The notes beneath the pieces were generated by a model. It did no database searches. It worked only from the letters and a program-made list of their open reading frames with translations, and was not told the origin of the DNA. Made by a program: the position numbers and the translations under genes. A DNA stretch of 64,000 nucleotides from an uncultured Gemmatimonadales bacterium (lineage in GTDB: Bacteria; Gemmatimonadota; Gemmatimonadetes; Longimicrobiales; RSA9): positions 1,344,001 to 1,408,000 of the forward strand of contig OY970192.1 of assembly GCA_963708135.1 (NCBI GenBank). The letters run 5' to 3'. This document shows, piece after piece, positions 1-64,000 of the stretch. How positions within the stretch are numbered: the stretch's first letter is position 1; every line of letters starts with the position of its first letter.

Positions 1-826
1 GCTCCGGGTGCCGGGCACGGCGAAGTCGCTCCTGGAGGCCCAGGCGGAGGGGGCGCACATCGACGTCGTCTACGGCGCGGCGCAGGCGGTGGAGCTGGCG
101 CGCGGGACGAGCGAGGAGGTGGTCTTCTTCGCGACTGGCTTCGAGACGACGGCGGTCGCGACCGCGGCGCTCGTGCTCTCGGACCCTCCGCCGAACTTCT
201 CGGTGCTCTCGGCGCACAAGTACATCCCGCCGGCGATGGAGATCGTGGCGGAAATGCCCGAGAGCCGGGTGGAGGGGTTTCTGGCCGCGGGGCACGCGGC
301 CGCGATCACGGGCTGGGGGATCTTCGAGCGGTTCGTGGAGCGCCACGGCATTCCCGTGGTGGTGGCCGGCTTCGAGCCGCTGGACATCCTGGCCGGGCTT
401 GTCCAGCTGGTGGAGCTCATCCGCGACGGCAGGGCGGAGGTCCGCAACGCCTTCCCGCGCTGCGTGACGAAGCAGGGCAACGTCAACGCGCAGCGGCAGC
501 TCTGGCAGGTGTTCCGTTCGACGGGCGGACAGTGGCGCGGCATCGCGCACGTGCCGAACGGCAACCTTCGCCTGAGGGATGCCTACGCGCAGCTGGACGC
601 GCGTCGCCGCTTCGACATCGACCTGCGCCGGTTCTGGAGCATGGCGCCGCCGGCGCTCACGCAGACGTGCATCTGCGGGGACATCATGGCAGGGACCCGC
701 TCTCCGTCGGACTGCCCGCTGTTCGGCAAGGAGTGCGTGCCGGACGCGCCCGTGGGCGCCTGCATGGTGAGCAGCGAAGGCACGTGCCGCATCTGGCACC
801 AGTACGGGGGGCATCCGAAGCTATGA
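1..826 (+). CDS. hypD: Hydrogenase maturation protein HypD (5' end outside the window)
   Basis: LRVPG at the window edge, GFETT motif, C-terminal CxC...C...C...GACMVSSEGTC. The frame is open to the window start. Confidence 0.95.
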   Translation, partial: LRVPGTAKSLLEAQAEGAHIDVVYGAAQAVELARGTSEEVVFFATGFETTAVATAALVLSDPPPNFSVLSAHKYIPPAMEIVAEMPESRVEGFLAAGHAAAITGWGIFERFVERHGIPVVVAGFEPLDILAGLVQLVELIRDGRAEVRNAFPRCVTKQGNVNAQRQLWQVFRSTGGQWRGIAHVPNGNLRLRDAYAQLDARRRFDIDLRRFWSMAPPALTQTCICGDIMAGTRSPSDCPLFGKECVPDAPVGACMVSSEGTCRIWHQYGGHPKL

Positions 827-1878
827 GCGCGACCGACGCCTGTGTGGTGACGCTGGGCCGCGAGGAGCGCGTGCTGATGAAGCATGGCGCCGGCGGGCGG
901 GCAATGCGGCGGCTGATCGAGAGCACGCTGACGCCGCAGTTCATCGGGCAGCCTGTGGACGGAGTGGGTCTCGCCGCGTTCGACGACGGCGCCGCCCTGC
1001 GGATCGGCGACCAGTGGCTGGTGGTCACCACGGATTCGCACGTGGTGCAGCCGATCTTCTTCCCGGGCGGCGACATCGGGCGCCTCTCGGTCTCCGGCAC
1101 TGTGAACGATCTCGCGATGATGGGGGCGGTCGAGCCGCTCGGCATCACGTGCGCGCTGATCGTCGAGGAGGGCTTCCCGATGGCGGACCTCGAGCGGATC
1201 CACCGCTCCATGGCGGCGGCGTGCGAGGAAGCCGGCGCCGCGATCGTCACCGGCGACACGAAGGTGATGGGGAGGGGCGAGCTGGACGGGGTCGTCCTGA
1301 ACACCACCGGCGTGGCGCTGACGCGGCGCTACATCCCCGACGCCGGCCTGCGGCCGGGGGATCGGATCCTCGTGACGGGCACGATCGGGGACCATGGCAT
1401 CGCGCTGATGGCTGCGCGCAAGGGGTTCGGTCTCGATGCCGACCTCGTTTCCGACGTCGCCCCGATCAACGGGCTGATCCGGGCCGCCCTCGAGGCCGCC
1501 GGCGATGCCGTCACGGCCATGAAGGATCCCACGCGGGGCGGCGTGGCCAGCGCGCTCCACGAGATGGCGCAGAAATCCGGAGTCGGCATCGTGGTGGACG
1601 AGGCGGCGGTGCCCGTGAGCGGCGTCGTGGCGGCGGCCGCCGAGATGCTGGGGCTCGACCCGCTCCAGATCGCGAACGAGGGCAAGGCGGTGCTGGGCGT
1701 TCGCGCCGACGCGGCCGAGCGCGTGCTGACGGCGCTGCGCGCCCATCCCCTCGGCGCCAACGCGGCGATTATCGGCTCGTGCACGACGGAGCACGCCGGT
1801 CAGCTGGTGCTGGACACCGGGTTCGGCCGCCGGCTCCTCTCGGAGCCCGAGGGCGAGCCGCTCCCTCGCATCTGCTGA
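823..1878 (+). CDS. hypE: Hydrogenase maturation carbamoyl dehydratase HypE
   Basis: HGAGG, TTDSHVVQPIFFPGGDIG, GTVNDLAMMGA, KDPTRGG, C-terminal PRIC. ATGA overlap with the hypD stop. Confidence 0.97.
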   Translation: MSATDACVVTLGREERVLMKHGAGGRAMRRLIESTLTPQFIGQPVDGVGLAAFDDGAALRIGDQWLVVTTDSHVVQPIFFPGGDIGRLSVSGTVNDLAMMGAVEPLGITCALIVEEGFPMADLERIHRSMAAACEEAGAAIVTGDTKVMGRGELDGVVLNTTGVALTRRYIPDAGLRPGDRILVTGTIGDHGIALMAARKGFGLDADLVSDVAPINGLIRAALEAAGDAVTAMKDPTRGGVASALHEMAQKSGVGIVVDEAAVPVSGVVAAAAEMLGLDPLQIANEGKAVLGVRADAAERVLTALRAHPLGANAAIIGSCTTEHAGQLVLDTGFGRRLLSEPEGEPLPRIC

Positions 1879-1888
1879 GGACCGCACC

Positions 1889-2656
1889 ATGATCGCGGAC
1901 GGCCGGCGGCGACTGCGCGTGGCGGTGCTCTTCTCGCACCGCGCCCCCGGCCTCGACTACGTGCTCGAGGCGGACCCCGGACGCGGGCCGCTGTACGAGC
2001 TGGTCGCGTGTGTGACGAGCGAGCCGGCGAACGCGGAGCACGGTCGCCTCGCGGAGCAGGGCGTGCCGCTCCTCGCCCACGACATCCACGCCTTCCACCA
2101 GGCGCGCGGCGCGCCTCTCTCCGACCCGGACGTCCGGCGCGCGTACGACGCGGCGATGGCGACGCTCCTCGAGCCGTTCGCGCCCGACCTCGTCGTCCTG
2201 TGTGCGTACCTCTACCTCGTTGGTGAGCCGCTGCTGGGCGCCTTCGAGGGGCGGATCGTGAACATCCACGATGCCGACCTCCGCTTGCGCGATGCCGACG
2301 GCAGGCCTCGGTATCCGGGGCTCCACGCCGTGCGCGATGCCATCCTCGCCGGGGAGAAGGACACGCGGAGCACGGTGCACATGGTGACGGCCGACCTCGA
2401 CGCGGGACCGGTCGTCACGGTGTCGCGCGCGTTCCCGGTGCATCAGCGCTTGGTCCGTGAGGCGTGCGCCACCGGCGCCACGGACGCACTGAAGGCCTAC
2501 GCGTACGCGCACCGCGAGTGGATGATGCGCCTCAGCTGGGGGCCGCTGCTCTCCAGGGTGCTCGAGAAGGCCGCAATGAGCCGCAATCACCGCCTGTTAC
2601 GCGAGCGCCCCCAGGTCGCGCCGCGTGCCCTCCCGCCAGCTCCGGCGGAGCCGTGA
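1889..2656 (+). CDS. PurN-like N10-formyl-THF-dependent formyltransferase (candidate HypX N-terminal half)
   Basis: PDLVVLCAY, VNIHDADL, YPGLHAV and TVHMVTADLDAGPVV retain the Asn/His/Asp catalytic pattern of formyltransferases. Starts 10 bp after hypE. Confidence 0.88.
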   Translation: MIADGRRRLRVAVLFSHRAPGLDYVLEADPGRGPLYELVACVTSEPANAEHGRLAEQGVPLLAHDIHAFHQARGAPLSDPDVRRAYDAAMATLLEPFAPDLVVLCAYLYLVGEPLLGAFEGRIVNIHDADLRLRDADGRPRYPGLHAVRDAILAGEKDTRSTVHMVTADLDAGPVVTVSRAFPVHQRLVREACATGATDALKAYAYAHREWMMRLSWGPLLSRVLEKAAMSRNHRLLRERPQVAPRALPPAPAEP

Positions 2657-2679
2657 GCCGAGCGCGCGAGGGGGCGTCC

Positions 2680-3510
2680 ATGCCGAACATCCGCGTCGAG
2701 CACGACGGCGCCGTCGGCATCCTCACCATCGCCCGCCGGGAGCGCTTCAACTCCCTCGACGTCAGGACCGCGCAGGACTTCCGGCGCGCCGGCATCCAGC
2801 TCGCGCGGGATTCGGCGGTCCGGTGCGTGGTGCTGCGGGGCGAGGGCGGCGTGTTCTGCAGCGGTGCGGACCTGAAGTACATACGGGAGCGCGGCGAGGC
2901 CTCCGACTTCTCCTACCTCCAGCCGGAAGGTGGTGCGCCGGCAAAGGGTTACGGCGAGAGCTTCAAGCAGATTCTCGAGTACATCCACAGCACGATCTCC
3001 GAGATCGAGCGGGCCCCGAAACCCTTTATCGCGGCGGTGGATGGCATCGCCGCGGCCGGGGGGTTCGGCATCGCCATGGCGTGCGATCTCGTCTTTGCCT
3101 CCCGGAGCGCGGCCTTCGAGTGGGCCTACCATAAGACGGGCCTCACGGGCGCGGAGAGCTCGACCTTCTTCCTTCCGCGTCTGGTCGGTCTGCGGCAGGC
3201 GCTCGAGCTGGTCCTCCTCAATCCGCGGCTCGACGCGGAGGAAGCATTGCGCCGCGGCCTGATCACGGGCGTGCTCGAGGACGACGGCTTCCACGAGGCG
3301 GTGCTCGCGGTGGCGCGCCGGCTCGCCGAGGGGCCGACGGAGGCGTACGGCATCGCGAAGTCGCTGATCCACCGGGCGGCGGGCGTGGAGCAGCTCGACT
3401 ATCACCTGGACGAGGAGCTGCGGAGTCTGGCGCGGATCGCGGAGGGGCGTGACTTCGCCGAAGGGCTGGAGGCGTTCTTCGGGAAGCGGAAGCCGGACTT
3501 CGGCGGCTAG
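2680..3510 (+). CDS. Enoyl-CoA hydratase/isomerase (crotonase) fold protein (candidate HypX C-terminal half)
   Basis: FCSGADL oxyanion motif, PKPFIAAVDGIAAAGG, LPRLVG, C-terminal F..KRKP. ATG at 2680 after a GAGGGG RBS. Confidence 0.9.
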   Translation: MPNIRVEHDGAVGILTIARRERFNSLDVRTAQDFRRAGIQLARDSAVRCVVLRGEGGVFCSGADLKYIRERGEASDFSYLQPEGGAPAKGYGESFKQILEYIHSTISEIERAPKPFIAAVDGIAAAGGFGIAMACDLVFASRSAAFEWAYHKTGLTGAESSTFFLPRLVGLRQALELVLLNPRLDAEEALRRGLITGVLEDDGFHEAVLAVARRLAEGPTEAYGIAKSLIHRAAGVEQLDYHLDEELRSLARIAEGRDFAEGLEAFFGKRKPDFGG

Positions 3511-3514
3511 CGGC

Positions 3515-5839
3515 TCACTGCCGCGCCTTCGCATACGCCACCACGGCCTGGCCGAGTGCCAGGCCGCCGTCGTTTGGCGGGACGAGCCGGTGCGTGTAGA
3601 CCTCGAAGCCGGCCGCGCCGAGTCGCTCGCTCAGCCGGTCCGTCAGGAGCGCGCTCTGGAAGCAGCCGCCGCTCAGGCACACCCGCTCGATTCCGGTCGC
3701 ATGCCCCACGAGCGTGCAGAGGCGGGCGGTCGCGGCGGCGACCGTGTTGTGGAACGCGCCGGCGATCGCGGACACCGGCACCCCGGCGCGGTGGTCCTGC
3801 CACAAGGCCCGCAGCGTCGGCGCCGGATCCAGGACGTGCACACCGCCATCGGCGGTCAGGATGTCGAAGGGGTAGACGACATCGCATGCCGCATCCGCCA
3901 CAGCCTCGAGCCGGACCGCCGGCTCTCCCTCGTACGCGGCCCGGGTGCAGACGCCCAGCAGCGCGGAGACGGCGTCGAAGAGGCGCCCGCAGGACGAGGT
4001 CATCGGCGAGTTCAGGCGCAGCTCCAGCTGCCGCCGCAGCACCTGCCGCTCGAGGCCCGCGAAGCGCTCGAAGAACGGCTCCAGCCGCTCCTCCGCCTCC
4101 GGCAGCATCTCCCACAGATACGCGGCGGCCATGCGGTCGGGGCGCCGGATCGCGGCCTCGCCGCCGAGCATCGGCACGGTCCGCAGGTGCGCCGCGCGCC
4201 TGAAGTCGGACCAGTCGGCCACGAGCACCTCGCCGCCCCACACCGTGCCGTCGGTGCCGTAGCCCGTCCCGTCGTACGCCACGCCGATGACGGGACCGAC
4301 CAGCCCGTTCTCCGCCATGCACGCCGCGATGTGCGCGTGGTGGTGCTGAACGGCGACGCGCAGCTCGCCGTCGGACGCGAGGCGCGCCGCGAGCAGGGTT
4401 GACATGTAGTCGGGGTGCATGTCGTGCGCGATGATACGCGGGTGGACGCGGAAGAGGTCGCGGTAGAGCTCGAGCGAGCCCGTGAAGTGCTCCAGGGTCT
4501 CGAGGTTCTCGAGGTCGCCGATGTGCTGGCTGAGAAACGCCTTGGACCCCTTCACGAGGCAGAAGGCGCTCTTCTGCTGGCCTCCGCACGCCAGGATGTC
4601 CGCGGCCGCGGAGAAGGGAAGGTCCACGGGCGCGGGCGCGAGCCCCCGCGAGCGCCGGATCGGCGTCGGCGTCTCGCCGAGCACGCGCACGACGGAGTCG
4701 TCGTAGCGCGCGCGGATGTCGCGGTCGTGGAGCAGGAAGGCGTCCGCCACGTCGGAGAGGCGGTCGAGCGCCTCCGCGTTCCCGATGGCGATCGGCTCCT
4801 CGCTCAGATTGCCGCTCGTCATGACCAGCGGCCCGTCGAAGGCCGCGACCAGCAGATGGTGGAGCGGCGTGTAGGGCAGCATGAGCCCGACCGTATCGAG
4901 GCCGGGCGCGACGGCCGGGGCAAGGCCCGAATCGGCACGGGCACGGACGAGCACGATCGGGCGCTCCCGCGAGCAGAGCACCGCCGCCTCGACGCCGGTG
5001 AGCTCCGCCACCCGTTCCGCCTGCAGCCGGTCGGCGACCATGACGGCCAGCGGCTTGCCGTAGCGGTGCTTCCGCTCCCGCAGCCGGGAGACCGCCGCCT
5101 CGTCCCGGGCATCGCAGGCGAGGTGGAAGCCGCCGAGCCCCTTCAGCGCGACGACGGCGCCCTCGCGCAGCAGCGCGGCGGCACCCGCGATCGGATCGCC
5201 CTCCGGTGCGGGCCGTCCCGGCGCGTGGAGCCAGACCTTCGGCCCGCACGTCGGGCAGGCGACCGGCTGCGCGTGGAAGCGTCGGTCGCGCGGGTCCTCG
5301 TATTCGCGCCGGCACGCCTCGCACAGCGCGAACTCTCGCATGGTCGTGCGCGCCCGGTCGTAGGGCATGCTCTCGATGATCGTGAAGCGAGGCCCGCAGT
5401 GCGTGCAGTTGATGAAGGGATAGAGGTAGCGGCGGTCGGCGGGGTCGAAGAGCTCGCGCAGGCAGTCGTCGCACGTCGCCACGTCGGGCGAGATGTTCTG
5501 CCAGCCGAAGTCCTGCCTGCTGGTGCGGATCTCGAAGGTTTCGAACCCCTCCGGCTCGTGCGGCTCGGCCACCACGGTCTCGATGCGGGCGAGCGGCGGG
5601 GGATCGCGGCGGAGATCCTGGAGGAACGTCTCGAGCGAGGGCGCGGCCCCCTCCACGTGGATCTCGACGAGCTCGGCCGTGTTGCGGACCCAGCCGCTCA
5701 GGGCGTGCTCCTCCGCGAGGCGGAAGACGAACGGGCGGAAGCCGACCCCCTGTACGGTGCCCGTGATCCGGACGCGCAGCCCCGAGAGCGGAGCCGATCC
5801 ACGACGGGTGCCGCCCTCGGCGGCGCGCGTTCGGTGCAC
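3515..5839 (-). CDS. hypF: Carbamoyltransferase HypF
   Basis: Acylphosphatase domain GTVQGVGFRPFV, two zinc-finger CxxC pairs, KGLGGFHLACDA, QHHHAH, PPNDGGLALGQ. Start uncertain (GTG 5839; ORF open to 5896). Confidence 0.96.
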   Translation of the reverse strand: MHRTRAAEGGTRRGSAPLSGLRVRITGTVQGVGFRPFVFRLAEEHALSGWVRNTAELVEIHVEGAAPSLETFLQDLRRDPPPLARIETVVAEPHEPEGFETFEIRTSRQDFGWQNISPDVATCDDCLRELFDPADRRYLYPFINCTHCGPRFTIIESMPYDRARTTMREFALCEACRREYEDPRDRRFHAQPVACPTCGPKVWLHAPGRPAPEGDPIAGAAALLREGAVVALKGLGGFHLACDARDEAAVSRLRERKHRYGKPLAVMVADRLQAERVAELTGVEAAVLCSRERPIVLVRARADSGLAPAVAPGLDTVGLMLPYTPLHHLLVAAFDGPLVMTSGNLSEEPIAIGNAEALDRLSDVADAFLLHDRDIRARYDDSVVRVLGETPTPIRRSRGLAPAPVDLPFSAAADILACGGQQKSAFCLVKGSKAFLSQHIGDLENLETLEHFTGSLELYRDLFRVHPRIIAHDMHPDYMSTLLAARLASDGELRVAVQHHHAHIAACMAENGLVGPVIGVAYDGTGYGTDGTVWGGEVLVADWSDFRRAAHLRTVPMLGGEAAIRRPDRMAAAYLWEMLPEAEERLEPFFERFAGLERQVLRRQLELRLNSPMTSSCGRLFDAVSALLGVCTRAAYEGEPAVRLEAVADAACDVVYPFDILTADGGVHVLDPAPTLRALWQDHRAGVPVSAIAGAFHNTVAAATARLCTLVGHATGIERVCLSGGCFQSALLTDRLSERLGAAGFEVYTHRLVPPNDGGLALGQAVVAYAKARQ

Positions 5840-5844
5840 GGCCC

Positions 5845-6522
5845 TCAGCCCGTCACGACGCGCGTTCTGACCTGCGTACGCAGGAAATCGTACCATTCCT
5901 CCAGCCCCGCGCCGGTGAGCGCGGAGGTGAAGAAGAAGCGCAGGTCCGGGTTGATCTCGCGCGCGAACGCCACGGCCTTGTCCATATCGTAGGGCAGGTA
6001 CGGTAGCAGATCGATCTTGTTGATGATGGCGTAGCGCGCCCGGCGAAACATCGACGGGTACTTGAGCGGCTTGTCCTCGCCCTCCGTGACGGACAGGACG
6101 ACGACCTTCGAGTCCTCCCCCAGATCCCAGCTCGCGGGGCAGACCAGGTTGCCGACGTTCTCGATGAAGAGCAGTCCGGTCTCATCGAGGTCGATGGCCT
6201 CGAGAGCCGTGGCCACCTGGCGCGCGTCGAGATGGCACGCTCCGCCGGTCACGACCGCCTGAACCAGGCGCTCCGTGTGCCGGGCCAGCCGGTCCGCGTC
6301 GTTCTGCGTCTGCACGTCCCCCGTCACCACCGCCGCGCGAAGCTCCGTGCCGACATCGGCCAGCGTCCGCTCCAGCAGCGCGGTTTTCCCGGACCCCGGC
6401 GAGGAAACCAGGTTGAAGGTGGTGACGCCGGCATCGGCAAGGCGACGGCGCACGTCCCGCGCGATCTCGTCGTTCTTCGCCAGGACCCGCTCCCTCACCT
6501 CAATCGTCCGGACCGCCATCAT
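5845..6522 (-). CDS. hypB: Hydrogenase nickel incorporation GTPase HypB
   Basis: SSPGSGKT, CHLDA, ENVGNLVCPA, EGEDKPLKYP, NKIDL. Confidence 0.97.
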   Translation of the reverse strand: MMAVRTIEVRERVLAKNDEIARDVRRRLADAGVTTFNLVSSPGSGKTALLERTLADVGTELRAAVVTGDVQTQNDADRLARHTERLVQAVVTGGACHLDARQVATALEAIDLDETGLLFIENVGNLVCPASWDLGEDSKVVVLSVTEGEDKPLKYPSMFRRARYAIINKIDLLPYLPYDMDKAVAFAREINPDLRFFFTSALTGAGLEEWYDFLRTQVRTRVVTG

Positions 6523-6760
6523 CCACCTCCAGGTAGCTCACGCGCAGCACGTCACCCGGCAGCCGCAGCAGCACCGGGCGTGCCGCCACAAAGGGCGGCT
6601 GCGTCAGCAGCGCGTCGAGACAGAACTCCAGGTTCTCGGCCTCGAGGCCCGCGTCATCACCGACCTCGACCCCGACTTCCACCACCGACGGGAGCGTCGC
6701 GAGGCCGACCTGCTCCTCCACGATGCGGCAGACCTCCATCGCGACGCTCATCTCATGCAT
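6500..6760 (-). CDS. hypA: Nickel metallochaperone HypA, short form without zinc finger
   Basis: N-terminal MHEMS Ni-binding motif, LEFC, C-terminal LRVSYLEVD. Lies between the protease and hypB with overlapping start/stop codons. Confidence 0.85.
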   Translation of the reverse strand: MHEMSVAMEVCRIVEEQVGLATLPSVVEVGVEVGDDAGLEAENLEFCLDALLTQPPFVAARPVLLRLPGDVLRVSYLEVDDGGPDD

Positions 6761-7265
6761 ACGCCCGCTCCCGGAGGCGCCGCAACGCATGGCCCTCCCC
6801 GCGCAGCCGCTCGGCCACGGCCTCGACCAGCGCCGGCAGGCCGCGCTCCAGAACCGGGCTCAGCTCGACCTGCATCTCCAGGACTGCGGGCTGCAGGCCC
6901 ATGGCCGCGGTGCGGGCAGGGAGGGTGCCGCGCCACTCCGCCAGCGCCAGCACCTCGCGCAGGTCGATCTGGTGCGGCGAGAGCTTGTGGCCGAAGTAGC
7001 GTGGGATCTCCTCGCGCTCGAGCACGATCTGCGTGCCCGGCGCGGTCCGCAGGTCGATCGCGTCGAGGAAGAGCAGGCTCTCCGCCTCCTCGATCATCGG
7101 CAGCAGGTTCATCCCCCAGGTCCCGCCATCGAGCACCTCGACCGTGGACGGCAGCTCCCAGTCCTGAACGAGACGGGCCAGGGCGGCAAGCCCCAGCCCG
7201 TCGTCGCCCATGAGCGGGTTGCCCAGGCCGATCACCGTGATCCGGCCCGGGCTTGCCTCAGTCAT
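6753..7265 (-). CDS. Hydrogenase maturation endopeptidase (HyaD/HybD family)
   Basis: GLGNPLMGDDGLG, DGGTWG, LDAID, SPHQ. Confidence 0.95.
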   Translation of the reverse strand: MTEASPGRITVIGLGNPLMGDDGLGLAALARLVQDWELPSTVEVLDGGTWGMNLLPMIEEAESLLFLDAIDLRTAPGTQIVLEREEIPRYFGHKLSPHQIDLREVLALAEWRGTLPARTAAMGLQPAVLEMQVELSPVLERGLPALVEAVAERLRGEGHALRRLRERAYA

Positions 7266-8004
7266 CCGTGTACTCCCGGTCCTCCGGTACGAACCGGCCA
7301 CCGCTGATGATCGAGGAGATCGTGCCCGTGCGTTCCACGACCTCCGCCCGCAGCGCCAGGTAGACGTGGATCGGAATGAAGATCAGGAAGACCCACGTCA
7401 GCACGTGGTGCACGAACCGCACGACCTGCATCCCGCCGAACAGCGGGCCCACCCAGTTGAACAGGTGGAAGAACAGCCCGTTCGGGTTCGACTGGCCGTA
7501 CATGGCGAACCCCGTCACCACCATGATCGCCGCCAGCAGATAGATGCCCGTATACGAGAGCTGCTGCAGCGGGTTGTGCCCGAGGTAGTGCGGCTCATCG
7601 TGATCGATCAGCAGGTAGTAGCGCGCCATCTTGACGAGGTTCTTCCAGTCCCGCCCGCGCACCGGGAAGAGCGCTCTCCAGCGCTCGAACTTGTTCCCCG
7701 CGAACAGCCAATAGAACCGCAGGATGGCTGTGGCCACGAGCACGCCCGCCGCGCTGAAGTGGACCAGCCGCACCCAGCCCATCATGAAGTGCTCGCTCGC
7801 GGCACCGCTCGGGAAGAAGTACGGCCTCCCGATGTAGAAGCCGGTCACCGCGAGCGTCAGGATGCAGCCGACGGCGATCCAGTGCATCGCGCGGATCGGC
7901 CACTGCCACAGGTAGACCCAGCGATACTCCCCGCTCGGCGGAGGGACCGGGTGCGCGATTCCTCGCGCACCCGGCTCGGCGATCGTCTGCTCGAGCTTCG
8001 TCAT
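7258..8004 (-). CDS. hyaC: Ni/Fe-hydrogenase b-type cytochrome subunit
   Basis: VYLWQWPIRAMHW, RLVHF, GHNPLQQLSY, HHVLTW...HVY. Four TM helices with heme His residues. Confidence 0.94.
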   Translation of the reverse strand: MTKLEQTIAEPGARGIAHPVPPPSGEYRWVYLWQWPIRAMHWIAVGCILTLAVTGFYIGRPYFFPSGAASEHFMMGWVRLVHFSAAGVLVATAILRFYWLFAGNKFERWRALFPVRGRDWKNLVKMARYYLLIDHDEPHYLGHNPLQQLSYTGIYLLAAIMVVTGFAMYGQSNPNGLFFHLFNWVGPLFGGMQVVRFVHHVLTWVFLIFIPIHVYLALRAEVVERTGTISSIISGGRFVPEDREYTDD

Positions 8005-9716
8005 AGCACCTTCACCTCCGTGACGACGGCGCCCTGTGCGTCGAGCACGTGCACTCCGCAGGCGATGCACGGGTCGAAGGAGTGGACCGTGCGCAGGATC
8101 TCCAGCGGCTGGTCCGGCTTGACGAGCGGGTGGTTGTCCATGAGCGACAGCTCGTACGGCCCCGCCTGCCCCTTCGGATCCCGCGGCGACGCGTTCCACG
8201 TCGTCGGCACGACGCATTGGTAGCGCGAGATCTTGCCGTCCTTGATCTGCACCCAGTGCCCGAGCGCGCCGCGCGGCGCGTCCAGGTAACCGTAGCCCTG
8301 CGCCGTGGCCGGCCATGAGCTCGGATCCCACTTCGACGCGTCGAACGTCTTGGTGTCCCCGCTCTTGATCCGGTCCACCAGCTCGCCGTACCACTTGTTC
8401 ATGCGCCGCGCGAGCACGACGGTCTCGATGGCACGTGCGGCCGTTCGTCCTAGCGTCGAGAAGAGCGCCTCCGGCCCCACCTGCAGCTTGGTGAGTGCGG
8501 CATTCGTGAGTTCCTTCACCTCGGGATGCCCGACCGCATAGGCGACCAGCATGCGCGCCAGCGGACCAACCTCCATCACCTGCCCGTCGTAGCGCGGCGC
8601 CTTCATCCACGTGTACTTCTTCTCGTCCTGCAGGTAGGTCCACGGTGTGGGCGGGCCCGTGTACTTCGGCGTCGTCTCGCCCTCGTAGGGGTGCAGCCCG
8701 ACGTCTTCGCCGCCGCTGTACTCGTACCACGCGCTCGTGACGTACTCCTTCACCTTGTTCTGGTCGTACTCCACGATCTTGGAGAGGTCGCGGTTCAGGA
8801 TGATGCCCCGCGGCAGGTAGAGCGACTTCGGATCGTTGATGCTGCCCTCGGGGAACTCGCCGACCGACAGGTAGTTCTTGGCACCCCCGCCGATCGATGC
8901 CCACTCCTTGTAGAAGCCGGCGATGGCAACCAGGTCCGGCCAGTAGACCTCCTCGACGAAGCGCTGCGCCTTCTGGATCATGCCCTGTACGTCTGTCAGC
9001 CGTGCCGCGTTGATCGTCGCCGTGTCGTTCAGGTTGATGGCCGAGGCCATCCCGCCCACCAGGAAATTCGGGTGCGGGTTCTTGCCGCCGAAGATGGTAT
9101 GCAGCCGGATTACGTCCTTCTGCCAGTCCAGGGCCTCCAGGTAGTGCGCCGTGGCGAGGAGGTTCACCTCGGGCGGCAGCTTGTAGGCCGGATGACCCCA
9201 GTAGCCGTTGGCGAAGATCCCGAGCTGCCCGCTCGCGACGAACGTCTTCAGCCTGTTCTGCACCTCCGCGAAATAGGTCGCGGAGTTGTTCGGCCACGGC
9301 GAGATCGACTTGGCGATCGCCGACGTCTTGACCGGGTCCGCGGACAGCGCGCTCACCACGTCCACCCAGTCCAGCGCATGCAGGTGGTAGAAGTGGATCA
9401 CATGGTCCTGAATGAACTGCATACCGTGTACGAGGTTGCGGATCAGGTTGGCGTTCGGCGGGATCTCGATGCCGAGCGCATCCTCCACGGCCCGGCACGA
9501 CGCCACCGCGTGCACGACCGTGCACACGCCGCAGATGCGCTGCGTGAACGCCCACGCATCCCGCGGGTCGCGGTCCTGCAGGATCGTCTCGATCCCGCGG
9601 AACTGCGTGGACGACGCCCAGGCGTTCGCGATCTTCCCGTTCTCGGCCTGGGCCTCGATCCGGAGGTGCCCCTCGATGCGGGTGATCGGATCGACGACGA
9701 CCTTAGTTCTCGCCAT
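8001..9716 (-). CDS. hyaB: Group 1 membrane-bound [NiFe]-hydrogenase large subunit
   Basis: DPITRIEGH, L1 QRICGVCTVVH, L2 SFDPCIACGVH followed by a cleavable C-terminal extension. Confidence 0.97.
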   Translation of the reverse strand: MARTKVVVDPITRIEGHLRIEAQAENGKIANAWASSTQFRGIETILQDRDPRDAWAFTQRICGVCTVVHAVASCRAVEDALGIEIPPNANLIRNLVHGMQFIQDHVIHFYHLHALDWVDVVSALSADPVKTSAIAKSISPWPNNSATYFAEVQNRLKTFVASGQLGIFANGYWGHPAYKLPPEVNLLATAHYLEALDWQKDVIRLHTIFGGKNPHPNFLVGGMASAINLNDTATINAARLTDVQGMIQKAQRFVEEVYWPDLVAIAGFYKEWASIGGGAKNYLSVGEFPEGSINDPKSLYLPRGIILNRDLSKIVEYDQNKVKEYVTSAWYEYSGGEDVGLHPYEGETTPKYTGPPTPWTYLQDEKKYTWMKAPRYDGQVMEVGPLARMLVAYAVGHPEVKELTNAALTKLQVGPEALFSTLGRTAARAIETVVLARRMNKWYGELVDRIKSGDTKTFDASKWDPSSWPATAQGYGYLDAPRGALGHWVQIKDGKISRYQCVVPTTWNASPRDPKGQAGPYELSLMDNHPLVKPDQPLEILRTVHSFDPCIACGVHVLDAQGAVVTEVKVL

Positions 9717-10860
9717 GCGGCACCTCCTCGCCCTTCGGAGCCTGATTCAGTATCGGAAGCTCGCCACGCCGCTTCTCGCGCGTCCGCTGGATCCCCGTCG
9801 CCGCCGCGTGCGCGGCTACGCCCGCCGTCGCGCCGATCGCCAGAGCGGCGCCCAGCGTGTCCGCGAAGCTCTCCACGCCGAGTCCCGCCACGTCCGGGAG
9901 GCGCCCGTAGAACGGCGTCATCGTGTCCCAGAAGTGCGGCTCGGTGCAGCCGATGCAGGGATGCCCCGCGCCGATCGGCCAGCTCGTGCGCGTGTTCCAC
10001 TGGAAGATCGGGCAGGGCGAGAACGTCGCCGGCCCCTTGCAGCCCACCTTGTACAGGCACCAGCCCTTGCGCGCTGCGTCATCGTCGAACGCCTCGACGT
10101 ACTGCCCGGCGTCGAAGTTGGCCCGCCGCGGGCACTGGTCGTGGATCCGCGCCCCGTACGCGAAGAGCGGCCGCCCCTGGCCATCCAGCTCCGGCAGCCG
10201 GTTGAAGGTGAGGAAGTGCACGACCGTCGCCGTCACGACATCCGCGATCGGTGGACAGCCCGCAATGTTTACCACCGGCTTGTCCTTGACGATGTCCTGC
10301 ACGCCCACGGCGCCTGTCGGATTCGGCCGGGCCGCCTGGACGCTGCCCCAGTGCGCGCACGCGCCCACCGCCACCACCGCCGCGGCTCCCGCCGCCGCCT
10401 CCTTGAGCAGGTCCTCGGCCGTGCGCCCCCCGATCGTCGTGTAGATCCCGTTCTCCTTCGTCGGGATCGACCCCGTCACGATCAGGATGTAGCCCCCCTT
10501 GTTCGCCTCCATCGACTTCATCATCGCGCCGTCCGCCTGCAGCCCGGCCGCCGCCATGATCGTCTCCTGGTAGTCCAGCGAAATGACGTCCAGCACCAGG
10601 TCACCGATCGTCGGCGCATCCGACCGCAGCACGCTCTCCGTGCACCCGGTGCACTCCTGCAGGGACAGCCAGATGACGGTCGGGCGCTTCACCGCGGCCA
10701 GCGCACGCGCCATCTTCGGCGTGGCCAGCTCGCTCAGCCCGAGGATCACCGCGAACTCCCCGCAGAACGCGAGAAAGTCCCGTCGGCTTACGCCCCGCTT
10801 CTTGAGGTAGGCGCCCAGGGTTTCCCCTTCGGCCCACGGCTCGGGGTTCGGGAAGTACAT
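9703..10860 (-). CDS. hyaA: Group 1 [NiFe]-hydrogenase small subunit with Tat signal and C-terminal membrane anchor
   Basis: SRRDFL Tat motif, ECTGCTES, GCPP, HDQCPRR, CLYKVGCKGP, HPCIGC, hydrophobic C-terminal helix. Confidence 0.97.
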   Translation of the reverse strand: MYFPNPEPWAEGETLGAYLKKRGVSRRDFLAFCGEFAVILGLSELATPKMARALAAVKRPTVIWLSLQECTGCTESVLRSDAPTIGDLVLDVISLDYQETIMAAAGLQADGAMMKSMEANKGGYILIVTGSIPTKENGIYTTIGGRTAEDLLKEAAAGAAAVVAVGACAHWGSVQAARPNPTGAVGVQDIVKDKPVVNIAGCPPIADVVTATVVHFLTFNRLPELDGQGRPLFAYGARIHDQCPRRANFDAGQYVEAFDDDAARKGWCLYKVGCKGPATFSPCPIFQWNTRTSWPIGAGHPCIGCTEPHFWDTMTPFYGRLPDVAGLGVESFADTLGAALAIGATAGVAAHAAATGIQRTREKRRGELPILNQAPKGEEVPHGEN

Positions 10861-10884
10861 TGGCAGCCTCTCCGGTTGCTCTGC

Positions 10885-11211
10885 TCAGGGAAGGAACTTC
10901 AGGACCGTCTGCCCGCCTGCCTGCGCCACGCGCACCGCCTCATCCCGGCCCCCGGCGCCCGACAGCACGTCCACCGCCGTGGGCGCGCTCACGCTTCTCG
11001 TCAGGTGCGCCTCCACGCTCGCCAGCGCCCCCAGCATGATCTCCACGCGGTCATCCCGCGGATCGTACGCGACCCCGCGCAGCGCCAGCCCGTGTACCTC
11101 CTCCTGCGCGCCCACCTCGGGGTCGTCCACCTCGAGGAACGTGCGCCGGCCCGCGTTGCGCTTCGTGAACTCCTCCAGCTCTCTCCGCCACATTGCCGTT
11201 TCGGCCCTCAT
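10885..11211 (-). CDS. DUF5335-like small protein
   Basis: W..L..FT..N.GR...LEV...GAQEE..GL.LRG..YD pattern. Ends 24 bp upstream of the small-subunit start. Confidence 0.7.
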   Translation of the reverse strand: MRAETAMWRRELEEFTKRNAGRRTFLEVDDPEVGAQEEVHGLALRGVAYDPRDDRVEIMLGALASVEAHLTRSVSAPTAVDVLSGAGGRDEAVRVAQAGGQTVLKFLP

Positions 11212-11660
11212 GGCCCGACTCCCGTTGGGGGGGTGCGGAGCATTCTCCCTGAACAACGCGTACCAATCCGCGACGCGCCCGGAGGCCTGCCCAGATTCGC
11301 GGGAAACCCGCGCCGTTACGCGAAAAGTGATCTGCCCGGCCCGCGTCCTCGCCGCGCCGGGGACATTCGGCCTCACGCCATCCTGTCCCAGGGCTGGGGC
11401 GGTGTGACCAAAGGCGACCCGGGCGCGGGCGGACGCGCGCCGGCCCCCGATTGGGACTAAGTGTCCGCAGCCGCCGTGGCGGGGCGCCGGCCGACGCCTC
11501 GCGCGCAACCTCGTAACCGTTGGCGCTGGCAGGGAATGCGGCAGGGGGACCTCGCGCGCCGCGTCGGGGCATGCATCTCGTACCAATGCGCGGCGGGGGT
11601 GCCGGCGCGAAGTGGCGCCTCGCTCCCCGGAGCGAACGGATCATGGGCAAGGAGGAGCAG

Positions 11661-12608
11661 ATGTCCACGATGGAGCTCCTGGCCGCAGAAGCGGCGGTCG
11701 CGGCGGAGCCGCCGGCCCTCCCGGAGGTGGCGGTGGGGCACGTGCTCGTGGGCAGCGACGGGTCGGCGGCGGCGGAGGCCGCGCTGCGCGTTGCGGCGGC
11801 GCTCTCGACCGAGCGCGGCGCGGAGATCGAGGTGCTCACGGTGCTCGAGCCGCTGCCGGTGTACGAGGGCGGCTACGTCCCGGCGTTGCCGTACGGCGAG
11901 ATCGATGAAGCCCGCGAGCGGGAGCGGAGCGCGCGGGTGCGGAAGCAGCTCCTGGCCCTCGGCGAGGTGGACTCCGACTGGCCGCTGGAGCTCGGGCGCG
12001 GGCGGGCCGCGGAGACGTTGGCGGCGCGGGCGGTGGCTTCCGGCGCGCGTCTGGTGGTGGTCGGGATCGGCCGGCACCGGCCGGTGGATCGGCTCCTGGG
12101 AAGCGAGACGGCGCTGCAGCTGGTGCGGCGCTCGCCGGTCCCCGTCCTGGCGGTGCACCCGTCCGCGCCAGCGCTTCCTCGGCGCGTGCTGGTCGGGACG
12201 GACTTCAGCGCGTCGAGCGGTCGCGCGCTGCGAGTCGCGCTGTCCCTGATGGGCGCGGGGGGCGAGCTCGACGTGGTGCACGTTCAGCCGGCGGTCGAGC
12301 TGCCGGGAGAGGCGGAACGGGACTGGACGGTGGGCTATGCCCGCGAGATCGACGCGCAGTTCGCTCGCCTTCTCGCCAGCCTGCAACTGCCGCGCGGGGT
12401 GCGGGTGCGTACCGAGCGGGTGGAGGGAGATCCAGCCGCACAGCTGATGGCCCATGCCGAGCGGATGGGCGCGGACCTCGTGGCGGTCGGCAGCCATGGC
12501 CGCTCGTACCTCGAGCGGCTGCTCGTGGGAAGCGTCGCCACCCGGGTGCTGCGCTCCTCGCACACGTCCGTGCTCGTAGCCCCGCCGGAGGTCGCGCCCG
12601 CGGCGTGA
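11661..12608 (+). CDS. Universal stress protein, tandem USP domains
   Basis: VLVGSDGS, LLGSETA, VLVGTDFS, GSHGRS...LVGSVATRVL. GGAGGAG RBS before ATG 11661. Confidence 0.93.
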   Translation: MSTMELLAAEAAVAAEPPALPEVAVGHVLVGSDGSAAAEAALRVAAALSTERGAEIEVLTVLEPLPVYEGGYVPALPYGEIDEARERERSARVRKQLLALGEVDSDWPLELGRGRAAETLAARAVASGARLVVVGIGRHRPVDRLLGSETALQLVRRSPVPVLAVHPSAPALPRRVLVGTDFSASSGRALRVALSLMGAGGELDVVHVQPAVELPGEAERDWTVGYAREIDAQFARLLASLQLPRGVRVRTERVEGDPAAQLMAHAERMGADLVAVGSHGRSYLERLLVGSVATRVLRSSHTSVLVAPPEVAPAA

Positions 12609-12640
12609 CGGCGGGCGAGCCCCGACATGGGCGGACGGCG

Positions 12641-12847
12641 TCAGCGCTCGTCTTCGGCCGCCCGGTTGAGCGCGCCCAGGAGCGTGATGGCGTCCGCGCC
12701 GTCGCGCTCCGCCGCCTGCGCGATGCTGGCTTCGCCGCCGCAGCACGCGTCGATTCCGAACTGGTTGAAGATCGCCACCGTGTCCGGGAACAGGCGGATC
12801 GCCTTGTTCACCGACATCGTGGGCGGGATCAGGATCTGGACCTCCAT
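12641..12847 (-). CDS. Stand-alone ScdA_N/DUF542 domain protein
   Basis: FPDTVAIFNQFGIDACCGG motif of the RIC/ScdA N-terminal domain. GGAGGAG RBS. Confidence 0.8.
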   Translation of the reverse strand: MEVQILIPPTMSVNKAIRLFPDTVAIFNQFGIDACCGGEASIAQAAERDGADAITLLGALNRAAEDER

Positions 12848-12908
12848 CAGCTCCTCCTCCGCTCGCGAGCGGCAGGTGTAGGAATTTCGTTGCACGCGAC
12901 GACCCCCT

Positions 12909-13403
12909 TCAGCCACCCCTCGCCAGCCGCACGGCGGCGATGACCAGCACCAGCCCGACCACCACGTTGATGCGCGCCGTCCACGCCGCCTGCCGCCGCA
13001 GCGCCTGCGCCCGGGCCGAGCCCGGCTGCAGCGCCGAGGCCGCCGGGCCGATCGCGAAATCGTGGACCGCCTGCGCCACGAGCATCACGAGGACGCAGCC
13101 CAGCTTCCAGGCGAGCGCGGTCCCGAAAGGCGTGCCCCAGAACCGCGTCGAGCCGAGCACGCTCCAGGACAGCACGCCGCGGAAGTAGAGGTTCCCCACG
13201 CCCGTCACCAGCAGCACCGCGAGCGCGCTCCAGCCCGCGACCCGGAACTGGCGCCCGAGCCTGCGGAACAACTCCGCCCGCAGCGCCGGCGGCTCGACCG
13301 CCCGCAGCACCGGGGCGCCCACGACGGCGAGGAAGAAGATCCCGCCCAGCCAGAACAGCGCGGCCAGCACGTGCAGCGTCACGTTCAGGTAGTACGGCGA
13401 CAC
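12909..13403 (-). CDS. CopD/DUF4149-like four-TM membrane protein
   Basis: LHVLAALFWLGG, L..KL..V, HDF..GP. Confidence 0.75.
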   Translation of the reverse strand: MSPYYLNVTLHVLAALFWLGGIFFLAVVGAPVLRAVEPPALRAELFRRLGRQFRVAGWSALAVLLVTGVGNLYFRGVLSWSVLGSTRFWGTPFGTALAWKLGCVLVMLVAQAVHDFAIGPAASALQPGSARAQALRRQAAWTARINVVVGLVLVIAAVRLARGG

Positions 13404-13678
13404 GTCGGGTCACGTCCGGTTCCGGGTGCGAGCAGGGGCGGCGCCATCGCGGGACCGGTCCGCGACCGTCCCCGACTGGAGAGGAAGCTACGTGCGGCAA
13501 GGGACCGGCTCTGTGGGGAGTCCACGGCATCCAGGGACCGGCAAGGGAGGAAAACGGTGTGGGGAAAACTCCGACGCGAGCGTCTTGCGCCGCCCCGGGC
13601 AGAGCCGCGCCACCCACGCGGTGCAGCATCCTAAGCGCTGTGACCACAGTCAGTTGCATCGGACCGCGGGGGCTTCGA

Positions 13679-13694
13679 CGGAACGTCCCTTGCA
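13679..13694 (+). promoter_or_regulatory. Candidate sigma54 (-24/-12) promoter
   Basis: CGGAACG-TCCC-TTGCA has exact GG-N10-GC spacing, about 85 bp upstream of the ORF at 13780. Confidence 0.5.
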
Positions 13695-13779
13695 CCAATC
13701 GGGTGGGAGAGAGATTTCCGGCCGCTGCCGCACGCCCGCGGCCCCGGCCGTGGCAGCATCGAGTCCGGAGGAGGCCCCC

Positions 13780-14052
13780 ATGGACGATGGCGCAAACCGC
13801 TGCCCGTCGGGTCTGGATCTCTTCTGGGAGCAGGCGGACGCGGAGGCGCTCGGCGAGCACCCGCTTCAGCGCGAGCTGGACCACCGGGTGGACGCGCTGG
13901 CGCGCTACCGGGCGATGATCGTGGAGGCCCATGCGTCGGGCCGGGAGCACCTGGCCACACTGCTAAAGGCCGAGCACGACCGCGAACAGTCGCTCGCGCG
14001 GCGGCTCCGGCACGAGCTCGCCCGGCTGCGTCGTGGGGACGGTGCGGCGTGA
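13780..14052 (+). CDS. Hypothetical helical protein (90 aa)
   Basis: GGAGGAGG RBS, GC3-rich codons, amphipathic helical sequence. Confidence 0.6.
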   Translation: MDDGANRCPSGLDLFWEQADAEALGEHPLQRELDHRVDALARYRAMIVEAHASGREHLATLLKAEHDREQSLARRLRHELARLRRGDGAA

Positions 14053-14080
14053 CGTTTTCCGCGAAAGCAAACAGATGTGC

Positions 14081-14109
14081 TTGACACGCCCCCACGCCCC
14101 GCCTAGCAT
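14081..14109 (+). promoter_or_regulatory. Sigma70 promoter of tRNA-Gln
   Basis: TTGACA-17bp-TAGCAT. Confidence 0.8.
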
Positions 14110-14122
14110 TTCCAGACACCTC

Positions 14123-14195
14123 TGCCCCTTGGTGTAATTGGCAACACGCCTGACTCTGGATCAGGAGAGTCCTGGTTCGACCCCAGGAGGGGCAA
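14123..14195 (+). tRNA. tRNA-Gln(CTG), CCA not encoded
   Basis: Acceptor TGCCCCT/AGGGGCA, anticodon arm CCTGA-CTCTGGA-TCAGG, T-loop GGTTCGA. Confidence 0.95.
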
Positions 14196-14420
14196 CTTCA
14201 CGCACGGACCGCCGCGGAGGCCCCCCGGCCGCCGTGCCCGCGCCCGGCTCACGACAGCCTCGCCGGGAGAAGCCGGTCTCCACACCGTCATCCAGAGCGG
14301 GTCCAGGAGCGACGCGAGATCCCCTCGGCCCGTCCGACCCGGCCTGAGCGGCCGCGGGTCGTTGCGCGATTGCAGGAGGCCCGGCGCCGGCCGGGCGCTC
14401 TCACCGAAGCAACGGAGGCG

Positions 14421-15095
14421 ATGATGGCGGAGCCGTTGACCAAGCTGGAGCGGCGGATCCTGGACTACCTCGTCGATTATCTCCGTCGCAACACCTACCA
14501 GCCGTCCATCCGCGAGATCGGGCGGCGGTTCGACATCAAGAGCACGAAGACGGTCTCCGAGTACCTGCAGGCGCTGGCGGACAAGGGGTGGATCGAGCGC
14601 GACCCGTCGCGCTCGCGCGGCGTTAAGCTGCTCGGCCTGGACCTCCACCCGCAGACGGTGACGGTCCCGCTCTACGCCGCCCATGCCGGCGGTGACGGGG
14701 CGGGGGGTCCGGGGGCGCTGGACGAGCTCGAGCTCGACCGCAGGCTGGCCGGCTCGACCGGCACGTTCTGCGTCGTCATGCGGGGTGACGCGCTGGAGGA
14801 TGCGGGCATCCGCAGCGGGGATCTGCTGCTGGTCGAGCCGGTGGCGCGCGAGGAACTGGAGGACGGCGATGTGGCCGTCCTGCGGATCGCCGGCGAGCTG
14901 GGCGTGCGGCGCTGCTCCCGGCGCGACGGGGCGGTGGTGCTGGAGGCGGCCCGGGCGGGGCAGCCGGGCACGCTGGTTCAGCGCTCCGCGGAGACGACGG
15001 TGCTCGGGCGGGCGACGGGCGTGCTCCGGCGCCTGCGCCAGCCGCTGGCCGCGTCGCCCGCGTCGCCCGTCGCCGGCGCGGAGGCGCCTCGCTGA
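14421..15095 (+). CDS. lexA: LexA-family repressor with degenerate S24 peptidase site
   Basis: N-terminal wHTH PSIREIG...L..L..KGWI.R..SRSR. S24-like C-terminus with GDAL in place of GDSM. Confidence 0.85.
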   Translation: MMAEPLTKLERRILDYLVDYLRRNTYQPSIREIGRRFDIKSTKTVSEYLQALADKGWIERDPSRSRGVKLLGLDLHPQTVTVPLYAAHAGGDGAGGPGALDELELDRRLAGSTGTFCVVMRGDALEDAGIRSGDLLLVEPVAREELEDGDVAVLRIAGELGVRRCSRRDGAVVLEAARAGQPGTLVQRSAETTVLGRATGVLRRLRQPLAASPASPVAGAEAPR

Positions 15096-15098
15096 CGC

Positions 15099-15572
15099 GT
15101 GCTGTGCCTCCCCGAGGCGCCGCTCCCGGAGGATGCGGCGTGGATGCGGCGGGCGCTGGAGGAGGCCCGTACGGCCGCCGTGGCGGATGAGGTGCCGGTC
15201 GGCGCCGTGCTCGTGGCGGATGGACGGGTGCTGGCGGCGGCACACAACCGGACGCGCACCCGTAACGATCCCACCGCGCACGCCGAGATGGAGGTGATGC
15301 GTCGTGCCGGCGAGGTGCTCGGCGGGTGGCGCCTCCTGGAGGCCACGCTCTACGTCACGCTGGAGCCGTGCGCAATGTGCGCCGGCGCGCTCGTGCTCGC
15401 CCGCATTCCCCGCCTCGTCTACGCCGCGCCGGACCCGAAGGCCGGCATGTGCGGCTCCCTCGGCTGCATCATCCAGGACGCGCGGCTCAACCATGGCGTC
15501 CGCCTCACAGCCGGCGTTCTTGCCGAGGAGGCCGGCGCGCTCCTGCGGGACTTCTTCCGGGCGCGGCGCTGA
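15099..15572 (+). CDS. tadA: tRNA adenosine(34) deaminase TadA
   Basis: EVPVGAV, DPTAHAE, TLEPCAMCAGA, DPKAG. Confidence 0.93.
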   Translation: MLCLPEAPLPEDAAWMRRALEEARTAAVADEVPVGAVLVADGRVLAAAHNRTRTRNDPTAHAEMEVMRRAGEVLGGWRLLEATLYVTLEPCAMCAGALVLARIPRLVYAAPDPKAGMCGSLGCIIQDARLNHGVRLTAGVLAEEAGALLRDFFRARR

Positions 15573-16504
15573 TGCGGGTGCTCGTGGCCGCCTCGCTCGC
15601 CCCGTTCCTCGCGGAGGTGGAGCCGCCGGCCGACATCGCCGTCGAGCTTCTCGGCGACGATGCTCCGCTGCCCGCCGGCGACTACGCCGGCATCCTGCCG
15701 CTTCTCACGCGCCGTCTCGGAGCGGAGGAGCTCGCGCGCCTTCCCCGACTGCGCGTCATCGCCAACTACGCCGTGGGCTACGACAACGTGGATGTGGCGG
15801 CCGCCCGCGCGTGCGGCGTGGGGGTGTCGAACACGCCCGATGTGCTCACCGCCGCGACGGCGGAGCTGACCTGGGCGTTGATCCTGGCCGCGGCGCGGCG
15901 GCTCGGGGAGGGGGAGCGTCTCGCGCGCAGCGGGCAGTGGGGCGGCTGGGCGCCGACGGAGCTCCTCGGGATGGGGCTCTCCGGCAAGCTGCTCGGGATC
16001 GTCGGAGCCGGCCGCATCGGCCGCGAGGTGGGCGTGCGCGCGAGGGCGTTCGGCATGCGCGTCGCCTACTGCAGCCGGAGCCGCCCGGATGCGTGGGAGC
16101 GTGAGACCGGCGCGGTCCGGCGGAGCCTCGAGGCGCTGCTGGCCGAGGCGGACGTGTTGACGCTCCACGTGGCGCTCGCGCCGGAGACCGCCGGGCTGAT
16201 CGACCGCGCGGCCCTGGCGCGCATGAAGCCCGGCGCGATCCTGATCAACACCGCCCGGGGCGGGATCGTGGACGAGGACGCCCTTGGCGTGGCGCTCGCG
16301 AGCGGCCGGCTCCGTGCGGCGGGGCTGGACGTCTACACCGCCGAGCCGCGCATCCCGGATGCGCTGCGCCGCCTGGAGAGCGTCGTGCTGCTCCCGCACA
16401 TCGGCAGCGCGACCGAGGAGGCGCGGCGCGGAATGTTCCGCGTCGCCTGGGAAAATCTGCTGCGGGGAGCTCGCGGCGAGCCGCTGCTGAACCCCGTCCC
16501 CTGA
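15572..16504 (+). CDS. D-glycerate/2-hydroxyacid dehydrogenase
   Basis: AVGYDNVD, NTPDVLT, GAGRIG, INTARG, GLDV..EP, PHIGSAT. Confidence 0.92.
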   Translation: MRVLVAASLAPFLAEVEPPADIAVELLGDDAPLPAGDYAGILPLLTRRLGAEELARLPRLRVIANYAVGYDNVDVAAARACGVGVSNTPDVLTAATAELTWALILAAARRLGEGERLARSGQWGGWAPTELLGMGLSGKLLGIVGAGRIGREVGVRARAFGMRVAYCSRSRPDAWERETGAVRRSLEALLAEADVLTLHVALAPETAGLIDRAALARMKPGAILINTARGGIVDEDALGVALASGRLRAAGLDVYTAEPRIPDALRRLESVVLLPHIGSATEEARRGMFRVAWENLLRGARGEPLLNPVP

Positions 16505-16524
16505 AGGCGAGAAGGGAGGCCCGC

Positions 16525-16953
16525 GTGGCCGCGACGCACCCACCGATGGGCGGCCTGCACGAGGCCGCCCTCTACGTTTCCGATCTGGAGCGGGCCGAGC
16601 GTTTCTGGACCCGTCTCGGGCTGCCGCTCGTGGGCCGCGCGCGCGGACGGCACGTGTTCCTCCGGGCGGGCGCGGACCTGCTGCTCCTGTTCGATCCCCG
16701 CGCCACCATGCTCGTGGGCGTGGTGGGCAGCCCGGCCGGGCAGGCGCCGCCGCACGGGGCGGTGGGACAGGGCCACGTCGCCTTCGACGTGCAGGGCGAG
16801 GAGGCGCTCCAGGCGTGGCGCCGGCACCTGGCGGATGCGCTCGTCCCGATCGAGACGGAATTGTATTGGCCAGGTGGTGGAACGTCCCTCTACTTCCGCG
16901 ACCCGGACGGCAACAGCATCGAGCTGATTACGCGCGGGACCTGGGGGTTCTGA
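16525..16953 (+). CDS. VOC/glyoxalase family protein
   Basis: E.ALYVSDLERA, HVAF, SLYFRDPDGNSIEL. Confidence 0.88.
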   Translation: MAATHPPMGGLHEAALYVSDLERAERFWTRLGLPLVGRARGRHVFLRAGADLLLLFDPRATMLVGVVGSPAGQAPPHGAVGQGHVAFDVQGEEALQAWRRHLADALVPIETELYWPGGGTSLYFRDPDGNSIELITRGTWGF

Positions 16954-17071
16954 GCCCCGTCACCGTGCGGCCCCCGGGGCGCGGCGCTCGCACGCGCCTT
17001 GCACGTGCGCAAGCGGGTCGGCGCCTCTCGCGCCGTGCCTCCGAGCGCTGCCAATCCGGGAGGAGGATGAT

Positions 17072-17284
17072 ATGATCGGAACGATTGCCACCGTGGCCGG
17101 CTATGCCAGGGCCCCGAAGACCACCTTCATCGTGAGGCATCCGGTGCGCGCCATGGAGATCATGGCCGTCCGGCGGAAGGTGAGGCACACGGTCTCTTCA
17201 CCGGCGTTCCTCGCCGGAGTCGGTGCCGCAGCGCTGGTCGTGCCGGTCGGCCTGTGGCTACGCCGCCGCGCCAACCACGGCTGA
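17072..17284 (+). CDS. Small hypothetical protein with C-terminal TM helix
   Basis: Strong AGGAGG RBS, 70 aa, hydrophobic C-terminal segment. Confidence 0.6.
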   Translation: MIGTIATVAGYARAPKTTFIVRHPVRAMEIMAVRRKVRHTVSSPAFLAGVGAAALVVPVGLWLRRRANHG

Positions 17285-17323
17285 TCCGGTCCCGCCCGTG
17301 CCCGAGGCGGGTCCGACTGGCCG

Positions 17324-17353
17324 GGGCCGGAGGGTGGAGTCTCCCTCCGGCCC
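17324..17353. terminator. Hairpin between convergent genes
   Basis: GGGCCGGAGGG-N8-CCCTCCGGCCC. Confidence 0.45.
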
Positions 17354-17388
17354 TCGCGCGGGCGCCGTGACGCGGGTGCGCGGGCGCC

Positions 17389-18942
<1,554 letters not shown>

Positions 18943-19053
18943 CAATGCGTTCGCTCCCGAGAATTGGCAGGCGGTGGGTTCGGCCGAAAGTAAGAGCGGG
19001 CCGGGGGGCTGTAAAGCGCGCCGCCATCGCCGCGTTCGGGGCCGCGCGGTCCG

Positions 19054-19082
19054 TTGACACGCCGTGGCCCCGCGGCTAGTCT
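19054..19082 (+). promoter_or_regulatory. Sigma70 promoter of pyrR-pyrB-pyrC
   Basis: TTGACA-17bp-TAGTCT. Confidence 0.7.
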
Positions 19083-19123
19083 TCCCGGCGAGTCTTCCAC
19101 CCCGCCCCGTGCCCCCGGGCTCG

Positions 19124-19684
19124 ATGAACGAATCCCGCGGACAACTCCTGATGGACGACCGCGCCGTCGAGCGCGCGATCGCGCGCATGGCGCGCGAGAT
19201 CGTGGAGCGGAACCACGGCGTGGAGGGCCTGGCGCTTCTCGGCATCCACCGCCGCGGCGTGCACCTGGCCGACCGCATCGCCGAGGAGATCGAGACGGCG
19301 GAAGGGCAGCGTCCGGCCGCCGGCTGGCTCGACATCACTCTCTACCGCGACGACCTCATGGCGATCGGGCCCCGGCCCGTCGTGGGCGAGACGCGACTGC
19401 CGGAGGGCGGCATCAACGGCCGGACCGTCGTGATCGTGGACGACGTCTGCTACACGGGCCGGACGGTACGGGCGGCGCTCGACGAGCTGGCGGATTTCGG
19501 CCGCCCGGCGCGCACGTATCTGGCGGTGCTCATCGACCGCGGCGGCCGCGAGCTGCCGATCCAGCCGGACATCGTCGGCCTGCGCGTGGAGGCGGGGCCG
19601 GGCGAGCGCGTGGACGTGCTCGTGCCCGAGCTCGACGGCCGCCTCGCCGTCGAGCTCGTGCCGCGCGCAACGAACGGAGCGTGA
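19124..19684 (+). CDS. pyrR: PyrR bifunctional regulator/uracil phosphoribosyltransferase
   Basis: [42 protein letters not shown]. Confidence 0.93.
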
Positions 19685-20646
19685 TGCGGGCCGCACCCTA
19701 CCTCGGCAAGGACCTCGTCGGCCTGGAGCACCTCGAACCGGACCAGATCCGGGGCGTGCTCGACACCGCGGAGCCCTTCAAGGAGATCAGCGAGCGGGCC
19801 ATCAAGAAGGTGCCCGTCCTGCGCGGCAAGACCATCGTCAACCTCTTCTTCGAGCCGTCCACCCGCACCCGCATCTCCTTCGAGTTCGCCGAGAAGCGCC
19901 TCTCCGCCGACACCGTCAACGTGGCCGCCAGCGGCTCCAGCGTCGTGAAGGGCGAGACGCTGGTCGACACCGCCAGGAACCTCGAGGCCATGCGGATCGA
20001 CATGGTCGTGATCCGGCACGCCTCCTCCGGTGCGGCACGCTTCCTGGCGGAGCGCATCCCCTCGAACGTCGTGAACGCCGGCGATGGCCGCCACGAGCAC
20101 CCCACCCAGGCGCTCCTCGACATGCTCACGATCCGCGATCGCCTCGGTCACATCGAGGGAGCGCGCGTCTGCATCGTGGGCGACATCCTGCACTCCCGCG
20201 TCGCCCGCTCGAACCTGTGGGGGCTCACGAAGCTGGGCGCCGAGGTGGCCGTGTGCGGGCCGCGCACCCTGCTGCCCGCCGGCATCGAGGAGCTCGGCGT
20301 CCGGGTCTTCGGCCGGGTCGAGGAAGCCATCGAGTGGGCCGAGGTGCTGAACGTGCTGCGCCTTCAGCTGGAGCGGATGCAGGCCGGCTACGTGCCCAGC
20401 CTGCGCGAGTACAACCGTGTCTTCGGCGTCACCCGCGAGCGCATCGAGCGCGCCCCGCGGGACCTCCTCATCCTTCACCCCGGACCGATGAACCGCGGCG
20501 TCGAGATCGACAGCGACGTGGCCGACGGCCCCCACTCCCTGATCCTGAACCAGGTCACCAACGGCGTGGCGGTGCGGATGGCCGTCCTCTACCTGCTGGC
20601 GGGCGGTGCCCCCGAGCGCGCGGAGGTCGCCAAGCGTGAGGACTGA
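19684..20646 (+). CDS. pyrB: Aspartate carbamoyltransferase catalytic subunit
   Basis: [31 protein letters not shown]. Confidence 0.97.
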
Positions 20647-20724
20647 GCGGCGGGGAGCGCGCTGGGCGCCTCGATCCGGCCACGCTCTCTCGGACAGCCG
20701 GCGGTGCGCGTCGGCAGGGGCGCA

Positions 20725-22065
20725 ATGATGGCCGATCGAGCCATTCTCCTGCGCGGGGGAAGGGTGCTAGATCCCTCGCAAGGCATGGACGCCGTGCTCG
20801 ACGTCCTCGTGGCCGACGGGCTGGTCGCGGCCGTCGGCAGCGGCCTGGATGCCCCGGAGGGAGCCGAGATCGTGGCCGTCGAGGGGCTGGTGGTCTGCCC
20901 CGGGCTGATCGACCTGCACGTCCACCTCCGAGAGCCGGGCGGCGAGCACAAGGAGACGATCGCCAGCGGGGCGCGGGCGGCCGCGTCGGGAGGCTTCACG
21001 GCGGTCTGCGCGATGCCGAACACCGACCCGCCCGTGGACACGCCGGCAGCGGTCGGCTTCGTTCGCGCCGAGGGGCTCCGCGCCGGGGCAGCCCGCGTCT
21101 ATCCCGTGGGCGCCGTCTCGGTGGGGCAGAACGGAGAGCGCCTCACGGAGATCGGCGAGATGGTCGAAGCCGGCGCGGTCGCCATCACCGATGACGGCCG
21201 TCCCGTCTCCGATGCCGGGCTCATGCGTCTGGCCCTGGAGTACGCGCGCACCTTCGACATCCCCGTCGCGAGCCACTGCGAGGAGCGCAGCCTCTCGCGC
21301 GGCGGGTCGATGAACGAGGGCTTCGTCTCCACCCGCCTCGGCGTCATGGGCATCCCCAACGCCGCGGAGGACGTGATGATCGCCCGCGACCTGATCCTGA
21401 CGGAGCTCACGGGCGGCCGGCTCCACATCCAGCACGTCTCCACCCGGGCCGGCGTCGAGATGATCCGGCGGGCCAGGGAGCGCGGCGTGAACGTGACGGC
21501 GGAGGGCACGCCCCACCACTTCACGCTCACGGACACGGCCGTGGACGGCTACCGCACCGAGGCCAAGGTGAACCCGCCGCTGCGCGCGGCGGAGGACCGG
21601 GACGCCGTGCGGCAGGGGGTGGTGGAGGGGACCCTGGACGTGATCGCCACCGACCACGCGCCGCATCACTACGACGAGAAGGAACAGGCCTTCGACGACG
21701 CGCCGTTCGGCCTCGTCGGGTTGGAAACCGCTCTCGGGATTGCGATCACTGAGCTCGTGGATACAAAGCTACTTACGTTGTCCGACCTCATCCAACGCAT
21801 GAGCTGTCGGCCGGCGCGGGCGTTCTCGCTTCCCGGTGGCACGCTGAAGGTCGGCTCGCCGGCCGATGTGGCCGTGCTGGACCCCGCGGCGGAATGGATC
21901 GTGGATCCGACGCGCTTCCTGTCCAGGAGCCGGAACACGCCGTTCGCCGGGCGCCGGCTGCGGGGGCGGGCGCGCCTCACGCTGGTGGCCGGCCGGCCGG
22001 TGTTCGACCGGGAGCGCATGCCGCTTGCTGGCGGCCCGCCGGCGGGGGAGCGGCAGGGTGGCTGA
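20725..22065 (+). CDS. pyrC: Dihydroorotase
   Basis: DLHVHLREPG, MPNT.P, KVNPPLR, ATDHAPH, SRNTPF. Confidence 0.95.
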   Translation: MMADRAILLRGGRVLDPSQGMDAVLDVLVADGLVAAVGSGLDAPEGAEIVAVEGLVVCPGLIDLHVHLREPGGEHKETIASGARAAASGGFTAVCAMPNTDPPVDTPAAVGFVRAEGLRAGAARVYPVGAVSVGQNGERLTEIGEMVEAGAVAITDDGRPVSDAGLMRLALEYARTFDIPVASHCEERSLSRGGSMNEGFVSTRLGVMGIPNAAEDVMIARDLILTELTGGRLHIQHVSTRAGVEMIRRARERGVNVTAEGTPHHFTLTDTAVDGYRTEAKVNPPLRAAEDRDAVRQGVVEGTLDVIATDHAPHHYDEKEQAFDDAPFGLVGLETALGIAITELVDTKLLTLSDLIQRMSCRPARAFSLPGGTLKVGSPADVAVLDPAAEWIVDPTRFLSRSRNTPFAGRRLRGRARLTLVAGRPVFDRERMPLAGGPPAGERQGG

Positions 22066-23263
22066 GCCCGTGCCGCAGCGGGTCGCGCCGCGGGACTGGG
22101 TCGGTCGGGAGCCGTACCCGTGGCCGGCCTTCGCGACCCTGGAGCCGGGGACGGCGCTGGCCGGCTGCTACGCCCTGGTCTCCTTCCAGGTGGATCGGAC
22201 GAAGCAGGGGAAGCCCTACGTCAAGCTGCAGCTGAGCGATCGCCACGGCACCGTCGAGGCGCGCATCTGGGAGCCGACGGACGGCGTGGTCGGCGTGCTG
22301 AGGGACTGCGCCTACGTCGGCGTGCGGGGGCGAGTGGAGAGCTTCAACGGCCTGCAGCTCCGCGTCACCTCGCTGGCCCCGCTGGTCGTGGAGGCCGAGG
22401 ACCTCGCCCTGTTCATGCCGCGCTCGCCCAGGGATCCCGCGCGCATGGAGGCGGAGCTTCAGGCGCTCACGGCCTCGATCGGCGACGCGGGGCTGCGCGC
22501 GCTCGTGACGCGGCTCCTCGACCCGGCGGCGGAGAGCGGCCGGCTCTTCCGGGTCGCGCCGGCGGCCAAGCACAACCACCACGCCTACCTCGGCGGGCTG
22601 CTGGAGCACACGCTCTCCATGGCCACGGTGGCGGATGCGCTGGCCCGGCACTACGGAGCCGCGGTGGACCGCGACCTGCTCGTCGCCGCGGCGCTCCTGC
22701 ACGACCTCGGCAAGACGCGCGAGATCAGGGCGCGGCCGGGCTTCCCCTACACGGACGAAGGGAAGCTGCTCGGCCACATCCTCATCGGGCTCCAGATGGT
22801 GGCCGACGAAGCGGCCGGCGTGCCCGGGCTCCCGCCCGAGCGCCTGCTCCTGCTCCAGCACCTGATCGCCAGCCACCAGGGGCGCTACGAGTGGCAGAGC
22901 CCGCGGGAGCCGCGCCTGCTGGAGGGGCTGCTCCTCCATTATGCCGACGACCTGGACGCCAAGATGAACCAGGCCGGAGCTCTCGTCGCGGGCGTGGACA
23001 GCGGATGGACGGGCTACGATCGCTCGCTCGGCCGGGATTTCCTGCGCCATCTCGCCCCCGCGCCGGACGGCGGCGACGTGCCGGAAGACGCGCCGCGACG
23101 TACCCGGCGCCTGCTCGGGCGCTTCTCCCCGGGCGGGGCGAGCGGAAGCAGGGAAGGCGCGGAGCCGGCCGACGCGCCCGACGCCGCCGAGAGCGAGCCC
23201 CCGGCGCCGGAGGAGGGCTCCGGGGAGGCCCCGGATCCGGCTACGCTCGATCTCTTCGGCTGA
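22058..23263 (+). CDS. OB-fold plus HD-domain 3'-5' exoribonuclease, YhaM family
   Basis: GKPY..L.L.D..G...ARIW, PAAKHNHHAY.GGLLEHT, LLHDLGK, H.ADDLDAK. Acidic disordered tail. Confidence 0.88.
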   Translation: MAEPVPQRVAPRDWVGREPYPWPAFATLEPGTALAGCYALVSFQVDRTKQGKPYVKLQLSDRHGTVEARIWEPTDGVVGVLRDCAYVGVRGRVESFNGLQLRVTSLAPLVVEAEDLALFMPRSPRDPARMEAELQALTASIGDAGLRALVTRLLDPAAESGRLFRVAPAAKHNHHAYLGGLLEHTLSMATVADALARHYGAAVDRDLLVAAALLHDLGKTREIRARPGFPYTDEGKLLGHILIGLQMVADEAAGVPGLPPERLLLLQHLIASHQGRYEWQSPREPRLLEGLLLHYADDLDAKMNQAGALVAGVDSGWTGYDRSLGRDFLRHLAPAPDGGDVPEDAPRRTRRLLGRFSPGGASGSREGAEPADAPDAAESEPPAPEEGSGEAPDPATLDLFG

Positions 23264-23285
23264 CGCCCCGAGGGCGCCCGACGCA

Positions 23286-23335
23286 GAACGGCCGCGGCGT
23301 CCGAACCCCGGGGGGTCCGGACGCCGCGGCCGTTC
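23286..23335. terminator. 18-bp perfect hairpin between convergent yhaM-like gene and rpsT
   Basis: GAACGGCCGCGGCGTCCG-N14-CGGACGCCGCGGCCGTTC. Confidence 0.7.
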
Positions 23336-23356
23336 CAGCCGATGCGAGGCGGCGCG

Positions 23357-23614
23357 TCAGGCGCCGAGCTGCGCGATGTGGCGCGCCAGCTGCGACTTCT
23401 TGCGCGCGGCCTTGTTCGGGTGGATCAGCCGCCGCGACGCGAACCGGTCCAGTAGCGCGGAGGTCTCGCGGAACGCCTCCTGTGCTTCGCCCGGCTCGGA
23501 CGCGTTCAGCACCTTCTTGATGGACGTCTTCATCCGGGACCGCTGCGCGCGGTTGCGCTGCGCACGCTTCTCGGCCTGCCGGACCCTCTTCTCGGCGCTC
23601 CTGGTGTTGGGCAA
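23357..23614 (-). CDS. rpsT: 30S ribosomal protein S20
   Basis: MPN.RSAEKR.RQ...N, IHPNKAARKKS. Confidence 0.96.
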   Translation of the reverse strand: MPNTRSAEKRVRQAEKRAQRNRAQRSRMKTSIKKVLNASEPGEAQEAFRETSALLDRFASRRLIHPNKAARKKSQLARHIAQLGA

Positions 23615-23664
23615 CGGCCCCTCTCCGTGCTTCTGGTACGCAATTGCGGATGACGTAGCCCAAA

Positions 23665-23693
23665 AAGCTATATACGGGGCTGCGTAGTGTCAA
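23665..23693 (-). promoter_or_regulatory. Sigma70 promoter of rpsT
   Basis: Minus strand TTGACA-17bp-TAGCTT. Confidence 0.7.
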
Positions 23694-23799
23694 CGGCTGG
23701 TGGGCCGCTGCGTCCTGCGGGAGCTGCGGCTGCGGGTCTGGCCCACTGCCTGCCCGCAGGGTGGCGAATCCCCTGGCGGCGCCGTTACCTTTCGCCGCC

Positions 23800-24453
23800 A
23801 TGGAACTGCTTCTGATTCTGCCGGTCCTGCTCTTTTCGGTCGTGCTTCACGAGGTCGCCCACGGCTGGGTGGCGCTGCGCGAAGGAGACGCAACAGCCTA
23901 CATGCTGGGGCGCCTCACGCTGAACCCGATTCCGCATATCGACATCTTCGGCAGCATCATCTTTCCGCTCCTCCTCTGGATCTCGCATGTCGGCGTGCTG
24001 TTCGGCTGGGCCAAGCCGGTTCCGGTGAATCCGCGCAACTACAGGAACTTCAAGCGCGGGGACATCCTCGTCTCGATCGCCGGGATCACGGCCAACCTTC
24101 TGCTCGCGATGGCGTGCACGCTGCTGACGGTAGTGGTGATCTACCTCGCCCGTGCGCTGCCGGCGCTGCTGCCGACTTTCGGGCTGCTCGTGCAGATGCT
24201 GCGCTACGGCATCCTGATCAATCTGGTGCTGGCCTTCTTCAACCTGATCCCGATCCCGCCGCTGGACGGCTCGCACCTGTTCTACTATCTGCTGCCGCCG
24301 CGGCTCGGGATGCAGTACCGGGAGTTCGGCCGCTACGGGATGTTCATTCTGCTGGCCGTGTTCCTCTTCCTGCCGGGGCTGGTCAACTTCTTCCTGGCAC
24401 CGGTGACGGTGTTCCAGGGGCTCGCTCAGGCCTTCATCCAGGCGCTCACCTGA
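23800..24453 (+). CDS. Site-2 protease family (M50) membrane metalloprotease
   Basis: HEVAH, GWAKPVPVN, FNLIPIPPLDG. Confidence 0.92.
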   Translation: MELLLILPVLLFSVVLHEVAHGWVALREGDATAYMLGRLTLNPIPHIDIFGSIIFPLLLWISHVGVLFGWAKPVPVNPRNYRNFKRGDILVSIAGITANLLLAMACTLLTVVVIYLARALPALLPTFGLLVQMLRYGILINLVLAFFNLIPIPPLDGSHLFYYLLPPRLGMQYREFGRYGMFILLAVFLFLPGLVNFFLAPVTVFQGLAQAFIQALT

Positions 24454-25217
24454 TGGCGACGGCCGCTCCTCTCGAGACCGGCTTCATGGTCGAGCTGGAG
24501 CGGTTCCAGGGGCCGCTCGATCTGCTGCTGCACCTGATCCGCGAGCAGGACATCGACATCTTCGACATCCCGATCGCGCAGATCACCGCGCAGTTCCTGG
24601 CGGCGATCGAGGGGGTGGAGCGGCTGGGGCTGGACCGCGCGGGCGAGTTCCTGGAGACGGCGGCGCTGCTGATCCGGATCAAGGCGCAGCTGCTGCTGCC
24701 GCGCTCCGGCGGTGCGGAGGGCGAGCTGGAGGATCCGCGGGCCGAGCTGGTACGGCGGCTGCTGGAGTACGAGCATTTCCGCGAGGTTGCCCGGGTGCTC
24801 GAGGAGGGGGAGGCGGACCGCATCCGGCACTTCGGGCGCGGCTACGTGCCGCCCCGGCCGCGGCCCGAGCCGGCCGAGCTGCCGCTCGAGACCGCATGGG
24901 AGGAGGTCTGGGCGACGGTCCTCGTGCTGGGAGAGCGGCAGCACGCGCCGGCGGACCACCACGTCGCGGCCCGCGCGGTCCCGCTGGAGGACAAGATCGC
25001 GCTGATCCGCGACACCCTGGCGCGCCTGGCGCGGGTGGAGTTCCGGCGTCTCGTGGCCCCCTTCGGGGACCGCCTGCACGCCGTGGTGACGCTGCTGGCG
25101 GGGCTCGAGCTCTCGCGCCGTCGCGTGCTGGCCCTGCGGCAGCGGGCGCCATTCACCGATCTCTGGCTCTACCGCCGCAGCGACCCGGGAATCGATGAGG
25201 ACGACGCAGATCGTTGA
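24453..25217 (+). CDS. scpA: Segregation/condensation protein A
   Basis: FQGPLDLLLHLI, IKAQLLLP, DPRAELVRRLLEY. Confidence 0.93.
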   Translation: MATAAPLETGFMVELERFQGPLDLLLHLIREQDIDIFDIPIAQITAQFLAAIEGVERLGLDRAGEFLETAALLIRIKAQLLLPRSGGAEGELEDPRAELVRRLLEYEHFREVARVLEEGEADRIRHFGRGYVPPRPRPEPAELPLETAWEEVWATVLVLGERQHAPADHHVAARAVPLEDKIALIRDTLARLARVEFRRLVAPFGDRLHAVVTLLAGLELSRRRVLALRQRAPFTDLWLYRRSDPGIDEDDADR

Positions 25218-25992
25218 GGCCCTGCTCTTCGCCAGCGACGCGCCGCTGACGGCGGCCGATCTCGCGCGCGGCGATGAGACCCTGGACGAGGACCAGGTGG
25301 AGGCGGCCGTCCAGGAGCTCCGCTCGGAGTACGAGTCGCAGGAGCGCGCCTATCAGATCTACGAGCTGGGCGGCGGCTACCAGATCCTCACGCGCCCCGA
25401 GTTCGCGCCCTACCTCGAGCGCTTCGACACCGTCCCGCAGTCCTCGCGGCTCTCCGGCCCCGCCCTCGAGGTCCTCGCCGTCATCGTGTACCGCCAGCCG
25501 ATCGGCCGCTCGGAGATCGAGGAGATCCGGGGCGTCGGCTCGTCGGGTGTGCTGCGCACGCTGCTCGACCGTGGCCTGATCGAGGTGGCCGGCCGAGGGG
25601 AGGGGCTGGGCCGGCCGCTCCTCTACGGCACGACGTCGCGCTTCCTCGAGCATTTCGGCTTCCGCTCGCTCGAGGACCTGCCGCGCCCGGAGGAGTTGCC
25701 CGTGGTGCTGCGGGAGCGGCCCGACGAGGAAGCGGCCTCCGACGAGGCTGTCACCGTTGCATCGCCCTCCGGCGAGCCGGCGCCGCCGCCGGACGAGGCG
25801 GGCGGCGAAGCGGCGCCGGACGCCCCGGCCGCCGAGCACGGGACCGCCGGCTCCGGCAATGGCAGGACCGCCGCGTCGGAGCGTTCCCAGCCCGGCGCTG
25901 CCGTGGACGCTCCGGATGCGACGGACGGTCCGGCTCCTTCGCAGGCCGTGGACGCGCCGGGCACGGCGGGCGCGCGCGAGCCGCGGGACTGA
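25195..25992 (+). CDS. scpB: SMC-Scp complex subunit ScpB
   Basis: EALLFAS, LEVLAVIVYRQP, IRGV, GRPLLYGTT..FL..FG. Confidence 0.95.
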   Translation: MRTTQIVEALLFASDAPLTAADLARGDETLDEDQVEAAVQELRSEYESQERAYQIYELGGGYQILTRPEFAPYLERFDTVPQSSRLSGPALEVLAVIVYRQPIGRSEIEEIRGVGSSGVLRTLLDRGLIEVAGRGEGLGRPLLYGTTSRFLEHFGFRSLEDLPRPEELPVVLRERPDEEAASDEAVTVASPSGEPAPPPDEAGGEAAPDAPAAEHGTAGSGNGRTAASERSQPGAAVDAPDATDGPAPSQAVDAPGTAGAREPRD

Positions 25993-26008
25993 GACAGCGA
26001 GGCGGGAG

Positions 26009-26743
26009 GTGGGCGCGCCGGTCCGGCTGCAGAAGCTGCTCTCGCAGGCCGGCGTCGCGTCGCGGCGGCGGGCGGAGAGGTACATCGAGTCCGGGCGGGT
26101 CCGCGTGAACGGCCGGGTGGTGACGGAGCTCGGGACGAAGGTGGATCCCGACGTGGACGTGGTGGAGGTGGACGGGCGTCCTGTGCGGCCGGCACCCACC
26201 GTCTGGATCGCGCTGCACAAGCCGGTCGGCGTCGTGAGCACGCGCCGGGATCCGCAGGGCCGGCCGACCCTCTACGGGCTGCTGCCACCGGAGCTGTCCG
26301 GCCTCTTCCACGTTGGCCGGCTGGACGCCGACAGCGAGGGTCTGATCCTGCTGACCAACGACGGCGAGACGGCGCACCGGCTGACGCACCCCCGCTACGG
26401 GGTGGACCGCGTCTACGAGGTCGAGGTGGAGGGGCCGCTCGATTCCGGGGTGCTGGCGCGCCTGCGCGGCGGCGTGCGGCTGGAGGATGGCGTGGCGCGG
26501 CCCGAGGCGGCGCGTGTTCTCGAGGGCGCATCCGGAAGGCAGTGTCGCCTCGAGCTCGTGCTGCGGGAGGGCCGCAAGCGCGAGGTGCGGCGCATGCTCG
26601 CCGCCCTCGGACATCCGGTGCTCCGGCTGGTCCGCCGCCGCTACGGTCCGGTCGAGCTCGGCCGCCTGGCGTCCGGCGGGTGGCGCAGGCTGGGAGAGAG
26701 AGAGGTGCGGGCGCTCGAGACGACGACGCGCGGGCCCCGCTGA
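26009..26743 (+). CDS. rRNA pseudouridine synthase, RluB/RsuA family
   Basis: RLQKLL..AGVASRR S4 domain, HKP.G, VGRLD.DSEGL, EGRKREVRRM. Confidence 0.93.
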   Translation: MGAPVRLQKLLSQAGVASRRRAERYIESGRVRVNGRVVTELGTKVDPDVDVVEVDGRPVRPAPTVWIALHKPVGVVSTRRDPQGRPTLYGLLPPELSGLFHVGRLDADSEGLILLTNDGETAHRLTHPRYGVDRVYEVEVEGPLDSGVLARLRGGVRLEDGVARPEAARVLEGASGRQCRLELVLREGRKREVRRMLAALGHPVLRLVRRRYGPVELGRLASGGWRRLGEREVRALETTTRGPR

Positions 26744-26759
26744 GCCGAGGGAGGCGAGG

Positions 26760-28421
26760 ATGGAGGTCAGGGACCGTACGATCGTGATCCTGGGGGGGAC
26801 GGGGCTGGTCGGGATGGCGGTGGCGCGACGGCTCCTCGAGCTGGGCCCCGCGCGCATCGTGCTGAGTGGGCTCGCCCGCGCGGAGGCCGAGCAGGCGGTG
26901 GCGGAGCTGGCCGGGGAGGGCCTGCCGGACGGGACGGAGCTCGCGACCGAGTGGGGCGACCTCTTCACGCAGGAGGAGGGCAGAGAGCGCCCGCGGGCCG
27001 AGCTGCTCGCGGATCCCTCCGCCCGGGCCCGCCTGCTGGACGACCTCTACGGCGAGCTGACCGGCGACGTCGTCGAGCGCTCGACCCTCGGCGCGCTCCT
27101 GCTCCGCTGGCGGCCGCACCTGATCGTGGACTGCGTGAACACCGCCACGGCCTTCGCCTACCAGAACGTCTTCGACAGCGCCGGCCGGCTGCGCGCGGAG
27201 GCGGCGGCGGGCGGCGTCGGCCTGGAGAGCGTCGAGCGGCACCTCGCCACGCTCTACCTGCCGCAGCTGATCCGGCACGTGCAGATCGCGATCGAGGCCA
27301 TGCGGCGCGCGGGCACGGAGATGTACCTGAAGGTCGGCACCGCCGGCACGGGCGGCATGGGACTGAACATTCCGTTCACGCACTCCGAGGAGCGTCCCAG
27401 CCGCATGCTGCTGGCCAAGGCGGGCGTGGCCGGCGCGCACACCCTCCTGCTCTACCTCATGGCCCGCACGCCGGGCGCCCCGGCGGTCAAGGAGGTGAAG
27501 CCGACGGCGGCGATCTCCTGGAAGCGGATCGCCTTCGGCGAGGTGCTGCGCCGGGGCCGTCCGATCGCGTGCTGGGATGCGCTCGAGCCGCTGCCGCTGG
27601 AGGGCGCCTTCGCGCCCGGTGCGGCGGAGCGGGCCGCGGCGCCGACCGGCTCCAACCTGCGCGGCGTCTTCGTGGACTCGGGCGAGAACGGCCTCTTCAG
27701 CCTGGGCGAGTTCGAGACGCTGACGGCGCTCGGGCTCATGGAGTTCATCACCCCCGAGGAGATCGCGGACACGATCGTGCGCGAGGTCCGGGGGGCGCCG
27801 ACGGGGCGTGACGTGGTGGGCGCGCTCGACGGCGCCACATCCGGGCCGACCTACCGGGCGGGAGTGCTCCGGCAGGTTGCGCTGGATGAGATGGAGGCGC
27901 TGGAGCGCGAGCACGGCGTGGATGCCGTCGCCTACGAGATGCTGGGGCCGCCGCGGCTCTCGAAGCTGCTCTTCGAGGCGGCGATCCTCGCGCGCCTGTA
28001 CGGGGACCTGCCGGCGGTGGCGGCGCTCGACCCGGAGGAGGCGGGGAGGCGGGCGGCCTCGCTCGTGGAGGAGGACGCGGACCTGCGGGTCCGGATGCTG
28101 ACGATCGGTCTGCCCGTGCTGCTTCCGGACGGCCAGCGGGTGCTGCGGGGCCCCGAGGTCAAGGTGGCGCCGGAGCCCGGCCGGCCGGCGGCGGACGCGC
28201 GGCTGATCGACAACGGGTGGGTGGATCTGCGTCCGTCGAACTGGGAGCGCTGGCGCGGGCGCGCGGCGGCAATGCTGCGCGAGGCGCGCGAGCAGCCCGG
28301 CCCGGATCAGGGCTCGCGCTCCGACGTGGCGCGCGGGGCGAGGTGGCGCCGGCTGCGGCCGGGCAGCCTGGTCGCCTGGATCTTCCGCACGGAGGACCGC
28401 GGCGAGCGGGTGAAGCGCTGA
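26760..28421 (+). CDS. Uncharacterised Rossmann-fold (NAD(P)-binding) protein
   Basis: N-terminal ILGGTGLVG, then DCVNTAT and KVGTAGTGGMG. GAGG RBS. Confidence 0.75.
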   Translation: MEVRDRTIVILGGTGLVGMAVARRLLELGPARIVLSGLARAEAEQAVAELAGEGLPDGTELATEWGDLFTQEEGRERPRAELLADPSARARLLDDLYGELTGDVVERSTLGALLLRWRPHLIVDCVNTATAFAYQNVFDSAGRLRAEAAAGGVGLESVERHLATLYLPQLIRHVQIAIEAMRRAGTEMYLKVGTAGTGGMGLNIPFTHSEERPSRMLLAKAGVAGAHTLLLYLMARTPGAPAVKEVKPTAAISWKRIAFGEVLRRGRPIACWDALEPLPLEGAFAPGAAERAAAPTGSNLRGVFVDSGENGLFSLGEFETLTALGLMEFITPEEIADTIVREVRGAPTGRDVVGALDGATSGPTYRAGVLRQVALDEMEALEREHGVDAVAYEMLGPPRLSKLLFEAAILARLYGDLPAVAALDPEEAGRRAASLVEEDADLRVRMLTIGLPVLLPDGQRVLRGPEVKVAPEPGRPAADARLIDNGWVDLRPSNWERWRGRAAAMLREAREQPGPDQGSRSDVARGARWRRLRPGSLVAWIFRTEDRGERVKR

Positions 28422-28515
28422 GGGGCCTGTGGGGCCGGTAAGACTCTTGCGGATCCTCGGCCGGCCGACGGGCGTAGCATAGGAGGATTTCGCACCGTTC
28501 CAGACACGGAGGAGG

Positions 28516-29505
<990 letters not shown>

Positions 29506-29512
29506 AGGGGGC

Positions 29513-30507
<995 letters not shown>

Positions 30508-30511
<4 letters not shown>

Positions 30512-31527
30512 TGGGGGGCCGCTCCACGCCTGACCGCGCGTCAGGCGCGACGCCCACCGTTTCGGCGACGCCGCCGCTCGCGCGCCACGCGGTCCCGGTG
30601 CTGCTCGCGCTGGTCACGCTCCTCGCCCCGCCGAGCCCGGCCGGCGCGCAGGAGGTGCGGACCGCGCTCTCGCCGGACTCGGCCACGGTCGGCGACGTGG
30701 TCGAGGTGGCGGTGCGGGTGCACCTGCCGCCGGGGTACCGCGTTGCGGCGCCCGATTCGCTGACGCTGCCGGAGACCCTCGAGAACGCCGGCCGCCGCCG
30801 GGTCCTCGACGAGGAGCGCCCGGACAGCTCGCTGCAGGTGACCTTCGTCTACCCGGTGACGCCGTGGCACCCGGGCAGGCAGGCGCTGCCGATCGTGCCG
30901 GTCAGGGTCGTCGGGCCCGGCGGCTTCGACCGGACGCTCCAGGCGGCGCTGCCGCCCCTCACCGTGCTGTCCGTGCTGCCGCGCGACACGACGGGAATCA
31001 AGCCCCGGCCGGCCCGCGGAGTGCTGGGCGCGAACCGGCTCCTCTGGCCCTACATCCTGGCCGCGCTGCTCCTGCTGCTCCTGCTCGCACTTCTCGCCTG
31101 GTGGCTGTGGCGGCGGCACCGCCGCCGCACCGCCGCGGTGCCGGTCATCCCGCTCCGCACGGCCCGCGAGCAGGCGCTCGAGGCGCTCGACCGCGTGCGC
31201 GAGGCGGGGCTGATCGCCGCGGGGGCGCACAAGGAGCACTACAGCCGGATCGCGGCCGCCGTGCGTACCTACCTGGCCACGCTGGATCCCGCCTGGGGCA
31301 CCGAGCGAACCACGTCCGAGCTGCTCCTCGGGATGCGCGCCGGGATGGATGCGGACGCGGTGCGTGAGCTGCGCCGGCTGCTCGGCTCGGCGGACCTGGT
31401 GAAATTCGCCCGCCACCGGCCTGACGCCGCCGAGGGGGAGGAGGCGTGGCGGGCCGCCCGTGCGTGGGTGCTGGCCTACCCGCCCGCCGCGAAGCCGCCC
31501 GAGCAGGTCACCGCGGAGGCGGCCTGA
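30508..31527 (+). CDS. Membrane protein of the Bat cluster (DUF4381-like)
   Basis: Signal-like N-terminus, single TM helix, TTSEL and ADLVKFA motifs. Start uncertain. Confidence 0.75.
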
Positions 31528-32513
31528 TGAGCTTCGGCTTCACGCATCCCTGGCTGCTCCTGCTCGTGCTCCCGCTGGCCGCGTTCCTCTGGTGGGCGAG
31601 GCGGGGGCCGCGCGCGGCGCTGGTCTTCTCGCGCGCTCCCGTGCTGGCACGCCTCGCCCGGCCGAGCGCCGCCTGGCTGGCGCGCGTGCCGGGGGTGTTC
31701 CGCACGCTCGGGGTGCTCGCGCTGATCCTGGCGCTCGCCGGTCCTCGAACCGGGATGTCCGCTGTGGACGTGCAGTCGGAGGGGATCGCCATCGTGCTCG
31801 CGCTCGACATCTCGAGCTCCATGCTGGCGGAGGATTTCCACCCGCGGAACCGGCTGGCGGTGGCCAAGCAGGTGGTGCACGACTTCGTGCAGGGGCGCAG
31901 GGAGGACCGGATCGGCCTCGTCGCCTTCGCCGGGGAGGCGCTGACGCAGGTGCCGATCACGGTGGACTACCAGGTCGTCTACCAGGCGCTCCAGCAGCTC
32001 GACGTGGGCGACCTCGAGGACGGCACGGCGATCGGCACGGCGATCGCCACGGCCGCCAACCGGCTGCGCAAGGCGCCGGGCAAGTCGAAGGTCATGATCC
32101 TCATGACGGACGGAGAGAACAACCGCGGCGAGATCGATCCATTGACGGCGGCCAAGGCGGCGGCCGCGTTCGGCGTGAAGATCTACACCATCGGGGTCGG
32201 CCGCGAGGGCGTGGCGCCGATCCCGGTGGCGCGGGGGCTGTTCGGCTACGAGTACGCCAACCTGCCCGTCCACATCGACGAGAACCTGCTGCGCAACATC
32301 GCCGGCACCACCGGCGGACAGTACTTCCGCGCGACCAGCGCGGCCGCCCTCGACAGCATCTACCACCGCATCGACACGCTCGAGCGCTCACCCGTCAAGG
32401 TGCACCGCTACGTGGACTTCACGCCGTGGACGCTGCCGTTCCTTCTCTTCGCCATGGGCATGCTGGTGGGCGAGTGGGGGCTCAGGGCCAGCCGCTGGGG
32501 ACGGGTGCCGTGA
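31527..32513 (+). CDS. batA: VWA-domain protein BatA
   Basis: F.HPWLL, LDISSSMLAEDF.PNRL, GTAIG, TDGENN.G. Confidence 0.9.
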   Translation: MSFGFTHPWLLLLVLPLAAFLWWARRGPRAALVFSRAPVLARLARPSAAWLARVPGVFRTLGVLALILALAGPRTGMSAVDVQSEGIAIVLALDISSSMLAEDFHPRNRLAVAKQVVHDFVQGRREDRIGLVAFAGEALTQVPITVDYQVVYQALQQLDVGDLEDGTAIGTAIATAANRLRKAPGKSKVMILMTDGENNRGEIDPLTAAKAAAAFGVKIYTIGVGREGVAPIPVARGLFGYEYANLPVHIDENLLRNIAGTTGGQYFRATSAAALDSIYHRIDTLERSPVKVHRYVDFTPWTLPFLLFAMGMLVGEWGLRASRWGRVP

Positions 32514-33589
32514 GCTTCGGGCGGCCGGTGCTGCTCTGGCTGGCGCTCGCGCTGCCGCTGGCGCTCGTGCTGGCCGTGCTCGCCTGGCAGCGGCGCAGGC
32601 GCGCCGTGGCACGCGCGCTCGGCGAATCCGCGCTCGTCCGCCGCCTCGGGGCGACGGGGATCGACCGCTTCCCCTGGCCGCGGCTGCTGCTGCTGGCGAT
32701 CGCGGGCGCGGCCCTCGGCCTGTCCGCCGCGGACCCGCGCTGGGGCACGGAAAGCGTGGAGACCCACGGACGCTCGCTCAGCATGGTGCTCGCGCTGGAC
32801 GTGTCCCGCTCGATGTACGCGCAGGACGTGAAGCCGGACCGGCTGGAGCGCGAGCGGATCATGTCGCGGATGCTGCTGCGCGAGCTGCCCGGGGACCGCA
32901 TCGGCGTCGTCGTCTTCGCGGGACGCGCCTACGTGCTCTCGCCCCTGACCGGGGACCACTCGGCGCTCGAGCTCTACCTGGATGCGCTCGGCCCCGACAT
33001 GGTCAGCCAGGGCGGCACCTCCCTCGCCTCCGCCATCGGCCAGGCCGTGGACCTCGTGCGCGAGCGCGCCAGCCCCGGCGCCGATCGCGTCGTCGTGCTC
33101 ATGACCGACGGAGAGGCGCTGGAGGACCAGGGGCAGGTCACGGATGCGGCCCGAAACGCGGCCTCTGCGGGCGTGACGATCGAGACCGTGGGGCTCGGCA
33201 CCACGGCCGGCGCGCCCGTGCCGGACGAGGATCCGACCTCCACGCCGCCGCGGGGGTACAAGCGGGATCCGGCAAGCGGACAGGTCGTGATCTCGCGCCT
33301 CGATCCCACGCTGCTGCAGCAGGTGGCGCGAATCACGCATGGAGACTACGTGCAGCTCGAGCAGCCGGGCGCGACCTCGGCGCTGCTGGCCACGCTCCGT
33401 GCCCTGCACCGCAGCGAGGGCCCGGCCGCGCGCCACCTGCAGCAGAAGGAGCAGTACGAATGGTTCGTCGCGATCTCTCTCGCCTGCCTCGCCCTCGATG
33501 CCCTGCTCGGCCGCGTGCGCGCGCGGCGCCAGGCCGCCACGCTGGCGCACGAACGGGTCGCGCCCGAGGCCGCGAGGGGGGAGGCGTGA
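32510..33589 (+). CDS. batB: VWA-domain protein BatB
   Basis: LDVSRSM.AQDVKP.RLER, DRIGVVVFAG, PLT.D, TDGE. Confidence 0.88.
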   Translation: MSFGRPVLLWLALALPLALVLAVLAWQRRRRAVARALGESALVRRLGATGIDRFPWPRLLLLAIAGAALGLSAADPRWGTESVETHGRSLSMVLALDVSRSMYAQDVKPDRLERERIMSRMLLRELPGDRIGVVVFAGRAYVLSPLTGDHSALELYLDALGPDMVSQGGTSLASAIGQAVDLVRERASPGADRVVVLMTDGEALEDQGQVTDAARNAASAGVTIETVGLGTTAGAPVPDEDPTSTPPRGYKRDPASGQVVISRLDPTLLQQVARITHGDYVQLEQPGATSALLATLRALHRSEGPAARHLQQKEQYEWFVAISLACLALDALLGRVRARRQAATLAHERVAPEAARGEA

Positions 33590-34293
33590 GCGTGCGTCGC
33601 CTGCTGCTGCTCGCCTCGCTGGCGGCCCTCGTCGGCTTCGGCATCGGCGACCTCGAGCGCGGCAACCGCCTCTACCGGGCCGGGCGCTTCTCGGAGGCCG
33701 TACAGGCGTACGAGCAGGCGCTGCACGACGGGGGCAGCTCCCCCGAGCTGCAGTACAACCTCGGGACGGCGCTGCTCCAGGTCGGCCGCTATGCGGAGGC
33801 GGAGCAACACCTGCGCGCGGCGCTTTCCGACGTCGATCCGGCGCTGCGACAGCGTGCCTTCTACAACCTGGGCAACCGCTTCCTCACCGATGCGCGCAAG
33901 GCGGAGGCGGGCAAGCAGGCGGGCCCACTCCTCGACAACGCCATCCAGTCCTACAAGCAGGCACTGCGCCTCGCGCCGGCGGACCGGCAGGCCAAGTGGA
34001 ACCTGGAGCTGGCCATCCGCGATCGCGACAAGCAGCGCCAGCAGCAGTCGCAGTCGGGCGGTGGTCAGTCCAACCAGCAGCAGCAGAGCAAGAGCAAGGG
34101 GCAGGGCGGCGGCGGTGGCGGCGCCCAGCAGCAGGGCGGGAGCAGCACGCAGGGCGGCGCGTCCGGCCAGCAGGGGCTGAGCAAGGAGCAGGCGGAGCGC
34201 ATCCTGGCGGCTGCGGATCAGGACGAGCGCCAGCTCTACCGGCAGCGGATGCAGAAGGGTCAGCGGGAGACCCGCGTCTCGCGGGACTGGTGA
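33586..34293 (+). CDS. batC: TPR protein BatC
   Basis: GNRLY, two YNLG TPR motifs, Gln/Gly-rich linker, C-terminal RDW. Confidence 0.85.
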   Translation: MSVRRLLLLASLAALVGFGIGDLERGNRLYRAGRFSEAVQAYEQALHDGGSSPELQYNLGTALLQVGRYAEAEQHLRAALSDVDPALRQRAFYNLGNRFLTDARKAEAGKQAGPLLDNAIQSYKQALRLAPADRQAKWNLELAIRDRDKQRQQQSQSGGGQSNQQQQSKSKGQGGGGGGAQQQGGSSTQGGASGQQGLSKEQAERILAAADQDERQLYRQRMQKGQRETRVSRDW

Positions 34294-34294
34294 C

Positions 34295-36775
34295 GTGTCC
34301 CGCTGCGCCGTCCTCCTGCTCGCGGTCCTGACTGCGGCCGCAGCCGCGCCCCGCCGCGGCACGGCCCAGCAGGACGACGTCCGGGTCGAGGCGTCGCTGT
34401 CCGAAACGGTGGTCCGCGCGGCCGAGACCTTCACGCTCGAAGTGAGCGTCAGCAGCCACGGCGGCGCGCCCGACGATATCGCGCCGCCGCCGCTCCCCCA
34501 GGGGCTGCAGGTGATCGGGACGCAGGATTTCTCCGAGTACCAGTTCTCCCTCCCGGGCGGCCGCACCCGGAGCGTGCGCCGCCAGTTCCAGGTGCTCGCG
34601 TCGGCGCCGGGCCGCTACGCCATTCCCCCCGTGGCCGTGACCATCGACGGGGTGCGCTACCACACGAACGCGCTGCTGCTCACGGTGAGGCCTGCCGCCG
34701 CGGCGTCGCGGGGCGGCGAGCGGGTGGGCTCGACCGGCCCCGGAGACGAGGTCGTCCTGAACGCCTGGCTCACCCCCGACACCGTCTGGGTCGGGCAGCA
34801 GGTGACCATGCGCGCGGAGGCGCTGTTCTCCGAGGACGTCCGGATGCGGCTCGGCAGCGTGCCCCAGTACCAGGCGCCGACGCCGTCCGGCTTCTGGACC
34901 TACGACCTCGGCGGTGGCGCGGGCGTCGAGCTCCGCTACGTCCACGGGCATCTCTACGAGGTCCAGACGTTCCGGCGCGCCTACTTCCCGCTCAGCGCCG
35001 GCAGGTTCGAGATCCCCCCGGCACAGCTCAGCTACGACGTGCGGCGGGGGTTCCTCGGATCACCCCAGACGCAGGAGCTGAAGAGCAATCCGCTGGCCGT
35101 GACGGTGCGGGCGCTGCCCGACGCGGGCCGGCCGGCCGACTTCGACGGCGCGGTCGGCGAGTACAGCGTGCGCGCCTGGATCCAGCCCGACCGCGTCTCG
35201 GCGGGCGAGGCCGCCACCCTGACCGTGGAGGTGCAGGGCGACGGCAACGTGAAGGCGCTGCCACCCCCGACCCTGCCCGCGCTCGCGGACGTTCAGGTCT
35301 ACCCCCCGACCGAGGAAGCGGAGGAGGACACCTCGGGCGCCGCGGTCTCCGGTGTCAAACGCTTCAGCTGGGTGATCGTCCCGACGCGGGAGGGCCCGCT
35401 CACCATTCCTTCCGTCCGCTACCCTTACTTCGACCCCGCCCACGCGCGCTACGATGTCGCGCGCAGCGGAGCGGTGGGGCTGCGCGTCGAGCACGGCGCC
35501 GCGGTGGCGGCCGCGGCCGGCCCGCTCCAGATCGCGGGACCCGCGCGTCGCCCCGCCGGCGACCCGCTCTCCTGGGTGCGATCCCCACTCTTCGCCATGC
35601 TTCAGGCGACGCCTCTGCTCGCCTTCGCCGGCGTGCTCCTCGTGCGTCGCCGCCGCCGCCCGCGCCGGCCCTCGCGCGCCGAGCTGCGGGGCGGGCGGAT
35701 GCGTGCGCTGGCCGCACTGCGCGAGCGGGACGACGACGGTGACCCGGAGGTGCTCCACGCGCTCGAGGAGCTGCTGCGCGCGCGGCTGGCCGCCTTTCTC
35801 GGGGATGCCGGGATCACCTCCCGCTCCCGCCAGGCACTCCTGCCGGCCCTGGAGGAGGCAGGCCTCTCTCCGGAGCTCGCCGCCGGCGCGGCGACGCTCG
35901 TGGCCCGGATCGACGAGGCGCGCTACCGCCCGGAGCCGCCCGGCGCGGACGAGCGCGCGGCTCTCATCGATCAGGTCGAGCACCTCCTCGAGGAGATCGA
36001 GGGAGGCTCGCCACGGCGCCTCCGCACCCGCGCCGGCGCGGGCCTCGTCGCGGCGCTCCTTCCGACCGCCGCGCTCGCGCTGGGAGGGCTGCGCGTCGCG
36101 AGCCCGGGCCCTCCGCCGGCCGCGGCCGCGGCCCCCGCCCCGGATGCGGCCTTCGGCCGCGGGATCGAGCGCTATGACGCCGGGGCGTACCGCGCGTCAG
36201 CGGCCGAGTTCGGCGCCTGGGTGCGGCGCCACCCGCGGGATGCCGCCGCCTGGTACGACCTGGGCAACGCATGGTACCGGCAGGGACGGCGGGGACGCGC
36301 CGTCTGGGCATGGCTGCGCGCCCTCGAGCTCGCGCCCCGGTCGCAGGATGCCCGCCGCAACCTGGCCGTGGCGGGGGTCGACCCGGCCGTGGTGAGTGCG
36401 GCGCTGCCGGCCGTGCCTCTCTCGCAGCGTGAGCTGCTGCTGCTCGCCTCGCTCGGCTGGCTGGTCGGCGGCTGCGCGCTGGCGGCGTTCGTGCTGCGCG
36501 GGCGCCGCGCCCTCCTCGGCGGCGGCGCGGCGGCGCTGGTGCTGGCCGCCGCGGCGCTCGCGGTGCTCGGCCTGGCCCGCATACGGCCCGACACGCGCGT
36601 GGTCCTCGAGGGGGCGCCGCTTCGCGTCGCGCCGGACATCCGCTCGGAGCGGCGCGGTGCGCTCGGGGCGGGCGCCGCCGTCCGGGCCGTGGAGAGCAGG
36701 GACGGCTGGGTCCGCGTCCGCGCGGGCGCCGGCGTGGAAGGTTGGATGGAATCCCCCGCGCTCGGCTCGCTCTGA
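34295..36775 (+). CDS. batD: BatD-family protein fused to a BatE-like TPR+SH3 module
   Basis: BatD repeats (F.GAVG.Y, G.GN, YFDP), then WYDLGNAWY TPR, TM helices and a C-terminal SH3-like W.RV...GW. Confidence 0.82.
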   Translation: MSRCAVLLLAVLTAAAAAPRRGTAQQDDVRVEASLSETVVRAAETFTLEVSVSSHGGAPDDIAPPPLPQGLQVIGTQDFSEYQFSLPGGRTRSVRRQFQVLASAPGRYAIPPVAVTIDGVRYHTNALLLTVRPAAAASRGGERVGSTGPGDEVVLNAWLTPDTVWVGQQVTMRAEALFSEDVRMRLGSVPQYQAPTPSGFWTYDLGGGAGVELRYVHGHLYEVQTFRRAYFPLSAGRFEIPPAQLSYDVRRGFLGSPQTQELKSNPLAVTVRALPDAGRPADFDGAVGEYSVRAWIQPDRVSAGEAATLTVEVQGDGNVKALPPPTLPALADVQVYPPTEEAEEDTSGAAVSGVKRFSWVIVPTREGPLTIPSVRYPYFDPAHARYDVARSGAVGLRVEHGAAVAAAAGPLQIAGPARRPAGDPLSWVRSPLFAMLQATPLLAFAGVLLVRRRRRPRRPSRAELRGGRMRALAALRERDDDGDPEVLHALEELLRARLAAFLGDAGITSRSRQALLPALEEAGLSPELAAGAATLVARIDEARYRPEPPGADERAALIDQVEHLLEEIEGGSPRRLRTRAGAGLVAALLPTAALALGGLRVASPGPPPAAAAAPAPDAAFGRGIERYDAGAYRASAAEFGAWVRRHPRDAAAWYDLGNAWYRQGRRGRAVWAWLRALELAPRSQDARRNLAVAGVDPAVVSAALPAVPLSQRELLLLASLGWLVGGCALAAFVLRGRRALLGGGAAALVLAAAALAVLGLARIRPDTRVVLEGAPLRVAPDIRSERRGALGAGAAVRAVESRDGWVRVRAGAGVEGWMESPALGSL

Positions 36776-36833
36776 TCTTGCGCGGGAAGTTCCACCCCCG
36801 CCCGGGCCGGCCGTCTCGACATGTGCGCCGCGC

Positions 36834-36862
36834 TTGACCGGCTTCGCGCCCGCCTGTACTCT
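36834..36862 (+). promoter_or_regulatory. Sigma70 promoter of upp
   Basis: TTGACC-17bp-TACTCT. Confidence 0.6.
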
Positions 36863-36901
36863 CCGCCCCGACAGGCGATCCCCCGGACCCGCGGACCGAC
36901 C

Positions 36902-37540
36902 ATGCGCGACTTCCCGAACCTCACGCTCATCGCCCATCCGCTGGTGCAGCACAAGCTCGCCGTGCTGCGCGACCGGCACACATCGAAGAAGACGTTCCGC
37001 GAGCTCGTGGACGAGATCGCGATGCTCATGGGCTACGAGGTGACGAAGGACCTTCCGCTGGAGACGGTCTCGATCGAGACGCCGCTCGAGCGGACGGAGG
37101 CCCACGTGGTCGGCGGCAAGAAGCTGGTGCTCGTTCCGATCCTGCGCGCCGGGCTCGGCATGGTCGAGGGCTTCCTGCGCCTCATGCCCGCCGTTCGCGT
37201 CGGCCACATCGGCCTCTACCGCGAGCACGACACGCTCCAGCCCGTGGCCTACTACTTCAAGATCCCGCCCGACCCCGAGGCCCGCGACTTCATCATCCTC
37301 GATCCCATGCTCGCCACCGGCGGCTCCGCCGCTGCCGCCATCCAGCAGCTCAAGGACAACGGCGCGTCCCGCGTCCGCCTCGTCTGCCTCGTGGCCGCGC
37401 CCGAAGGGATCCGCCACCTGAACGAGCTGCACCCGGACGTCCAGGTCTTCGCCGCCGCGCTCGACCGGGAGCTCGACCAGAACGGCTATATCCTGCCCGG
37501 CCTCGGGGACGCCGGCGACCGCCTTTTCGGCACACGCTGA
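36902..37540 (+). CDS. upp: Uracil phosphoribosyltransferase
   Basis: [42 protein letters not shown]. Confidence 0.97.
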
Positions 37541-37604
37541 GCCGACATCAGGCCGCCGCGGCCCGTTGTTCGCCGTCGCTGGCGCCGCTACCTTTCGATC
37601 TCGC

Positions 37605-37678
37605 GGGCCCGTAGCTCAGTTGGTCAGAGCACCGGACTCATAATCCGAGGGTCGCAGGTTCGAGTCCTGCCGGGCCCA
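37605..37678 (+). tRNA. tRNA with CAT anticodon, probably tRNA-Ile2 (lysidine); CCA not encoded
   Basis: Acceptor GGGCCCG/CGGGCCC, anticodon loop CTCATAA, T-loop GGTTCGAG. G1-C72 excludes an initiator tRNA; C4-G69 and C5-G68 fit Ile2. Upstream TTGTTC-17bp-TACCTT. Confidence 0.88.
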
Positions 37679-37711
37679 TGACGCAATCGGGCGCAGTGAG
37701 GCCGTTGGCAC

Positions 37712-38512
37712 ATGACGTTCTGGCGCCGGGGCGGGAAGTCCGACGAGATGCCGTTCCTCGAGCATCTCGAGGAGTTGCGCTGGCGTATCATCTGGAGCCT
37801 GCTCGCGCTCGTGGCCGGCGCCCTCGCGGGCTTCTTCCTCGTCACCCACTTCGACGTGCTCGGGCTGCTCATCCGGCCCGTGCGCCCGTTCCTCCAGGGC
37901 GGCAAGCTCAAGTACCTCGGCCCGGCTGACCCCTTCTTCGTCACGCTGCACCTCGCCGTCATCACCGGCCTGCTGCTCGCGTTCCCCATCGTCGCCTACC
38001 AGATCTGGTCGTTCGTCTCGCCCGCGCTGCTGCCGGCCGAGAAGCGCGCCATCCTGCCCGCGCTCTACTTCGGACTCCTCCTGTTCGCCGGCGGGATGGC
38101 GCTGGCGTACTTCGGCGTGCTGCCGATCGCGCTGCGCTTCTTCAGCGGGTTCCAGCAGGCCGACCTCGAGCAGAACATTACCATCGACGCCTATCTCGCC
38201 CTCGTCCTCAAGCTGCTGCTCGGCTTCGGGCTGGTGTTCGAGACCCCCGTCGTCATGCTCGTGCTCGCTGCGCTCGGGATCGTCACCTCCAGCATGCTGC
38301 GGCGCACCCGGCCCTTTGCCATCGTCATCATCTTCGTCGTGGCCGCGCTGCTCACGCCGCCCGACGTCTTCTCCCAGATGCTCATGGCGCTGCCCCTGCT
38401 CGTCCTCTACGAGCTCAGCATCTGGATCGTCAAGATCACCGAGCGGCGGCGGGCCGCCTCCATCGCCGCCGCTGGCGACGACGAGCCGATCGAGCCGAGC
38501 GGCACCGCCTGA
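37712..38512 (+). CDS. tatC: Twin-arginine translocase subunit TatC
   Basis: EMPFLEHLEELR.R, YQIW.FV.PAL...EK, FETP, TPPD. Confidence 0.96.
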   Translation: MTFWRRGGKSDEMPFLEHLEELRWRIIWSLLALVAGALAGFFLVTHFDVLGLLIRPVRPFLQGGKLKYLGPADPFFVTLHLAVITGLLLAFPIVAYQIWSFVSPALLPAEKRAILPALYFGLLLFAGGMALAYFGVLPIALRFFSGFQQADLEQNITIDAYLALVLKLLLGFGLVFETPVVMLVLAALGIVTSSMLRRTRPFAIVIIFVVAALLTPPDVFSQMLMALPLLVLYELSIWIVKITERRRAASIAAAGDDEPIEPSGTA

Positions 38513-38525
38513 GCCGGTCCCGCCC

Positions 38526-39314
38526 TCAGCCCTCCACCTCCCGGGCTCCCGTCCCCGCCCGCTCCGCGTTCGCCCGCATCGCTCCCGCGACGTACTCCGC
38601 CAGGCCTTCCGCCCGCTTCTCGTAGGTCGCACGGAAGCGCGGGTCCGCCACGTACATTTCGCCCAGCGCCCGGTGCATGGATGGGCTGCACGGATAGAAC
38701 CACCGCTCGATGTGCTGCCGGTGCTCCTCCGCCGCGTCCATCGCCGCCTCGCTCTCCGGCGCCTCGCCCGACGCCTTGATCTCCGCCCAGCGCCCCATCT
38801 GCGCCTCCGTCTCCTCCTTGATCCGGGACCACTCCGCCTTCCCGTAGCCGCGGGTGCGCCGCGCCGACTCGCGGTACGCCTCCGTCTTCCCCCAGCGCTC
38901 CCGCACCTCCGCCTCGTGCTCGCCCGGGTCGAAGCTGTCGAAGCCCTCGAACATGCCGTTCACGTCCATCTCGGTCCCTCCTTCCAGGGTTTCCAGCGTC
39001 CGCTCCACGGCCCGCCGCACCGCGTCGAGTCTCCGGATCCGCTCCTCCAGCAGCGCACGCTGCGACTCCAGCGCCGCCCTCCGCTCGAACGCAGGGTCGT
39101 CCAGCAGCCGCCGGATCGAGTCCAGCGGGAACCCCAGCTCCCGGAACAGAAGGATCTGCTGCAGCCGCGCGAGCTCCGTCTCACCATAGCGCCGGTAGCC
39201 GTTGGCGCCGCGCTCCGCGGGGTGGAGCAGCCCCACCTCGTCGTAGTGGTGCAGCGTGCGCACGGTGACATGCGACATCGCGCTCACCTCGCCCACCGTC
39301 CACGGCCTGCTCAT
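38526..39314 (-). CDS. MerR-family regulator with TipAS effector domain (TipA-like)
   Basis: VTVRTLHHYDEVGLL, QILLFRELGFPL, E.RERWG.T.AY.ES, LGEMYV.D.RF. Confidence 0.92.
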   Translation of the reverse strand: MSRPWTVGEVSAMSHVTVRTLHHYDEVGLLHPAERGANGYRRYGETELARLQQILLFRELGFPLDSIRRLLDDPAFERRAALESQRALLEERIRRLDAVRRAVERTLETLEGGTEMDVNGMFEGFDSFDPGEHEAEVRERWGKTEAYRESARRTRGYGKAEWSRIKEETEAQMGRWAEIKASGEAPESEAAMDAAEEHRQHIERWFYPCSPSMHRALGEMYVADPRFRATYEKRAEGLAEYVAGAMRANAERAGTGAREVEG

Positions 39315-39357
39315 CGCGTCCTCCATCCCGTCCGGCGTTCCCGTGCCCGACCCTCCG

Positions 39358-39388
39358 ATGGTAATACCTCCCGTAACGTGAGGGTCAA
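39358..39388 (-). promoter_or_regulatory. MerR-type autoregulated promoter with operator dyad
   Basis: Minus strand TTGACC-19bp-TACCAT, containing the dyad CCTCACG-TTA-CGGGAGG. Confidence 0.85.
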
Positions 39389-39490
39389 GAGTCGGCTGGC
39401 GCGGCGCGGCGCACATCCGCATCATGCGGGAGCGCGGCCGCGATCCGCGCGCTCCCGTACATCTTCAGTCGGTCCGCACGGAGGTCCTGC

Positions 39491-40738
39491 ATGAGGGCGA
39501 TCCGCACCCGCCTGTCGGCGATGATGTTCCTCCAGTACTTCGTCTACGGCGCCTGGTTCGTCACCATGGCGACGTACCTGACGCAGACGCTGCACTTCTC
39601 CGGCTCGCAGGTGGGTACGTGGGTGTACGGCTCGCCGGCGCTGGCCGCGATCGTCTCGCCGTTCTTCGTGGGGATGGTGGCCGACCGGTTCTTCTCGACG
39701 GAGCGGGTGCTGGCTGTGCTGCACCTGGCGGGGGCGGCCCTCCTCTGGCTGGCCTCGATCCAGACGACGTTTCTGCCGTTCTATCTGGCGATCCTCGGCT
39801 ACACGCTCTGCTTCATGCCGACGCTGGCCCTGACGAACTCGCTCTCCTTCGACCACGTGAGCGACACCGCGCGCGACTTCCCGAAGATCCGGGTGCTCGG
39901 CACCATCGGCTGGATCGTGGCGGGGCTGATCATCGGCGGGATGCACTGGGATGCCACGGTGCTGCCGCTGCGCCTGGGTGCGGTCGCGTCCCTGGCCATG
40001 GCGCTCTACTGTCTGACGCTGCCGCACACGCCGCCGCACGCCGCCGGCAAGCCGCTCGGCGCGCGCGACGTGCTCGGGCTGGACGCCCTTTCGCTGCTGA
40101 AGGACCGCTCCTTTCTGATCTTCGTGCTCGGCTCGTTCCTGATCTGCATCCCGCTCCAGTTCTACTACACGTGGACGAATCCCTTCCTGAACGAGGTGGG
40201 GATGCAGGCGGCGGCGTCGAAGATGACGCTCGGGCAGGTCTGCGAGATTGGCTTCATGCTGCTCATGCCCTGGATGCTGGTGCGGCTCGGGGTGAAGCGG
40301 ATGCTGCTCCTGGGCATGGGCGCGTGGGTGTTCCGGTATGTGATGTTCGCCTTCGGCAACACCGGCTCGCTGGTGTGGATGCTCTATCTCGGCATCATCA
40401 TTCACGGCGTCTGCTACGACTTCTTCTTCGTCACGGGCCAGATCTACGTGGACCAGCAGGCCCATCAGCGCATCCGCGCCGCGGCGCAGGGCTTCATTGC
40501 GCTCGTGACGCTCGGGGCGGGGCAGTGGGTCGGCGCCCTGCTGGCCGGGCCGATCGCGCAACTCTACACGACGACCGGCCCGAACGGCATCCAGCACGAC
40601 TGGCGGGCCATCTGGCTCACGCCCGCCGCCATGGCGGCCGTGGTGCTCGTGCTGTTCGCGATCCTCTTCCGGCCGCGGGCGGCCCGCGCGCCCGTCAACG
40701 GTGCCGTGGGGGTCTCGCCGGTCGTGCCCGCCGCGTAG
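39491..40738 (+). CDS. MFS nucleoside:H+ symporter family (NupG/XapB-like)
   Basis: [42 protein letters not shown]. Confidence 0.9.
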
Positions 40739-40936
40739 CCGACCGCGCGCCGGCCTGCTCCGGACTTGCCAGACCCGAGCCCTTGAACCATCTTGGGGAC
40801 GTTGGTTCGCCTCACGGCCGCGCTCGCGGCACGGAGCAATCCTCCCGATGGCAGGTTGCGCACTCCCGCGCGGCCCTCTCCTGCGTTCCCCACCGCACCG
40901 CATCCTGCCCGGGCGTTCCCTCCTTCGGAGCAGTGT

Positions 40937-43900
40937 ATGCGCGCCCCGCCGTTCGTACCCTCGGTTCACGGATTCCCGTTCGCCAACGAGTTCACGGTGG
41001 CGGGCGGGCTGTTCGGCCTGTCCTCTCCGCTGGCGCCGTCGTTCGGGCTGGCGGCGGGCATGTGCTGGGCGGCGCTGGATCGGTACGTCTCGGGGCGTCG
41101 CATTCCGCGTGACCTGACGCGTCCCGACGCCGGCGATGCGCTATACCTCGAGTTCGTGCAGCGGCAGACCAACGCGCTCTCCGGCCTCGGCTGGGACGTG
41201 CTCCGCCGCGTCCAGCAGGAGCCCGAGGTTGGCATCGTGCGCTCTCTCGCCGCGCGCTCCCGCCGCTCCTGGCGCTCCATCCGGCGCGAGATCGACTCCG
41301 GCCGCCCCGCGCTCCTGCTCGCCCTGCGTGCGGACGGGGTCTTCGGGGATCCGTCCACGAGCGCGCCGGTCCTCGCGCACTCCTATTCCATAGACCGGCG
41401 TATCGGCCGCGCCTCGCTCTCCGTCTATGACCCCAACCGGCCGGGGAGCGACTCGGTGCGGCTCACCTTCCGGCTCGGCGGCCCGCGCACCCCTCTCGGC
41501 GCCACGCTGGCGGCGGAGCCCGTGCGCGGCTTCCTCCACGTGCCCTACGATCGCGGAGTGCCGGCGTGGCTCACGTGGGAGGCGGCAGGCGACGTCGCGC
41601 GCAGCGGTCCGGCGCCCGTCGGCGCACCCATCGCCGCATGGGACCGGCGCGGGACGCTCCACGTCCTGGATCGGACGGAGGGGCCGGAGCTCGTCACCGT
41701 CCGGCGCGACCGACGCGGCCGCTGGACGGCCGCACGGCTGCCCCTGGCGGGCGCCTCGCCGGAGGGGGAGGAGCGCCTCGACGATCTCGCGGTGATCGAA
41801 GGGCCGCGGGCCATCGGCCGCACCGCGGCGGGGGACCTCGTCGAGCTGTACCGGTCTCCGCTCGGGCGCTGGCGCGCCCGCAACGTGACGCAGCGCCGCG
41901 GCATCGGAGACGGGTTCCGGGTTCAGACGGCGCCCTGCCTGCTGCGTGCGCCGCGGGGGCGCCTGGACGCCTTCGCCTGCCGCGAGGGACACCTGATCCA
42001 CTACGAGCGTCGCCCGGGAGGGCAGTGGCGGGCGCAGAACGTGACGGCGCGCCTGGGCCTTTCCGCCAGCCACGAGCTGTCGGGCGTTCCCGTGGCGATC
42101 CGTACGGGCGAGGGGACGCAGCACGTTCTCGGCCGCAGCGGCCAGGGCGACCTGATCCACTTCCGACGCGGCCGGGACGGGCGCTGGGGCGCGAGGAACG
42201 TGACCGCGGGACTCCCGGGCGCGGCCCGCATCCGCCTCGCTGGCGACCCCGCCGCCGTCGCCTGGCCCGACGGCAAAGAGCTCACCGTCTTCGCCGTGGA
42301 TGGGTCGGGCGGCGTGGCGCACCTCCGCTGGACGCCGCGCGCGGGCTGGCGGGCTCGCTCGCTCCTTCCCGATGCTGCGGCCGCCGAGGTCGCCTTCCCG
42401 TCGGAGGGTCCGCTGCAGCCGGTCGCGGGCGAGGACGGAACGCTCCACCTGTTCGCCAGAGCGGCCGATGGCCGGCTCATGCACGCGTGGGCGGCCCGTT
42501 CGCAGGCCTGGCGCCTCAATGTGCTCACCGGAACGCGCCCGACCACGCCGGCCGATCTCGGCCTCGAGCAGGGACCGTGCGCCGTGCGCGGGACCGGCGG
42601 CGAGTTGCGCGTCTTCGGACGCCTTGCCGGAGACCTCGTGCTCTACCGCTGGCACCCCGGCGCCGACTGGGTGGCGGAGAGCTTCGCGCGGGAGCGCTGG
42701 ACGGAGGCGGGCGGCGGCATTGCGGGTCCGGTCGTCCGCGTGGAGGGCCGTGCCGGCGGCATCGTCGCCTGTGACCTGCGCGGCGGCCCGATCCTGGTGC
42801 GCGCGACCCCGCTCGGCGCCGGCCGCACGCTCCTCCTCGGCACTTTGGCGGCGGTGCGGGCCGGCGGCGGCCTGCTGCTCGACTGGGCCGCGGCGCCCGC
42901 CCGGCTGGCCTCGCGGGTCGCGGATCTGCGCCGGGCCGAGCCGGCCGCGGAGGACGCGACCGGCCCCGCCGCCTCGGCAGTCATCGAAGCTCCGGAGATC
43001 CGCGAGCCGGCCCCGGAGGAGGGCCTCCTCCCCGGCGGCTGGACCGGCGAGTCGCGCGAGGTTCGGGAGCTGCGCCGCGAGCGCCGTCGGCTGGAGAGCG
43101 AGCGGGAGGAGCTGAGCGCCGACCGCGAGGCCCTCGTCGCGGACCGCGAGGAGCTCGGCTCGGAGCGGGAGCAGCTCACGTCCGACCGGGAGAGCGTTTC
43201 GGCGGAGCGAGACCGGGTGGCCGGGGAGCGCGAGCTCCTTGGCCTGGAGGAGGAGCGGCTCACCACAGATCGGCAGCAGCTGGCGGCGGAGCGCGACGAC
43301 CTGGCCGCCGAGCGGGCGCAGGCCGCGGCGGAGCGCGAGCGGCTCGACGCCGACCGGCATCGCATGGCGGTGGAGCGGGAAGAGCTCGCGGCGGAGCGCG
43401 ACGGTGTTAGGGCCGAGCGGGACGGTGTTACGGCGGAGCGGGATGCGTTCGCGGCGGAGCGGAATGCGCTCGCGGCGGAACGGGAGCGGCTCTCGGCGGA
43501 GGCCGAACGGCTGAGGGCGGAGCGGGAGCAGGTCGAGCGCGAGCGCGTGGAGCTGGCGGGCGACCGCGACCTGCTGGCCGGGAAGCGAGAAGGCATTGCG
43601 CCGGAGGCGGGCCGGGGGACCTCGGACTGGGAGCGCCCCGAGTACGACGAAGGAGCGATCGCGGAGCTCGAGGCGGAGCGGCAGCGGCTCACGGACGAGC
43701 TCGCGGGCGCCCGGCAGGCACGCGAGGAGATCGATCGCCGCCTGGCCGCCGCCGCGGCGGACGCGGACGCGCTGGCGCGCGAGAGAGCGGCGGTGGCCGA
43801 GGAGCGCGACCGGCTGCTGGACGAGGCCACGGCGGCCGCGGACGAGCGCGACCGCTTCGATGCCGAGCGCCGGCGCTTCGAGGCGGAGCGGGACCGGCTC

Positions 43901-45109
43901 GAGGCTGTGCGTGGGCGCCTGCAGGGCGACCGCGACGAGATCACCCGCGAGGAGGCGAGGACGGACGCGGCCCGCGAAGCCCTGGAGGCCGAACGGGATG
44001 GGCTCGCGAGCCAGGCCGCGGCGCTCGTCGAGGAGAAGAAGGCGCTTGCCGCCGAGCGGGAGGCGGAGGCGGTACGCCAGAAGGCGGCCAGGGAGGCGCT
44101 CGAGGCCGAGCGCGAGCAGCTCGCGACCTGGCGGAGCGCCCTGGAGGCGGAGATGGAGGAGGCGGCAGAGCGTCGCGCGGCGCTCGAGAAGGAGAGCGGC
44201 AAGCTGGCGGCCATGGCTGCGGAGCGCACGAGCCTGGGGGCGGAGCGCCCACCCGCCGGCGACGATCAGTCCCGGCTTCATGCGGCCCGCGACGCGCTGG
44301 AGGCGGAGCGCGAGCAGCTCGCGACCTGGCGTCGCGCGCTCGAGGGCGGGATGGAGGAGGCCGCGAAGCGGCGGGCCGGCCTGGACGAGGAGCGCGCCGC
44401 GCTGGAGCAGGAGCGCGCCGCGCTGGAGGAGAGCCGGGCGGCCGTGGAGGCGGAGCGCGGCGCCATCGAGGATGCCCGCAGCACGCTCGAGGAGCAGCGC
44501 AGGGCGCTGGAGGAGGAGCGGTCGCAGCCGAAGGCGCCCCCGGCGACGCCTCCCGCGCCCGTCGCCCTGGCGGAGGAGTCAGCGGCCGGGGACGAAACGG
44601 CCGAGGCCGCGGCCGAACGGATCGCGAGCGAGCTGGAGGAGGCCGCCGCGGTCGGCGAGGCCCGGCGCGCCGCCCGGGAGCAGGACAACGGGCGGTCGAA
44701 GAAGCAGGAGCGGAAGAAGGCCGGGAGGTCGCGTCGCGACATCGCCGCGCACGCGAACGGCAAGCCGGAAGCGAACGGTAAGGTGGACTCCGGGCCGGCG
44801 GCAGCGCCCGCGAGCGGCTTTCCGGCCCGGGGTGCTACGCCCGCCCGGCATCGGAGCCCGGCGCTGGACGGCCTCCCGCTCTTCGATCCGGACGAGCCGA
44901 TCACGCCGCACGAGCCGCCCGAGGCCGGGGCGCAGCCCGGAGAGGCGGCGGCGCAGGCGGCGCCGGCCCCGCAGCAGAGCGAGGTGCAGAAGCGGCACAA
45001 GGAGAGCCGGGCGCTCAAGCGGATCCTCGCGCTCTCCGACCGCTACAGCCCGAAGATCTTCTCGCCCGGCGAGGACCCTGCGCAGGAGGAAGGAGACCGG
45101 GCCGGCTGA
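40937..45109 (+). CDS. Large multidomain hypothetical protein (papain-like N-terminal domain, beta-propeller repeats, coiled coil)
   Basis: 1390-aa ORF with GGAG RBS. HGF.F.N.F...GM..AALD...YDPN.P, then repeated H.FGR...G.L.H...W...N.T, then AER heptads. Confidence 0.75.
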   Translation: MRAPPFVPSVHGFPFANEFTVAGGLFGLSSPLAPSFGLAAGMCWAALDRYVSGRRIPRDLTRPDAGDALYLEFVQRQTNALSGLGWDVLRRVQQEPEVGIVRSLAARSRRSWRSIRREIDSGRPALLLALRADGVFGDPSTSAPVLAHSYSIDRRIGRASLSVYDPNRPGSDSVRLTFRLGGPRTPLGATLAAEPVRGFLHVPYDRGVPAWLTWEAAGDVARSGPAPVGAPIAAWDRRGTLHVLDRTEGPELVTVRRDRRGRWTAARLPLAGASPEGEERLDDLAVIEGPRAIGRTAAGDLVELYRSPLGRWRARNVTQRRGIGDGFRVQTAPCLLRAPRGRLDAFACREGHLIHYERRPGGQWRAQNVTARLGLSASHELSGVPVAIRTGEGTQHVLGRSGQGDLIHFRRGRDGRWGARNVTAGLPGAARIRLAGDPAAVAWPDGKELTVFAVDGSGGVAHLRWTPRAGWRARSLLPDAAAAEVAFPSEGPLQPVAGEDGTLHLFARAADGRLMHAWAARSQAWRLNVLTGTRPTTPADLGLEQGPCAVRGTGGELRVFGRLAGDLVLYRWHPGADWVAESFARERWTEAGGGIAGPVVRVEGRAGGIVACDLRGGPILVRATPLGAGRTLLLGTLAAVRAGGGLLLDWAAAPARLASRVADLRRAEPAAEDATGPAASAVIEAPEIREPAPEEGLLPGGWTGESREVRELRRERRRLESEREELSADREALVADREELGSEREQLTSDRESVSAERDRVAGERELLGLEEERLTTDRQQLAAERDDLAAERAQAAAERERLDADRHRMAVEREELAAERDGVRAERDGVTAERDAFAAERNALAAERERLSAEAERLRAEREQVERERVELAGDRDLLAGKREGIAPEAGRGTSDWERPEYDEGAIAELEAERQRLTDELAGARQAREEIDRRLAAAAADADALARERAAVAEERDRLLDEATAAADERDRFDAERRRFEAERDRLEAVRGRLQGDRDEITREEARTDAAREALEAERDGLASQAAALVEEKKALAAEREAEAVRQKAAREALEAEREQLATWRSALEAEMEEAAERRAALEKESGKLAAMAAERTSLGAERPPAGDDQSRLHAARDALEAEREQLATWRRALEGGMEEAAKRRAGLDEERAALEQERAALEESRAAVEAERGAIEDARSTLEEQRRALEEERSQPKAPPATPPAPVALAEESAAGDETAEAAAERIASELEEAAAVGEARRAAREQDNGRSKKQERKKAGRSRRDIAAHANGKPEANGKVDSGPAAAPASGFPARGATPARHRSPALDGLPLFDPDEPITPHEPPEAGAQPGEAAAQAAPAPQQSEVQKRHKESRALKRILALSDRYSPKIFSPGEDPAQEEGDRAG
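43080..43560 (+). repeat. Degenerate 21-bp tandem repeats encoding (A)ER-x-x-L/V heptads
   Basis: For example AERDGVR-AERDGVT-AERDAFA-AERNALA-AERERLS. Confidence 0.75.
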
Positions 45110-45135
45110 GCGGAGGAACCGCCGGTGGGGGCTAG

Positions 45136-46401
45136 CTAGGTGGTGCCCGGCTCCGGCCCGGCGCCGGGCCGCCACATGCCCTTGGCGACCGCGGGCACGA
45201 ACGCGTCCAGCCCCGGGGGCGGGAACTGGAGTGTGCGTCCCTCCTCCGCGCTGCGGTACGCGGCCATGAGCAGTTGCACGACCTCGAGCCCGTCCTCGAA
45301 CGTCAGGCGGGGGGGCTCCTTGCCCAGGAAGGCCCGCACGAAGTGGCGGTCCTCCGCGGCATACCCGTAGGCGGCGGCTTCATCGGCCACCACCGGCATG
45401 AGCCCCGTCTCGGCGTTCTGCTTCTCGACCAGGTCCTCCCCCGCATCCCCCGCCACCCTTCGCGAGAAGAAGAGCCGCAGCCCGGTGTCCAGGCTGCTCC
45501 AGGCCATCGAGTACTCCGGGCCGAGGCATTCGGCGGAGAGTCGCAGGCCGGGGCCGACGAAGCTCCACGAGGTCGTCGCCTCGCCGAGCACCCGGTGCCC
45601 ATCCTCGGTCTCGAACTCGACGGTGATGCTGGCGAAGTCCTCCGCCGGCGCGTGCCCGTAGTCCACGGCCGCGCCCATCATCTCGGAGAGCCGCCCCACG
45701 TACTCGGGGCGGGTCCACTTGAGGCTGGCGATGTGTCCGGTCACGCGGACCGGGCGGACGCTCGAGAGCGGCCGATCGGGGCTGGTGAGGAGGTGCCGGA
45801 TGACGAGCGCGGAGTGGCACATCATGTCGTTCAGCACGCCGCCACCCTGCAGGCTGCCCTGCCAGAACCACGGCTTGTGCGGGCCGCTGTGCTCCTCCGC
45901 CGCTCGCGCGAGGTACGGGCGCCCGGTGGTGGCGGCGCCGCGTCGCCAGAGGAGCGTCCGTCCGCGCTCGATGGCCGGCGCGAAGACCTGGTTCTCCAGG
46001 TAGCCGGTGACCAGCCCCGCGCCGCGCGCGAGCTCGACGACCCGGCGCGCCTCCGCGACGTTGCGCGCGAGCGGCTTCTCGCACGCGAGCCCCTTCAGCG
46101 CGCCGCGCCCGCTCTCCAGCGCCCGCACGATCTCCTCCACGTTGCCGACCCGGGAGTGGTTCGGACCACACAGCCAGATCGCGTCGATCGCGGGATCCTC
46201 GACCATCTCCGTGATCGAGCCGTAGGCGCGCCCGCTCCCGATGTCCAGCCGCCGGGCCTCCTCGGCCGCGGACGCGGCGTTCTCGGCGTTCGGGCTCCAC
46301 ACGCCGCGCACGTCCGCGTCGCGCACGGAGCGCCACGCCTCCATGTGGAAGCGCGCGTTGAAGCCGCTGCCAATGAAGCCGACGCCCAGCCGCTCACCCA
46401 T
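45136..46401 (-). CDS. Gfo/Idh/MocA family oxidoreductase
   Basis: GFIGSGF Rossmann motif, CEKP, GGGVLND..CH. Confidence 0.88.
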   Translation of the reverse strand: MGERLGVGFIGSGFNARFHMEAWRSVRDADVRGVWSPNAENAASAAEEARRLDIGSGRAYGSITEMVEDPAIDAIWLCGPNHSRVGNVEEIVRALESGRGALKGLACEKPLARNVAEARRVVELARGAGLVTGYLENQVFAPAIERGRTLLWRRGAATTGRPYLARAAEEHSGPHKPWFWQGSLQGGGVLNDMMCHSALVIRHLLTSPDRPLSSVRPVRVTGHIASLKWTRPEYVGRLSEMMGAAVDYGHAPAEDFASITVEFETEDGHRVLGEATTSWSFVGPGLRLSAECLGPEYSMAWSSLDTGLRLFFSRRVAGDAGEDLVEKQNAETGLMPVVADEAAAYGYAAEDRHFVRAFLGKEPPRLTFEDGLEVVQLLMAAYRSAEEGRTLQFPPPGLDAFVPAVAKGMWRPGAGPEPGTT

Positions 46402-47017
46402 CGCCGATCTCCTCGTAATGCACGCCCAGCTTGCGCAGCGCGGGCTCCGGACAGCCCTTCCATTCCGGCACCACCTGGTTGCCCAGGAAGCGGATGTCCT
46501 CGATCCCGATCCGGCTCGTGTAGAAGCCGGTCGCCGTCAGGTCCCGGAAGCGGTTGAAGAACGCCACGCCCTGGCTCATCTCCGGGCGCGCCCGCTCCGG
46601 CCAGGCAATGTCATCCAGGATCGCGGTCCGCTGCGCCTGCTTCGCCCCCGCGAACGACTGCCCGAAGCGACGCCGGCTCTCCTCGTCTAGCCAGCGCAGC
46701 CCGCCGCGCATCGGCGTCTGGAGCTCCGGCCGGTCCACGAGCGTGAAGTCCATGAACTCCGGCACCCCCGCGTCCGTGGCGCTGCCCGAGCGCTCGTCGC
46801 GCGGGATCACCAGATCCGCGAGCAACCGCACCGTGCGCCATTCGTGTGGCGAGAAGAAGCGGGGCGCGAACGCGACCCCCGTCTTCTCCTGCTCCACCAC
46901 CGCCCGCTGCGCCGCTTCCGCGGCGCGGCCGAGCACGGTCGGCCGGCCGTCCAGCGCCGTCGTGAGCGGGACGGCGGCCATGAGGGCGAGCATCTGACGC
47001 CGGTTGATGTCGCTCAC
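46394..47017 (-). CDS. Gluconate 2-dehydrogenase subunit 3 family protein with Tat signal
   Basis: INRRQML, L.D.VIP....GSA.DAGVPEF.D, T.TGFYTS..G. Confidence 0.88.
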   Translation of the reverse strand: MSDINRRQMLALMAAVPLTTALDGRPTVLGRAAEAAQRAVVEQEKTGVAFAPRFFSPHEWRTVRLLADLVIPRDERSGSATDAGVPEFMDFTLVDRPELQTPMRGGLRWLDEESRRRFGQSFAGAKQAQRTAILDDIAWPERARPEMSQGVAFFNRFRDLTATGFYTSRIGIEDIRFLGNQVVPEWKGCPEPALRKLGVHYEEIGDG

Positions 47018-48708
47018 AGCTCCCCCTTCTTCATCAGGTCCGCGATGATGCCGGATGTGCGCGCGGACAGCGCGAGGATCGTCCAGGTCGGGTTCTTGTC
47101 CGCCTGCGAGACGAACGGAGCGCCATCCGCCACGAACAGGTTCTTCACGTCGTGCGCCTGGCAGCGCGCGTTGAGCACCGAGCGCTTCGGGTCGGTCCCC
47201 ATCCGGGTCCCGCCCACCTCGTGGATGATCGTGCCGCCGGGCGCGATGCCGTAGCCCTCCTCCTTCGTCGGCATCGGCTGCCGCACCACCCCGCCCATGT
47301 CGTCCATCAGCGCGCGGAAGGTCTCCTGCATGTGCTTCACCTGCTGATACTCGTGCTCCGTGAACTCCCAGTGGAAGCGAAGCACGGGGATTCCGTAGCG
47401 ATCCACGACCTCCGGATCGACCTCGCAGTAGGAGCCCTCGTTCGGGATCATCTCGCCCCGCCCCGAGAAGCCGACGTGCGCGCCGTAGTAGCGCCGGTAG
47501 TCCTGCTTCAGCGCCTTGCCGTAGCCACCCCCGGATGGATAGTGCTGGATCCCCCCCATGAAGCCGTAGGACGGCATTCCCATCCCGCCCCAGATCTCGA
47601 TGTGGTAGCCGCGCGGGAAATCCAGCTTACGGTTGTCCAGCCACCACGGCATGTAGAGGTGCATGCCGCCGACGCCGTCCTCGTTGTGCGCCACCGGGTC
47701 CACCATGCGTGGGATGAAGCCGGACACGTCCGTGCCCAGCGTGTCCGTGAGCGAGCGCCCGACCTGGCCGCTCGAGTTGGCCAGCCCGTGCGGAAACAGC
47801 GAGGAGCGCGAGTTCAGGAGCAGCCGGCTCGTCTCGCACGCGCTCGCCGCCAGCACGACAATGTGCGCGCGCACGTGCTCGTCCGCACCCGTCTTCTTGT
47901 CGATGTAGGAGACCCCGGTCGCGAGACCCTGCGGGTTCGTGGTCACCTCCCGCGCCATCGCGTTCGTGATCAGCGTCAGGTGCCCCGTCCCGAGCGCGGG
48001 CTGGATCAGGACCGGGGGGCTGGAGAAGTTGGAGTTCGTGCCGCACCCCCGGCCACATTCGCCGCAGTAGTGGCACGCAGGCCGGTCGTGGATCGAGCGC
48101 GTTATGATCGAGAGACGGGAGGGGATGCACGTCACGCCCAGCCGGTCCGCCGACTCCTTGATCATGAGCTCGTAGCAGCGCGGCCGCGGCGGCGGCAGGA
48201 AGATGCCGTCCGGATCGTTCGGGAGCCCCTCCCTGCTCCCGAACACGCCGATCAGGCGGTCCACCGCGTCGTAGTGCGGCTTCAGGTCCTCGTAGCCGAT
48301 CGGCCAGTTCTCGCTCAGCCCGTCCAGGTCGCCTCGCCGGAAGTCGTCCGGCCCGAAGCGCAGCGAGATCCGGCCCCAGTGGTTCGTGCGCCCGCCCAGC
48401 ATTCGCGCGCGCCACCAGTTGAACTCCGTGCCCGGCGCCGTGGTGTACGGCTCGCCATCGATGTGCCACCCCCCAATGCAGCCGTCGAACTCGCCGAACG
48501 GCTTCTCCCTCGTGGATGCGCCGCGTCGCGCAGACTCGTAGGGCCACTTCAGCATGGCGCTGTCCCGGGTCGAGTACCATTCCGGCCCGGCTTCCAGGAG
48601 GACGACGTTCGCGCCCGCACGGGTGAGCTGGTAGGCGGCCATGCCGCCTCCCGCGCCCGAGCCGACGATGCAGACGTCGTAGAGCCTGCGTCGCGACACT
48701 TGCATCAT
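47014..48708 (-). CDS. GMC-family FAD oxidoreductase
   Basis: VGSGAGG, GGRTNHWG, C.YCG.C..GC, IHEVGG.RMG, NPTWTI.AL. Confidence 0.92.
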   Translation of the reverse strand: MMQVSRRRLYDVCIVGSGAGGGMAAYQLTRAGANVVLLEAGPEWYSTRDSAMLKWPYESARRGASTREKPFGEFDGCIGGWHIDGEPYTTAPGTEFNWWRARMLGGRTNHWGRISLRFGPDDFRRGDLDGLSENWPIGYEDLKPHYDAVDRLIGVFGSREGLPNDPDGIFLPPPRPRCYELMIKESADRLGVTCIPSRLSIITRSIHDRPACHYCGECGRGCGTNSNFSSPPVLIQPALGTGHLTLITNAMAREVTTNPQGLATGVSYIDKKTGADEHVRAHIVVLAASACETSRLLLNSRSSLFPHGLANSSGQVGRSLTDTLGTDVSGFIPRMVDPVAHNEDGVGGMHLYMPWWLDNRKLDFPRGYHIEIWGGMGMPSYGFMGGIQHYPSGGGYGKALKQDYRRYYGAHVGFSGRGEMIPNEGSYCEVDPEVVDRYGIPVLRFHWEFTEHEYQQVKHMQETFRALMDDMGGVVRQPMPTKEEGYGIAPGGTIIHEVGGTRMGTDPKRSVLNARCQAHDVKNLFVADGAPFVSQADKNPTWTILALSARTSGIIADLMKKGEL

Positions 48709-48792
48709 GTTCTCCAGATGGGGTCCCTGCGTGGGGCTCTGATCCTGATGTAATCCGCGAGAGAAGGCGATGCAAGCCGGCGCCGTTGTGCC

Positions 48793-49779
48793 TCAGCCGT
48801 CCTCCGGATCGAGGAGATCCACCAGTGCCCGGCCATCGGTGCTCAGCTCGTAGTAGACCCGCCGTCCGAGCCGTGTGCGATCGACGAGGCCCGTGTCCTT
48901 CAGCCGGCCGAGCACCTGCGAGGCGCCTCCGGGCGTGCAGCCCAGGCGCGTCGCCACCTCCACGGTCGTGGCGGGGTTCCCGAGCTGCCGCAGCACCCGC
49001 GCGCGGGCACGGCCCACCAGCAGCGCCAGGCGGTCCCGCTCGGCTCCGCTCGCCGTCCGCCACGGCGCGCTCGCGTCGCGGGCCGGGAAGACCAGCGTCG
49101 GCCGGCCCGGGGCATCACAGAACACCTGCACGTCGGGCCAGGCGAACACCGAGGGTACCAGCAGCAGGCCATCGCCGAGCGTCAGGTACCGGTCCTCCGC
49201 CGCCTCGACCTCGATCGTCCGGCCGTCGTAGCGGATCGACGGGTGGAGTCGGCCGAGCAGCCCGCTCGCCCCATCCTCCGCCAGCTCACGCGATCGATGG
49301 AGCAACTCCGCCTCCAGGAGTCCCGCGAGCCGTGTCCACTCCGGCGCGAGCACGCGCGCCCAGTAGCTCTCGAGCAGGCGGACCAGATCCTGCACCGCAC
49401 GGGTCGGCTCGCGGAGGAAACGGTCCATCTCGGGCGGCCGCTCGAGCCCGCCGGCGTAGGCGCGCAGCGCCTCGCGGCGCGCGACCTCGGCCGGCGTGCG
49501 GCGGACCTCCTCGAGCTGCTGGTCGAAGCCGGGCGTCGCCCTGCCCGGAGGCGGCGCAACGAAGCGGGCGACGTAGCGCCCGTCCAGCGGCACGACCACC
49601 TGAAGCAGGGAGAAGTCCAGCCCGCGGGCGCGTCGTCTCGCCCGCCGCACCCAGGGCAGGTGCAGCGCGTGGCGCGCTGGATCGGCCAGCACCCGCGTGC
49701 TCGCGACGCATTCCCACAGCGGGCTGCAGGCGAGGCGCAGGTGAGCGGCGGCGCTCTCGGGCAGTCGCATGCGGATCAT
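48793..49779 (-). CDS. ArsR-family regulator with DUF5937-like N-terminal region
   Basis: SPLWECV.S, GLLLVPSVF.WP, C-terminal wHTH GLVDR.R.GR.VYY.L. Confidence 0.82.
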   Translation of the reverse strand: MIRMRLPESAAAHLRLACSPLWECVASTRVLADPARHALHLPWVRRARRRARGLDFSLLQVVVPLDGRYVARFVAPPPGRATPGFDQQLEEVRRTPAEVARREALRAYAGGLERPPEMDRFLREPTRAVQDLVRLLESYWARVLAPEWTRLAGLLEAELLHRSRELAEDGASGLLGRLHPSIRYDGRTIEVEAAEDRYLTLGDGLLLVPSVFAWPDVQVFCDAPGRPTLVFPARDASAPWRTASGAERDRLALLVGRARARVLRQLGNPATTVEVATRLGCTPGGASQVLGRLKDTGLVDRTRLGRRVYYELSTDGRALVDLLDPEDG

Positions 49780-49951
49780 GGTTTACATTTTCCTGAATCG
49801 TCGGGAGACGCGCAAGCCTCTCGCGCAGAACGGCTGTCGAGGGGACGCCGCCCGGCCTCGACGCACCCGGTGTGTGCCGGGTCCGTGTCCGTTACGCCAC
49901 GCCGGCCCGCACCGCCGCGCGCCGGAACCCCTGGCGAGGAGGGTTGATCGC

Positions 49952-50614
49952 GTGAGTCGTTGCCGAGCGTGCCTGCTTTCCGGCGTCCTGCTGGTCGCGC
50001 CCCTGCTCCTCTCTGCGTGCCATCACCGCGCGCCCCCAACGCACCCGGCGACCCGGCCGCCCACGACCGCCTCGCCCACTCCCGCGCGGCCCTCAGAGGC
50101 GCCGCCGGCGGCGGGGCCGCGCGTGGACGAGATCGCCCTGTGCGCGCTCGACCCGAGCTCTCCGCGGGGGCTGGGGCTCGTCCGTGCCGTGCACGTGCAG
50201 GGCACGGCCGACACGCTGGGGGTGGTGGATGGCCGGCGGGTTCCCTTGGAGGAGGCGTCCCGCGGCGGGACGTTGCGCGAGGCGGAGTGGTACAGGGCGC
50301 ACGAGCCGTTCGTGCTCGAGATGGGAACGGCGCGGCTCCGCTACGACATCTATGGGACGGGCCGGATCATCGACCCGACCGACCTCGCCTACCTCGGGGA
50401 GGCGGACGGTCTTCCGGTGTTCGCGGCGGCGAGCGAGGTCTCCGCCGTGGCCGGCCTGCTCCGACAGGCGCTCGCTCGCGACCCGCACCTGTCCGCCGTG
50501 CTGGCCTCGAGCCCCCGTATCCGGCAGGTCGTGGGCGGGCTGCAGGTACTTTACGTGCCGCTGCGGCGCACGCGGTGCGTGTTCCAGGGGCTTCTGCGCC
50601 GGAGCGGATCGTAG
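49952..50614 (+). CDS. Hypothetical lipoprotein
   Basis: GAGGAGG RBS, hydrophobic leader ending in an LSAC lipobox, Pro-rich linker, YVP....C.FQ tail. Confidence 0.65.
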   Translation: MSRCRACLLSGVLLVAPLLLSACHHRAPPTHPATRPPTTASPTPARPSEAPPAAGPRVDEIALCALDPSSPRGLGLVRAVHVQGTADTLGVVDGRRVPLEEASRGGTLREAEWYRAHEPFVLEMGTARLRYDIYGTGRIIDPTDLAYLGEADGLPVFAAASEVSAVAGLLRQALARDPHLSAVLASSPRIRQVVGGLQVLYVPLRRTRCVFQGLLRRSGS

Positions 50615-50650
50615 CTGGCGCGGGACGTCTCCGGGCGCTCGCTTGTCCAC

Positions 50651-51742
50651 TTAGGGCGCGCGCGAGCCGTCGCTGCCCCGGCTCGACGCCCGCTCCGGCC
50701 CCGGTTCGAGCGGCGGCATGCTCTCGCGGATCCGCAGGAAGGCGTCCGAGACCAGCGGGTCGAAGTGCCGGCCGGTCTGCGCCTCGATCTCGGCGGCGAC
50801 CTTCTCCGGCGGCCATGCAGGGCGGTAGGGGCGGGTATGGGAGAGCGCGTCGTAGACGTCGGCCACGGCCACGATGCGCGCGGGCAGCGGCGTCTCGGCG
50901 CCCCTCAGGCCGGCGTAGCCGGCGCCGTCCCATCGCTCGTGGTGGTAGAGTGCGATCTCCTCCGCGAGCTGGAGCAGCGGGGAGCGGCTTCCCGAAAGCA
51001 TGCCGGCGCCGATCACCGTGTGGGCCTTCATCTCCTCGAACTCCTCCGGCGTCAGCTTGCCGGGCTTCAGGAGAATGGTGTCGGAAATGCCGATCTTGCC
51101 TATGTCGTGGAGCGGTGCCGCCTGGCGGATGAGGTCCACCTCGCTGCCGGCGAGCCCTATGGCGGCAGCCAGCAGCGCCGACACCTCGCCCACCCGCTGC
51201 GCGTGCATGCCGGTGTCGAAGTCGCGGTATTCCGCCGCGCGCGCCAGCCGCTCCAGGATCTCGAGGCGGGCCTCCTCCAGCTCCACGGTCCGGTCCCGCA
51301 CCTTCTCCTCGAGCACCAGGTTGTGCCGCCGGAGCTGCAGGTGCAGGAACCGCGTCTCGAGCAGGTTGTGGATCCGCAGCACGATCTCGGTGGCGTCGAG
51401 CGGCTTGATCAGGAAGTCCTTCGCCCCGTTGGAGAGGGCGCGCTTCTTGGCCTGGGAGGTGATGTCCGCGGTGAGCACCAGGATCGGCAGGTAGTCGTCC
51501 GCCTGGATGCGCGGCCGCAACTGCTCCATGACGGCGAAGCCGTCGAGGTGCGGCATGTGCAGGTCGAGCAGCACGAGGTCCGGCCGGAACTCCAGGAACA
51601 ACGGCAGCACGTGGCGCGGATCCGTCGTCGTCCGCAGTTGGCTGTACCCGGCGCGCTGGAGGATTCGCTCGAGGAGCAGCACGTTCGGCGCCTCGTCATC
51701 GACGATGAGGACGCGTCCTTCGTGAACCGCCGGTTCCGCCAA
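50651..51742 (-). CDS. Response regulator with HD-GYP phosphodiesterase domain (RpfG-like)
   Basis: REC domain [41 protein letters not shown] start after GAGGAGG. Confidence 0.9.
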
Positions 51743-52051
51743 GTGCGAGGCCTCCTCGCCGTGCCGGGTCGAACGAGCTGAATGGGCACCGCCGGGCGAG
51801 GCAACTCCAAGCACGCGCAAGCGCCGCCTGCCCTCGCCGTGCCCCGAACGCAGCGGTGGATTGGGTACTGCCTCAGCGGTCCTGATCGGCCTAACGCTAA
51901 GTACGACAACATCGGAAATCAAGATCGCATCGGGCGCCGAAGGCCGCCCGGGCGGCCGCCGGAACGACATCCGCGGTTGACGCCGTCCCGCGCCAGCCGC
52001 ATCCTTGGCGCCGGCGCCGGCCCCTACCACGAAACAGCCAGGAGAGGTTCC

Positions 52052-53356
52052 ATGCGACGCCGTCCGTTCCGCCGTCCGGCCCCCTTCCGCCTCCTCCTCG
52101 CGGCGCTGCTCGCCGGGGCCGCCGCGGCACTCGGCGCCGCGCCGCCGCGAGCGGCCGCGCCGCCGCGCTGCGCGCAGGGGAACGGGGGCATCACGTTGCC
52201 ACGTGGCTTCTGCGCCGTCGTGGTCGCCGACAGCCTCGAGGGTCCCCGGCACCTCGCCGTCGCGCCGAACGGCGACCTCTACGTCGCCCTCGTGGGCCGG
52301 CGGGGACAGGGCGGCGGCATCGTCGCCCTGCGCGATACGACCGACGACGGCCGGGCCGACGTCGTGCGCCGCTTCGGCACCGTCGGTGGGACCGGTCTCG
52401 CGTTGCGCGGGAACCATCTCTACTTCGCGCCCAACGGCGCGGTGCTGCGCTACACGATTTCCGCCGACGCGCTGGCGCCCACCGCGCCGCCGGACACGAT
52501 CGTGGCGGGACTGCCGGCCCAGCACGGGCATACGATGAAGGCGATCGTGCTTGGGCCGGACGACGCACTCTACGTCAACGTCGGCTCCCCCAGCAACTCC
52601 TGCCAGGCGGCCGACCGCGAGCTCCGCTCGCCTGGCCACGACCCCTGCACGCAGCTCGAGACGCGCGCCGGCATCTGGCGCTTCCACGCGGATCGCACCG
52701 GTCAGACGCAGGCCGATGGGGTCCGCTTCGCCACGGGCATCCGCAACGCCGTCGGGCTCACCATCGGAGGGGACGGCGCGCTCTGGGCTACGCAGCACGG
52801 GCGCGACCAGCTCTTTCAGAGCTGGCCCTCTCTCTACAATGCGCGCCAGGGCGCGGAGCTGCCCTCGGAGGAGCTGCTCCGCGTCACCCGCGGGGCCGAT
52901 TTCGGCTGGCCCTACTGCTACCACGACTGGCACAAGGGCCACCTCGTGCTCGCCCCCGAGTACGGCGGCAACGGGACGCGCGTCGGGCGCTGCGCGGACA
53001 AGCAGGAGCCCGTCGTCGCATTCCCCGGCCACTGGGCGCCCGACGGCCTCCTCTACTACCGTGGCGACGCCTTCCCCGAGCACTACCGCGGCGGCTTCTT
53101 CATCGCCTTCCACGGCTCCTGGAACCGCGCGCCGGAGCCGCAGGCCGGCTACAAGGTCGTCTTCGTCCCAATGCACGGGAACAGGCCGGGACGCTACGAG
53201 ACCTTCGCCGACGGCTTCGCCGGCGCCAGCGTGCAGCCGGGCACCGCCGCCCACCGGCCGACGGGGCTGGCGGAGGGCCCGGACGGCTCGCTCTACGTCA
53301 GCGACGACCTGGGCGGCCGCATCTGGCGAATCATGCCCCTGCCGGAGGAGCGCTGA
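52052..53356 (+). CDS. PQQ-dependent sugar/sorbosone dehydrogenase family, secreted
   Basis: Signal peptide, LP.GF, PRHL, G.RN.VG, QHGRDQL, GWPYCY, HGSWNR. Confidence 0.88.
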
Positions 53357-53474
53357 CCCCCGCCCTGGGGCCACGGGGCACGCGTATGGAAACCGCTCCG
53401 AGGGGGCGGTGTACGCAGGTAAAGGCCGCCCGTCGGTGGCCTCTCGCGGCGCTGCGCGCGGCGCCCGCGGATCG

Positions 53475-53503
53475 TTGACAACGCGTTGGTCTCGTGCCAG
53501 CTT
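53475..53503 (+). promoter_or_regulatory. Candidate sigma70 promoter of secD-secF
   Basis: TTGACA-17bp-CAGCTT with a TG extension. Confidence 0.5.
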
Positions 53504-53569
53504 ACGGGCTTGTTCCCGAAACGCGGCTGACCCGCGCGAAGCTCGCGAACTCTCACCGGAAGACGGTTC

Positions 53570-55240
53570 ATGTTCGGCACGCTCAAGGGCCGGATCCTCG
53601 TCATCCTGGCCGTGCTGGCCGTGGCGGGGTTCTACCTCTACAGTCACGGCCTGAAGCTCGGCCTGGACCTGCAGGGCGGGATGCACCTGGCCCTCGAGGT
53701 CTCGGATCCGAACCACACCATGACACCGAAGGTGCGCGCGGACGCCACGGACCGGGCGCTCGAGATCATCCGCAACCGGATCAATAGTTTCGGCGTGCAG
53801 GAGCCGCTCGTGCAGAAGGTCGGCTCGGACCGCATCCTGGTGGAGCTGGCGGGCATCCGGGACCCGGCGCGCGCCAAGAAGGTGATCGAGCAGACGGCAT
53901 TTCTCCAGTTCGAGTTGGTGAAGAAGGGCGGGGAGGTGATGCAGGACCTGCCGCGGATCGATCGCGCGGTGCTCGCCTCGGTCGGGCCGGAGGGGGTCAA
54001 GGCCGGCGCGGCCGGGACACCCGCGGGCAAGCAGGGCGCGCCGCAGCAGACGCTGAACCTGATCTTCGGGCGCAAGGACTCCGCCGCCGCGGGCAAGGAC
54101 ACGACGGCGGGCGGGAGCGACACGACGAAGGCCGGCGCCGCCGCGACGGCCTCGGACACCGCGGCCGGCGCGCAGGACACGGTCGCCGCCCAGCGGCCCT
54201 TCAGCAGTCTCCTCCTGGAAAGCGGGTCGGAGGGCGAGTTCCTGGTGGCGGAAAACGATGTGCCGGCGGTGACCAGGTACCTGTCTCTGCCGGAGGTGCA
54301 ACGCTCGCTGCCGCGCAACACCACGCTGCTCTGGTCGGCGCACCCGGAGGGGAAGGGTGCCAGCCTCTACCGCCGGCTGTACGCGCTCGATGACCGGCCG
54401 TTCCTCACGGGCGACCAGCTCGAGGACGCGCAGGCGGGCCGCGATCCGCAGTTCAATCAGACGATCGTCAGCTTCCAGCTGAACCGGCGCGGCGGGCGCA
54501 CGTTCCAGAACGTGACGAGCCAGCACATCGGGGACCTGATCGCGATCGTGCTGGACAACAAGGTCTACAGCGCGCCGGTCGTGCAGTCGGAGATCGGGGC
54601 GCGCGGTCAGATCGAGATGGGCCAGTCGCCGATGACGGAGGCGCGCGACCTGGCGCTCGTGCTCCGGGCCGGCGCGCTGCCGGCGCCGCTGCACGTGGTG
54701 GAGGAGCGCACGGTGGGCCCGTCACTCGGCGCGGATTCGGTGAGCAAGGGCAAGCTGGCCGGGATCGCCGGCATCCTGATCGTGATCCTGATCATGCTGG
54801 GCTACTACCACTTCGCCGGGTTCCTGGCGGTCACGGCGCTGTGCAGCTACGTGCTGGTCGTGCTGGGCGGGCTCGCGGCCTTCAACGCCACGCTGACGGC
54901 GCCCGGGATCGCCGGCTTCATCCTGTCGATCGGGATGGGCGTGGACGCGAACGTGCTGATCTTCGAGCGCATCCGCGAGGAGCTCACCGGGGGCAGGACC
55001 GTGCGCGCGGCCGTGGATGCCGGCTTCCAGGAAGCGATGTCGGCCATCATCGACACGCACCTGACCACACTGATCACGGCGCTGATCCTCTACTACGTCG
55101 GGACGGGCGCGGTGCGCGGCTTCGCCGTCACGCTCTCGGTGGGTATCGTCGCTTCCTTCTTCTCCTCGGTCTTCGTGACCCGCACGCTGTTCCTGCTCTA
55201 CATGGAGCGGCGGGCGTCCACGGAGCCGATCAGCATCTGA
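53570..55240 (+). CDS. secD: Protein translocase subunit SecD
   Basis: [46 protein letters not shown]. Confidence 0.97.
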
Positions 55241-55259
55241 CGCCAGGACGGGCACGGAC

Positions 55260-56225
55260 ATGCGACTCTTCGGGCACGCCAGCTTCAAGTTCATCGAGAG
55301 CCGGAAGAAGGCCTATATCGGCAGCGCCATCATGCTCAGCCTGGGCATCGCGATGGCGGTCTTCTGGCAGATCCAGAAAGGCTCCTGGCTGAACTACGGC
55401 GTGGACTTCACCGGCGGCACGCTGGTCCAGGTCCACTTCAATCAGCCGGTACAGGTTTCGAGGCTGCGCGACGTGGTGAATTCCACGCTGCCGGGCACGG
55501 AGATCACCAAGTTCGGCGCGGAGAACGAGTTCCTCATTCGTGCGCCGCAGTTCACGGCCGGAGGCGAGAGCGGCGCCGTGGGCGAGCGGGTGAACACCGC
55601 GCTTACGCAGACGTTCGGGCAGCAGGCGTTCCGCGTGGTACGCACGGAGGCGGTGGGCGCGAAGGTCGGCGGCGAGCTCCAGAGCAGGGCGCTGCTCGCC
55701 GTGCTGGTCTCCTTCTTCGCCACGCTGCTCTACCTGGCGTTCCGCTTCGAGTGGCGCTTCGGGCTGGCCGCGACCCTGGCCACGTTCCACGACATCATCT
55801 TCACGCTCGGCTTCATTGCCGCGTTCCGGGTGGATGTGTCGCTGCCCACCGTGGCGGCGGTGCTGACGATCGTCGGCTACTCGCTGAACGACACGGTCAT
55901 CATCTTCGATCGGATCCGCGAGAACCTGAAGAAGTACGGGCGCAAGAAACCCTACATCGACATCCTGGACGAATCCATCAACGAGACGCTGCCGCGCACC
56001 GTGCTTACGGCGGGTACCACGCTGGCCACCCTGTACGCGCTGTTCTTCCTGGGCGGCGAGACGCTGAGGGCGTTCGCCGAGATCCTCATCGTCGGCATCA
56101 TGACGGGGACCTACTCCTCGATCTTCGTGGCATCCCCGATCCTGCTGGAGATCGAGAAGCGCTGGGGGGAGTCGACCAAGCGCAGCCGCGCCCGGCCCTC
56201 GCCCGCCACGGCCGCGCGGGTTTGA
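55260..56225 (+). CDS. secF: Protein translocase subunit SecF
   Basis: GVDFTGG, RFEW, HD, GYSLNDTV.IFDRIRE, GTYSSIF.A. Confidence 0.97.
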   Translation: MRLFGHASFKFIESRKKAYIGSAIMLSLGIAMAVFWQIQKGSWLNYGVDFTGGTLVQVHFNQPVQVSRLRDVVNSTLPGTEITKFGAENEFLIRAPQFTAGGESGAVGERVNTALTQTFGQQAFRVVRTEAVGAKVGGELQSRALLAVLVSFFATLLYLAFRFEWRFGLAATLATFHDIIFTLGFIAAFRVDVSLPTVAAVLTIVGYSLNDTVIIFDRIRENLKKYGRKKPYIDILDESINETLPRTVLTAGTTLATLYALFFLGGETLRAFAEILIVGIMTGTYSSIFVASPILLEIEKRWGESTKRSRARPSPATAARV

Positions 56226-56250
56226 GCCGCGCGCGCCGGCACGGCGCCCG

Positions 56251-56282
56251 GAAGGCCGCCTCCGCCGGGGGCGGCCTTCTTC
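56251..56282 (+). terminator. Hairpin after secF
   Basis: GAAGGCCGCC-N9-GGCGGCCTTC followed by TT. Confidence 0.55.
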
Positions 56283-56295
56283 GCGCCCGGAGGTC

Positions 56296-57069
56296 GTGAT
56301 GCTCTTCGATTCGCACTGTCACCTCACGGATGAGCGCCTCATCGGCGAGGTGGACGATGTGGTCGCACGCGCCCGCGCGGTCGGCGTGGACCGCATGGTC
56401 ACGGTCGGTACCGGCCCCGACGACGCCGAGGCGGCCGCGTCGCTCGCGGCGCGCCTGCCGGGCGTCTGGGCGAGCGCCGGCATCCATCCGCACGACGCGG
56501 CGGGCGCGGACGACGCCTCGCTCGGCCGGATCCGTGAGCTGCTCTCGAGACCCCGCATGGTCGCGCTCGGTGAGATCGGCCTGGACTACCACTACGACCA
56601 TTCGCCCCGCGACGCGCAGCGGCGCGCGTTCCGGCGTCAGCTCGAGATGGCGGGGGAGCTCGACCTGCCGGTGATCGTCCACTCGCGCGAAGCCGATGCC
56701 GACACGGCGGCCCTGATCGCCGAGGCAGCCGGTTCCGTTCGCGGCGTGCTGCACTGCTTCGCGGGCGGAAAGGCGCTGCTCGACGCGGGGCTCGCCGCCG
56801 GCTGGTCGATCTCCTTCTCGGGGCTGATCAGCTTCCGCAACTACGACGGCGCCGACCTGGTCCGCGCCGTCCCGGCCGACCGGCTCCTGATCGAAACCGA
56901 CAGCCCGTACCTCGCGCCCGTTCCCCGCCGCGGCAAGCGCAACGAGCCCGCGTTCGTGCGCCACGTCGCGGAGGCGGCCGCGACGCTCCGGGACGAGCCC
57001 TTCGAGACCCTCGCGCGCCGCTCGTCGGCGAACGCGGCGGAGTTCTACGGCCTCGCGCCGGGCGAGTGA
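56296..57069 (+). CDS. TatD family deoxyribonuclease
   Basis: DSHCHL, GIHPH, GEIGLDY, HSRE, HCF, ETDSPYL.P. Confidence 0.95.
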   Translation: MMLFDSHCHLTDERLIGEVDDVVARARAVGVDRMVTVGTGPDDAEAAASLAARLPGVWASAGIHPHDAAGADDASLGRIRELLSRPRMVALGEIGLDYHYDHSPRDAQRRAFRRQLEMAGELDLPVIVHSREADADTAALIAEAAGSVRGVLHCFAGGKALLDAGLAAGWSISFSGLISFRNYDGADLVRAVPADRLLIETDSPYLAPVPRRGKRNEPAFVRHVAEAAATLRDEPFETLARRSSANAAEFYGLAPGE

Positions 57070-57192
57070 TTTTCGTGCCCGGATCCCGTATCTTTCCACG
57101 TCGCGGAGCGACGCCCCGTGCGTCTCACCGCCGCGGTCGTCGCGGTCGCTCGTGAACGTGAACGCATGCGAAGGCCGGGTCGAGATTCCCTG

Positions 57193-58969
<1,777 letters not shown>

Positions 58970-58977
<8 letters not shown>

Positions 58978-59929
58978 GCCGGTCGGGGGCGGCCGGCCGG
59001 ACGCCCTGGCGATCACCGGCGCCACCGCCACCGGCAAGACGGCGCTCGCCCTCGAGGTGGCCGCGCGGCTGGACGGCGAGGTCGTCTCCGCGGACTCCCG
59101 GCAGGTCTATCGCGGGATGGACATTGGCACGGCCAAGGCGACGGCGGCGGAGCGCGCGGCCGTGCCGCACCACGGGCTGGACCTCATCTCGCCCGCCGAG
59201 CGCTACAGCGCCGGACGCTTCGCGAGGGAGGCGCGCGGCTGGGTCGCGGGCATCCGGGCGCGCGGCCGCGTTCCCCTCCTGGTCGGCGGGACGGGCTTCT
59301 TCCTGCGCGCGCTCACGCACCCGCTCTTCCGCGAGCCCGCGCTGGAGGCCGAGCGGCGCCGCGCCCTGGAGCGCTGGCTCCGGCCGCTCAGCGATGCGAA
59401 ACTTCTCGCCTGGCTGCGCGCTTTGGATCCTGCGACGGCGTCCGTCCTCGAGCGGGGCGGCGGACGGCAACGCAGGCTGCGCGCGCTGGAAGTTGCCCTG
59501 CTGAGCGGGCGTCCGCTATCGTGGTGGCACGCCCACGCACCCGCGCCGGAGCAGCCGCTCGATCTGCTCGTGTTCGTCCTCGAGATGCCGCGCGAGGCGC
59601 TCTACCGCCGCATCGATGCGCGCGTCGACGCGATGCTCGAGGCCGGCCTCGTGGAGGAGGTGCGGCGGGTCGTGGCGGCGTGGGGAGAGGGCGCGCCTGG
59701 GATGAGTGCCACCGGCTACGCCGAGCTCGCGCCGTACCTGCGCGGGGAGACGTCGCTCGCGGTGGCGGCGGACATGGTCCGGCGGGCGACGCGCCGCTAC
59801 GCGCGCCGCCAGCAGACCTGGCTCCGGCACCAGCTGCCGGCCGGCGCCGTTCGGCTGGACGCGACCCGTTCCGTTGCGGAGCTCGCCGATGATATCGCCG
59901 CACGCTGGCGGCGGGAGGAGGCATCCTGA
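58970..59929 (+). CDS. miaA: tRNA dimethylallyltransferase MiaA
   Basis: GATATGKT, DSRQVYRGMDIGTAK, VGGTG, TRRYARRQ.TW. Confidence 0.95.
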
Positions 59930-61047
59930 AGATCGGCATCACTTGCTACCCCGTCTACGGCGGCTCCGGCGTCGTGGCCACGGAGCTCGGGCTGCAGCTC
60001 GCGGCTCGCGGCCACGAGGTCCACTTCATCAGCTACGCCCAGCCGTTCCGCCTCCCCTACTTCGTGGAGCGCGTCTACTACCACGAGGTGGACGTCCCCA
60101 CCTACCCCCTCTTCGACTACCCTCCGTACGCCGTGGCGCTCACGGCCGCCATGCACAACACGGCCGTGAAGCGGGGGCTCGACCTGCTCCACGTGCACTA
60201 CGCCGTGCCGCACGCGACCTCCGCCTGGATGGCGCGCGAGATGCTCGGGCGCGACGACTTCAAGGTCGTCACCACCCTGCACGGCACCGACATCACGCTG
60301 GTCGGGCAGGACCCATCCTTCTACTCGATCACCCGCTTCTCCATCCAGAAGTCGGATGGGCTCACCGCGGTGTCGAACTACCTGAAGCGCGAGACCGTGG
60401 TGCGCTTCGACGTGGCGCCGGAGCGCATCCGCGTGGTCCCGAACTTCGTGGATCTGGACAAGTACCGGCGCGACCAGTACCCCTGCCACCGCGCCAAGCT
60501 GGCGGAGGAGGGCGAGAAGATCCTCATGCACATCTCCAACTTCCGGCCGGTCAAGCGCATCACCGACGCCGTCCGCATCTTCGCGCGCGTGAACCGCCGC
60601 ATGCCATCCCGGCTCGTGCTCATCGGCGACGGGCCCGAGCGCGGCCGCGTGCAACAGGTGGCGGAGGAAGAAGGGATCTCGGATCGTGTCACGCTGCTCG
60701 GGAAGCAGGAGTCGGTGGCGGAGCTGCTGTCGTGCGCGGACCTGCTGCTGCTGCCGAGCGAGTCGGAGGCCTTCGGACTCGTCGCCCTCGAAGCCATGGC
60801 GTGCGGGGTCCCGGTCGTCGCCACCGCGGTCGGCGGCCTGCCCGAGGTCGTGCCGCAGGGGCATGGCGGGTTCCTCGCCCCGGTGGGAGCGCTGGAGGAG
60901 ATGGCGCAGGATGCCGTCTACCTGCTCGAGAGCAGGGAGCGGTGGAACGAGGCAAGCGCCGCGGCCAGGCGGGCGGCCGAGCGCTACGATGCGAACCGCG
61001 TCGTGCCTCTCTACGTGGAGTACTACGAAGAGGTGCTCGGACGGTGA
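59926..61047 (+). CDS. bshA: N-acetyl-alpha-D-glucosaminyl L-malate synthase BshA (CTG start)
   Basis: (M)KIGITCYP.YGGSGVVATELG, HVHYAVPHA, TTLHGTDIT, HISNFRPVKR, EAFGLVALEAMA. Confidence 0.92.
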   Translation: MKIGITCYPVYGGSGVVATELGLQLAARGHEVHFISYAQPFRLPYFVERVYYHEVDVPTYPLFDYPPYAVALTAAMHNTAVKRGLDLLHVHYAVPHATSAWMAREMLGRDDFKVVTTLHGTDITLVGQDPSFYSITRFSIQKSDGLTAVSNYLKRETVVRFDVAPERIRVVPNFVDLDKYRRDQYPCHRAKLAEEGEKILMHISNFRPVKRITDAVRIFARVNRRMPSRLVLIGDGPERGRVQQVAEEEGISDRVTLLGKQESVAELLSCADLLLLPSESEAFGLVALEAMACGVPVVATAVGGLPEVVPQGHGGFLAPVGALEEMAQDAVYLLESRERWNEASAAARRAAERYDANRVVPLYVEYYEEVLGR

Positions 61048-61910
61048 GCGCCCCCGTGGCCCCGGGCGGCGACCTCGTCGCCGACTCCTGGGAGGGCGAG
61101 ACCCGCGCCCACTGGCAAGCGTTCTGGGCGGTCCCGGCGCTCCACATCTACCAGCGCGCCGGCTCGACGAACGACATCGCCCGGCGGCTGGCGGAGGCGG
61201 GCGCGCCGGCCGGGACCGTCGTGCTGACCCGGGAGCAGCCGGCTGGACGCGGGCAGCACGGACGCGTCTGGCACGTCGCGCCGGGGAAGGCGCTGCCGCT
61301 CTCCATCGTGCTGCGCCCCCGGCCGGTGGTCGGGCCGGATGCGAGTCCGGCCGTGGTGCCGCTCCGCGTGGGCATGGCCCTGGCCCGCGCCCTCGAGCGG
61401 GCCACCGGCGCCGCCATCGGCCTCAAGTGGCCGAACGACATCGTGCTGCAGGACCGCAAGGTCGGGGGCATCCTGTGCGAGGGTGCGCTCTCCTTCGCCG
61501 GCGACGGCTTCATCGTGGCCGGCATAGGAGTGAACGTCCGCCAGGCGCCGGCCGACTGGCCGGAGGCCGTCCGGCCCCTGGCCACCTCGCTCGAGATGGC
61601 GACGGGCGCCCCGGTCTCGCTTCCGGGCGTGGCCGGCGCCATCATCGCCGAAGTGCTCGCGCTGGGAGCCGGCGCCGCGCTGCCGCTCTCGGCGGATGAG
61701 GTGGGGGAGTTCGCCCGCCGGGACGTGCTCCGCGGCCGCGCCGTCACGCTCGATGGCGAGCCCGCGGGCACCGCGCTCGGCCTCGATCGATCCGGCGCGC
61801 TCCTCGTCCGCTCGCCGGGTGGCGCCGTCCGGGTCCTCCGGTCGGGGACGGTCCGACCCGCCTGCGTCGCCGCGCTGGCGGACGTCCACAGACAGCCCAC
61901 GAGTCCATGA
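61044..61910 (+). CDS. birA: Biotin-[acetyl-CoA-carboxylase] ligase without HTH
   Basis: STND, Q..GRGQHGR.W, LKWPNDI, KVGGILCE, GIGVN. Confidence 0.9.
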   Translation: MSAPVAPGGDLVADSWEGETRAHWQAFWAVPALHIYQRAGSTNDIARRLAEAGAPAGTVVLTREQPAGRGQHGRVWHVAPGKALPLSIVLRPRPVVGPDASPAVVPLRVGMALARALERATGAAIGLKWPNDIVLQDRKVGGILCEGALSFAGDGFIVAGIGVNVRQAPADWPEAVRPLATSLEMATGAPVSLPGVAGAIIAEVLALGAGAALPLSADEVGEFARRDVLRGRAVTLDGEPAGTALGLDRSGALLVRSPGGAVRVLRSGTVRPACVAALADVHRQPTSP

Positions 61911-62731
61911 CCCTCGTCTTCGACATCGGCAACACCGAGACCGTGATCGGCCTCTTCGAGGCCGCGGAGCTCCTCGACCACTGGCGGATCTCGACCGCCC
62001 CGGAACGGACCGTGGACGAGCTGGGGCTCCTCGTGCGCTCCCTCATCCGCGAGTCCGGCTTCGAGCTCCACCACCTGAGCGGCGCCGCCATCGGCTCCGT
62101 CGTTCCCCAGGTCAACGCGATCTTCATGGAGGCCTGCCAGCGCCACCTCGGCCCCACCCCCGTCCTCGTGGACGCTCGCTCGCCTCTCCCGATCCGCCTC
62201 GACGTCGAGGAGCCCTTCTCCGTCGGCGCGGACCGCATCGTCAACACGCTCGCCGCCTCCCGTCTCTACCAGACCGACACCATTGCCGTCGATTTCGGCA
62301 CGGCCACCACCTTCGACTGCATCTCGGCTGACGGCATCTTCCGCGGCGGCGTCATCATGCCGGGCGTGCGAACCGGCGCCGAGACGCTCGTGCGCCGCAC
62401 CGCCAAGCTGCCGCGGGTCAACCTCTCGCCCCCCGAGACCATCATCGGCCGCCGCACGGAGGCCTCGCTCCGCAGCGGCATCTTCTACGGCACCGTCGAT
62501 GCCATCGACGGGATCGTCCGCCGCATCCGCGAGGAGTGGGGACGACCCCACGCTCTCGTCGTCGCCACCGGCGGGCTGGCGCCGCTGGTCGCCCCGCACT
62601 GCCGCTCCGTGGACCGGATCGAGCCGTTCCTCACCCTCTACGGCCTCGACCTCGCCCACGACTTCATCGTCCACGGCCCCGGCGGCCGCGTGACCTCGCT
62701 CAAGCCACCCCCCGGACGGGGACGCCGCTGA
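61907..62731 (+). CDS. coaX: Type III pantothenate kinase
   Basis: DIGNT, VGADR, DFGTATTFD, GG.I.PG, ATGG. Confidence 0.95.
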   Translation: MTLVFDIGNTETVIGLFEAAELLDHWRISTAPERTVDELGLLVRSLIRESGFELHHLSGAAIGSVVPQVNAIFMEACQRHLGPTPVLVDARSPLPIRLDVEEPFSVGADRIVNTLAASRLYQTDTIAVDFGTATTFDCISADGIFRGGVIMPGVRTGAETLVRRTAKLPRVNLSPPETIIGRRTEASLRSGIFYGTVDAIDGIVRRIREEWGRPHALVVATGGLAPLVAPHCRSVDRIEPFLTLYGLDLAHDFIVHGPGGRVTSLKPPPGRGRR

Positions 62732-62875
62732 GCCCGCTGAGCCCGCGTCCCACTGGAAATCGGCCCCGCCCTCGATTAGCTTCCGCCGTTGCTCGCCGCC
62801 GGGGACCGCCCCCGGGCCCCCGCTCCGGGGCCGGCGGACGGGCAGACCACCGCGCCTGAAGGGGGTGAGTTCCGC

Positions 62876-63076
62876 ATGATCGAGGTGACGCTCGGCGAGA
62901 GCGACCGGCTGGACTGGGCGCTCAAGCAGTTCCGCCGAAAGCTGATCCGCTCCGGCCTGCTCAAGGAGATCAAGAAGAAGCGCTTCTACGAGAAGCCCAG
63001 CGAGGCCCGGAAGCGCAAGGCCGCTGCCGCCCGCCGCCGCGGCGGGCGCGCGCGCCGGAACGCCGCGCGAGGCTAG
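62876..63076 (+). CDS. rpsU: 30S ribosomal protein S21
   Basis: ALK.FRRK...G...E.KK..FYEKPSE.RKRK. Confidence 0.92.
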   Translation: MIEVTLGESDRLDWALKQFRRKLIRSGLLKEIKKKRFYEKPSEARKRKAAAARRRGGRARRNAARG

Positions 63077-63128
63077 GCACACTCCGCGCGCCGGACGGCC
63101 CGGGCGATGCCCAACGGCGCGCACCAGC

Positions 63129-63165
63129 CGCGGGAGGGAGGCGACGAGCTCGCCTCCCTCCTGCG
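63129..63165 (+). terminator. Hairpin downstream of rpsU
   Basis: CGCGGGAGGGAGGCGA-CGAGC-TCGCCTCCCTCCTGCG. Confidence 0.55.
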
Positions 63166-63414
63166 CGTTCCTGCCTCCGCCCGCCGGGATCGGCGCCCGC
63201 ACGGGCCAACATCCTCTCAAGACCCCCGCCCCTGACCGCTTTCAGACCACCCGCCTCCGCCGGGACGAGCCGGATTCCGCCGCACCAACTCGGCTTCGTC
63301 GTCATCGCCCGATCCCTCCGCGCCGGGAGCGTCAGATCGGCAGGCGCAGGTGTCGTTCTGGCACCCGCGCCGGGCATGCGGGGTGCAACGCGCGCGCGGG
63401 CCGCGGCGGCCTGC

Positions 63415-63442
63415 TTGACAAGGCCGGCCCGTGCGCTATGTT
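63415..63442 (+). promoter_or_regulatory. Sigma70 promoter of groES-groEL
   Basis: TTGACA-16bp-TATGTT directly upstream of CIRCE. Confidence 0.7.
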
Positions 63443-63454
63443 ACCGACGGCCTG

Positions 63455-63481
63455 CTAGCACTCGGTGGACGTGAGTGCTAG
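63455..63481. promoter_or_regulatory. CIRCE element (HrcA operator)
   Basis: CTAGCACTC-N9-GAGTGCTAG versus the consensus TTAGCACTC-N9-GAGTGCTAA. Confidence 0.95.
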
Positions 63482-63527
63482 CGGAAAGATCCAGCCGACC
63501 AACACCAACCAACGCGGAGGAGCCACC

Positions 63528-63839
63528 ATGGCGACTGCGGCGAAAAGCAAGACGGCGGTCCGGCCCCTGGCCGATCGGATCGTCATCAAGCCGCTGGAGG
63601 ACACGGAGACGATGCGGGGCGGGCTCTACATCCCGGACACGGCGAAGGAGAAGCCGCAGCAGGGGGAGGTAATAGCGGTGGGCCCGGGCAAGACGGAGGA
63701 CGGCAAGCGCGTGGCGCCGGAGGTGAACGTGGGCGACCGCGTGCTGTACGGGAAGTACAGTGGGACCGAGGTGACGGTGAACGACGAGCAGTACCTGATT
63801 CTGCGCGAGTCGGATGTGCTCGCGGTCATCGAAGGCTAA
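63528..63839 (+). CDS. groES: Co-chaperonin GroES
   Basis: PLADRIV, GGLYIPDTAKEKPQQGEVIAVGPG, KYSGTEV. Confidence 0.98.
   Translation: MATAAKSKTAVRPLADRIVIKPLEDTETMRGGLYIPDTAKEKPQQGEVIAVGPGKTEDGKRVAPEVNVGDRVLYGKYSGTEVTVNDEQYLILRESDVLAVIEG

Positions 63840-64000
<161 letters not shown>

Follow-up and report, generated by a model that had tools for sequence, protein, structure and literature searches.

According to a 2025 review of [NiFe]-cofactor assembly, HypX is the sole enzyme for which synthesis of the CO ligand of [NiFe] hydrogenases has been demonstrated; the same review treats the source of CO in organisms that lack HypX as an open question (PMC12134894). HypX, also known as HoxX, joins a formyl-THF-type transferase to a crotonase-fold enzyme in a single polypeptide. 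Its N-terminal domain resembles FDH, FMT and ArnA, consists of a Rossmann and an OB subdomain, and carries the residues H74, D80 and D109, and mutants at Y439 or E449 (Cupriavidus necator numbering) display a HypX-minus phenotype (PMC6802093). A precedent for formyl transfer to a pantetheine thiol is provided by the hydrolase domain of 10-formyl-THF dehydrogenase, which uses a His and an Asp to move the formyl group of N10-formyl-THF to the thiol of 4'-phosphopantetheine (PMC6802093). Fused hypX genes are located directly after hypE in C. necator pHG1, in a plasmid of R. leguminosarum and in Sulfurimonas. No description of a two-gene or stand-alone form of HypX was found in the openly accessible literature searched.

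A formyltransferase gene and a crotonase gene in a hyp cluster

The window, by which we mean the whole stretch of 64,000 nucleotides that was analysed, opens inside a hyp cluster. Two genes follow hypD and hypE in the slot that hypX occupies elsewhere, and they code for the two enzyme classes combined in HypX, in the same order, as two reading frames with a stop codon and 23 bp between them. We refer to their products as FT (formyltransferase) and ECH (crotonase). The genes and sites are as follows, with window positions unless stated otherwise.

Genome C1:1343377-1343682: hypC, which precedes hypD outside the window
2-826, + strand: hypD, with its 5' end before the window; 70-81% identity to HypD of related loci
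823-1878, + strand: hypE, with AIRS and AIRS_C domains (TIGR02124, 386 bits, cut-off 251.6)
1889-2656, + strand: FT, hyp-linked PurN-type formyltransferase of 255 aa (PF00551, PurN fold, monophyletic family)
1934-1951, + strand: S-H-R-A-P-G of FT, residues 16-21, at the site of the PurN SGxG[ST]N loop
2261-2278, + strand: NIHDADL motif of FT, N125-I-H127-D-A-D130, with the predicted catalytic Asn and His and a family-specific Asp
2399-2401, + strand: D171 of FT, predicted catalytic Asp, aligned with the 'D-x-G-P' Asp of PurN domains and the HypX N-domain
2657-2679, + strand: spacer of 23 bp between FT and ECH, with a Shine-Dalgarno-like GAGGGGG site
2680-3510, + strand: ECH, hyp-linked crotonase of 276 aa and candidate formyl-CoA decarbonylase (PF00378, family HMM)
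2854-2874, + strand: F59-C-S-G-A-D-L65 of ECH, first glycine-rich crotonase motif (conservation in 72 sequences)
3043-3063, + strand: G122-I-A-A-A-G-G128 of ECH, second glycine-rich crotonase motif (conservation in 72 sequences)
3118-3129, + strand: E147-W-A-Y150 of ECH; Y150 aligns with HypX Y439
3148-3159, + strand: G157-A-E159-S160 ("GAES") of ECH; E159 aligns with HypX E449 and is family-diagnostic
3515-5896, - strand: hypF, convergent with ECH (five HypF domains)
5845-6522, - strand: hypB (ORF and related loci)
6500-6790, - strand: hypA (ORF and related loci)
6753-7301, - strand: hydrogenase maturation endopeptidase (ORF and related loci)
7258-8001, - strand: hydrogenase b-type cytochrome subunit (PF01292, 116.9 bits)
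8001-9716, - strand: [NiFe] hydrogenase large subunit (ORF and related loci)
9703-10860, - strand: [NiFe] hydrogenase small subunit, with a Tat-type leader and an E-C-T-G-C-T-E-S motif (PF01058 and PF14720)

The FT gene starts 10 bp past the hypE stop codon, with GAGGA located 7 nt upstream of its ATG, and the ECH gene starts 23 bp past the FT stop, so that the tight spacing described in an earlier note on this DNA agrees with the ORF coordinates. That note also placed the end of the pair head-on against hypF. The two genes are indeed adjacent, with 4 bp between the stop codons of ECH and hypF, but they are arranged tail to tail. The identities of HypE and HypF were confirmed by their Pfam domains. 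No sigma-70-like promoter was detected in a scan of window positions 1-6000; the only terminator-like site, a count at chance level, falls within the ECH gene. A formate-THF ligase gene lies beside hypC in this genome; it was considered as supporting context, but is present in none of the 80 related loci described below and is mentioned as an aside only.

The assignment of the two products to a PurN-like formyltransferase and a crotonase-fold protein was borne out by their Pfam matches, at 68.4 bits for FT against PF00551 (cut-off 26.1) and 153 bits for ECH against PF00378 (cut-off 27). Neither protein reached an equivalog model in NCBIfam: FT scored 76.1 bits against the PurN model TIGR00639 (cut-off 150.1) and ECH 161.9 bits against the PaaG model TIGR02280 (cut-off 345.15).

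The best PDB sequence match of FT was PurN (3auf, 3p9x and 1cde). The AF2 model of FT (pLDDT 91.1) displays a single PurN-type domain followed by one long C-terminal helix, with no OB subdomain, whereas the hydrolase domain of 10-formyl-THF dehydrogenase is FMT-type and includes that subdomain. The top Foldseek hits were all PurN (E from 6.6e-15 down, with query-normalised TM-scores of at most 0.64), with ArnA and FMT ranking lower (TM-score 0.43-0.47). Solved PurN chains comprise 184-229 aa and are exceeded in length by FT (255 aa), whose description as short applies only in comparison with the HypX N-domain of about 270 aa. The Asn, His and Asp of PurN are retained as N125 (codon 2261-2263), H127 (codon 2267-2269) and D171, at the coordinates that had been assigned to them. 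N125 is conserved in at least 90% of the family, and none of the 25 sequences departs from H127, D130, D171, E210 and W211.

FT differs from PurN in several other respects. PurN has a G-x-G-[ST]-N loop, which we take to bind the phosphate of GAR, and in FT its place is taken by S-x-R-A-P-G, in which R18, A19 and G21 are invariant (25/25 sequences); the loss of the loop suggests that FT has a new acceptor. Where PurN has N-[VT]-H-P-[AS]-L-L, FT has NIHDADL followed by an insert of eight residues, and it ends in an extra conserved helix, YAYA[HQ]REWMM. The latter two motifs, singled out earlier as atypical and distinctive, are family-wide features. The family comprises 480 clusters at E<=1e-3 among 6142 scored, and its members are found in a hyp context rather than in purine synthesis.

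ECH belongs to the crotonase superfamily by profile, by fold (VIA Z to 32.8) and by both glycine-rich motifs. F59, S61, G62, A63, D64 and L65 of the first motif and G122, A124, A125, A126, G127 and G128 of the second are conserved in at least 97% of the 72 sequences. Presumably, the first motif forms the oxyanion hole and CoA thioester site and the second contributes to the oxyanion hole. The family HMM separates ECH (506 bits) from the nine crotonase paralogues of the same genome (150 bits or less), and the family is much larger than that of FT: with 8000 candidates scored, 4486 clusters pass E<=1e-60.

The closest sequence relatives of ECH are PaaG and the neighbouring 'Tyr...P-D-G-G' crotonases (TIGR02280, NF046063; PDB 4fzw_C, 6sla), with an E-value of 2.5e-36 to 4fzw_C and 35-45% identity to representatives. 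These proteins share the Tyr and the oxyanion-hole motifs with ECH. However, the catalytic Asp of their P-D-[CG]-G-G motif (D136) corresponds to Ala158 in ECH and is followed by a Glu, giving G-A-E-S, and ECH is found without paa genes around it. The modelled C-terminal helices of ECH fold back as in HypX and ECI, unlike those of PaaG, although the AF2 monomer model may be biased in this respect; only 204-216 residues of the model align with PaaG chains.

Y150 and E159 of ECH align with Y439 and E449 of HypX (C. necator numbering) and are invariant in all 72 family members, whereas both residues are absent from all nine paralogues. The distance of +9 from Tyr to Glu is likewise seen in four of six HypX sequences. 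A Tyr equivalent to Y150 is present in 88 of 116 full-length representatives of neighbouring crotonases; in most of these 88, as in PaaG, the residue immediately preceding the Glu position is an Asp. Tyr and Glu occur together in only eight of the 116, all of them family-like. Because the Tyr is so common in the neighbourhood, only the Glu at E159 is diagnostic for the ECH family. Other invariant residues of the active site are unlike: ECH has E147-W148 where HypX has N-P-H.

Distribution of the pair and its proposed function

The gene-neighbourhood survey suggested in the earlier note was carried out on 80 genome loci that the FT profile retrieved. Hyp or hydrogenase genes were present at 79 of these, which runs counter to the possibility that homologues are mostly unlinked from such genes. 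ECH directly follows FT in 76 of the 80 loci, or 76 of the 78 with room for it. The order is hypE-FT-ECH in 71 loci, hypD-FT-ECH-hypE in four and FT-ECH-hypE in one, at a contig end; two further loci end right after FT and two have no ECH. The loci are distributed over Acidobacteriota (41), Gemmatimonadota (33), Nitrospirota, Actinomycetota and a haloarchaeal MAG (one each), with no phylum named for three. The FT-ECH pair is a conserved hyp module. No FT-ECH fusion was identified among 109 longer relatives of FT or 13 long ECH representatives, most of which look like merged or frameshifted gene calls.

ECH also often occurs on its own, unlike the crotonase domain of fused HypX. In the own-phylum sample, seven of nine ECH-bearing genomes combine the order hypD-hypE-ECH with a complete lack of FT. 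When both phylum samples are pooled, ECH without FT was observed in eight of 18 ECH-bearing genomes, as compared to FT without ECH in one of 11 FT-bearing genomes. The ECH counts leave out four weak matches to the ECH profile (G214, G389, G399 and G409; 207-216 bits), which are probably ordinary crotonases. In the ECH tree, the FT-less sequences are interspersed among FT-linked ones, with six changes for seven rows, at least two of them forced by starred branches.

From the gene order, family membership, conserved motifs, synteny and genome distribution we infer the following substrates, products and route of CO delivery. FT would move the formyl group of N10-formyl-tetrahydrofolate onto the thiol of CoA, yielding formyl-CoA, by use of the PurN-type residues Asn125, His127 and Asp171 and the family-specific Asp130. 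ECH would bind formyl-CoA through its thioester in an oxyanion hole of the usual crotonase type, where Tyr150 and Glu159 may act as the base system that releases CO and CoA. The CO would then pass to the iron on HypC-HypD, with the cyanides supplied by HypE and HypF. We lean, if only slightly, towards the reading that FT and ECH together are a non-orthologous analogue of HypX, which makes the CO ligand by way of formyl-CoA. Many close relatives retain ECH after hypE without FT, which makes ECH the likely core enzyme and FT a dedicated yet dispensable source of formyl-CoA. Those genomes would need another source of formyl-CoA, or else the substrate of ECH is not formyl-CoA.

The two-component CO-producing system proposed earlier is upheld in part. 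The linkage to hyp genes, the hypX slot and the aligned Tyr and Glu speak for it, but an obligate pair is doubtful given the FT-less genomes of the same phylum. A broader formulation, which we advance tentatively and rate at somewhat less than an even chance, is that the hyp-linked ECHs constitute a self-sufficient family of formyl-CoA decarbonylases. This family would have originated independently of HypX and would serve CO-ligand synthesis in aerobic soil Acidobacteriota, Gemmatimonadota and others, with FT as an optional feeder that was repeatedly gained or lost.

Two features of the genomes count against the reading of the pair as a HypX analogue. We take the C-T-G-C of the hydrogenase small subunit to be the standard proximal-cluster motif, as opposed to the six-cysteine type of O2-tolerant enzymes, and the hydrogenase is for this reason not obviously O2-tolerant. 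In addition, the closest plasmid-borne HypE (58% identity, Natrarchaeobaculum) is encoded in a hyp cluster without the FT-ECH pair. In favour of the reading, the genome has aerobic potential, as indicated by three full-length genes for haem-copper oxidase subunit I.

The least unlikely of the alternatives is that ECH alone is the maturation enzyme, acting on an acyl-CoA of which FT is not necessarily the source and yielding CO or a different hyp-related product. The hyp-linked role of FT would then be another one, such as formyl transfer to a protein thiol, for example to the C-terminal cysteine of HypE, or to HypC or HypD. This is consistent with the position of ECH after hypE in the FT-less genomes, with their scatter over the ECH tree and with the far greater size of the ECH family. 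There is also one HypE-FT fusion (P0122), which counts in favour of the HypX-analogue reading too, but it is represented by one record with just one member sequence. The near-constant adjacency of ECH to FT and the rarity of FT without ECH fit best with a feeder-consumer pair.

It is also conceivable, if improbable, that the pair is dedicated to hyp but performs another CoA-dependent or one-carbon step in the assembly or protection of the hydrogenase. Synteny establishes a link to hyp but not the chemistry, ECH is PaaG-like overall and its Tyr is ancestral to its crotonase neighbourhood. Moreover, the module tracks one hydrogenase and hypE subtype, with scores of 368-390 bits against TIGR02124 for its hypE, whereas the remaining full-length hypE genes in the phylum sample reach 392-458 bits. 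Against this explanation, the pair takes the place of hypX, belongs to the same two enzyme classes and has a Glu at the position of E449 in HypX. The available part of the 2025 review names no further one-carbon or CoA step in cofactor assembly (PMC12134894).

Relation to HypX

No fused HypX was found in this genome, where only three proteins match PF00551 and none of them is joined to a crotonase. The C. necator HypX sequence, used as the only query and in a search run without a positive control, matched none of the 201 genomes of the phylum sample.

A plain fission of a canonical hypX gene into its two domains would account for the presence of both domain classes, in unchanged order, behind hypE. 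Two plasmids, one of Mesorhizobium huakuii and one of Sulfurovum mangrovi, carry a canonical hypX whose annotation is split into two pieces, so fissions or frameshifts of true hypX may occur. For this locus, however, such an origin is very improbable, being contradicted by the fold of FT, its position in the tree and the kinship of ECH. A BLASTP comparison of FT and HypX gave an E-value of 0.011 over 41 residues. FT has the one-domain PurN fold, and its long C-terminal helix stands where the HypX N-domain has an OB subdomain (PMC6802093). The His and catalytic Asp of HypX have equivalents in H127 and D171, but the second Asp is located at His+3 in FT (D130) and at His+6 in HypX, and the Asn before the His, retained in FT, is missing in HypX. 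In the phylogeny, which had been proposed as a check for each of the two halves, the FT family is monophyletic (SH-aLRT 99), and the HypX N-domains lie far from it, across branches of lengths 3.25 and 1.27.

ECH resembles PaaG-like crotonases much more closely than it does HypX, to which its BLASTP E-value is only 5e-10. A first tree grouped the ECH family with the HypX C-domain (SH-aLRT 97, and 93.7 after removal of the motif columns), but this grouping was not upheld. A tree that joins the HypX C-domain to ordinary paralogues was better by 28.45 log-likelihood units (p-AU 0.844), and in a profile comparison the HypX C-domain scored 162.7 against the ECH family, 193.3 against other representatives and 158.5 against the own-genome paralogues, which indicates no special affinity. 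Common descent of ECH and the HypX C-domain was dropped because neither the profile scores nor the AU test supported it. Over its entire length, the AF2 model of ECH aligns with residues 286-544 of Aquifex HypX (PDB 6J0P; Z 29.9-30.1, rmsd 2.5 A over 251 residues). HypX thereby occupies ranks 4-8 in a set of 1000 crotonase chains, in which the highest Z is 32.8. Judged from the sequences, FT-ECH is not a fission of HypX, since FT belongs to the PurN lineage and the HypX N-domain is FMT/FDH-like. The suggestion that the pair is an independently assembled analogue is in line with these results.

That ordinary purine and phenylacetate-type genes have come to lie in the operon by chance is barely credible: pipelines do name them PurN and PaaG-type isomerase, as had been anticipated, but both scores are far under the PurN and PaaG cut-offs, neither the PurN loop nor the PaaG Asp is retained, the hyp synteny extends across at least four phyla, and this genome encodes an ordinary PurN elsewhere, as well as an Fmt.

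Implications for hydrogenase maturation

FT and ECH represent two clonable genes for testing in lineages without fused HypX. If they have the proposed function, the CO ligand would have a second and non-orthologous biosynthetic route, in which the crotonase residue that matters would be the Glu of G-A-E-S. Thousands of database labels, which at present say PurN or epoxyphenylacetyl-CoA isomerase, would then be corrected, and the pair might provide a small part for hydrogenase production in air. Should ECH prove to be self-sufficient, the family would represent a second aerobic pathway for the CO ligand, in which the Tyr/Glu solution of HypX was reached from a PaaG-like ancestor.

The formyltransferase-crotonase pair within the hyp operon

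HypX/HoxX, the fused formyltransferase and crotonase, makes the CO ligand of [NiFe] hydrogenase. In the window, two separate genes encoding a PurN-type formyltransferase (FT) and a crotonase (ECH) follow hypE.

Gene layout of the hyp region in the window
2-826, plus strand: hypD (the window begins inside the gene)
823-1878, plus strand: hypE (4-nt overlap with hypD)
1889-2656, plus strand: FT, 255 aa
2680-3510, plus strand: ECH, 276 aa
3515-5896, minus strand: hypF, convergent with ECH

The gap between the hypE stop and the FT start is 10 bp and contains GAGGA, the gap between the FT stop and the ECH start is 23 bp and contains GAGGGGG, and 4 bp separate the stops of ECH and the convergent hypF. 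Directly upstream of the window, hypC heads the hypCDE-FT-ECH operon. Past hypF, the minus strand encodes hypB, hypA, a maturation protease, a b-type cytochrome and the large and small hydrogenase subunits. The small subunit (9703-10860, minus strand) carries E-C-T-G-C-T-E-S, which we take to be the standard proximal-cluster motif, unlike the C-x-C-C form of the O2-tolerant group 1d enzymes.

Gene order was surveyed by scanning one genome per species with the FT family, which gave 121 confirmed relatives, of which the best 80 loci were used. The order hypE-FT-ECH was observed in 71 of the 80 loci, hypD-FT-ECH-hypE in four and FT-ECH-hypE at a contig end in one. In two loci the contig ends immediately 3' of FT, and two lack ECH (L027 and L060), the latter being an archaeal MAG contig without hyp genes. 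The hyp linkage suggested by the earlier note was confirmed, with hyp or hydrogenase genes in 79 of these best 80 loci, and the FT-ECH pair is a conserved hyp module. According to the record titles, the loci belong to Acidobacteriota (41), Gemmatimonadota (33), Nitrospirota (1), Actinomycetota (1), and a haloarchaeon (1); three titles give no phylum. Fused hypX lies directly 3' of hypE in C. necator pHG1, R. leguminosarum and Sulfurimonas, and FT-ECH occupies the same slot here.

Several deviating arrangements were seen. In the acidobacterial MAG locus L027:7624-10074, hypF-hypC-FT is followed by a 421-aa ORF without a Pfam match, and neither hypD, hypE nor ECH was found in the next 8 kb downstream. 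The closest plasmid-borne HypE to that of the window (58% identity) is in L085, Natrarchaeobaculum sulfurireducens plasmid pAArc1-02, where the haloarchaeal order is small subunit, large subunit, cytochrome b, protease, hypC, hypD, hypE, hypA, hypB and hypF; FT and ECH are both absent from this cluster. One 619-aa relative, P0122 (on a 413,559-bp ENA contig), joins HypE (AIRS and AIRS_C, approximately residues 49-301) to an FT-family domain (354-523, 51% identical to FT); it has a single member sequence, and it may be a genuine fusion or have arisen by loss of a stop codon. On two plasmids, NZ_CP050299.1 of Mesorhizobium huakuii and NZ_CP087125.1 of Sulfurovum mangrovi (three BLAST pieces in the latter), the annotation divides canonical hypX in two: one feature is a formyltransferase family protein, the other an enoyl-CoA hydratase-related or hypothetical protein. 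Here a real hypX may have undergone true fission or a frameshift.

Genome setting and distribution of the two genes

The source genome is a single contig (C1) of 5.45 Mb. It contains three Formyl_trans_N genes (an ordinary PurN, Fmt and FT), and no fused HypX was found among them. The ECH-family profile scored 506 bits on ECH versus at most 150 bits on each of the nine other crotonases. Near 3.02 Mb (C1:3013292-3023338) lies another hydrogenase large-subunit gene (26% identical), accompanied by a separate hypC, hypD and hypE set, and near 3.67 Mb (C1:3668122-3671043) a third large-subunit-like gene; FT and ECH are absent from both loci. When the genome was queried with the window proteins, the only full-length hypF, hypB and hypA detected were those of the window; elsewhere there was just a partial HypF match of 121 residues near 4.15 Mb. 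The genome also has three full-length haem-copper oxidase genes, a sign of aerobic respiration. A single-copy, divergent gene for formate-tetrahydrofolate ligase, the product of which is N10-formyl-THF, adjoins hypC (L101:2429-4093, minus strand, equal to C1:1341429-1343093; PF01268, 689.7 bits). This adjacency may be due to chance, since none of the 80 related loci contains the ligase.

These 80 loci were retrieved via FT and therefore say nothing on how often ECH occurs without it. Two genome samples, each including a seed genome picked for having the pair, were searched with both family profiles.

FT and ECH in the two genome samples, seed genomes included
Own phylum: 201 genomes; hypE over cut-off 87; ECH 9; FT 2; both 2; ECH only 7; FT only 0
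Phylum of the acidobacterial carrier: 251 genomes; ECH 9; FT 9; both 8; ECH only 1; FT only 1
Both samples: 452 genomes; ECH 18; FT 11; both 10; ECH only 8; FT only 1

The own-phylum tallies include four genomes flagged as unpublished (G057, G097, G157 and G182), none of which has FT or ECH. All seven own-phylum genomes with ECH alone are at least 97% complete. Their gene order is hypD-hypE-ECH, or hypE-ECH where the fetched locus starts inside hypE, and the distance from hypE to the start of ECH is approximately 20 bp in five of these genomes, and 162 bp and 549 bp in the remaining two. In this sample, hypE scored 368-390 bits beside ECH versus 392-458 bits for other full-length hypE; the module thus travels with one hyp subtype. 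FT and ECH are adjacent in seven of the eight genomes with both in the acidobacterial sample. The sole unlinked pair seen is in the acidobacterial genome G259, on separate contigs (C45:53892-54632 and C86:134967-135791).

Six state changes are needed to account for the seven FT-less sequences on the ECH tree, at least two of them forced by starred branches, and the nearest neighbours of these sequences are FT-linked. Word-index searches gave 4486 clusters for ECH at E<=1e-60 among 8000 scored, and 480 for FT at E<=1e-3 among 6142. Of the two genes, ECH is the constant one; FT is optional, though often added, and its presence flips repeatedly on the ECH tree.

Descent and active-site residues of FT and ECH

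FT is PurN-derived and not HypX-derived. It scored 68.4 bits against Pfam Formyl_trans_N and 76.1 bits against NCBIfam PurN (cut-off 150.1), and ECH scored 153 bits against Pfam ECH_1, 171.9 bits against alternative oxepin-CoA hydrolase (cut-off 300) and 161.9 bits against PaaG (cut-off 345.15); neither protein reached a named NCBIfam equivalog cut-off. FT has many relatives at 50-69% identity. As anticipated for annotation pipelines, JGI labels them PurN, and NCBI uses formyltransferase family protein or hypothetical protein. The NCBI name 'enoyl-CoA hydratase-related protein' is given both to some canonical fused HypX and to stand-alone ECH members. The best PDB sequence matches of FT are PurN enzymes (E down to 8.9e-16), HypX is not among the matches listed, and BLASTP against HypX gave E 0.011 over 41 residues. 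The FT model (AF2, pLDDT 91.1) displays one PurN-type domain and a long helix (residues 198-230), and all top Foldseek matches are PurN. In the tree, the FT family is monophyletic (SH-aLRT 99) and adjoins the PurN domains, distant from the HypX N-domain. For the FT half, the proposal of the earlier note that the pair is an independently assembled analogue rather than a simple fission of HypX is thus borne out.

FT retains Asn125, His127 and Asp171, and the positions previously assigned to these catalytic residues were exact on re-checking. The G-x-G-[ST]-N loop, which in PurN binds the GAR phosphate, is replaced by S-H-R-A-P-G, and H-P-[AS]-L-L by H-D-A-D-L, in which D130 is invariant; an 8-residue insert absent from PurN follows. 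These features suggest an intact donor side and a new acceptor side, the combination that a transferase to CoA or another thiol would require.

According to Muraki et al. 2019 (PMC6802093), the HypX crotonase domain uses Tyr416 and Glu426; in C. necator the equivalents are Tyr439 and Glu449, and mutation of either one gives a HypX-minus phenotype. BLASTP aligned ECH with C. necator HypX over 228 residues (28% identity, E 5e-10), placing Y150 on Y439 and E159 on E449. Both residues are invariant in six HypX sequences, with the ECH spacing of +9 in four of the six; none of the nine crotonase paralogues of the genome has either residue at these positions. Across 72 ECH-family sequences, E147, W148, A149, Y150, G157, A158, E159, S160, T162 and F163 are invariant, and the two glycine-rich motifs of crotonases are retained. 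In an all-against-all search, ECH matched 52,644 proteins at E<=1e-3 and 506 at E<=1e-30, and the 116 full-length representatives among the best 150 were inspected. Tyr is present in 88 of the 116; in most of these P-D-G-G follows, and its Asp precedes the position of the ECH Glu by one residue, as it does in PaaG. ECH thus inherited its Tyr from a PaaG-like neighbourhood. Tyr and Glu occur together in only eight, all of which look like family members. Judged from these alignments, the change from P-D-G-G to G-A-E-S is the mark of the ECH family, and Tyr alone is not specific.

The ECH model (AF2, pLDDT 85.4) is an ordinary crotonase by Foldseek. VIA-align places the Aquifex HypX chains at ranks 4-8 of 1000 (Z 29.9-30.1, top Z 32.8; rmsd 2.5 A over 251 residues). 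Differences in the C-terminal helices limit the alignment with PaaG chains to 204-216 residues, a comparison in which the monomer model may favour a folded-back C-terminal form. A special kinship between ECH and the HypX C-domain was considered and dropped. The first tree placed them on the same side of a branch (SH-aLRT 97), and they still grouped (93.7) under a site-heterogeneous model after the motif columns had been taken out. Despite this, profile-profile scores of the HypX C-domain showed no preference (162.7 for the ECH family, 193.3 for other representatives, 158.5 for the genome's own paralogues), and in the AU test a tree with the domain among ordinary paralogues was better by 28.45 log-likelihood units (p-AU 0.844). 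The shared Tyr and Glu may reflect convergence rather than kinship.

Proposed chemistry of the pair

A full-text literature search found no paper on a two-gene or stand-alone HypX form; in the accessible part of an older paper naming HypX with crotonase, crotonases serve only as outgroup (PMC2974642). The HypX N-domain is described as FDH/FMT/ArnA-like with Rossmann and OB subdomains, using His74, Asp80 and Asp109 (PMC6802093). HypX decarbonylates formyl-CoA, and the CO goes to HypCD-bound iron, according to PMC12134894 and PMC6802093.

Gene order, motifs and distribution were observed here, and each chemical step for the pair is our inference. FT would convert N10-formyl-THF and CoA to formyl-CoA, ECH would split formyl-CoA into CO and CoA, and the CO would then be delivered to HypCD-bound iron, as for HypX. 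In carriers without FT, formyl-CoA would come from another enzyme, or ECH would act on another substrate. Overall, we lean slightly towards the view that FT and ECH together make CO via formyl-CoA for the hydrogenase iron.

Follow-up and report, generated by a model that had tools for sequence, protein, structure and literature searches.

How might a bacterium that lacks HypX make the carbon monoxide ligand of its [NiFe] hydrogenase? HypX, also called HoxX, is a fusion of an N10-formyl-tetrahydrofolate:CoA formyltransferase and a formyl-CoA decarbonylase by which the CO ligand is made under air, and to our knowledge it is the sole enzyme so far known to make this ligand. Where organisms without HypX obtain CO is counted among the main open questions in a 2025 review (PMC12134894). 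The question is raised here by a crotonase gene, P0004, that lies among the hydrogenase maturation (hyp) genes of an uncultured Gemmatimonadales bacterium, within a stretch of 64,000 nucleotides that was analysed as a whole and is called the window. P0004 is a member of a distinct and highly conserved crotonase family whose genes belong to the operons for [NiFe]-hydrogenase maturation. With a probability of roughly 0.6, and on sequence evidence, we read it as a putative stand-alone formyl-CoA decarbonylase, rather than a piece of a split hypX gene, that would make the CO ligand of the hydrogenase in bacteria devoid of HypX.

The window opens inside hypD, the 5' part of which is lost (1..826, plus strand; PF01924 HypD, E 4e-91, profile positions 88-351). 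It is followed on the same strand by hypE (796..1878, start approximate; TIGR02124 386.5 bits, cut-off 251.6), by the gene of a PurN-type formyltransferase of 255 aa, P0002 (1889..2656; PF00551, E 8.8e-19), which begins 10 nt past the hypE stop, and by the crotonase gene itself (2680..3510; 276 aa), which starts 23 nt past the formyltransferase stop. The minus strand then carries hypF, convergent with the crotonase gene (3515..5896; TIGR00143 842.9 bits, cut-off 466.1), hypB (5845..6522; PF02492, E 2.6e-22), hypA (6500..6790; PF01155, E 2.9e-09) and a gene for a hydrogenase maturation endopeptidase (6753..7301; PF01750, E 3.4e-25). Beyond these, on the same minus strand, lie the genes for a Ni/Fe-hydrogenase b-type cytochrome subunit (7258..7998; TIGR02125 194 bits, cut-off 121.5), a large subunit of the group 1 membrane-bound uptake type (8001..9716; PF00374, E 5.1e-238; best PDB match 3myr_B, E 1.4e-240) and a small subunit with a Tat-type SRRDFL signal (9703..10860; TIGR00391 456.3 bits). 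The crotonase thus stands inside a hyp operon beside hypE; in C. necator pHG1, hypX is likewise located directly 3' of hypE. No paa or beta-oxidation genes flank the crotonase gene within the window.

Is this arrangement found in other genomes? We collected 80 related loci, 64-77% identical, which by contig label come from Gemmatimonadota, Acidobacteriota, Myxococcota, Methylomirabilota/Rokubacteria, Binatia, Nitrospirota, Chloroflexota and other groups. hypE lies within 3 kb of the crotonase gene in 77 of them, hypD in 74 and hypF in 62, and in the three where hypE is lacking the crotonase lies at the end of its contig. Among 251 sampled genomes of the phylum, 102 possess hypE, and all 11 crotonase carriers (11/11) belong to those 102. 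The remaining 91 hypE-positive genomes have neither the hyp-linked crotonase nor HypX, and so the crotonase is not generally required. A fused HypX was found neither in the source genome, nor in five other genomes carrying the family, nor, at E 1e-20, in the 251 sampled genomes of the phylum. It is this gene context that gives most of the weight to a decarbonylase role.

What kind of crotonase is P0004? PF00378 covers its residues 9-275 (profile positions 3-249 of 251, E 1.2e-44), which places it in the crotonase or enoyl-CoA hydratase-isomerase superfamily. The reading frame includes FEWAYHKTGLTGAESSTFFLPRLVG, and its catalytic loop, YHKTGLTGAESSTFFLPRLVG, is the exact translation of 3127..3189. 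The original prediction had placed a Tyr at 3127-3129 and a Glu at 3154-3156, and these are indeed encoded as Tyr150 (codon TAC) and Glu159 (codon GAG); it had also noticed the loss of the first crotonase Glu, which is borne out when P0004 is aligned with L009, a canonical paralogue from its own genome that keeps both glutamates (ALGGGLELALAC ... FGLPEVKLG). The first of these aligns to Gly130 of P0004 (3067..3069; IAAAGGFGIAMAC), a residue invariant in all 75 rows of the family alignment, and the second to Tyr150, so that neither of the glutamates typical for a canonical enoyl-CoA hydratase (GGGxE and PExxxG) is present. P0004 also falls short of a PaaG-type isomerase: it scores 161.9 bits with TIGR02280 against a cut-off of 345.15, and the Asp of GL-x-P-D, which PaaG 4fzw_C carries in its loop AFSKLGLIPDCGG, aligns to Ala158 (3151-3153). 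Among the matches listed (25 of 74), every NCBIfam model scores P0004 under its own cut-off. The closest PDB sequence match is PaaG 4fzw_C (E 2.5e-36). Close homologues of P0004 are labelled by JGI as PaaG isomerase.

The Tyr and Glu of P0004 fall in the catalytic columns of HypX. BLASTP puts Tyr150 on Tyr439 and Glu159 on Glu449 of C. necator HypX (Tyr416 and Glu426 in Aquifex), and the same columns are paired by hhalign between the 75-row family alignment, from which 8 of the 80 loci were omitted for an incomplete crotonase, and 111 HypX C-terminal domains. Both residues are invariant on the two sides (75/75 and 111/111), where the HypX set contains no sequence below 61% identity to C. necator HypX and the HypX profile is hence a narrow one. 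The HypX catalytic pair is therefore present in P0004 as an equivalence drawn from alignment alone. Ala126 (3055..3057) in turn corresponds to HypX Ala415, or Ala392 of Aquifex by a constant offset of 23, in a column occupied by Gly in the closest non-hyp relatives (96%). PMC6802093 gives Tyr416/Glu426 for Aquifex, the pair named in the original prediction, and Tyr439/Glu449 for R. eutropha together with their proposed role, and further states that mutating these residues results in a HypX-minus phenotype and that Ala392 is one of two cavity residues changed in the A392F-I419F variant of HypX. The HypX motif given in the original prediction was one residue short: real HypX sequences (C. necator HYKNMGNLYGSEYWTYLLPQRVG; Aquifex 6j0p hyknignlygsefwtytlpkrvg) space the Tyr and Glu by 10 residues, against 9 in P0004, and the alignment needs a one-residue gap. 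The proposed identity of Y-x3-GL-x-G-x-E with HypX is accordingly found once this gap is set behind the Gly, and is lost in an ungapped comparison.

Are these residues specific to HypX-like enzymes? We had to reject the Tyr as a HypX signature, because 74% of the closest relatives outside the family carry it, as do 111 of 143 covered representatives, 85 of which lie outside the family. Two crotonases without any annotated hyp gene around them have it as well, one in a fatty-acid-type cluster of Haloterrigena and the other on a Roseomonas plasmid. The pair of Tyr and Glu is seen in 26 of the 143 representatives, all of them members of the hyp-linked family. As judged from these alignments, the diagnostic change is the loop and not the Tyr: where the relatives have GL-x-P-D-G the family has GL-x-G-A-E (P157G, D158A and G159E; Gly157 at 3148-3150), to which G126A is added, and Gly157, Glu159 and Ala126 equal the residues of HypX. 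All 75 family rows, drawn from several phyla, share Tyr150, Ala158 and Glu159, and the pattern thus exceeds chance. There are 98 family positions conserved at 95% or more, and four of them (Ala126, Gly157, Glu159 and Leu247) hold a HypX-invariant residue that fewer than 10% of the closest non-hyp relatives have; three of the four surround the thioester site. Other family-specific invariants have no HypX counterpart, namely Glu147, Trp148 and Thr153, and a family-specific insert, also without counterpart, bears the invariant Tyr79, Leu80, Glu100 and Tyr101. The whole loop FEWAY-x-KTGLTGAESSTF is invariant in the family, as are the oxyanion-hole and CoA-site motifs, and the mean column identity reaches 78% across phyla.

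Several comparisons suggest that, among free-standing proteins, the hyp-linked crotonase is probably the closest relative of the HypX C-terminal domain. An HMM of this domain gives a median of 55.6 bits for the family versus 37.2 for the nearest relatives, with family members taking 69 of the top 76 places, and the hyp-linked crotonase is the best genome match to the domain in five of six genomes. Trees were built from subsets (14 of 76 family rows, P0156 counted as family, 30 of 108 relatives and 8 of 111 HypX sequences). With all columns the HypX C-domain is nested in the family clade (SH-aLRT 98), and without the catalytic loop and AAAGG columns a clade of family and HypX C-domain is recovered (UFboot 96 / SH-aLRT 91). 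An alternative topology in which HypX branches outside all the other sequences is not rejected by the AU test (delta lnL 6.3, p 0.337), and the HypX branch is very long, with 4.2 changes per site. In hhalign the relatives align to the HypX C-domain equally well (E 2.7e-19 versus 1.9e-18 for the family), and the family itself is far closer to the PaaG-like relatives (E 1e-95, 40% identity) than to the HypX C-domain (27-28% identity). The fold of P0004 superposes on 1000/1000 Foldseek-selected crotonase chains at Z >= 8, among which Aquifex HypX ranks 5th-14th (Z 29.3-29.8, rmsd 2.3-2.5 Å over 249-252 residues) as a whole-domain superposition; in the AF2 model the catalytic loop residues 151-170 have low confidence (pLDDT 59-71). 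Long "fused" representatives (P0135, P0142, P0184, P0190 and others), which match the crotonase only partially and are probably frameshifted metagenome ORFs, were left out. Another sequence left out, P0138, has an ORF that continues into a HypA domain.

Since the Tyr is widespread and the relatives align equally well to the HypX C-domain, the support that is independent of gene context shrinks to P157G, D158A and G159E together with G126A. The original prediction had drawn such support from the whole motif. What stands is the alignment of Tyr and Glu, their invariance and the restriction of the pair to the family among the 143 representatives; what falls is the Tyr as a HypX-specific residue, since the Tyr by itself is shared with most non-hyp relatives. 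The loop change and G126A are suggestive and, taken alone, insufficient for a decarbonylase role.

From where, then, would formyl-CoA be supplied? The formyltransferase stands between hypE and the crotonase gene in 31 of the 80 loci, where it recreates the domain pair of HypX, and is absent from the other 49; in the genomes checked, formyltransferases of the P0002 type occur at hyp loci only. P0002 finds its best PDB matches in PurN (3p9x, E 8.9e-16), with no HypX among its PDB matches at E 0.01, and it scores 76.1 bits (E 2.5e-21) with the TIGR00639 PurN model, under the cut-off of 150.1. Its Asn125 is conserved in at least 90% of 22 orthologues, and His127, Asp130 and Asp171 are invariant. 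P0002 aligns only weakly with the HypX N-terminal domain (hhalign probability 53.7%), and the two His motifs are out of register. Two findings led us to reject a split hypX gene, the PurN type of the formyltransferase with this weak and out-of-register alignment, and a crotonase far nearer to free-standing crotonases than to the HypX C-domain. The predicted crotonase-formyltransferase complex has a score of 0.00, which counts neither for nor against binding.

In the three formyltransferase-less genomes that were checked, no such gene was found elsewhere either (3/3), and its presence on the crotonase tree requires at least 14 changes. Together with its absence from 49 loci, this implies either another source of formyl-CoA or another substrate. 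No alternative conserved gene for formyl-CoA supply was found among 1136 ORFs clustered from the 80 loci (Pfam, 17 cluster representatives) by a crude gene calling with a GC3 filter, from which small or atypical genes may have escaped; the recurrent clusters are hyp genes, hydrogenase subunits and unrelated neighbours such as sensor kinases, P-type ATPase, DnaJ and cytochrome b. In one locus (L054), hypE and the crotonase gene are separated by an additional 1.9 kb, which is an IS481-type transposase and no formyltransferase.

If the substrate is indeed another one, the crotonase would be a true hydrogenase-maturation factor acting on a different CoA or carrier thioester, with the formyltransferase as an optional addition; it might draw the CO ligand from some other C1 or C2 precursor, or catalyze a hydrolysis or decarboxylation step feeding HypCD. 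The missing formyltransferase, the lack of any other conserved formyl-CoA-forming candidate in the recurrent clusters and the family invariants without HypX match all favor this explanation. We nevertheless consider it unlikely, for HypX is the one known enzyme matched by residues that separate the family from its relatives, and the partner gene, where present, is always a formyltransferase, which indicates formyl chemistry. It is more doubtful still that P0004 is a non-catalytic protein of crotonase fold, serving the Hyp machinery as a regulator, a chaperone or a scaffold that binds CoA. Crotonase-fold proteins in non-enzymatic roles exist, and the canonical catalytic acids of P0004 are gone, but the invariance of the loop and of the oxyanion-hole and CoA-site motifs, at the mean column identity given above, argues for catalysis. 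Least credible is the view of automatic annotation, in which P0004 would be a common enoyl-CoA isomerase or hydratase of the PaaG kind, at work in the catabolism of aromatics or fatty acids and simply adjacent to hyp genes, for although the top PDB match, the JGI naming, the 40% identity and the Tyr shared with the nearest relatives agree with it, both hydratase glutamates and the PaaG Asp are replaced, the TIGR02280 score is far under its cut-off, paa and beta-oxidation neighbours are absent from the window, and a linkage to hypE in 77/80 loci over several phyla, with 11/11 carriers hypE-positive, would be unexpected for a catabolic gene.

How would a stand-alone formyl-CoA decarbonylase work in this setting? 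Formyl-CoA may be bound in the crotonase oxyanion hole of P0004, where Tyr150 and Glu159 would act as base, directly or via water, and CoA-SH and CO would be the products. CO would then be handed to the HypC-HypD scaffold for the Fe(CN)2CO unit of the adjacent cytochrome-b-linked group 1 hydrogenase. P0002, with its Asn/His/Asp set intact, could form formyl-CoA from N10-formyl-tetrahydrofolate and CoA, and the two proteins as a pair would do the job of the fused HypX, while at most of the related loci, which have no formyltransferase, formyl-CoA would come from elsewhere. We tentatively add an evolutionary scenario, possible though not the likelier course of events, in which the stand-alone crotonase is an ancestral minimal CO-ligand synthase that uses the free formyl-CoA of general metabolism in the formyltransferase-less majority (a folate-independent route), and in which the supply was improved twice independently, once by a separate PurN-type formyltransferase as in the source locus and once by an Fmt-type fusion that became HypX.

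The crotonase family would offer a simple candidate for the CO source in abundant soil and sediment phyla, with no HypX in the genomes searched, and suggests how HypX arose. With the decarbonylase half separate from the formyl-transfer half, the proposed Tyr/Glu chemistry and the use of free formyl-CoA may be approached on a small protein. Public annotation as PaaG or enoyl-CoA hydratase hides the family from hydrogenase surveys. We found no description of a stand-alone or two-gene HypX-like system in the literature searched, and no publication on HypX in a Gemmatimonad context.

How do the two proteins compare with known systems? PurN (glycinamide ribonucleotide formyltransferase) is the best family and PDB match of P0002, and its Asn-x-His ... 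Asp set is kept. Unlike PurN, P0002 has an 8-residue insert behind the His motif, containing the invariant Asp130, and a conserved C-terminal extension (AYAYAHREWMMR..WGPL); it also stays under the PurN cut-off and is confined to hyp loci in the genomes checked. PaaG (1,2-epoxyphenylacetyl-CoA isomerase) and the unnamed crotonases of the F-x-x-A-Y...GL-x-P-D-G-G type are the best sequence matches of P0004 and share with it the loss of both hydratase glutamates and a Tyr (Phe in PaaG) at the position of the second. They differ in the Asp of P-D, which is Ala158 in P0004, the acid having moved one position to Glu159; from PaaG, P0004 is further set apart by its score under the TIGR02280 cut-off and by a context of hyp genes instead of paa or beta-oxidation genes. 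Compared with HypX (C. necator pHG1 P0006; Aquifex aeolicus 6J0P), P0004 is a single-domain protein of 276 aa and not the C-terminal half of a fusion of about 580-600 aa, it is 27-28% identical and one residue shorter from Tyr to Glu, and it lacks the C-terminal tail, since hhalign covers the 298-residue C-domain query up to column 247. Its formyltransferase partner, where there is one, is a separate PurN-type protein, whereas the HypX N-domain is of the Fmt/FDH type. The tethering of CoA between the two domains of HypX, described in PMC6802093, cannot apply as such to a stand-alone protein. With HypX, P0004 shares the crotonase fold, the Tyr and Glu columns, Gly157 and Ala126, a gene directly after hypE and, in 31/80 loci, a formyltransferase as neighbor, and trees and HMM scores favor the family as the nearest relative of the HypX C-domain.

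The 276-residue crotonase P0004, encoded at 2680–3510 on the forward strand, keeps the CoA and oxyanion framework, and the catalytic acids of hydratases and of PaaG are gone. It contains FEWAYHKTGLTGAESSTFFLPRLVG, in which Tyr150 (3127–3129) and Glu159 (3154–3156) stand where the original prediction had placed them. That prediction was also right that the first crotonase glutamate is missing: Gly130 and Tyr150 occupy the positions of the two catalytic glutamates in a canonical hydratase paralogue (GGGLE ... LPEVKLG) encoded by the same genome. PaaG (4fzw_C) reads AFSKLGLIPDCGG, and its catalytic Asp aligns with Ala158. The source genome holds nine crotonase matches, P0004 among them, and none of the seven paralogues examined has Tyr plus Glu at these positions. 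An alignment of 75 hyp-linked crotonases (72 complete crotonases from 80 loci and three protein rows), hereafter the family, shows no variation at Tyr150, Ala158 or Glu159.

HypX is a fused formyltransferase and crotonase protein. The C. necator (R. eutropha) reference, whose gene follows hypE on pHG1, aligns with Aquifex HypX (6j0p) over its whole length (E 2.1e-166). According to the HypX paper PMC6802093, Tyr416 and Glu426 of the Aquifex protein are close to the CoA thiol and may serve as the base in the decarbonylation of formyl-CoA; they correspond to R. eutropha Tyr439 and Glu449, where mutations lead to a HypX-minus phenotype. BLASTP pairs P0004 with the HypX C-domain across 228 residues (28% identity, pairwise E 5e-10), matching Tyr150 to Tyr439 and, past a single gap that follows Gly154, Glu159 to Glu449, and profile-profile comparison of the 75 family rows with 111 HypX C-domains, all of which carry Tyr439 and Glu449, gives the same register (probability 99.1%, E 1.9e-18, 27% identity). 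The proposed equivalence of the pair therefore holds in both alignments; the HypX motif given in its support was one residue short between Gly and Leu, the true motif being HYKNMGNLYGSEYWTYLLPQRVG.

The specificity of these residues was surveyed in 150 representatives of 50%-identity clusters, 143 of which cover positions 150 and 159. Tyr occupies position 150 in 111 of the 143; Glu159 accompanies it in 26 of these, all 26 in the hyp-linked family, and the remaining 85 read F-x-x-A-Y-x-x-x-G-L-x-P-D-G-G. Asp is found at the PaaG-type position 158 in 106/143. One Tyr-bearing crotonase, from Haloterrigena, adjoins acyl-CoA dehydrogenase, thiolase and CoA-transferase genes and another lies on a Roseomonas plasmid, with no hyp genes near either in the annotated stretch shown. 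As a control, 109 non-family relatives align with the HypX C-domain (probability 99.2%, E 2.7e-19, 21% identity) as well as the family does, while family and relatives match each other at E 1e-95 and 40% identity in profile-profile comparison. Tyr150 alone as a HypX signature is thus ruled out by the non-family representatives that carry it (85/143). Because Tyr is present in most of the non-family crotonases surveyed and the control aligns equally well, Tyr150 characterizes, on the sequence comparison, a wider branch of crotonases and carries little information alone. The residue-level support of the original prediction is consequently not upheld as it was stated, since the Tyr is not HypX-specific and relatives align to HypX equally well.

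What sets the hyp-linked family apart from its relatives, judging from these alignments, is the loop. The family conserves 98 positions to 95% or more, and at four of them it carries the HypX-invariant residue, which is rare (<10%) in relatives, namely Ala126 (HypX Ala415), Gly157 (Gly447), Glu159 (Glu449) and Leu247 (Leu541). Ala415 converts by a constant offset of 23 to Aquifex Ala392, which PMC6802093 gives as one of two cavity residues altered in the A392F-I419F variant. The loop change is in effect from G-L-x-P-D-G to G-L-x-G-A-E, to be compared with L-Y-G-S-E in HypX. Other family-specific invariants (Glu147, Trp148 and Thr153) are without HypX counterpart, as is a family insert with invariant Tyr79, Leu80, Glu100 and Tyr101. 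The motif FEYGYPR[IL]GLPGDGG was seen in a Haloterrigena plasmid crotonase (L097:6974–7774) and in the proteins P0185, P0153 and P0197, which have the F-E-x-x-Y start and Gly157 in common with the hyp family and keep Asp158. These crotonases form the nearest outgroup in trees, and their loop may be an intermediate form; the Haloterrigena gene belongs to a cluster of fatty-acid type.

Neither the source genome nor five other family carriers yielded a fused HypX, and in five of these six genomes the HypX C-domain finds its best match in the hyp-linked crotonase. Median scores against the HypX C-domain HMM are 55.6 bits for the family and 37.2 for relatives, and family members make up 69 of the top 76 scores, a separation that a rank test overstates since kin are not independent. 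In maximum-likelihood trees (LG+C20 PMSF) the HypX C-domains fall inside the family clade (SH-aLRT 98 with all columns), and the family plus HypX clade remains without the catalytic loop and AAAGG columns (UFboot 96 with the bootstrap not fully settled, SH-aLRT 91). The HypX stem measures 4.2 changes per site, and the best topology that puts HypX outside the whole set survives the AU test (delta lnL 6.3, p 0.337). An AF2 model of P0004 (mean pLDDT 83.2, loop 59–71) superimposes on Aquifex HypX 286–544 with Z 29.3–29.8 and rmsd 2.3–2.5 Å over 249–252 residues; HypX ranks 5–14 among 1000 chains, tied with many others, the top being 3p5m_B (Z 33.1). Taken together, these results favour, and do not prove, the family as best candidate for a free-standing relative of the HypX C-domain, either its sister or a form like its ancestor.

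The source genome is one contig of 5.45 Mb, of which the window (72% G+C) covers 1,344,001–1,408,000, and close homologues of P0004 carry Gemmatimonadales labels. Profile searches identified a complete [NiFe]-hydrogenase system within its first 11 kb. On the forward strand, hypD (to 826, its 5' part cut by the window start), hypE (about 796–1878), the formyltransferase gene of P0002 (1889–2656) and the crotonase gene follow one another, with gaps of 10 nt after hypE and 23 nt after the formyltransferase. The reverse strand carries hypF (5896–3515), then hypB, hypA and a maturation protease gene, and the genes for a b-type cytochrome subunit (7998–7258), the large subunit (9716–8001; nearest match the Allochromatium membrane-bound 3myr_B, E 1.4e-240) and the small subunit (10860–9703), which has a Tat-type SRRDFL signal. 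The small subunit also contains ECTGCTES, which we take to be the proximal-cluster motif, presumably the standard one with four cysteines and not the one with six that O2-tolerant group 1d enzymes have. Most carriers nevertheless bear the labels of aerobic soil phyla. Just past this gene lie divergent frames for a DUF5335 protein (10885–11586, reverse) and a tandem universal-stress protein (11520–12608, forward), whose 5' ends overlap, so that one start is probably wrong. The frames at 12641–13403 (reverse), 14370–15095 and 15099–15572 (both forward) account for an ScdA_N/DUF542-like gene and a CopD-like membrane gene, followed by a LexA-type repressor gene with a cytidine/tRNA-adenosine-type deaminase gene immediately behind it; these profile matches are ordinary and unrelated to the crotonase. 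Outside the window the genome has a second hyp/hydrogenase set (G000:C1:3017269–3021508, loci L094 and L095), in which hypE (E 1.2e-122) adjoins a large subunit of group 1h type (5aa5_C, 1023.7 bits). Since the window crotonase is the only strong family match in the genome, it accompanies only the cytochrome-b-linked enzyme. The genome's third large-subunit match is weaker and split (E 8.2e-14 and 6.1e-9; G000:C1:3668242–3669402, locus L096), lies in a 691-residue open frame and could be a HupK/HoxV-like or group 3/4 protein.

Close homologues abound: of 8000 proteins scored, 5244 match at E <= 1e-20, with 72–79% identity among the 120 matches listed, several of them named PaaG by automatic pipeline. 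Scanning one genome per species yielded 80 loci (64–77% identity) labelled Gemmatimonadota, Acidobacteriota, Myxococcota, Methylomirabilota/Rokubacteria, Binatia, Nitrospirota, Chloroflexota, Melainabacteria and Pseudomonadota. By tblastn with the window proteins (E <= 1e-8), hypE lies within 3 kb in 77/80, the crotonase being at a contig end in all three others, and hypD was found in 74, hypF in 62, hypB in 61 and the large subunit in 49. Among 251 genomes of the window's phylum the crotonase (E <= 1e-70) occurs in 11 and hypE in 102 (including the unpublished G162); all 11 carriers are hypE-positive, and thus the crotonase travels with one kind of hyp operon. HypX (E <= 1e-20) was detected in none of the 251, with one proteobacterial query and no positive control in the set. 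In a Thermoanaerobaculia chromosome an IS481-type transposase gene (rve and HTH domains; L054:8208–9479) lies between hypE and a crotonase whose frame is intact. A 345-residue metagenome prediction, P0138, joins a partial family crotonase to a HypA domain and is probably a frameshifted read-through of neighbouring crotonase and hypA genes.

The 255-residue P0002 is PurN-like (TIGR00639 E 2.5e-21, below cut-off; best PDB matches PurN). Across 22 orthologues no substitution occurs at His127, Asp130 or Asp171, and conservation of Asn125 is 90% or higher; Asp130 lies three residues after the catalytic His. Among the orthologues considered (L052, L074, L075, L082), several Thermoanaerobaculia loci match only from residue 83, with frames of 180–209 residues that could be shortened forms or have mis-set starts. 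That P0002 is a split-off half of hypX is ruled out by its weak alignment with the HypX N-domain (probability 53.7%) and by the lack of HypX among its PDB matches at E 0.01, which argue for a separate recruitment.

In the proposed pathway P0002 would transfer the formyl group of N10-formyl-THF to CoA, P0004 would decarbonylate formyl-CoA through Tyr150/Glu159, directly or via water, and the released CO would pass to HypCD. Tyr150 and Glu159, which do not vary across phyla, align with the two HypX residues; the crotonase gene is fixed in hyp operons at the hypX position, and a formyltransferase with a conserved catalytic set precedes it in the window and in 31/80 loci. The main rival reading is that, where the formyltransferase is missing, the substrate is not formyl-CoA or formyl-CoA comes from elsewhere, and the absence of the formyltransferase from many loci is the main weakness of the decarbonylase proposal. 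Of 73 rows, 28 have it, 41 lack it and four are undetermined, a distribution that requires at least 14 changes on the crotonase tree; loci with and without it number 13 and 8 in Gemmatimonadota and 12 and 11 in Acidobacteriota. In three of three genomes whose locus lacks it, matches elsewhere reach no more than housekeeping level (E 1e-15 to 1e-6), compared with 1e-52 to 1e-55 at the locus in two genomes that have it. The formyltransferase is thus optional to the crotonase locus, and under the decarbonylase proposal such loci would draw formyl-CoA from other metabolism or act on a different substrate.

The literature searched, subscription-only HypX biochemistry excepted, contained no account of a HypX-like system that stands alone or consists of two genes, and a 2025 review (PMC12134894) regards HypX as the sole source of CO under aerobic conditions and counts the source elsewhere among the open questions. 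Compared with PurN, P0002 has an insert of eight residues behind the His motif, and its family has a conserved C-terminal block, AYAYAHREWMMR..WGPL, absent from PurN; compared with the hyp-linked crotonase, HypX has a Tyr-to-Glu spacing one residue longer (10 versus 9 in P0004).
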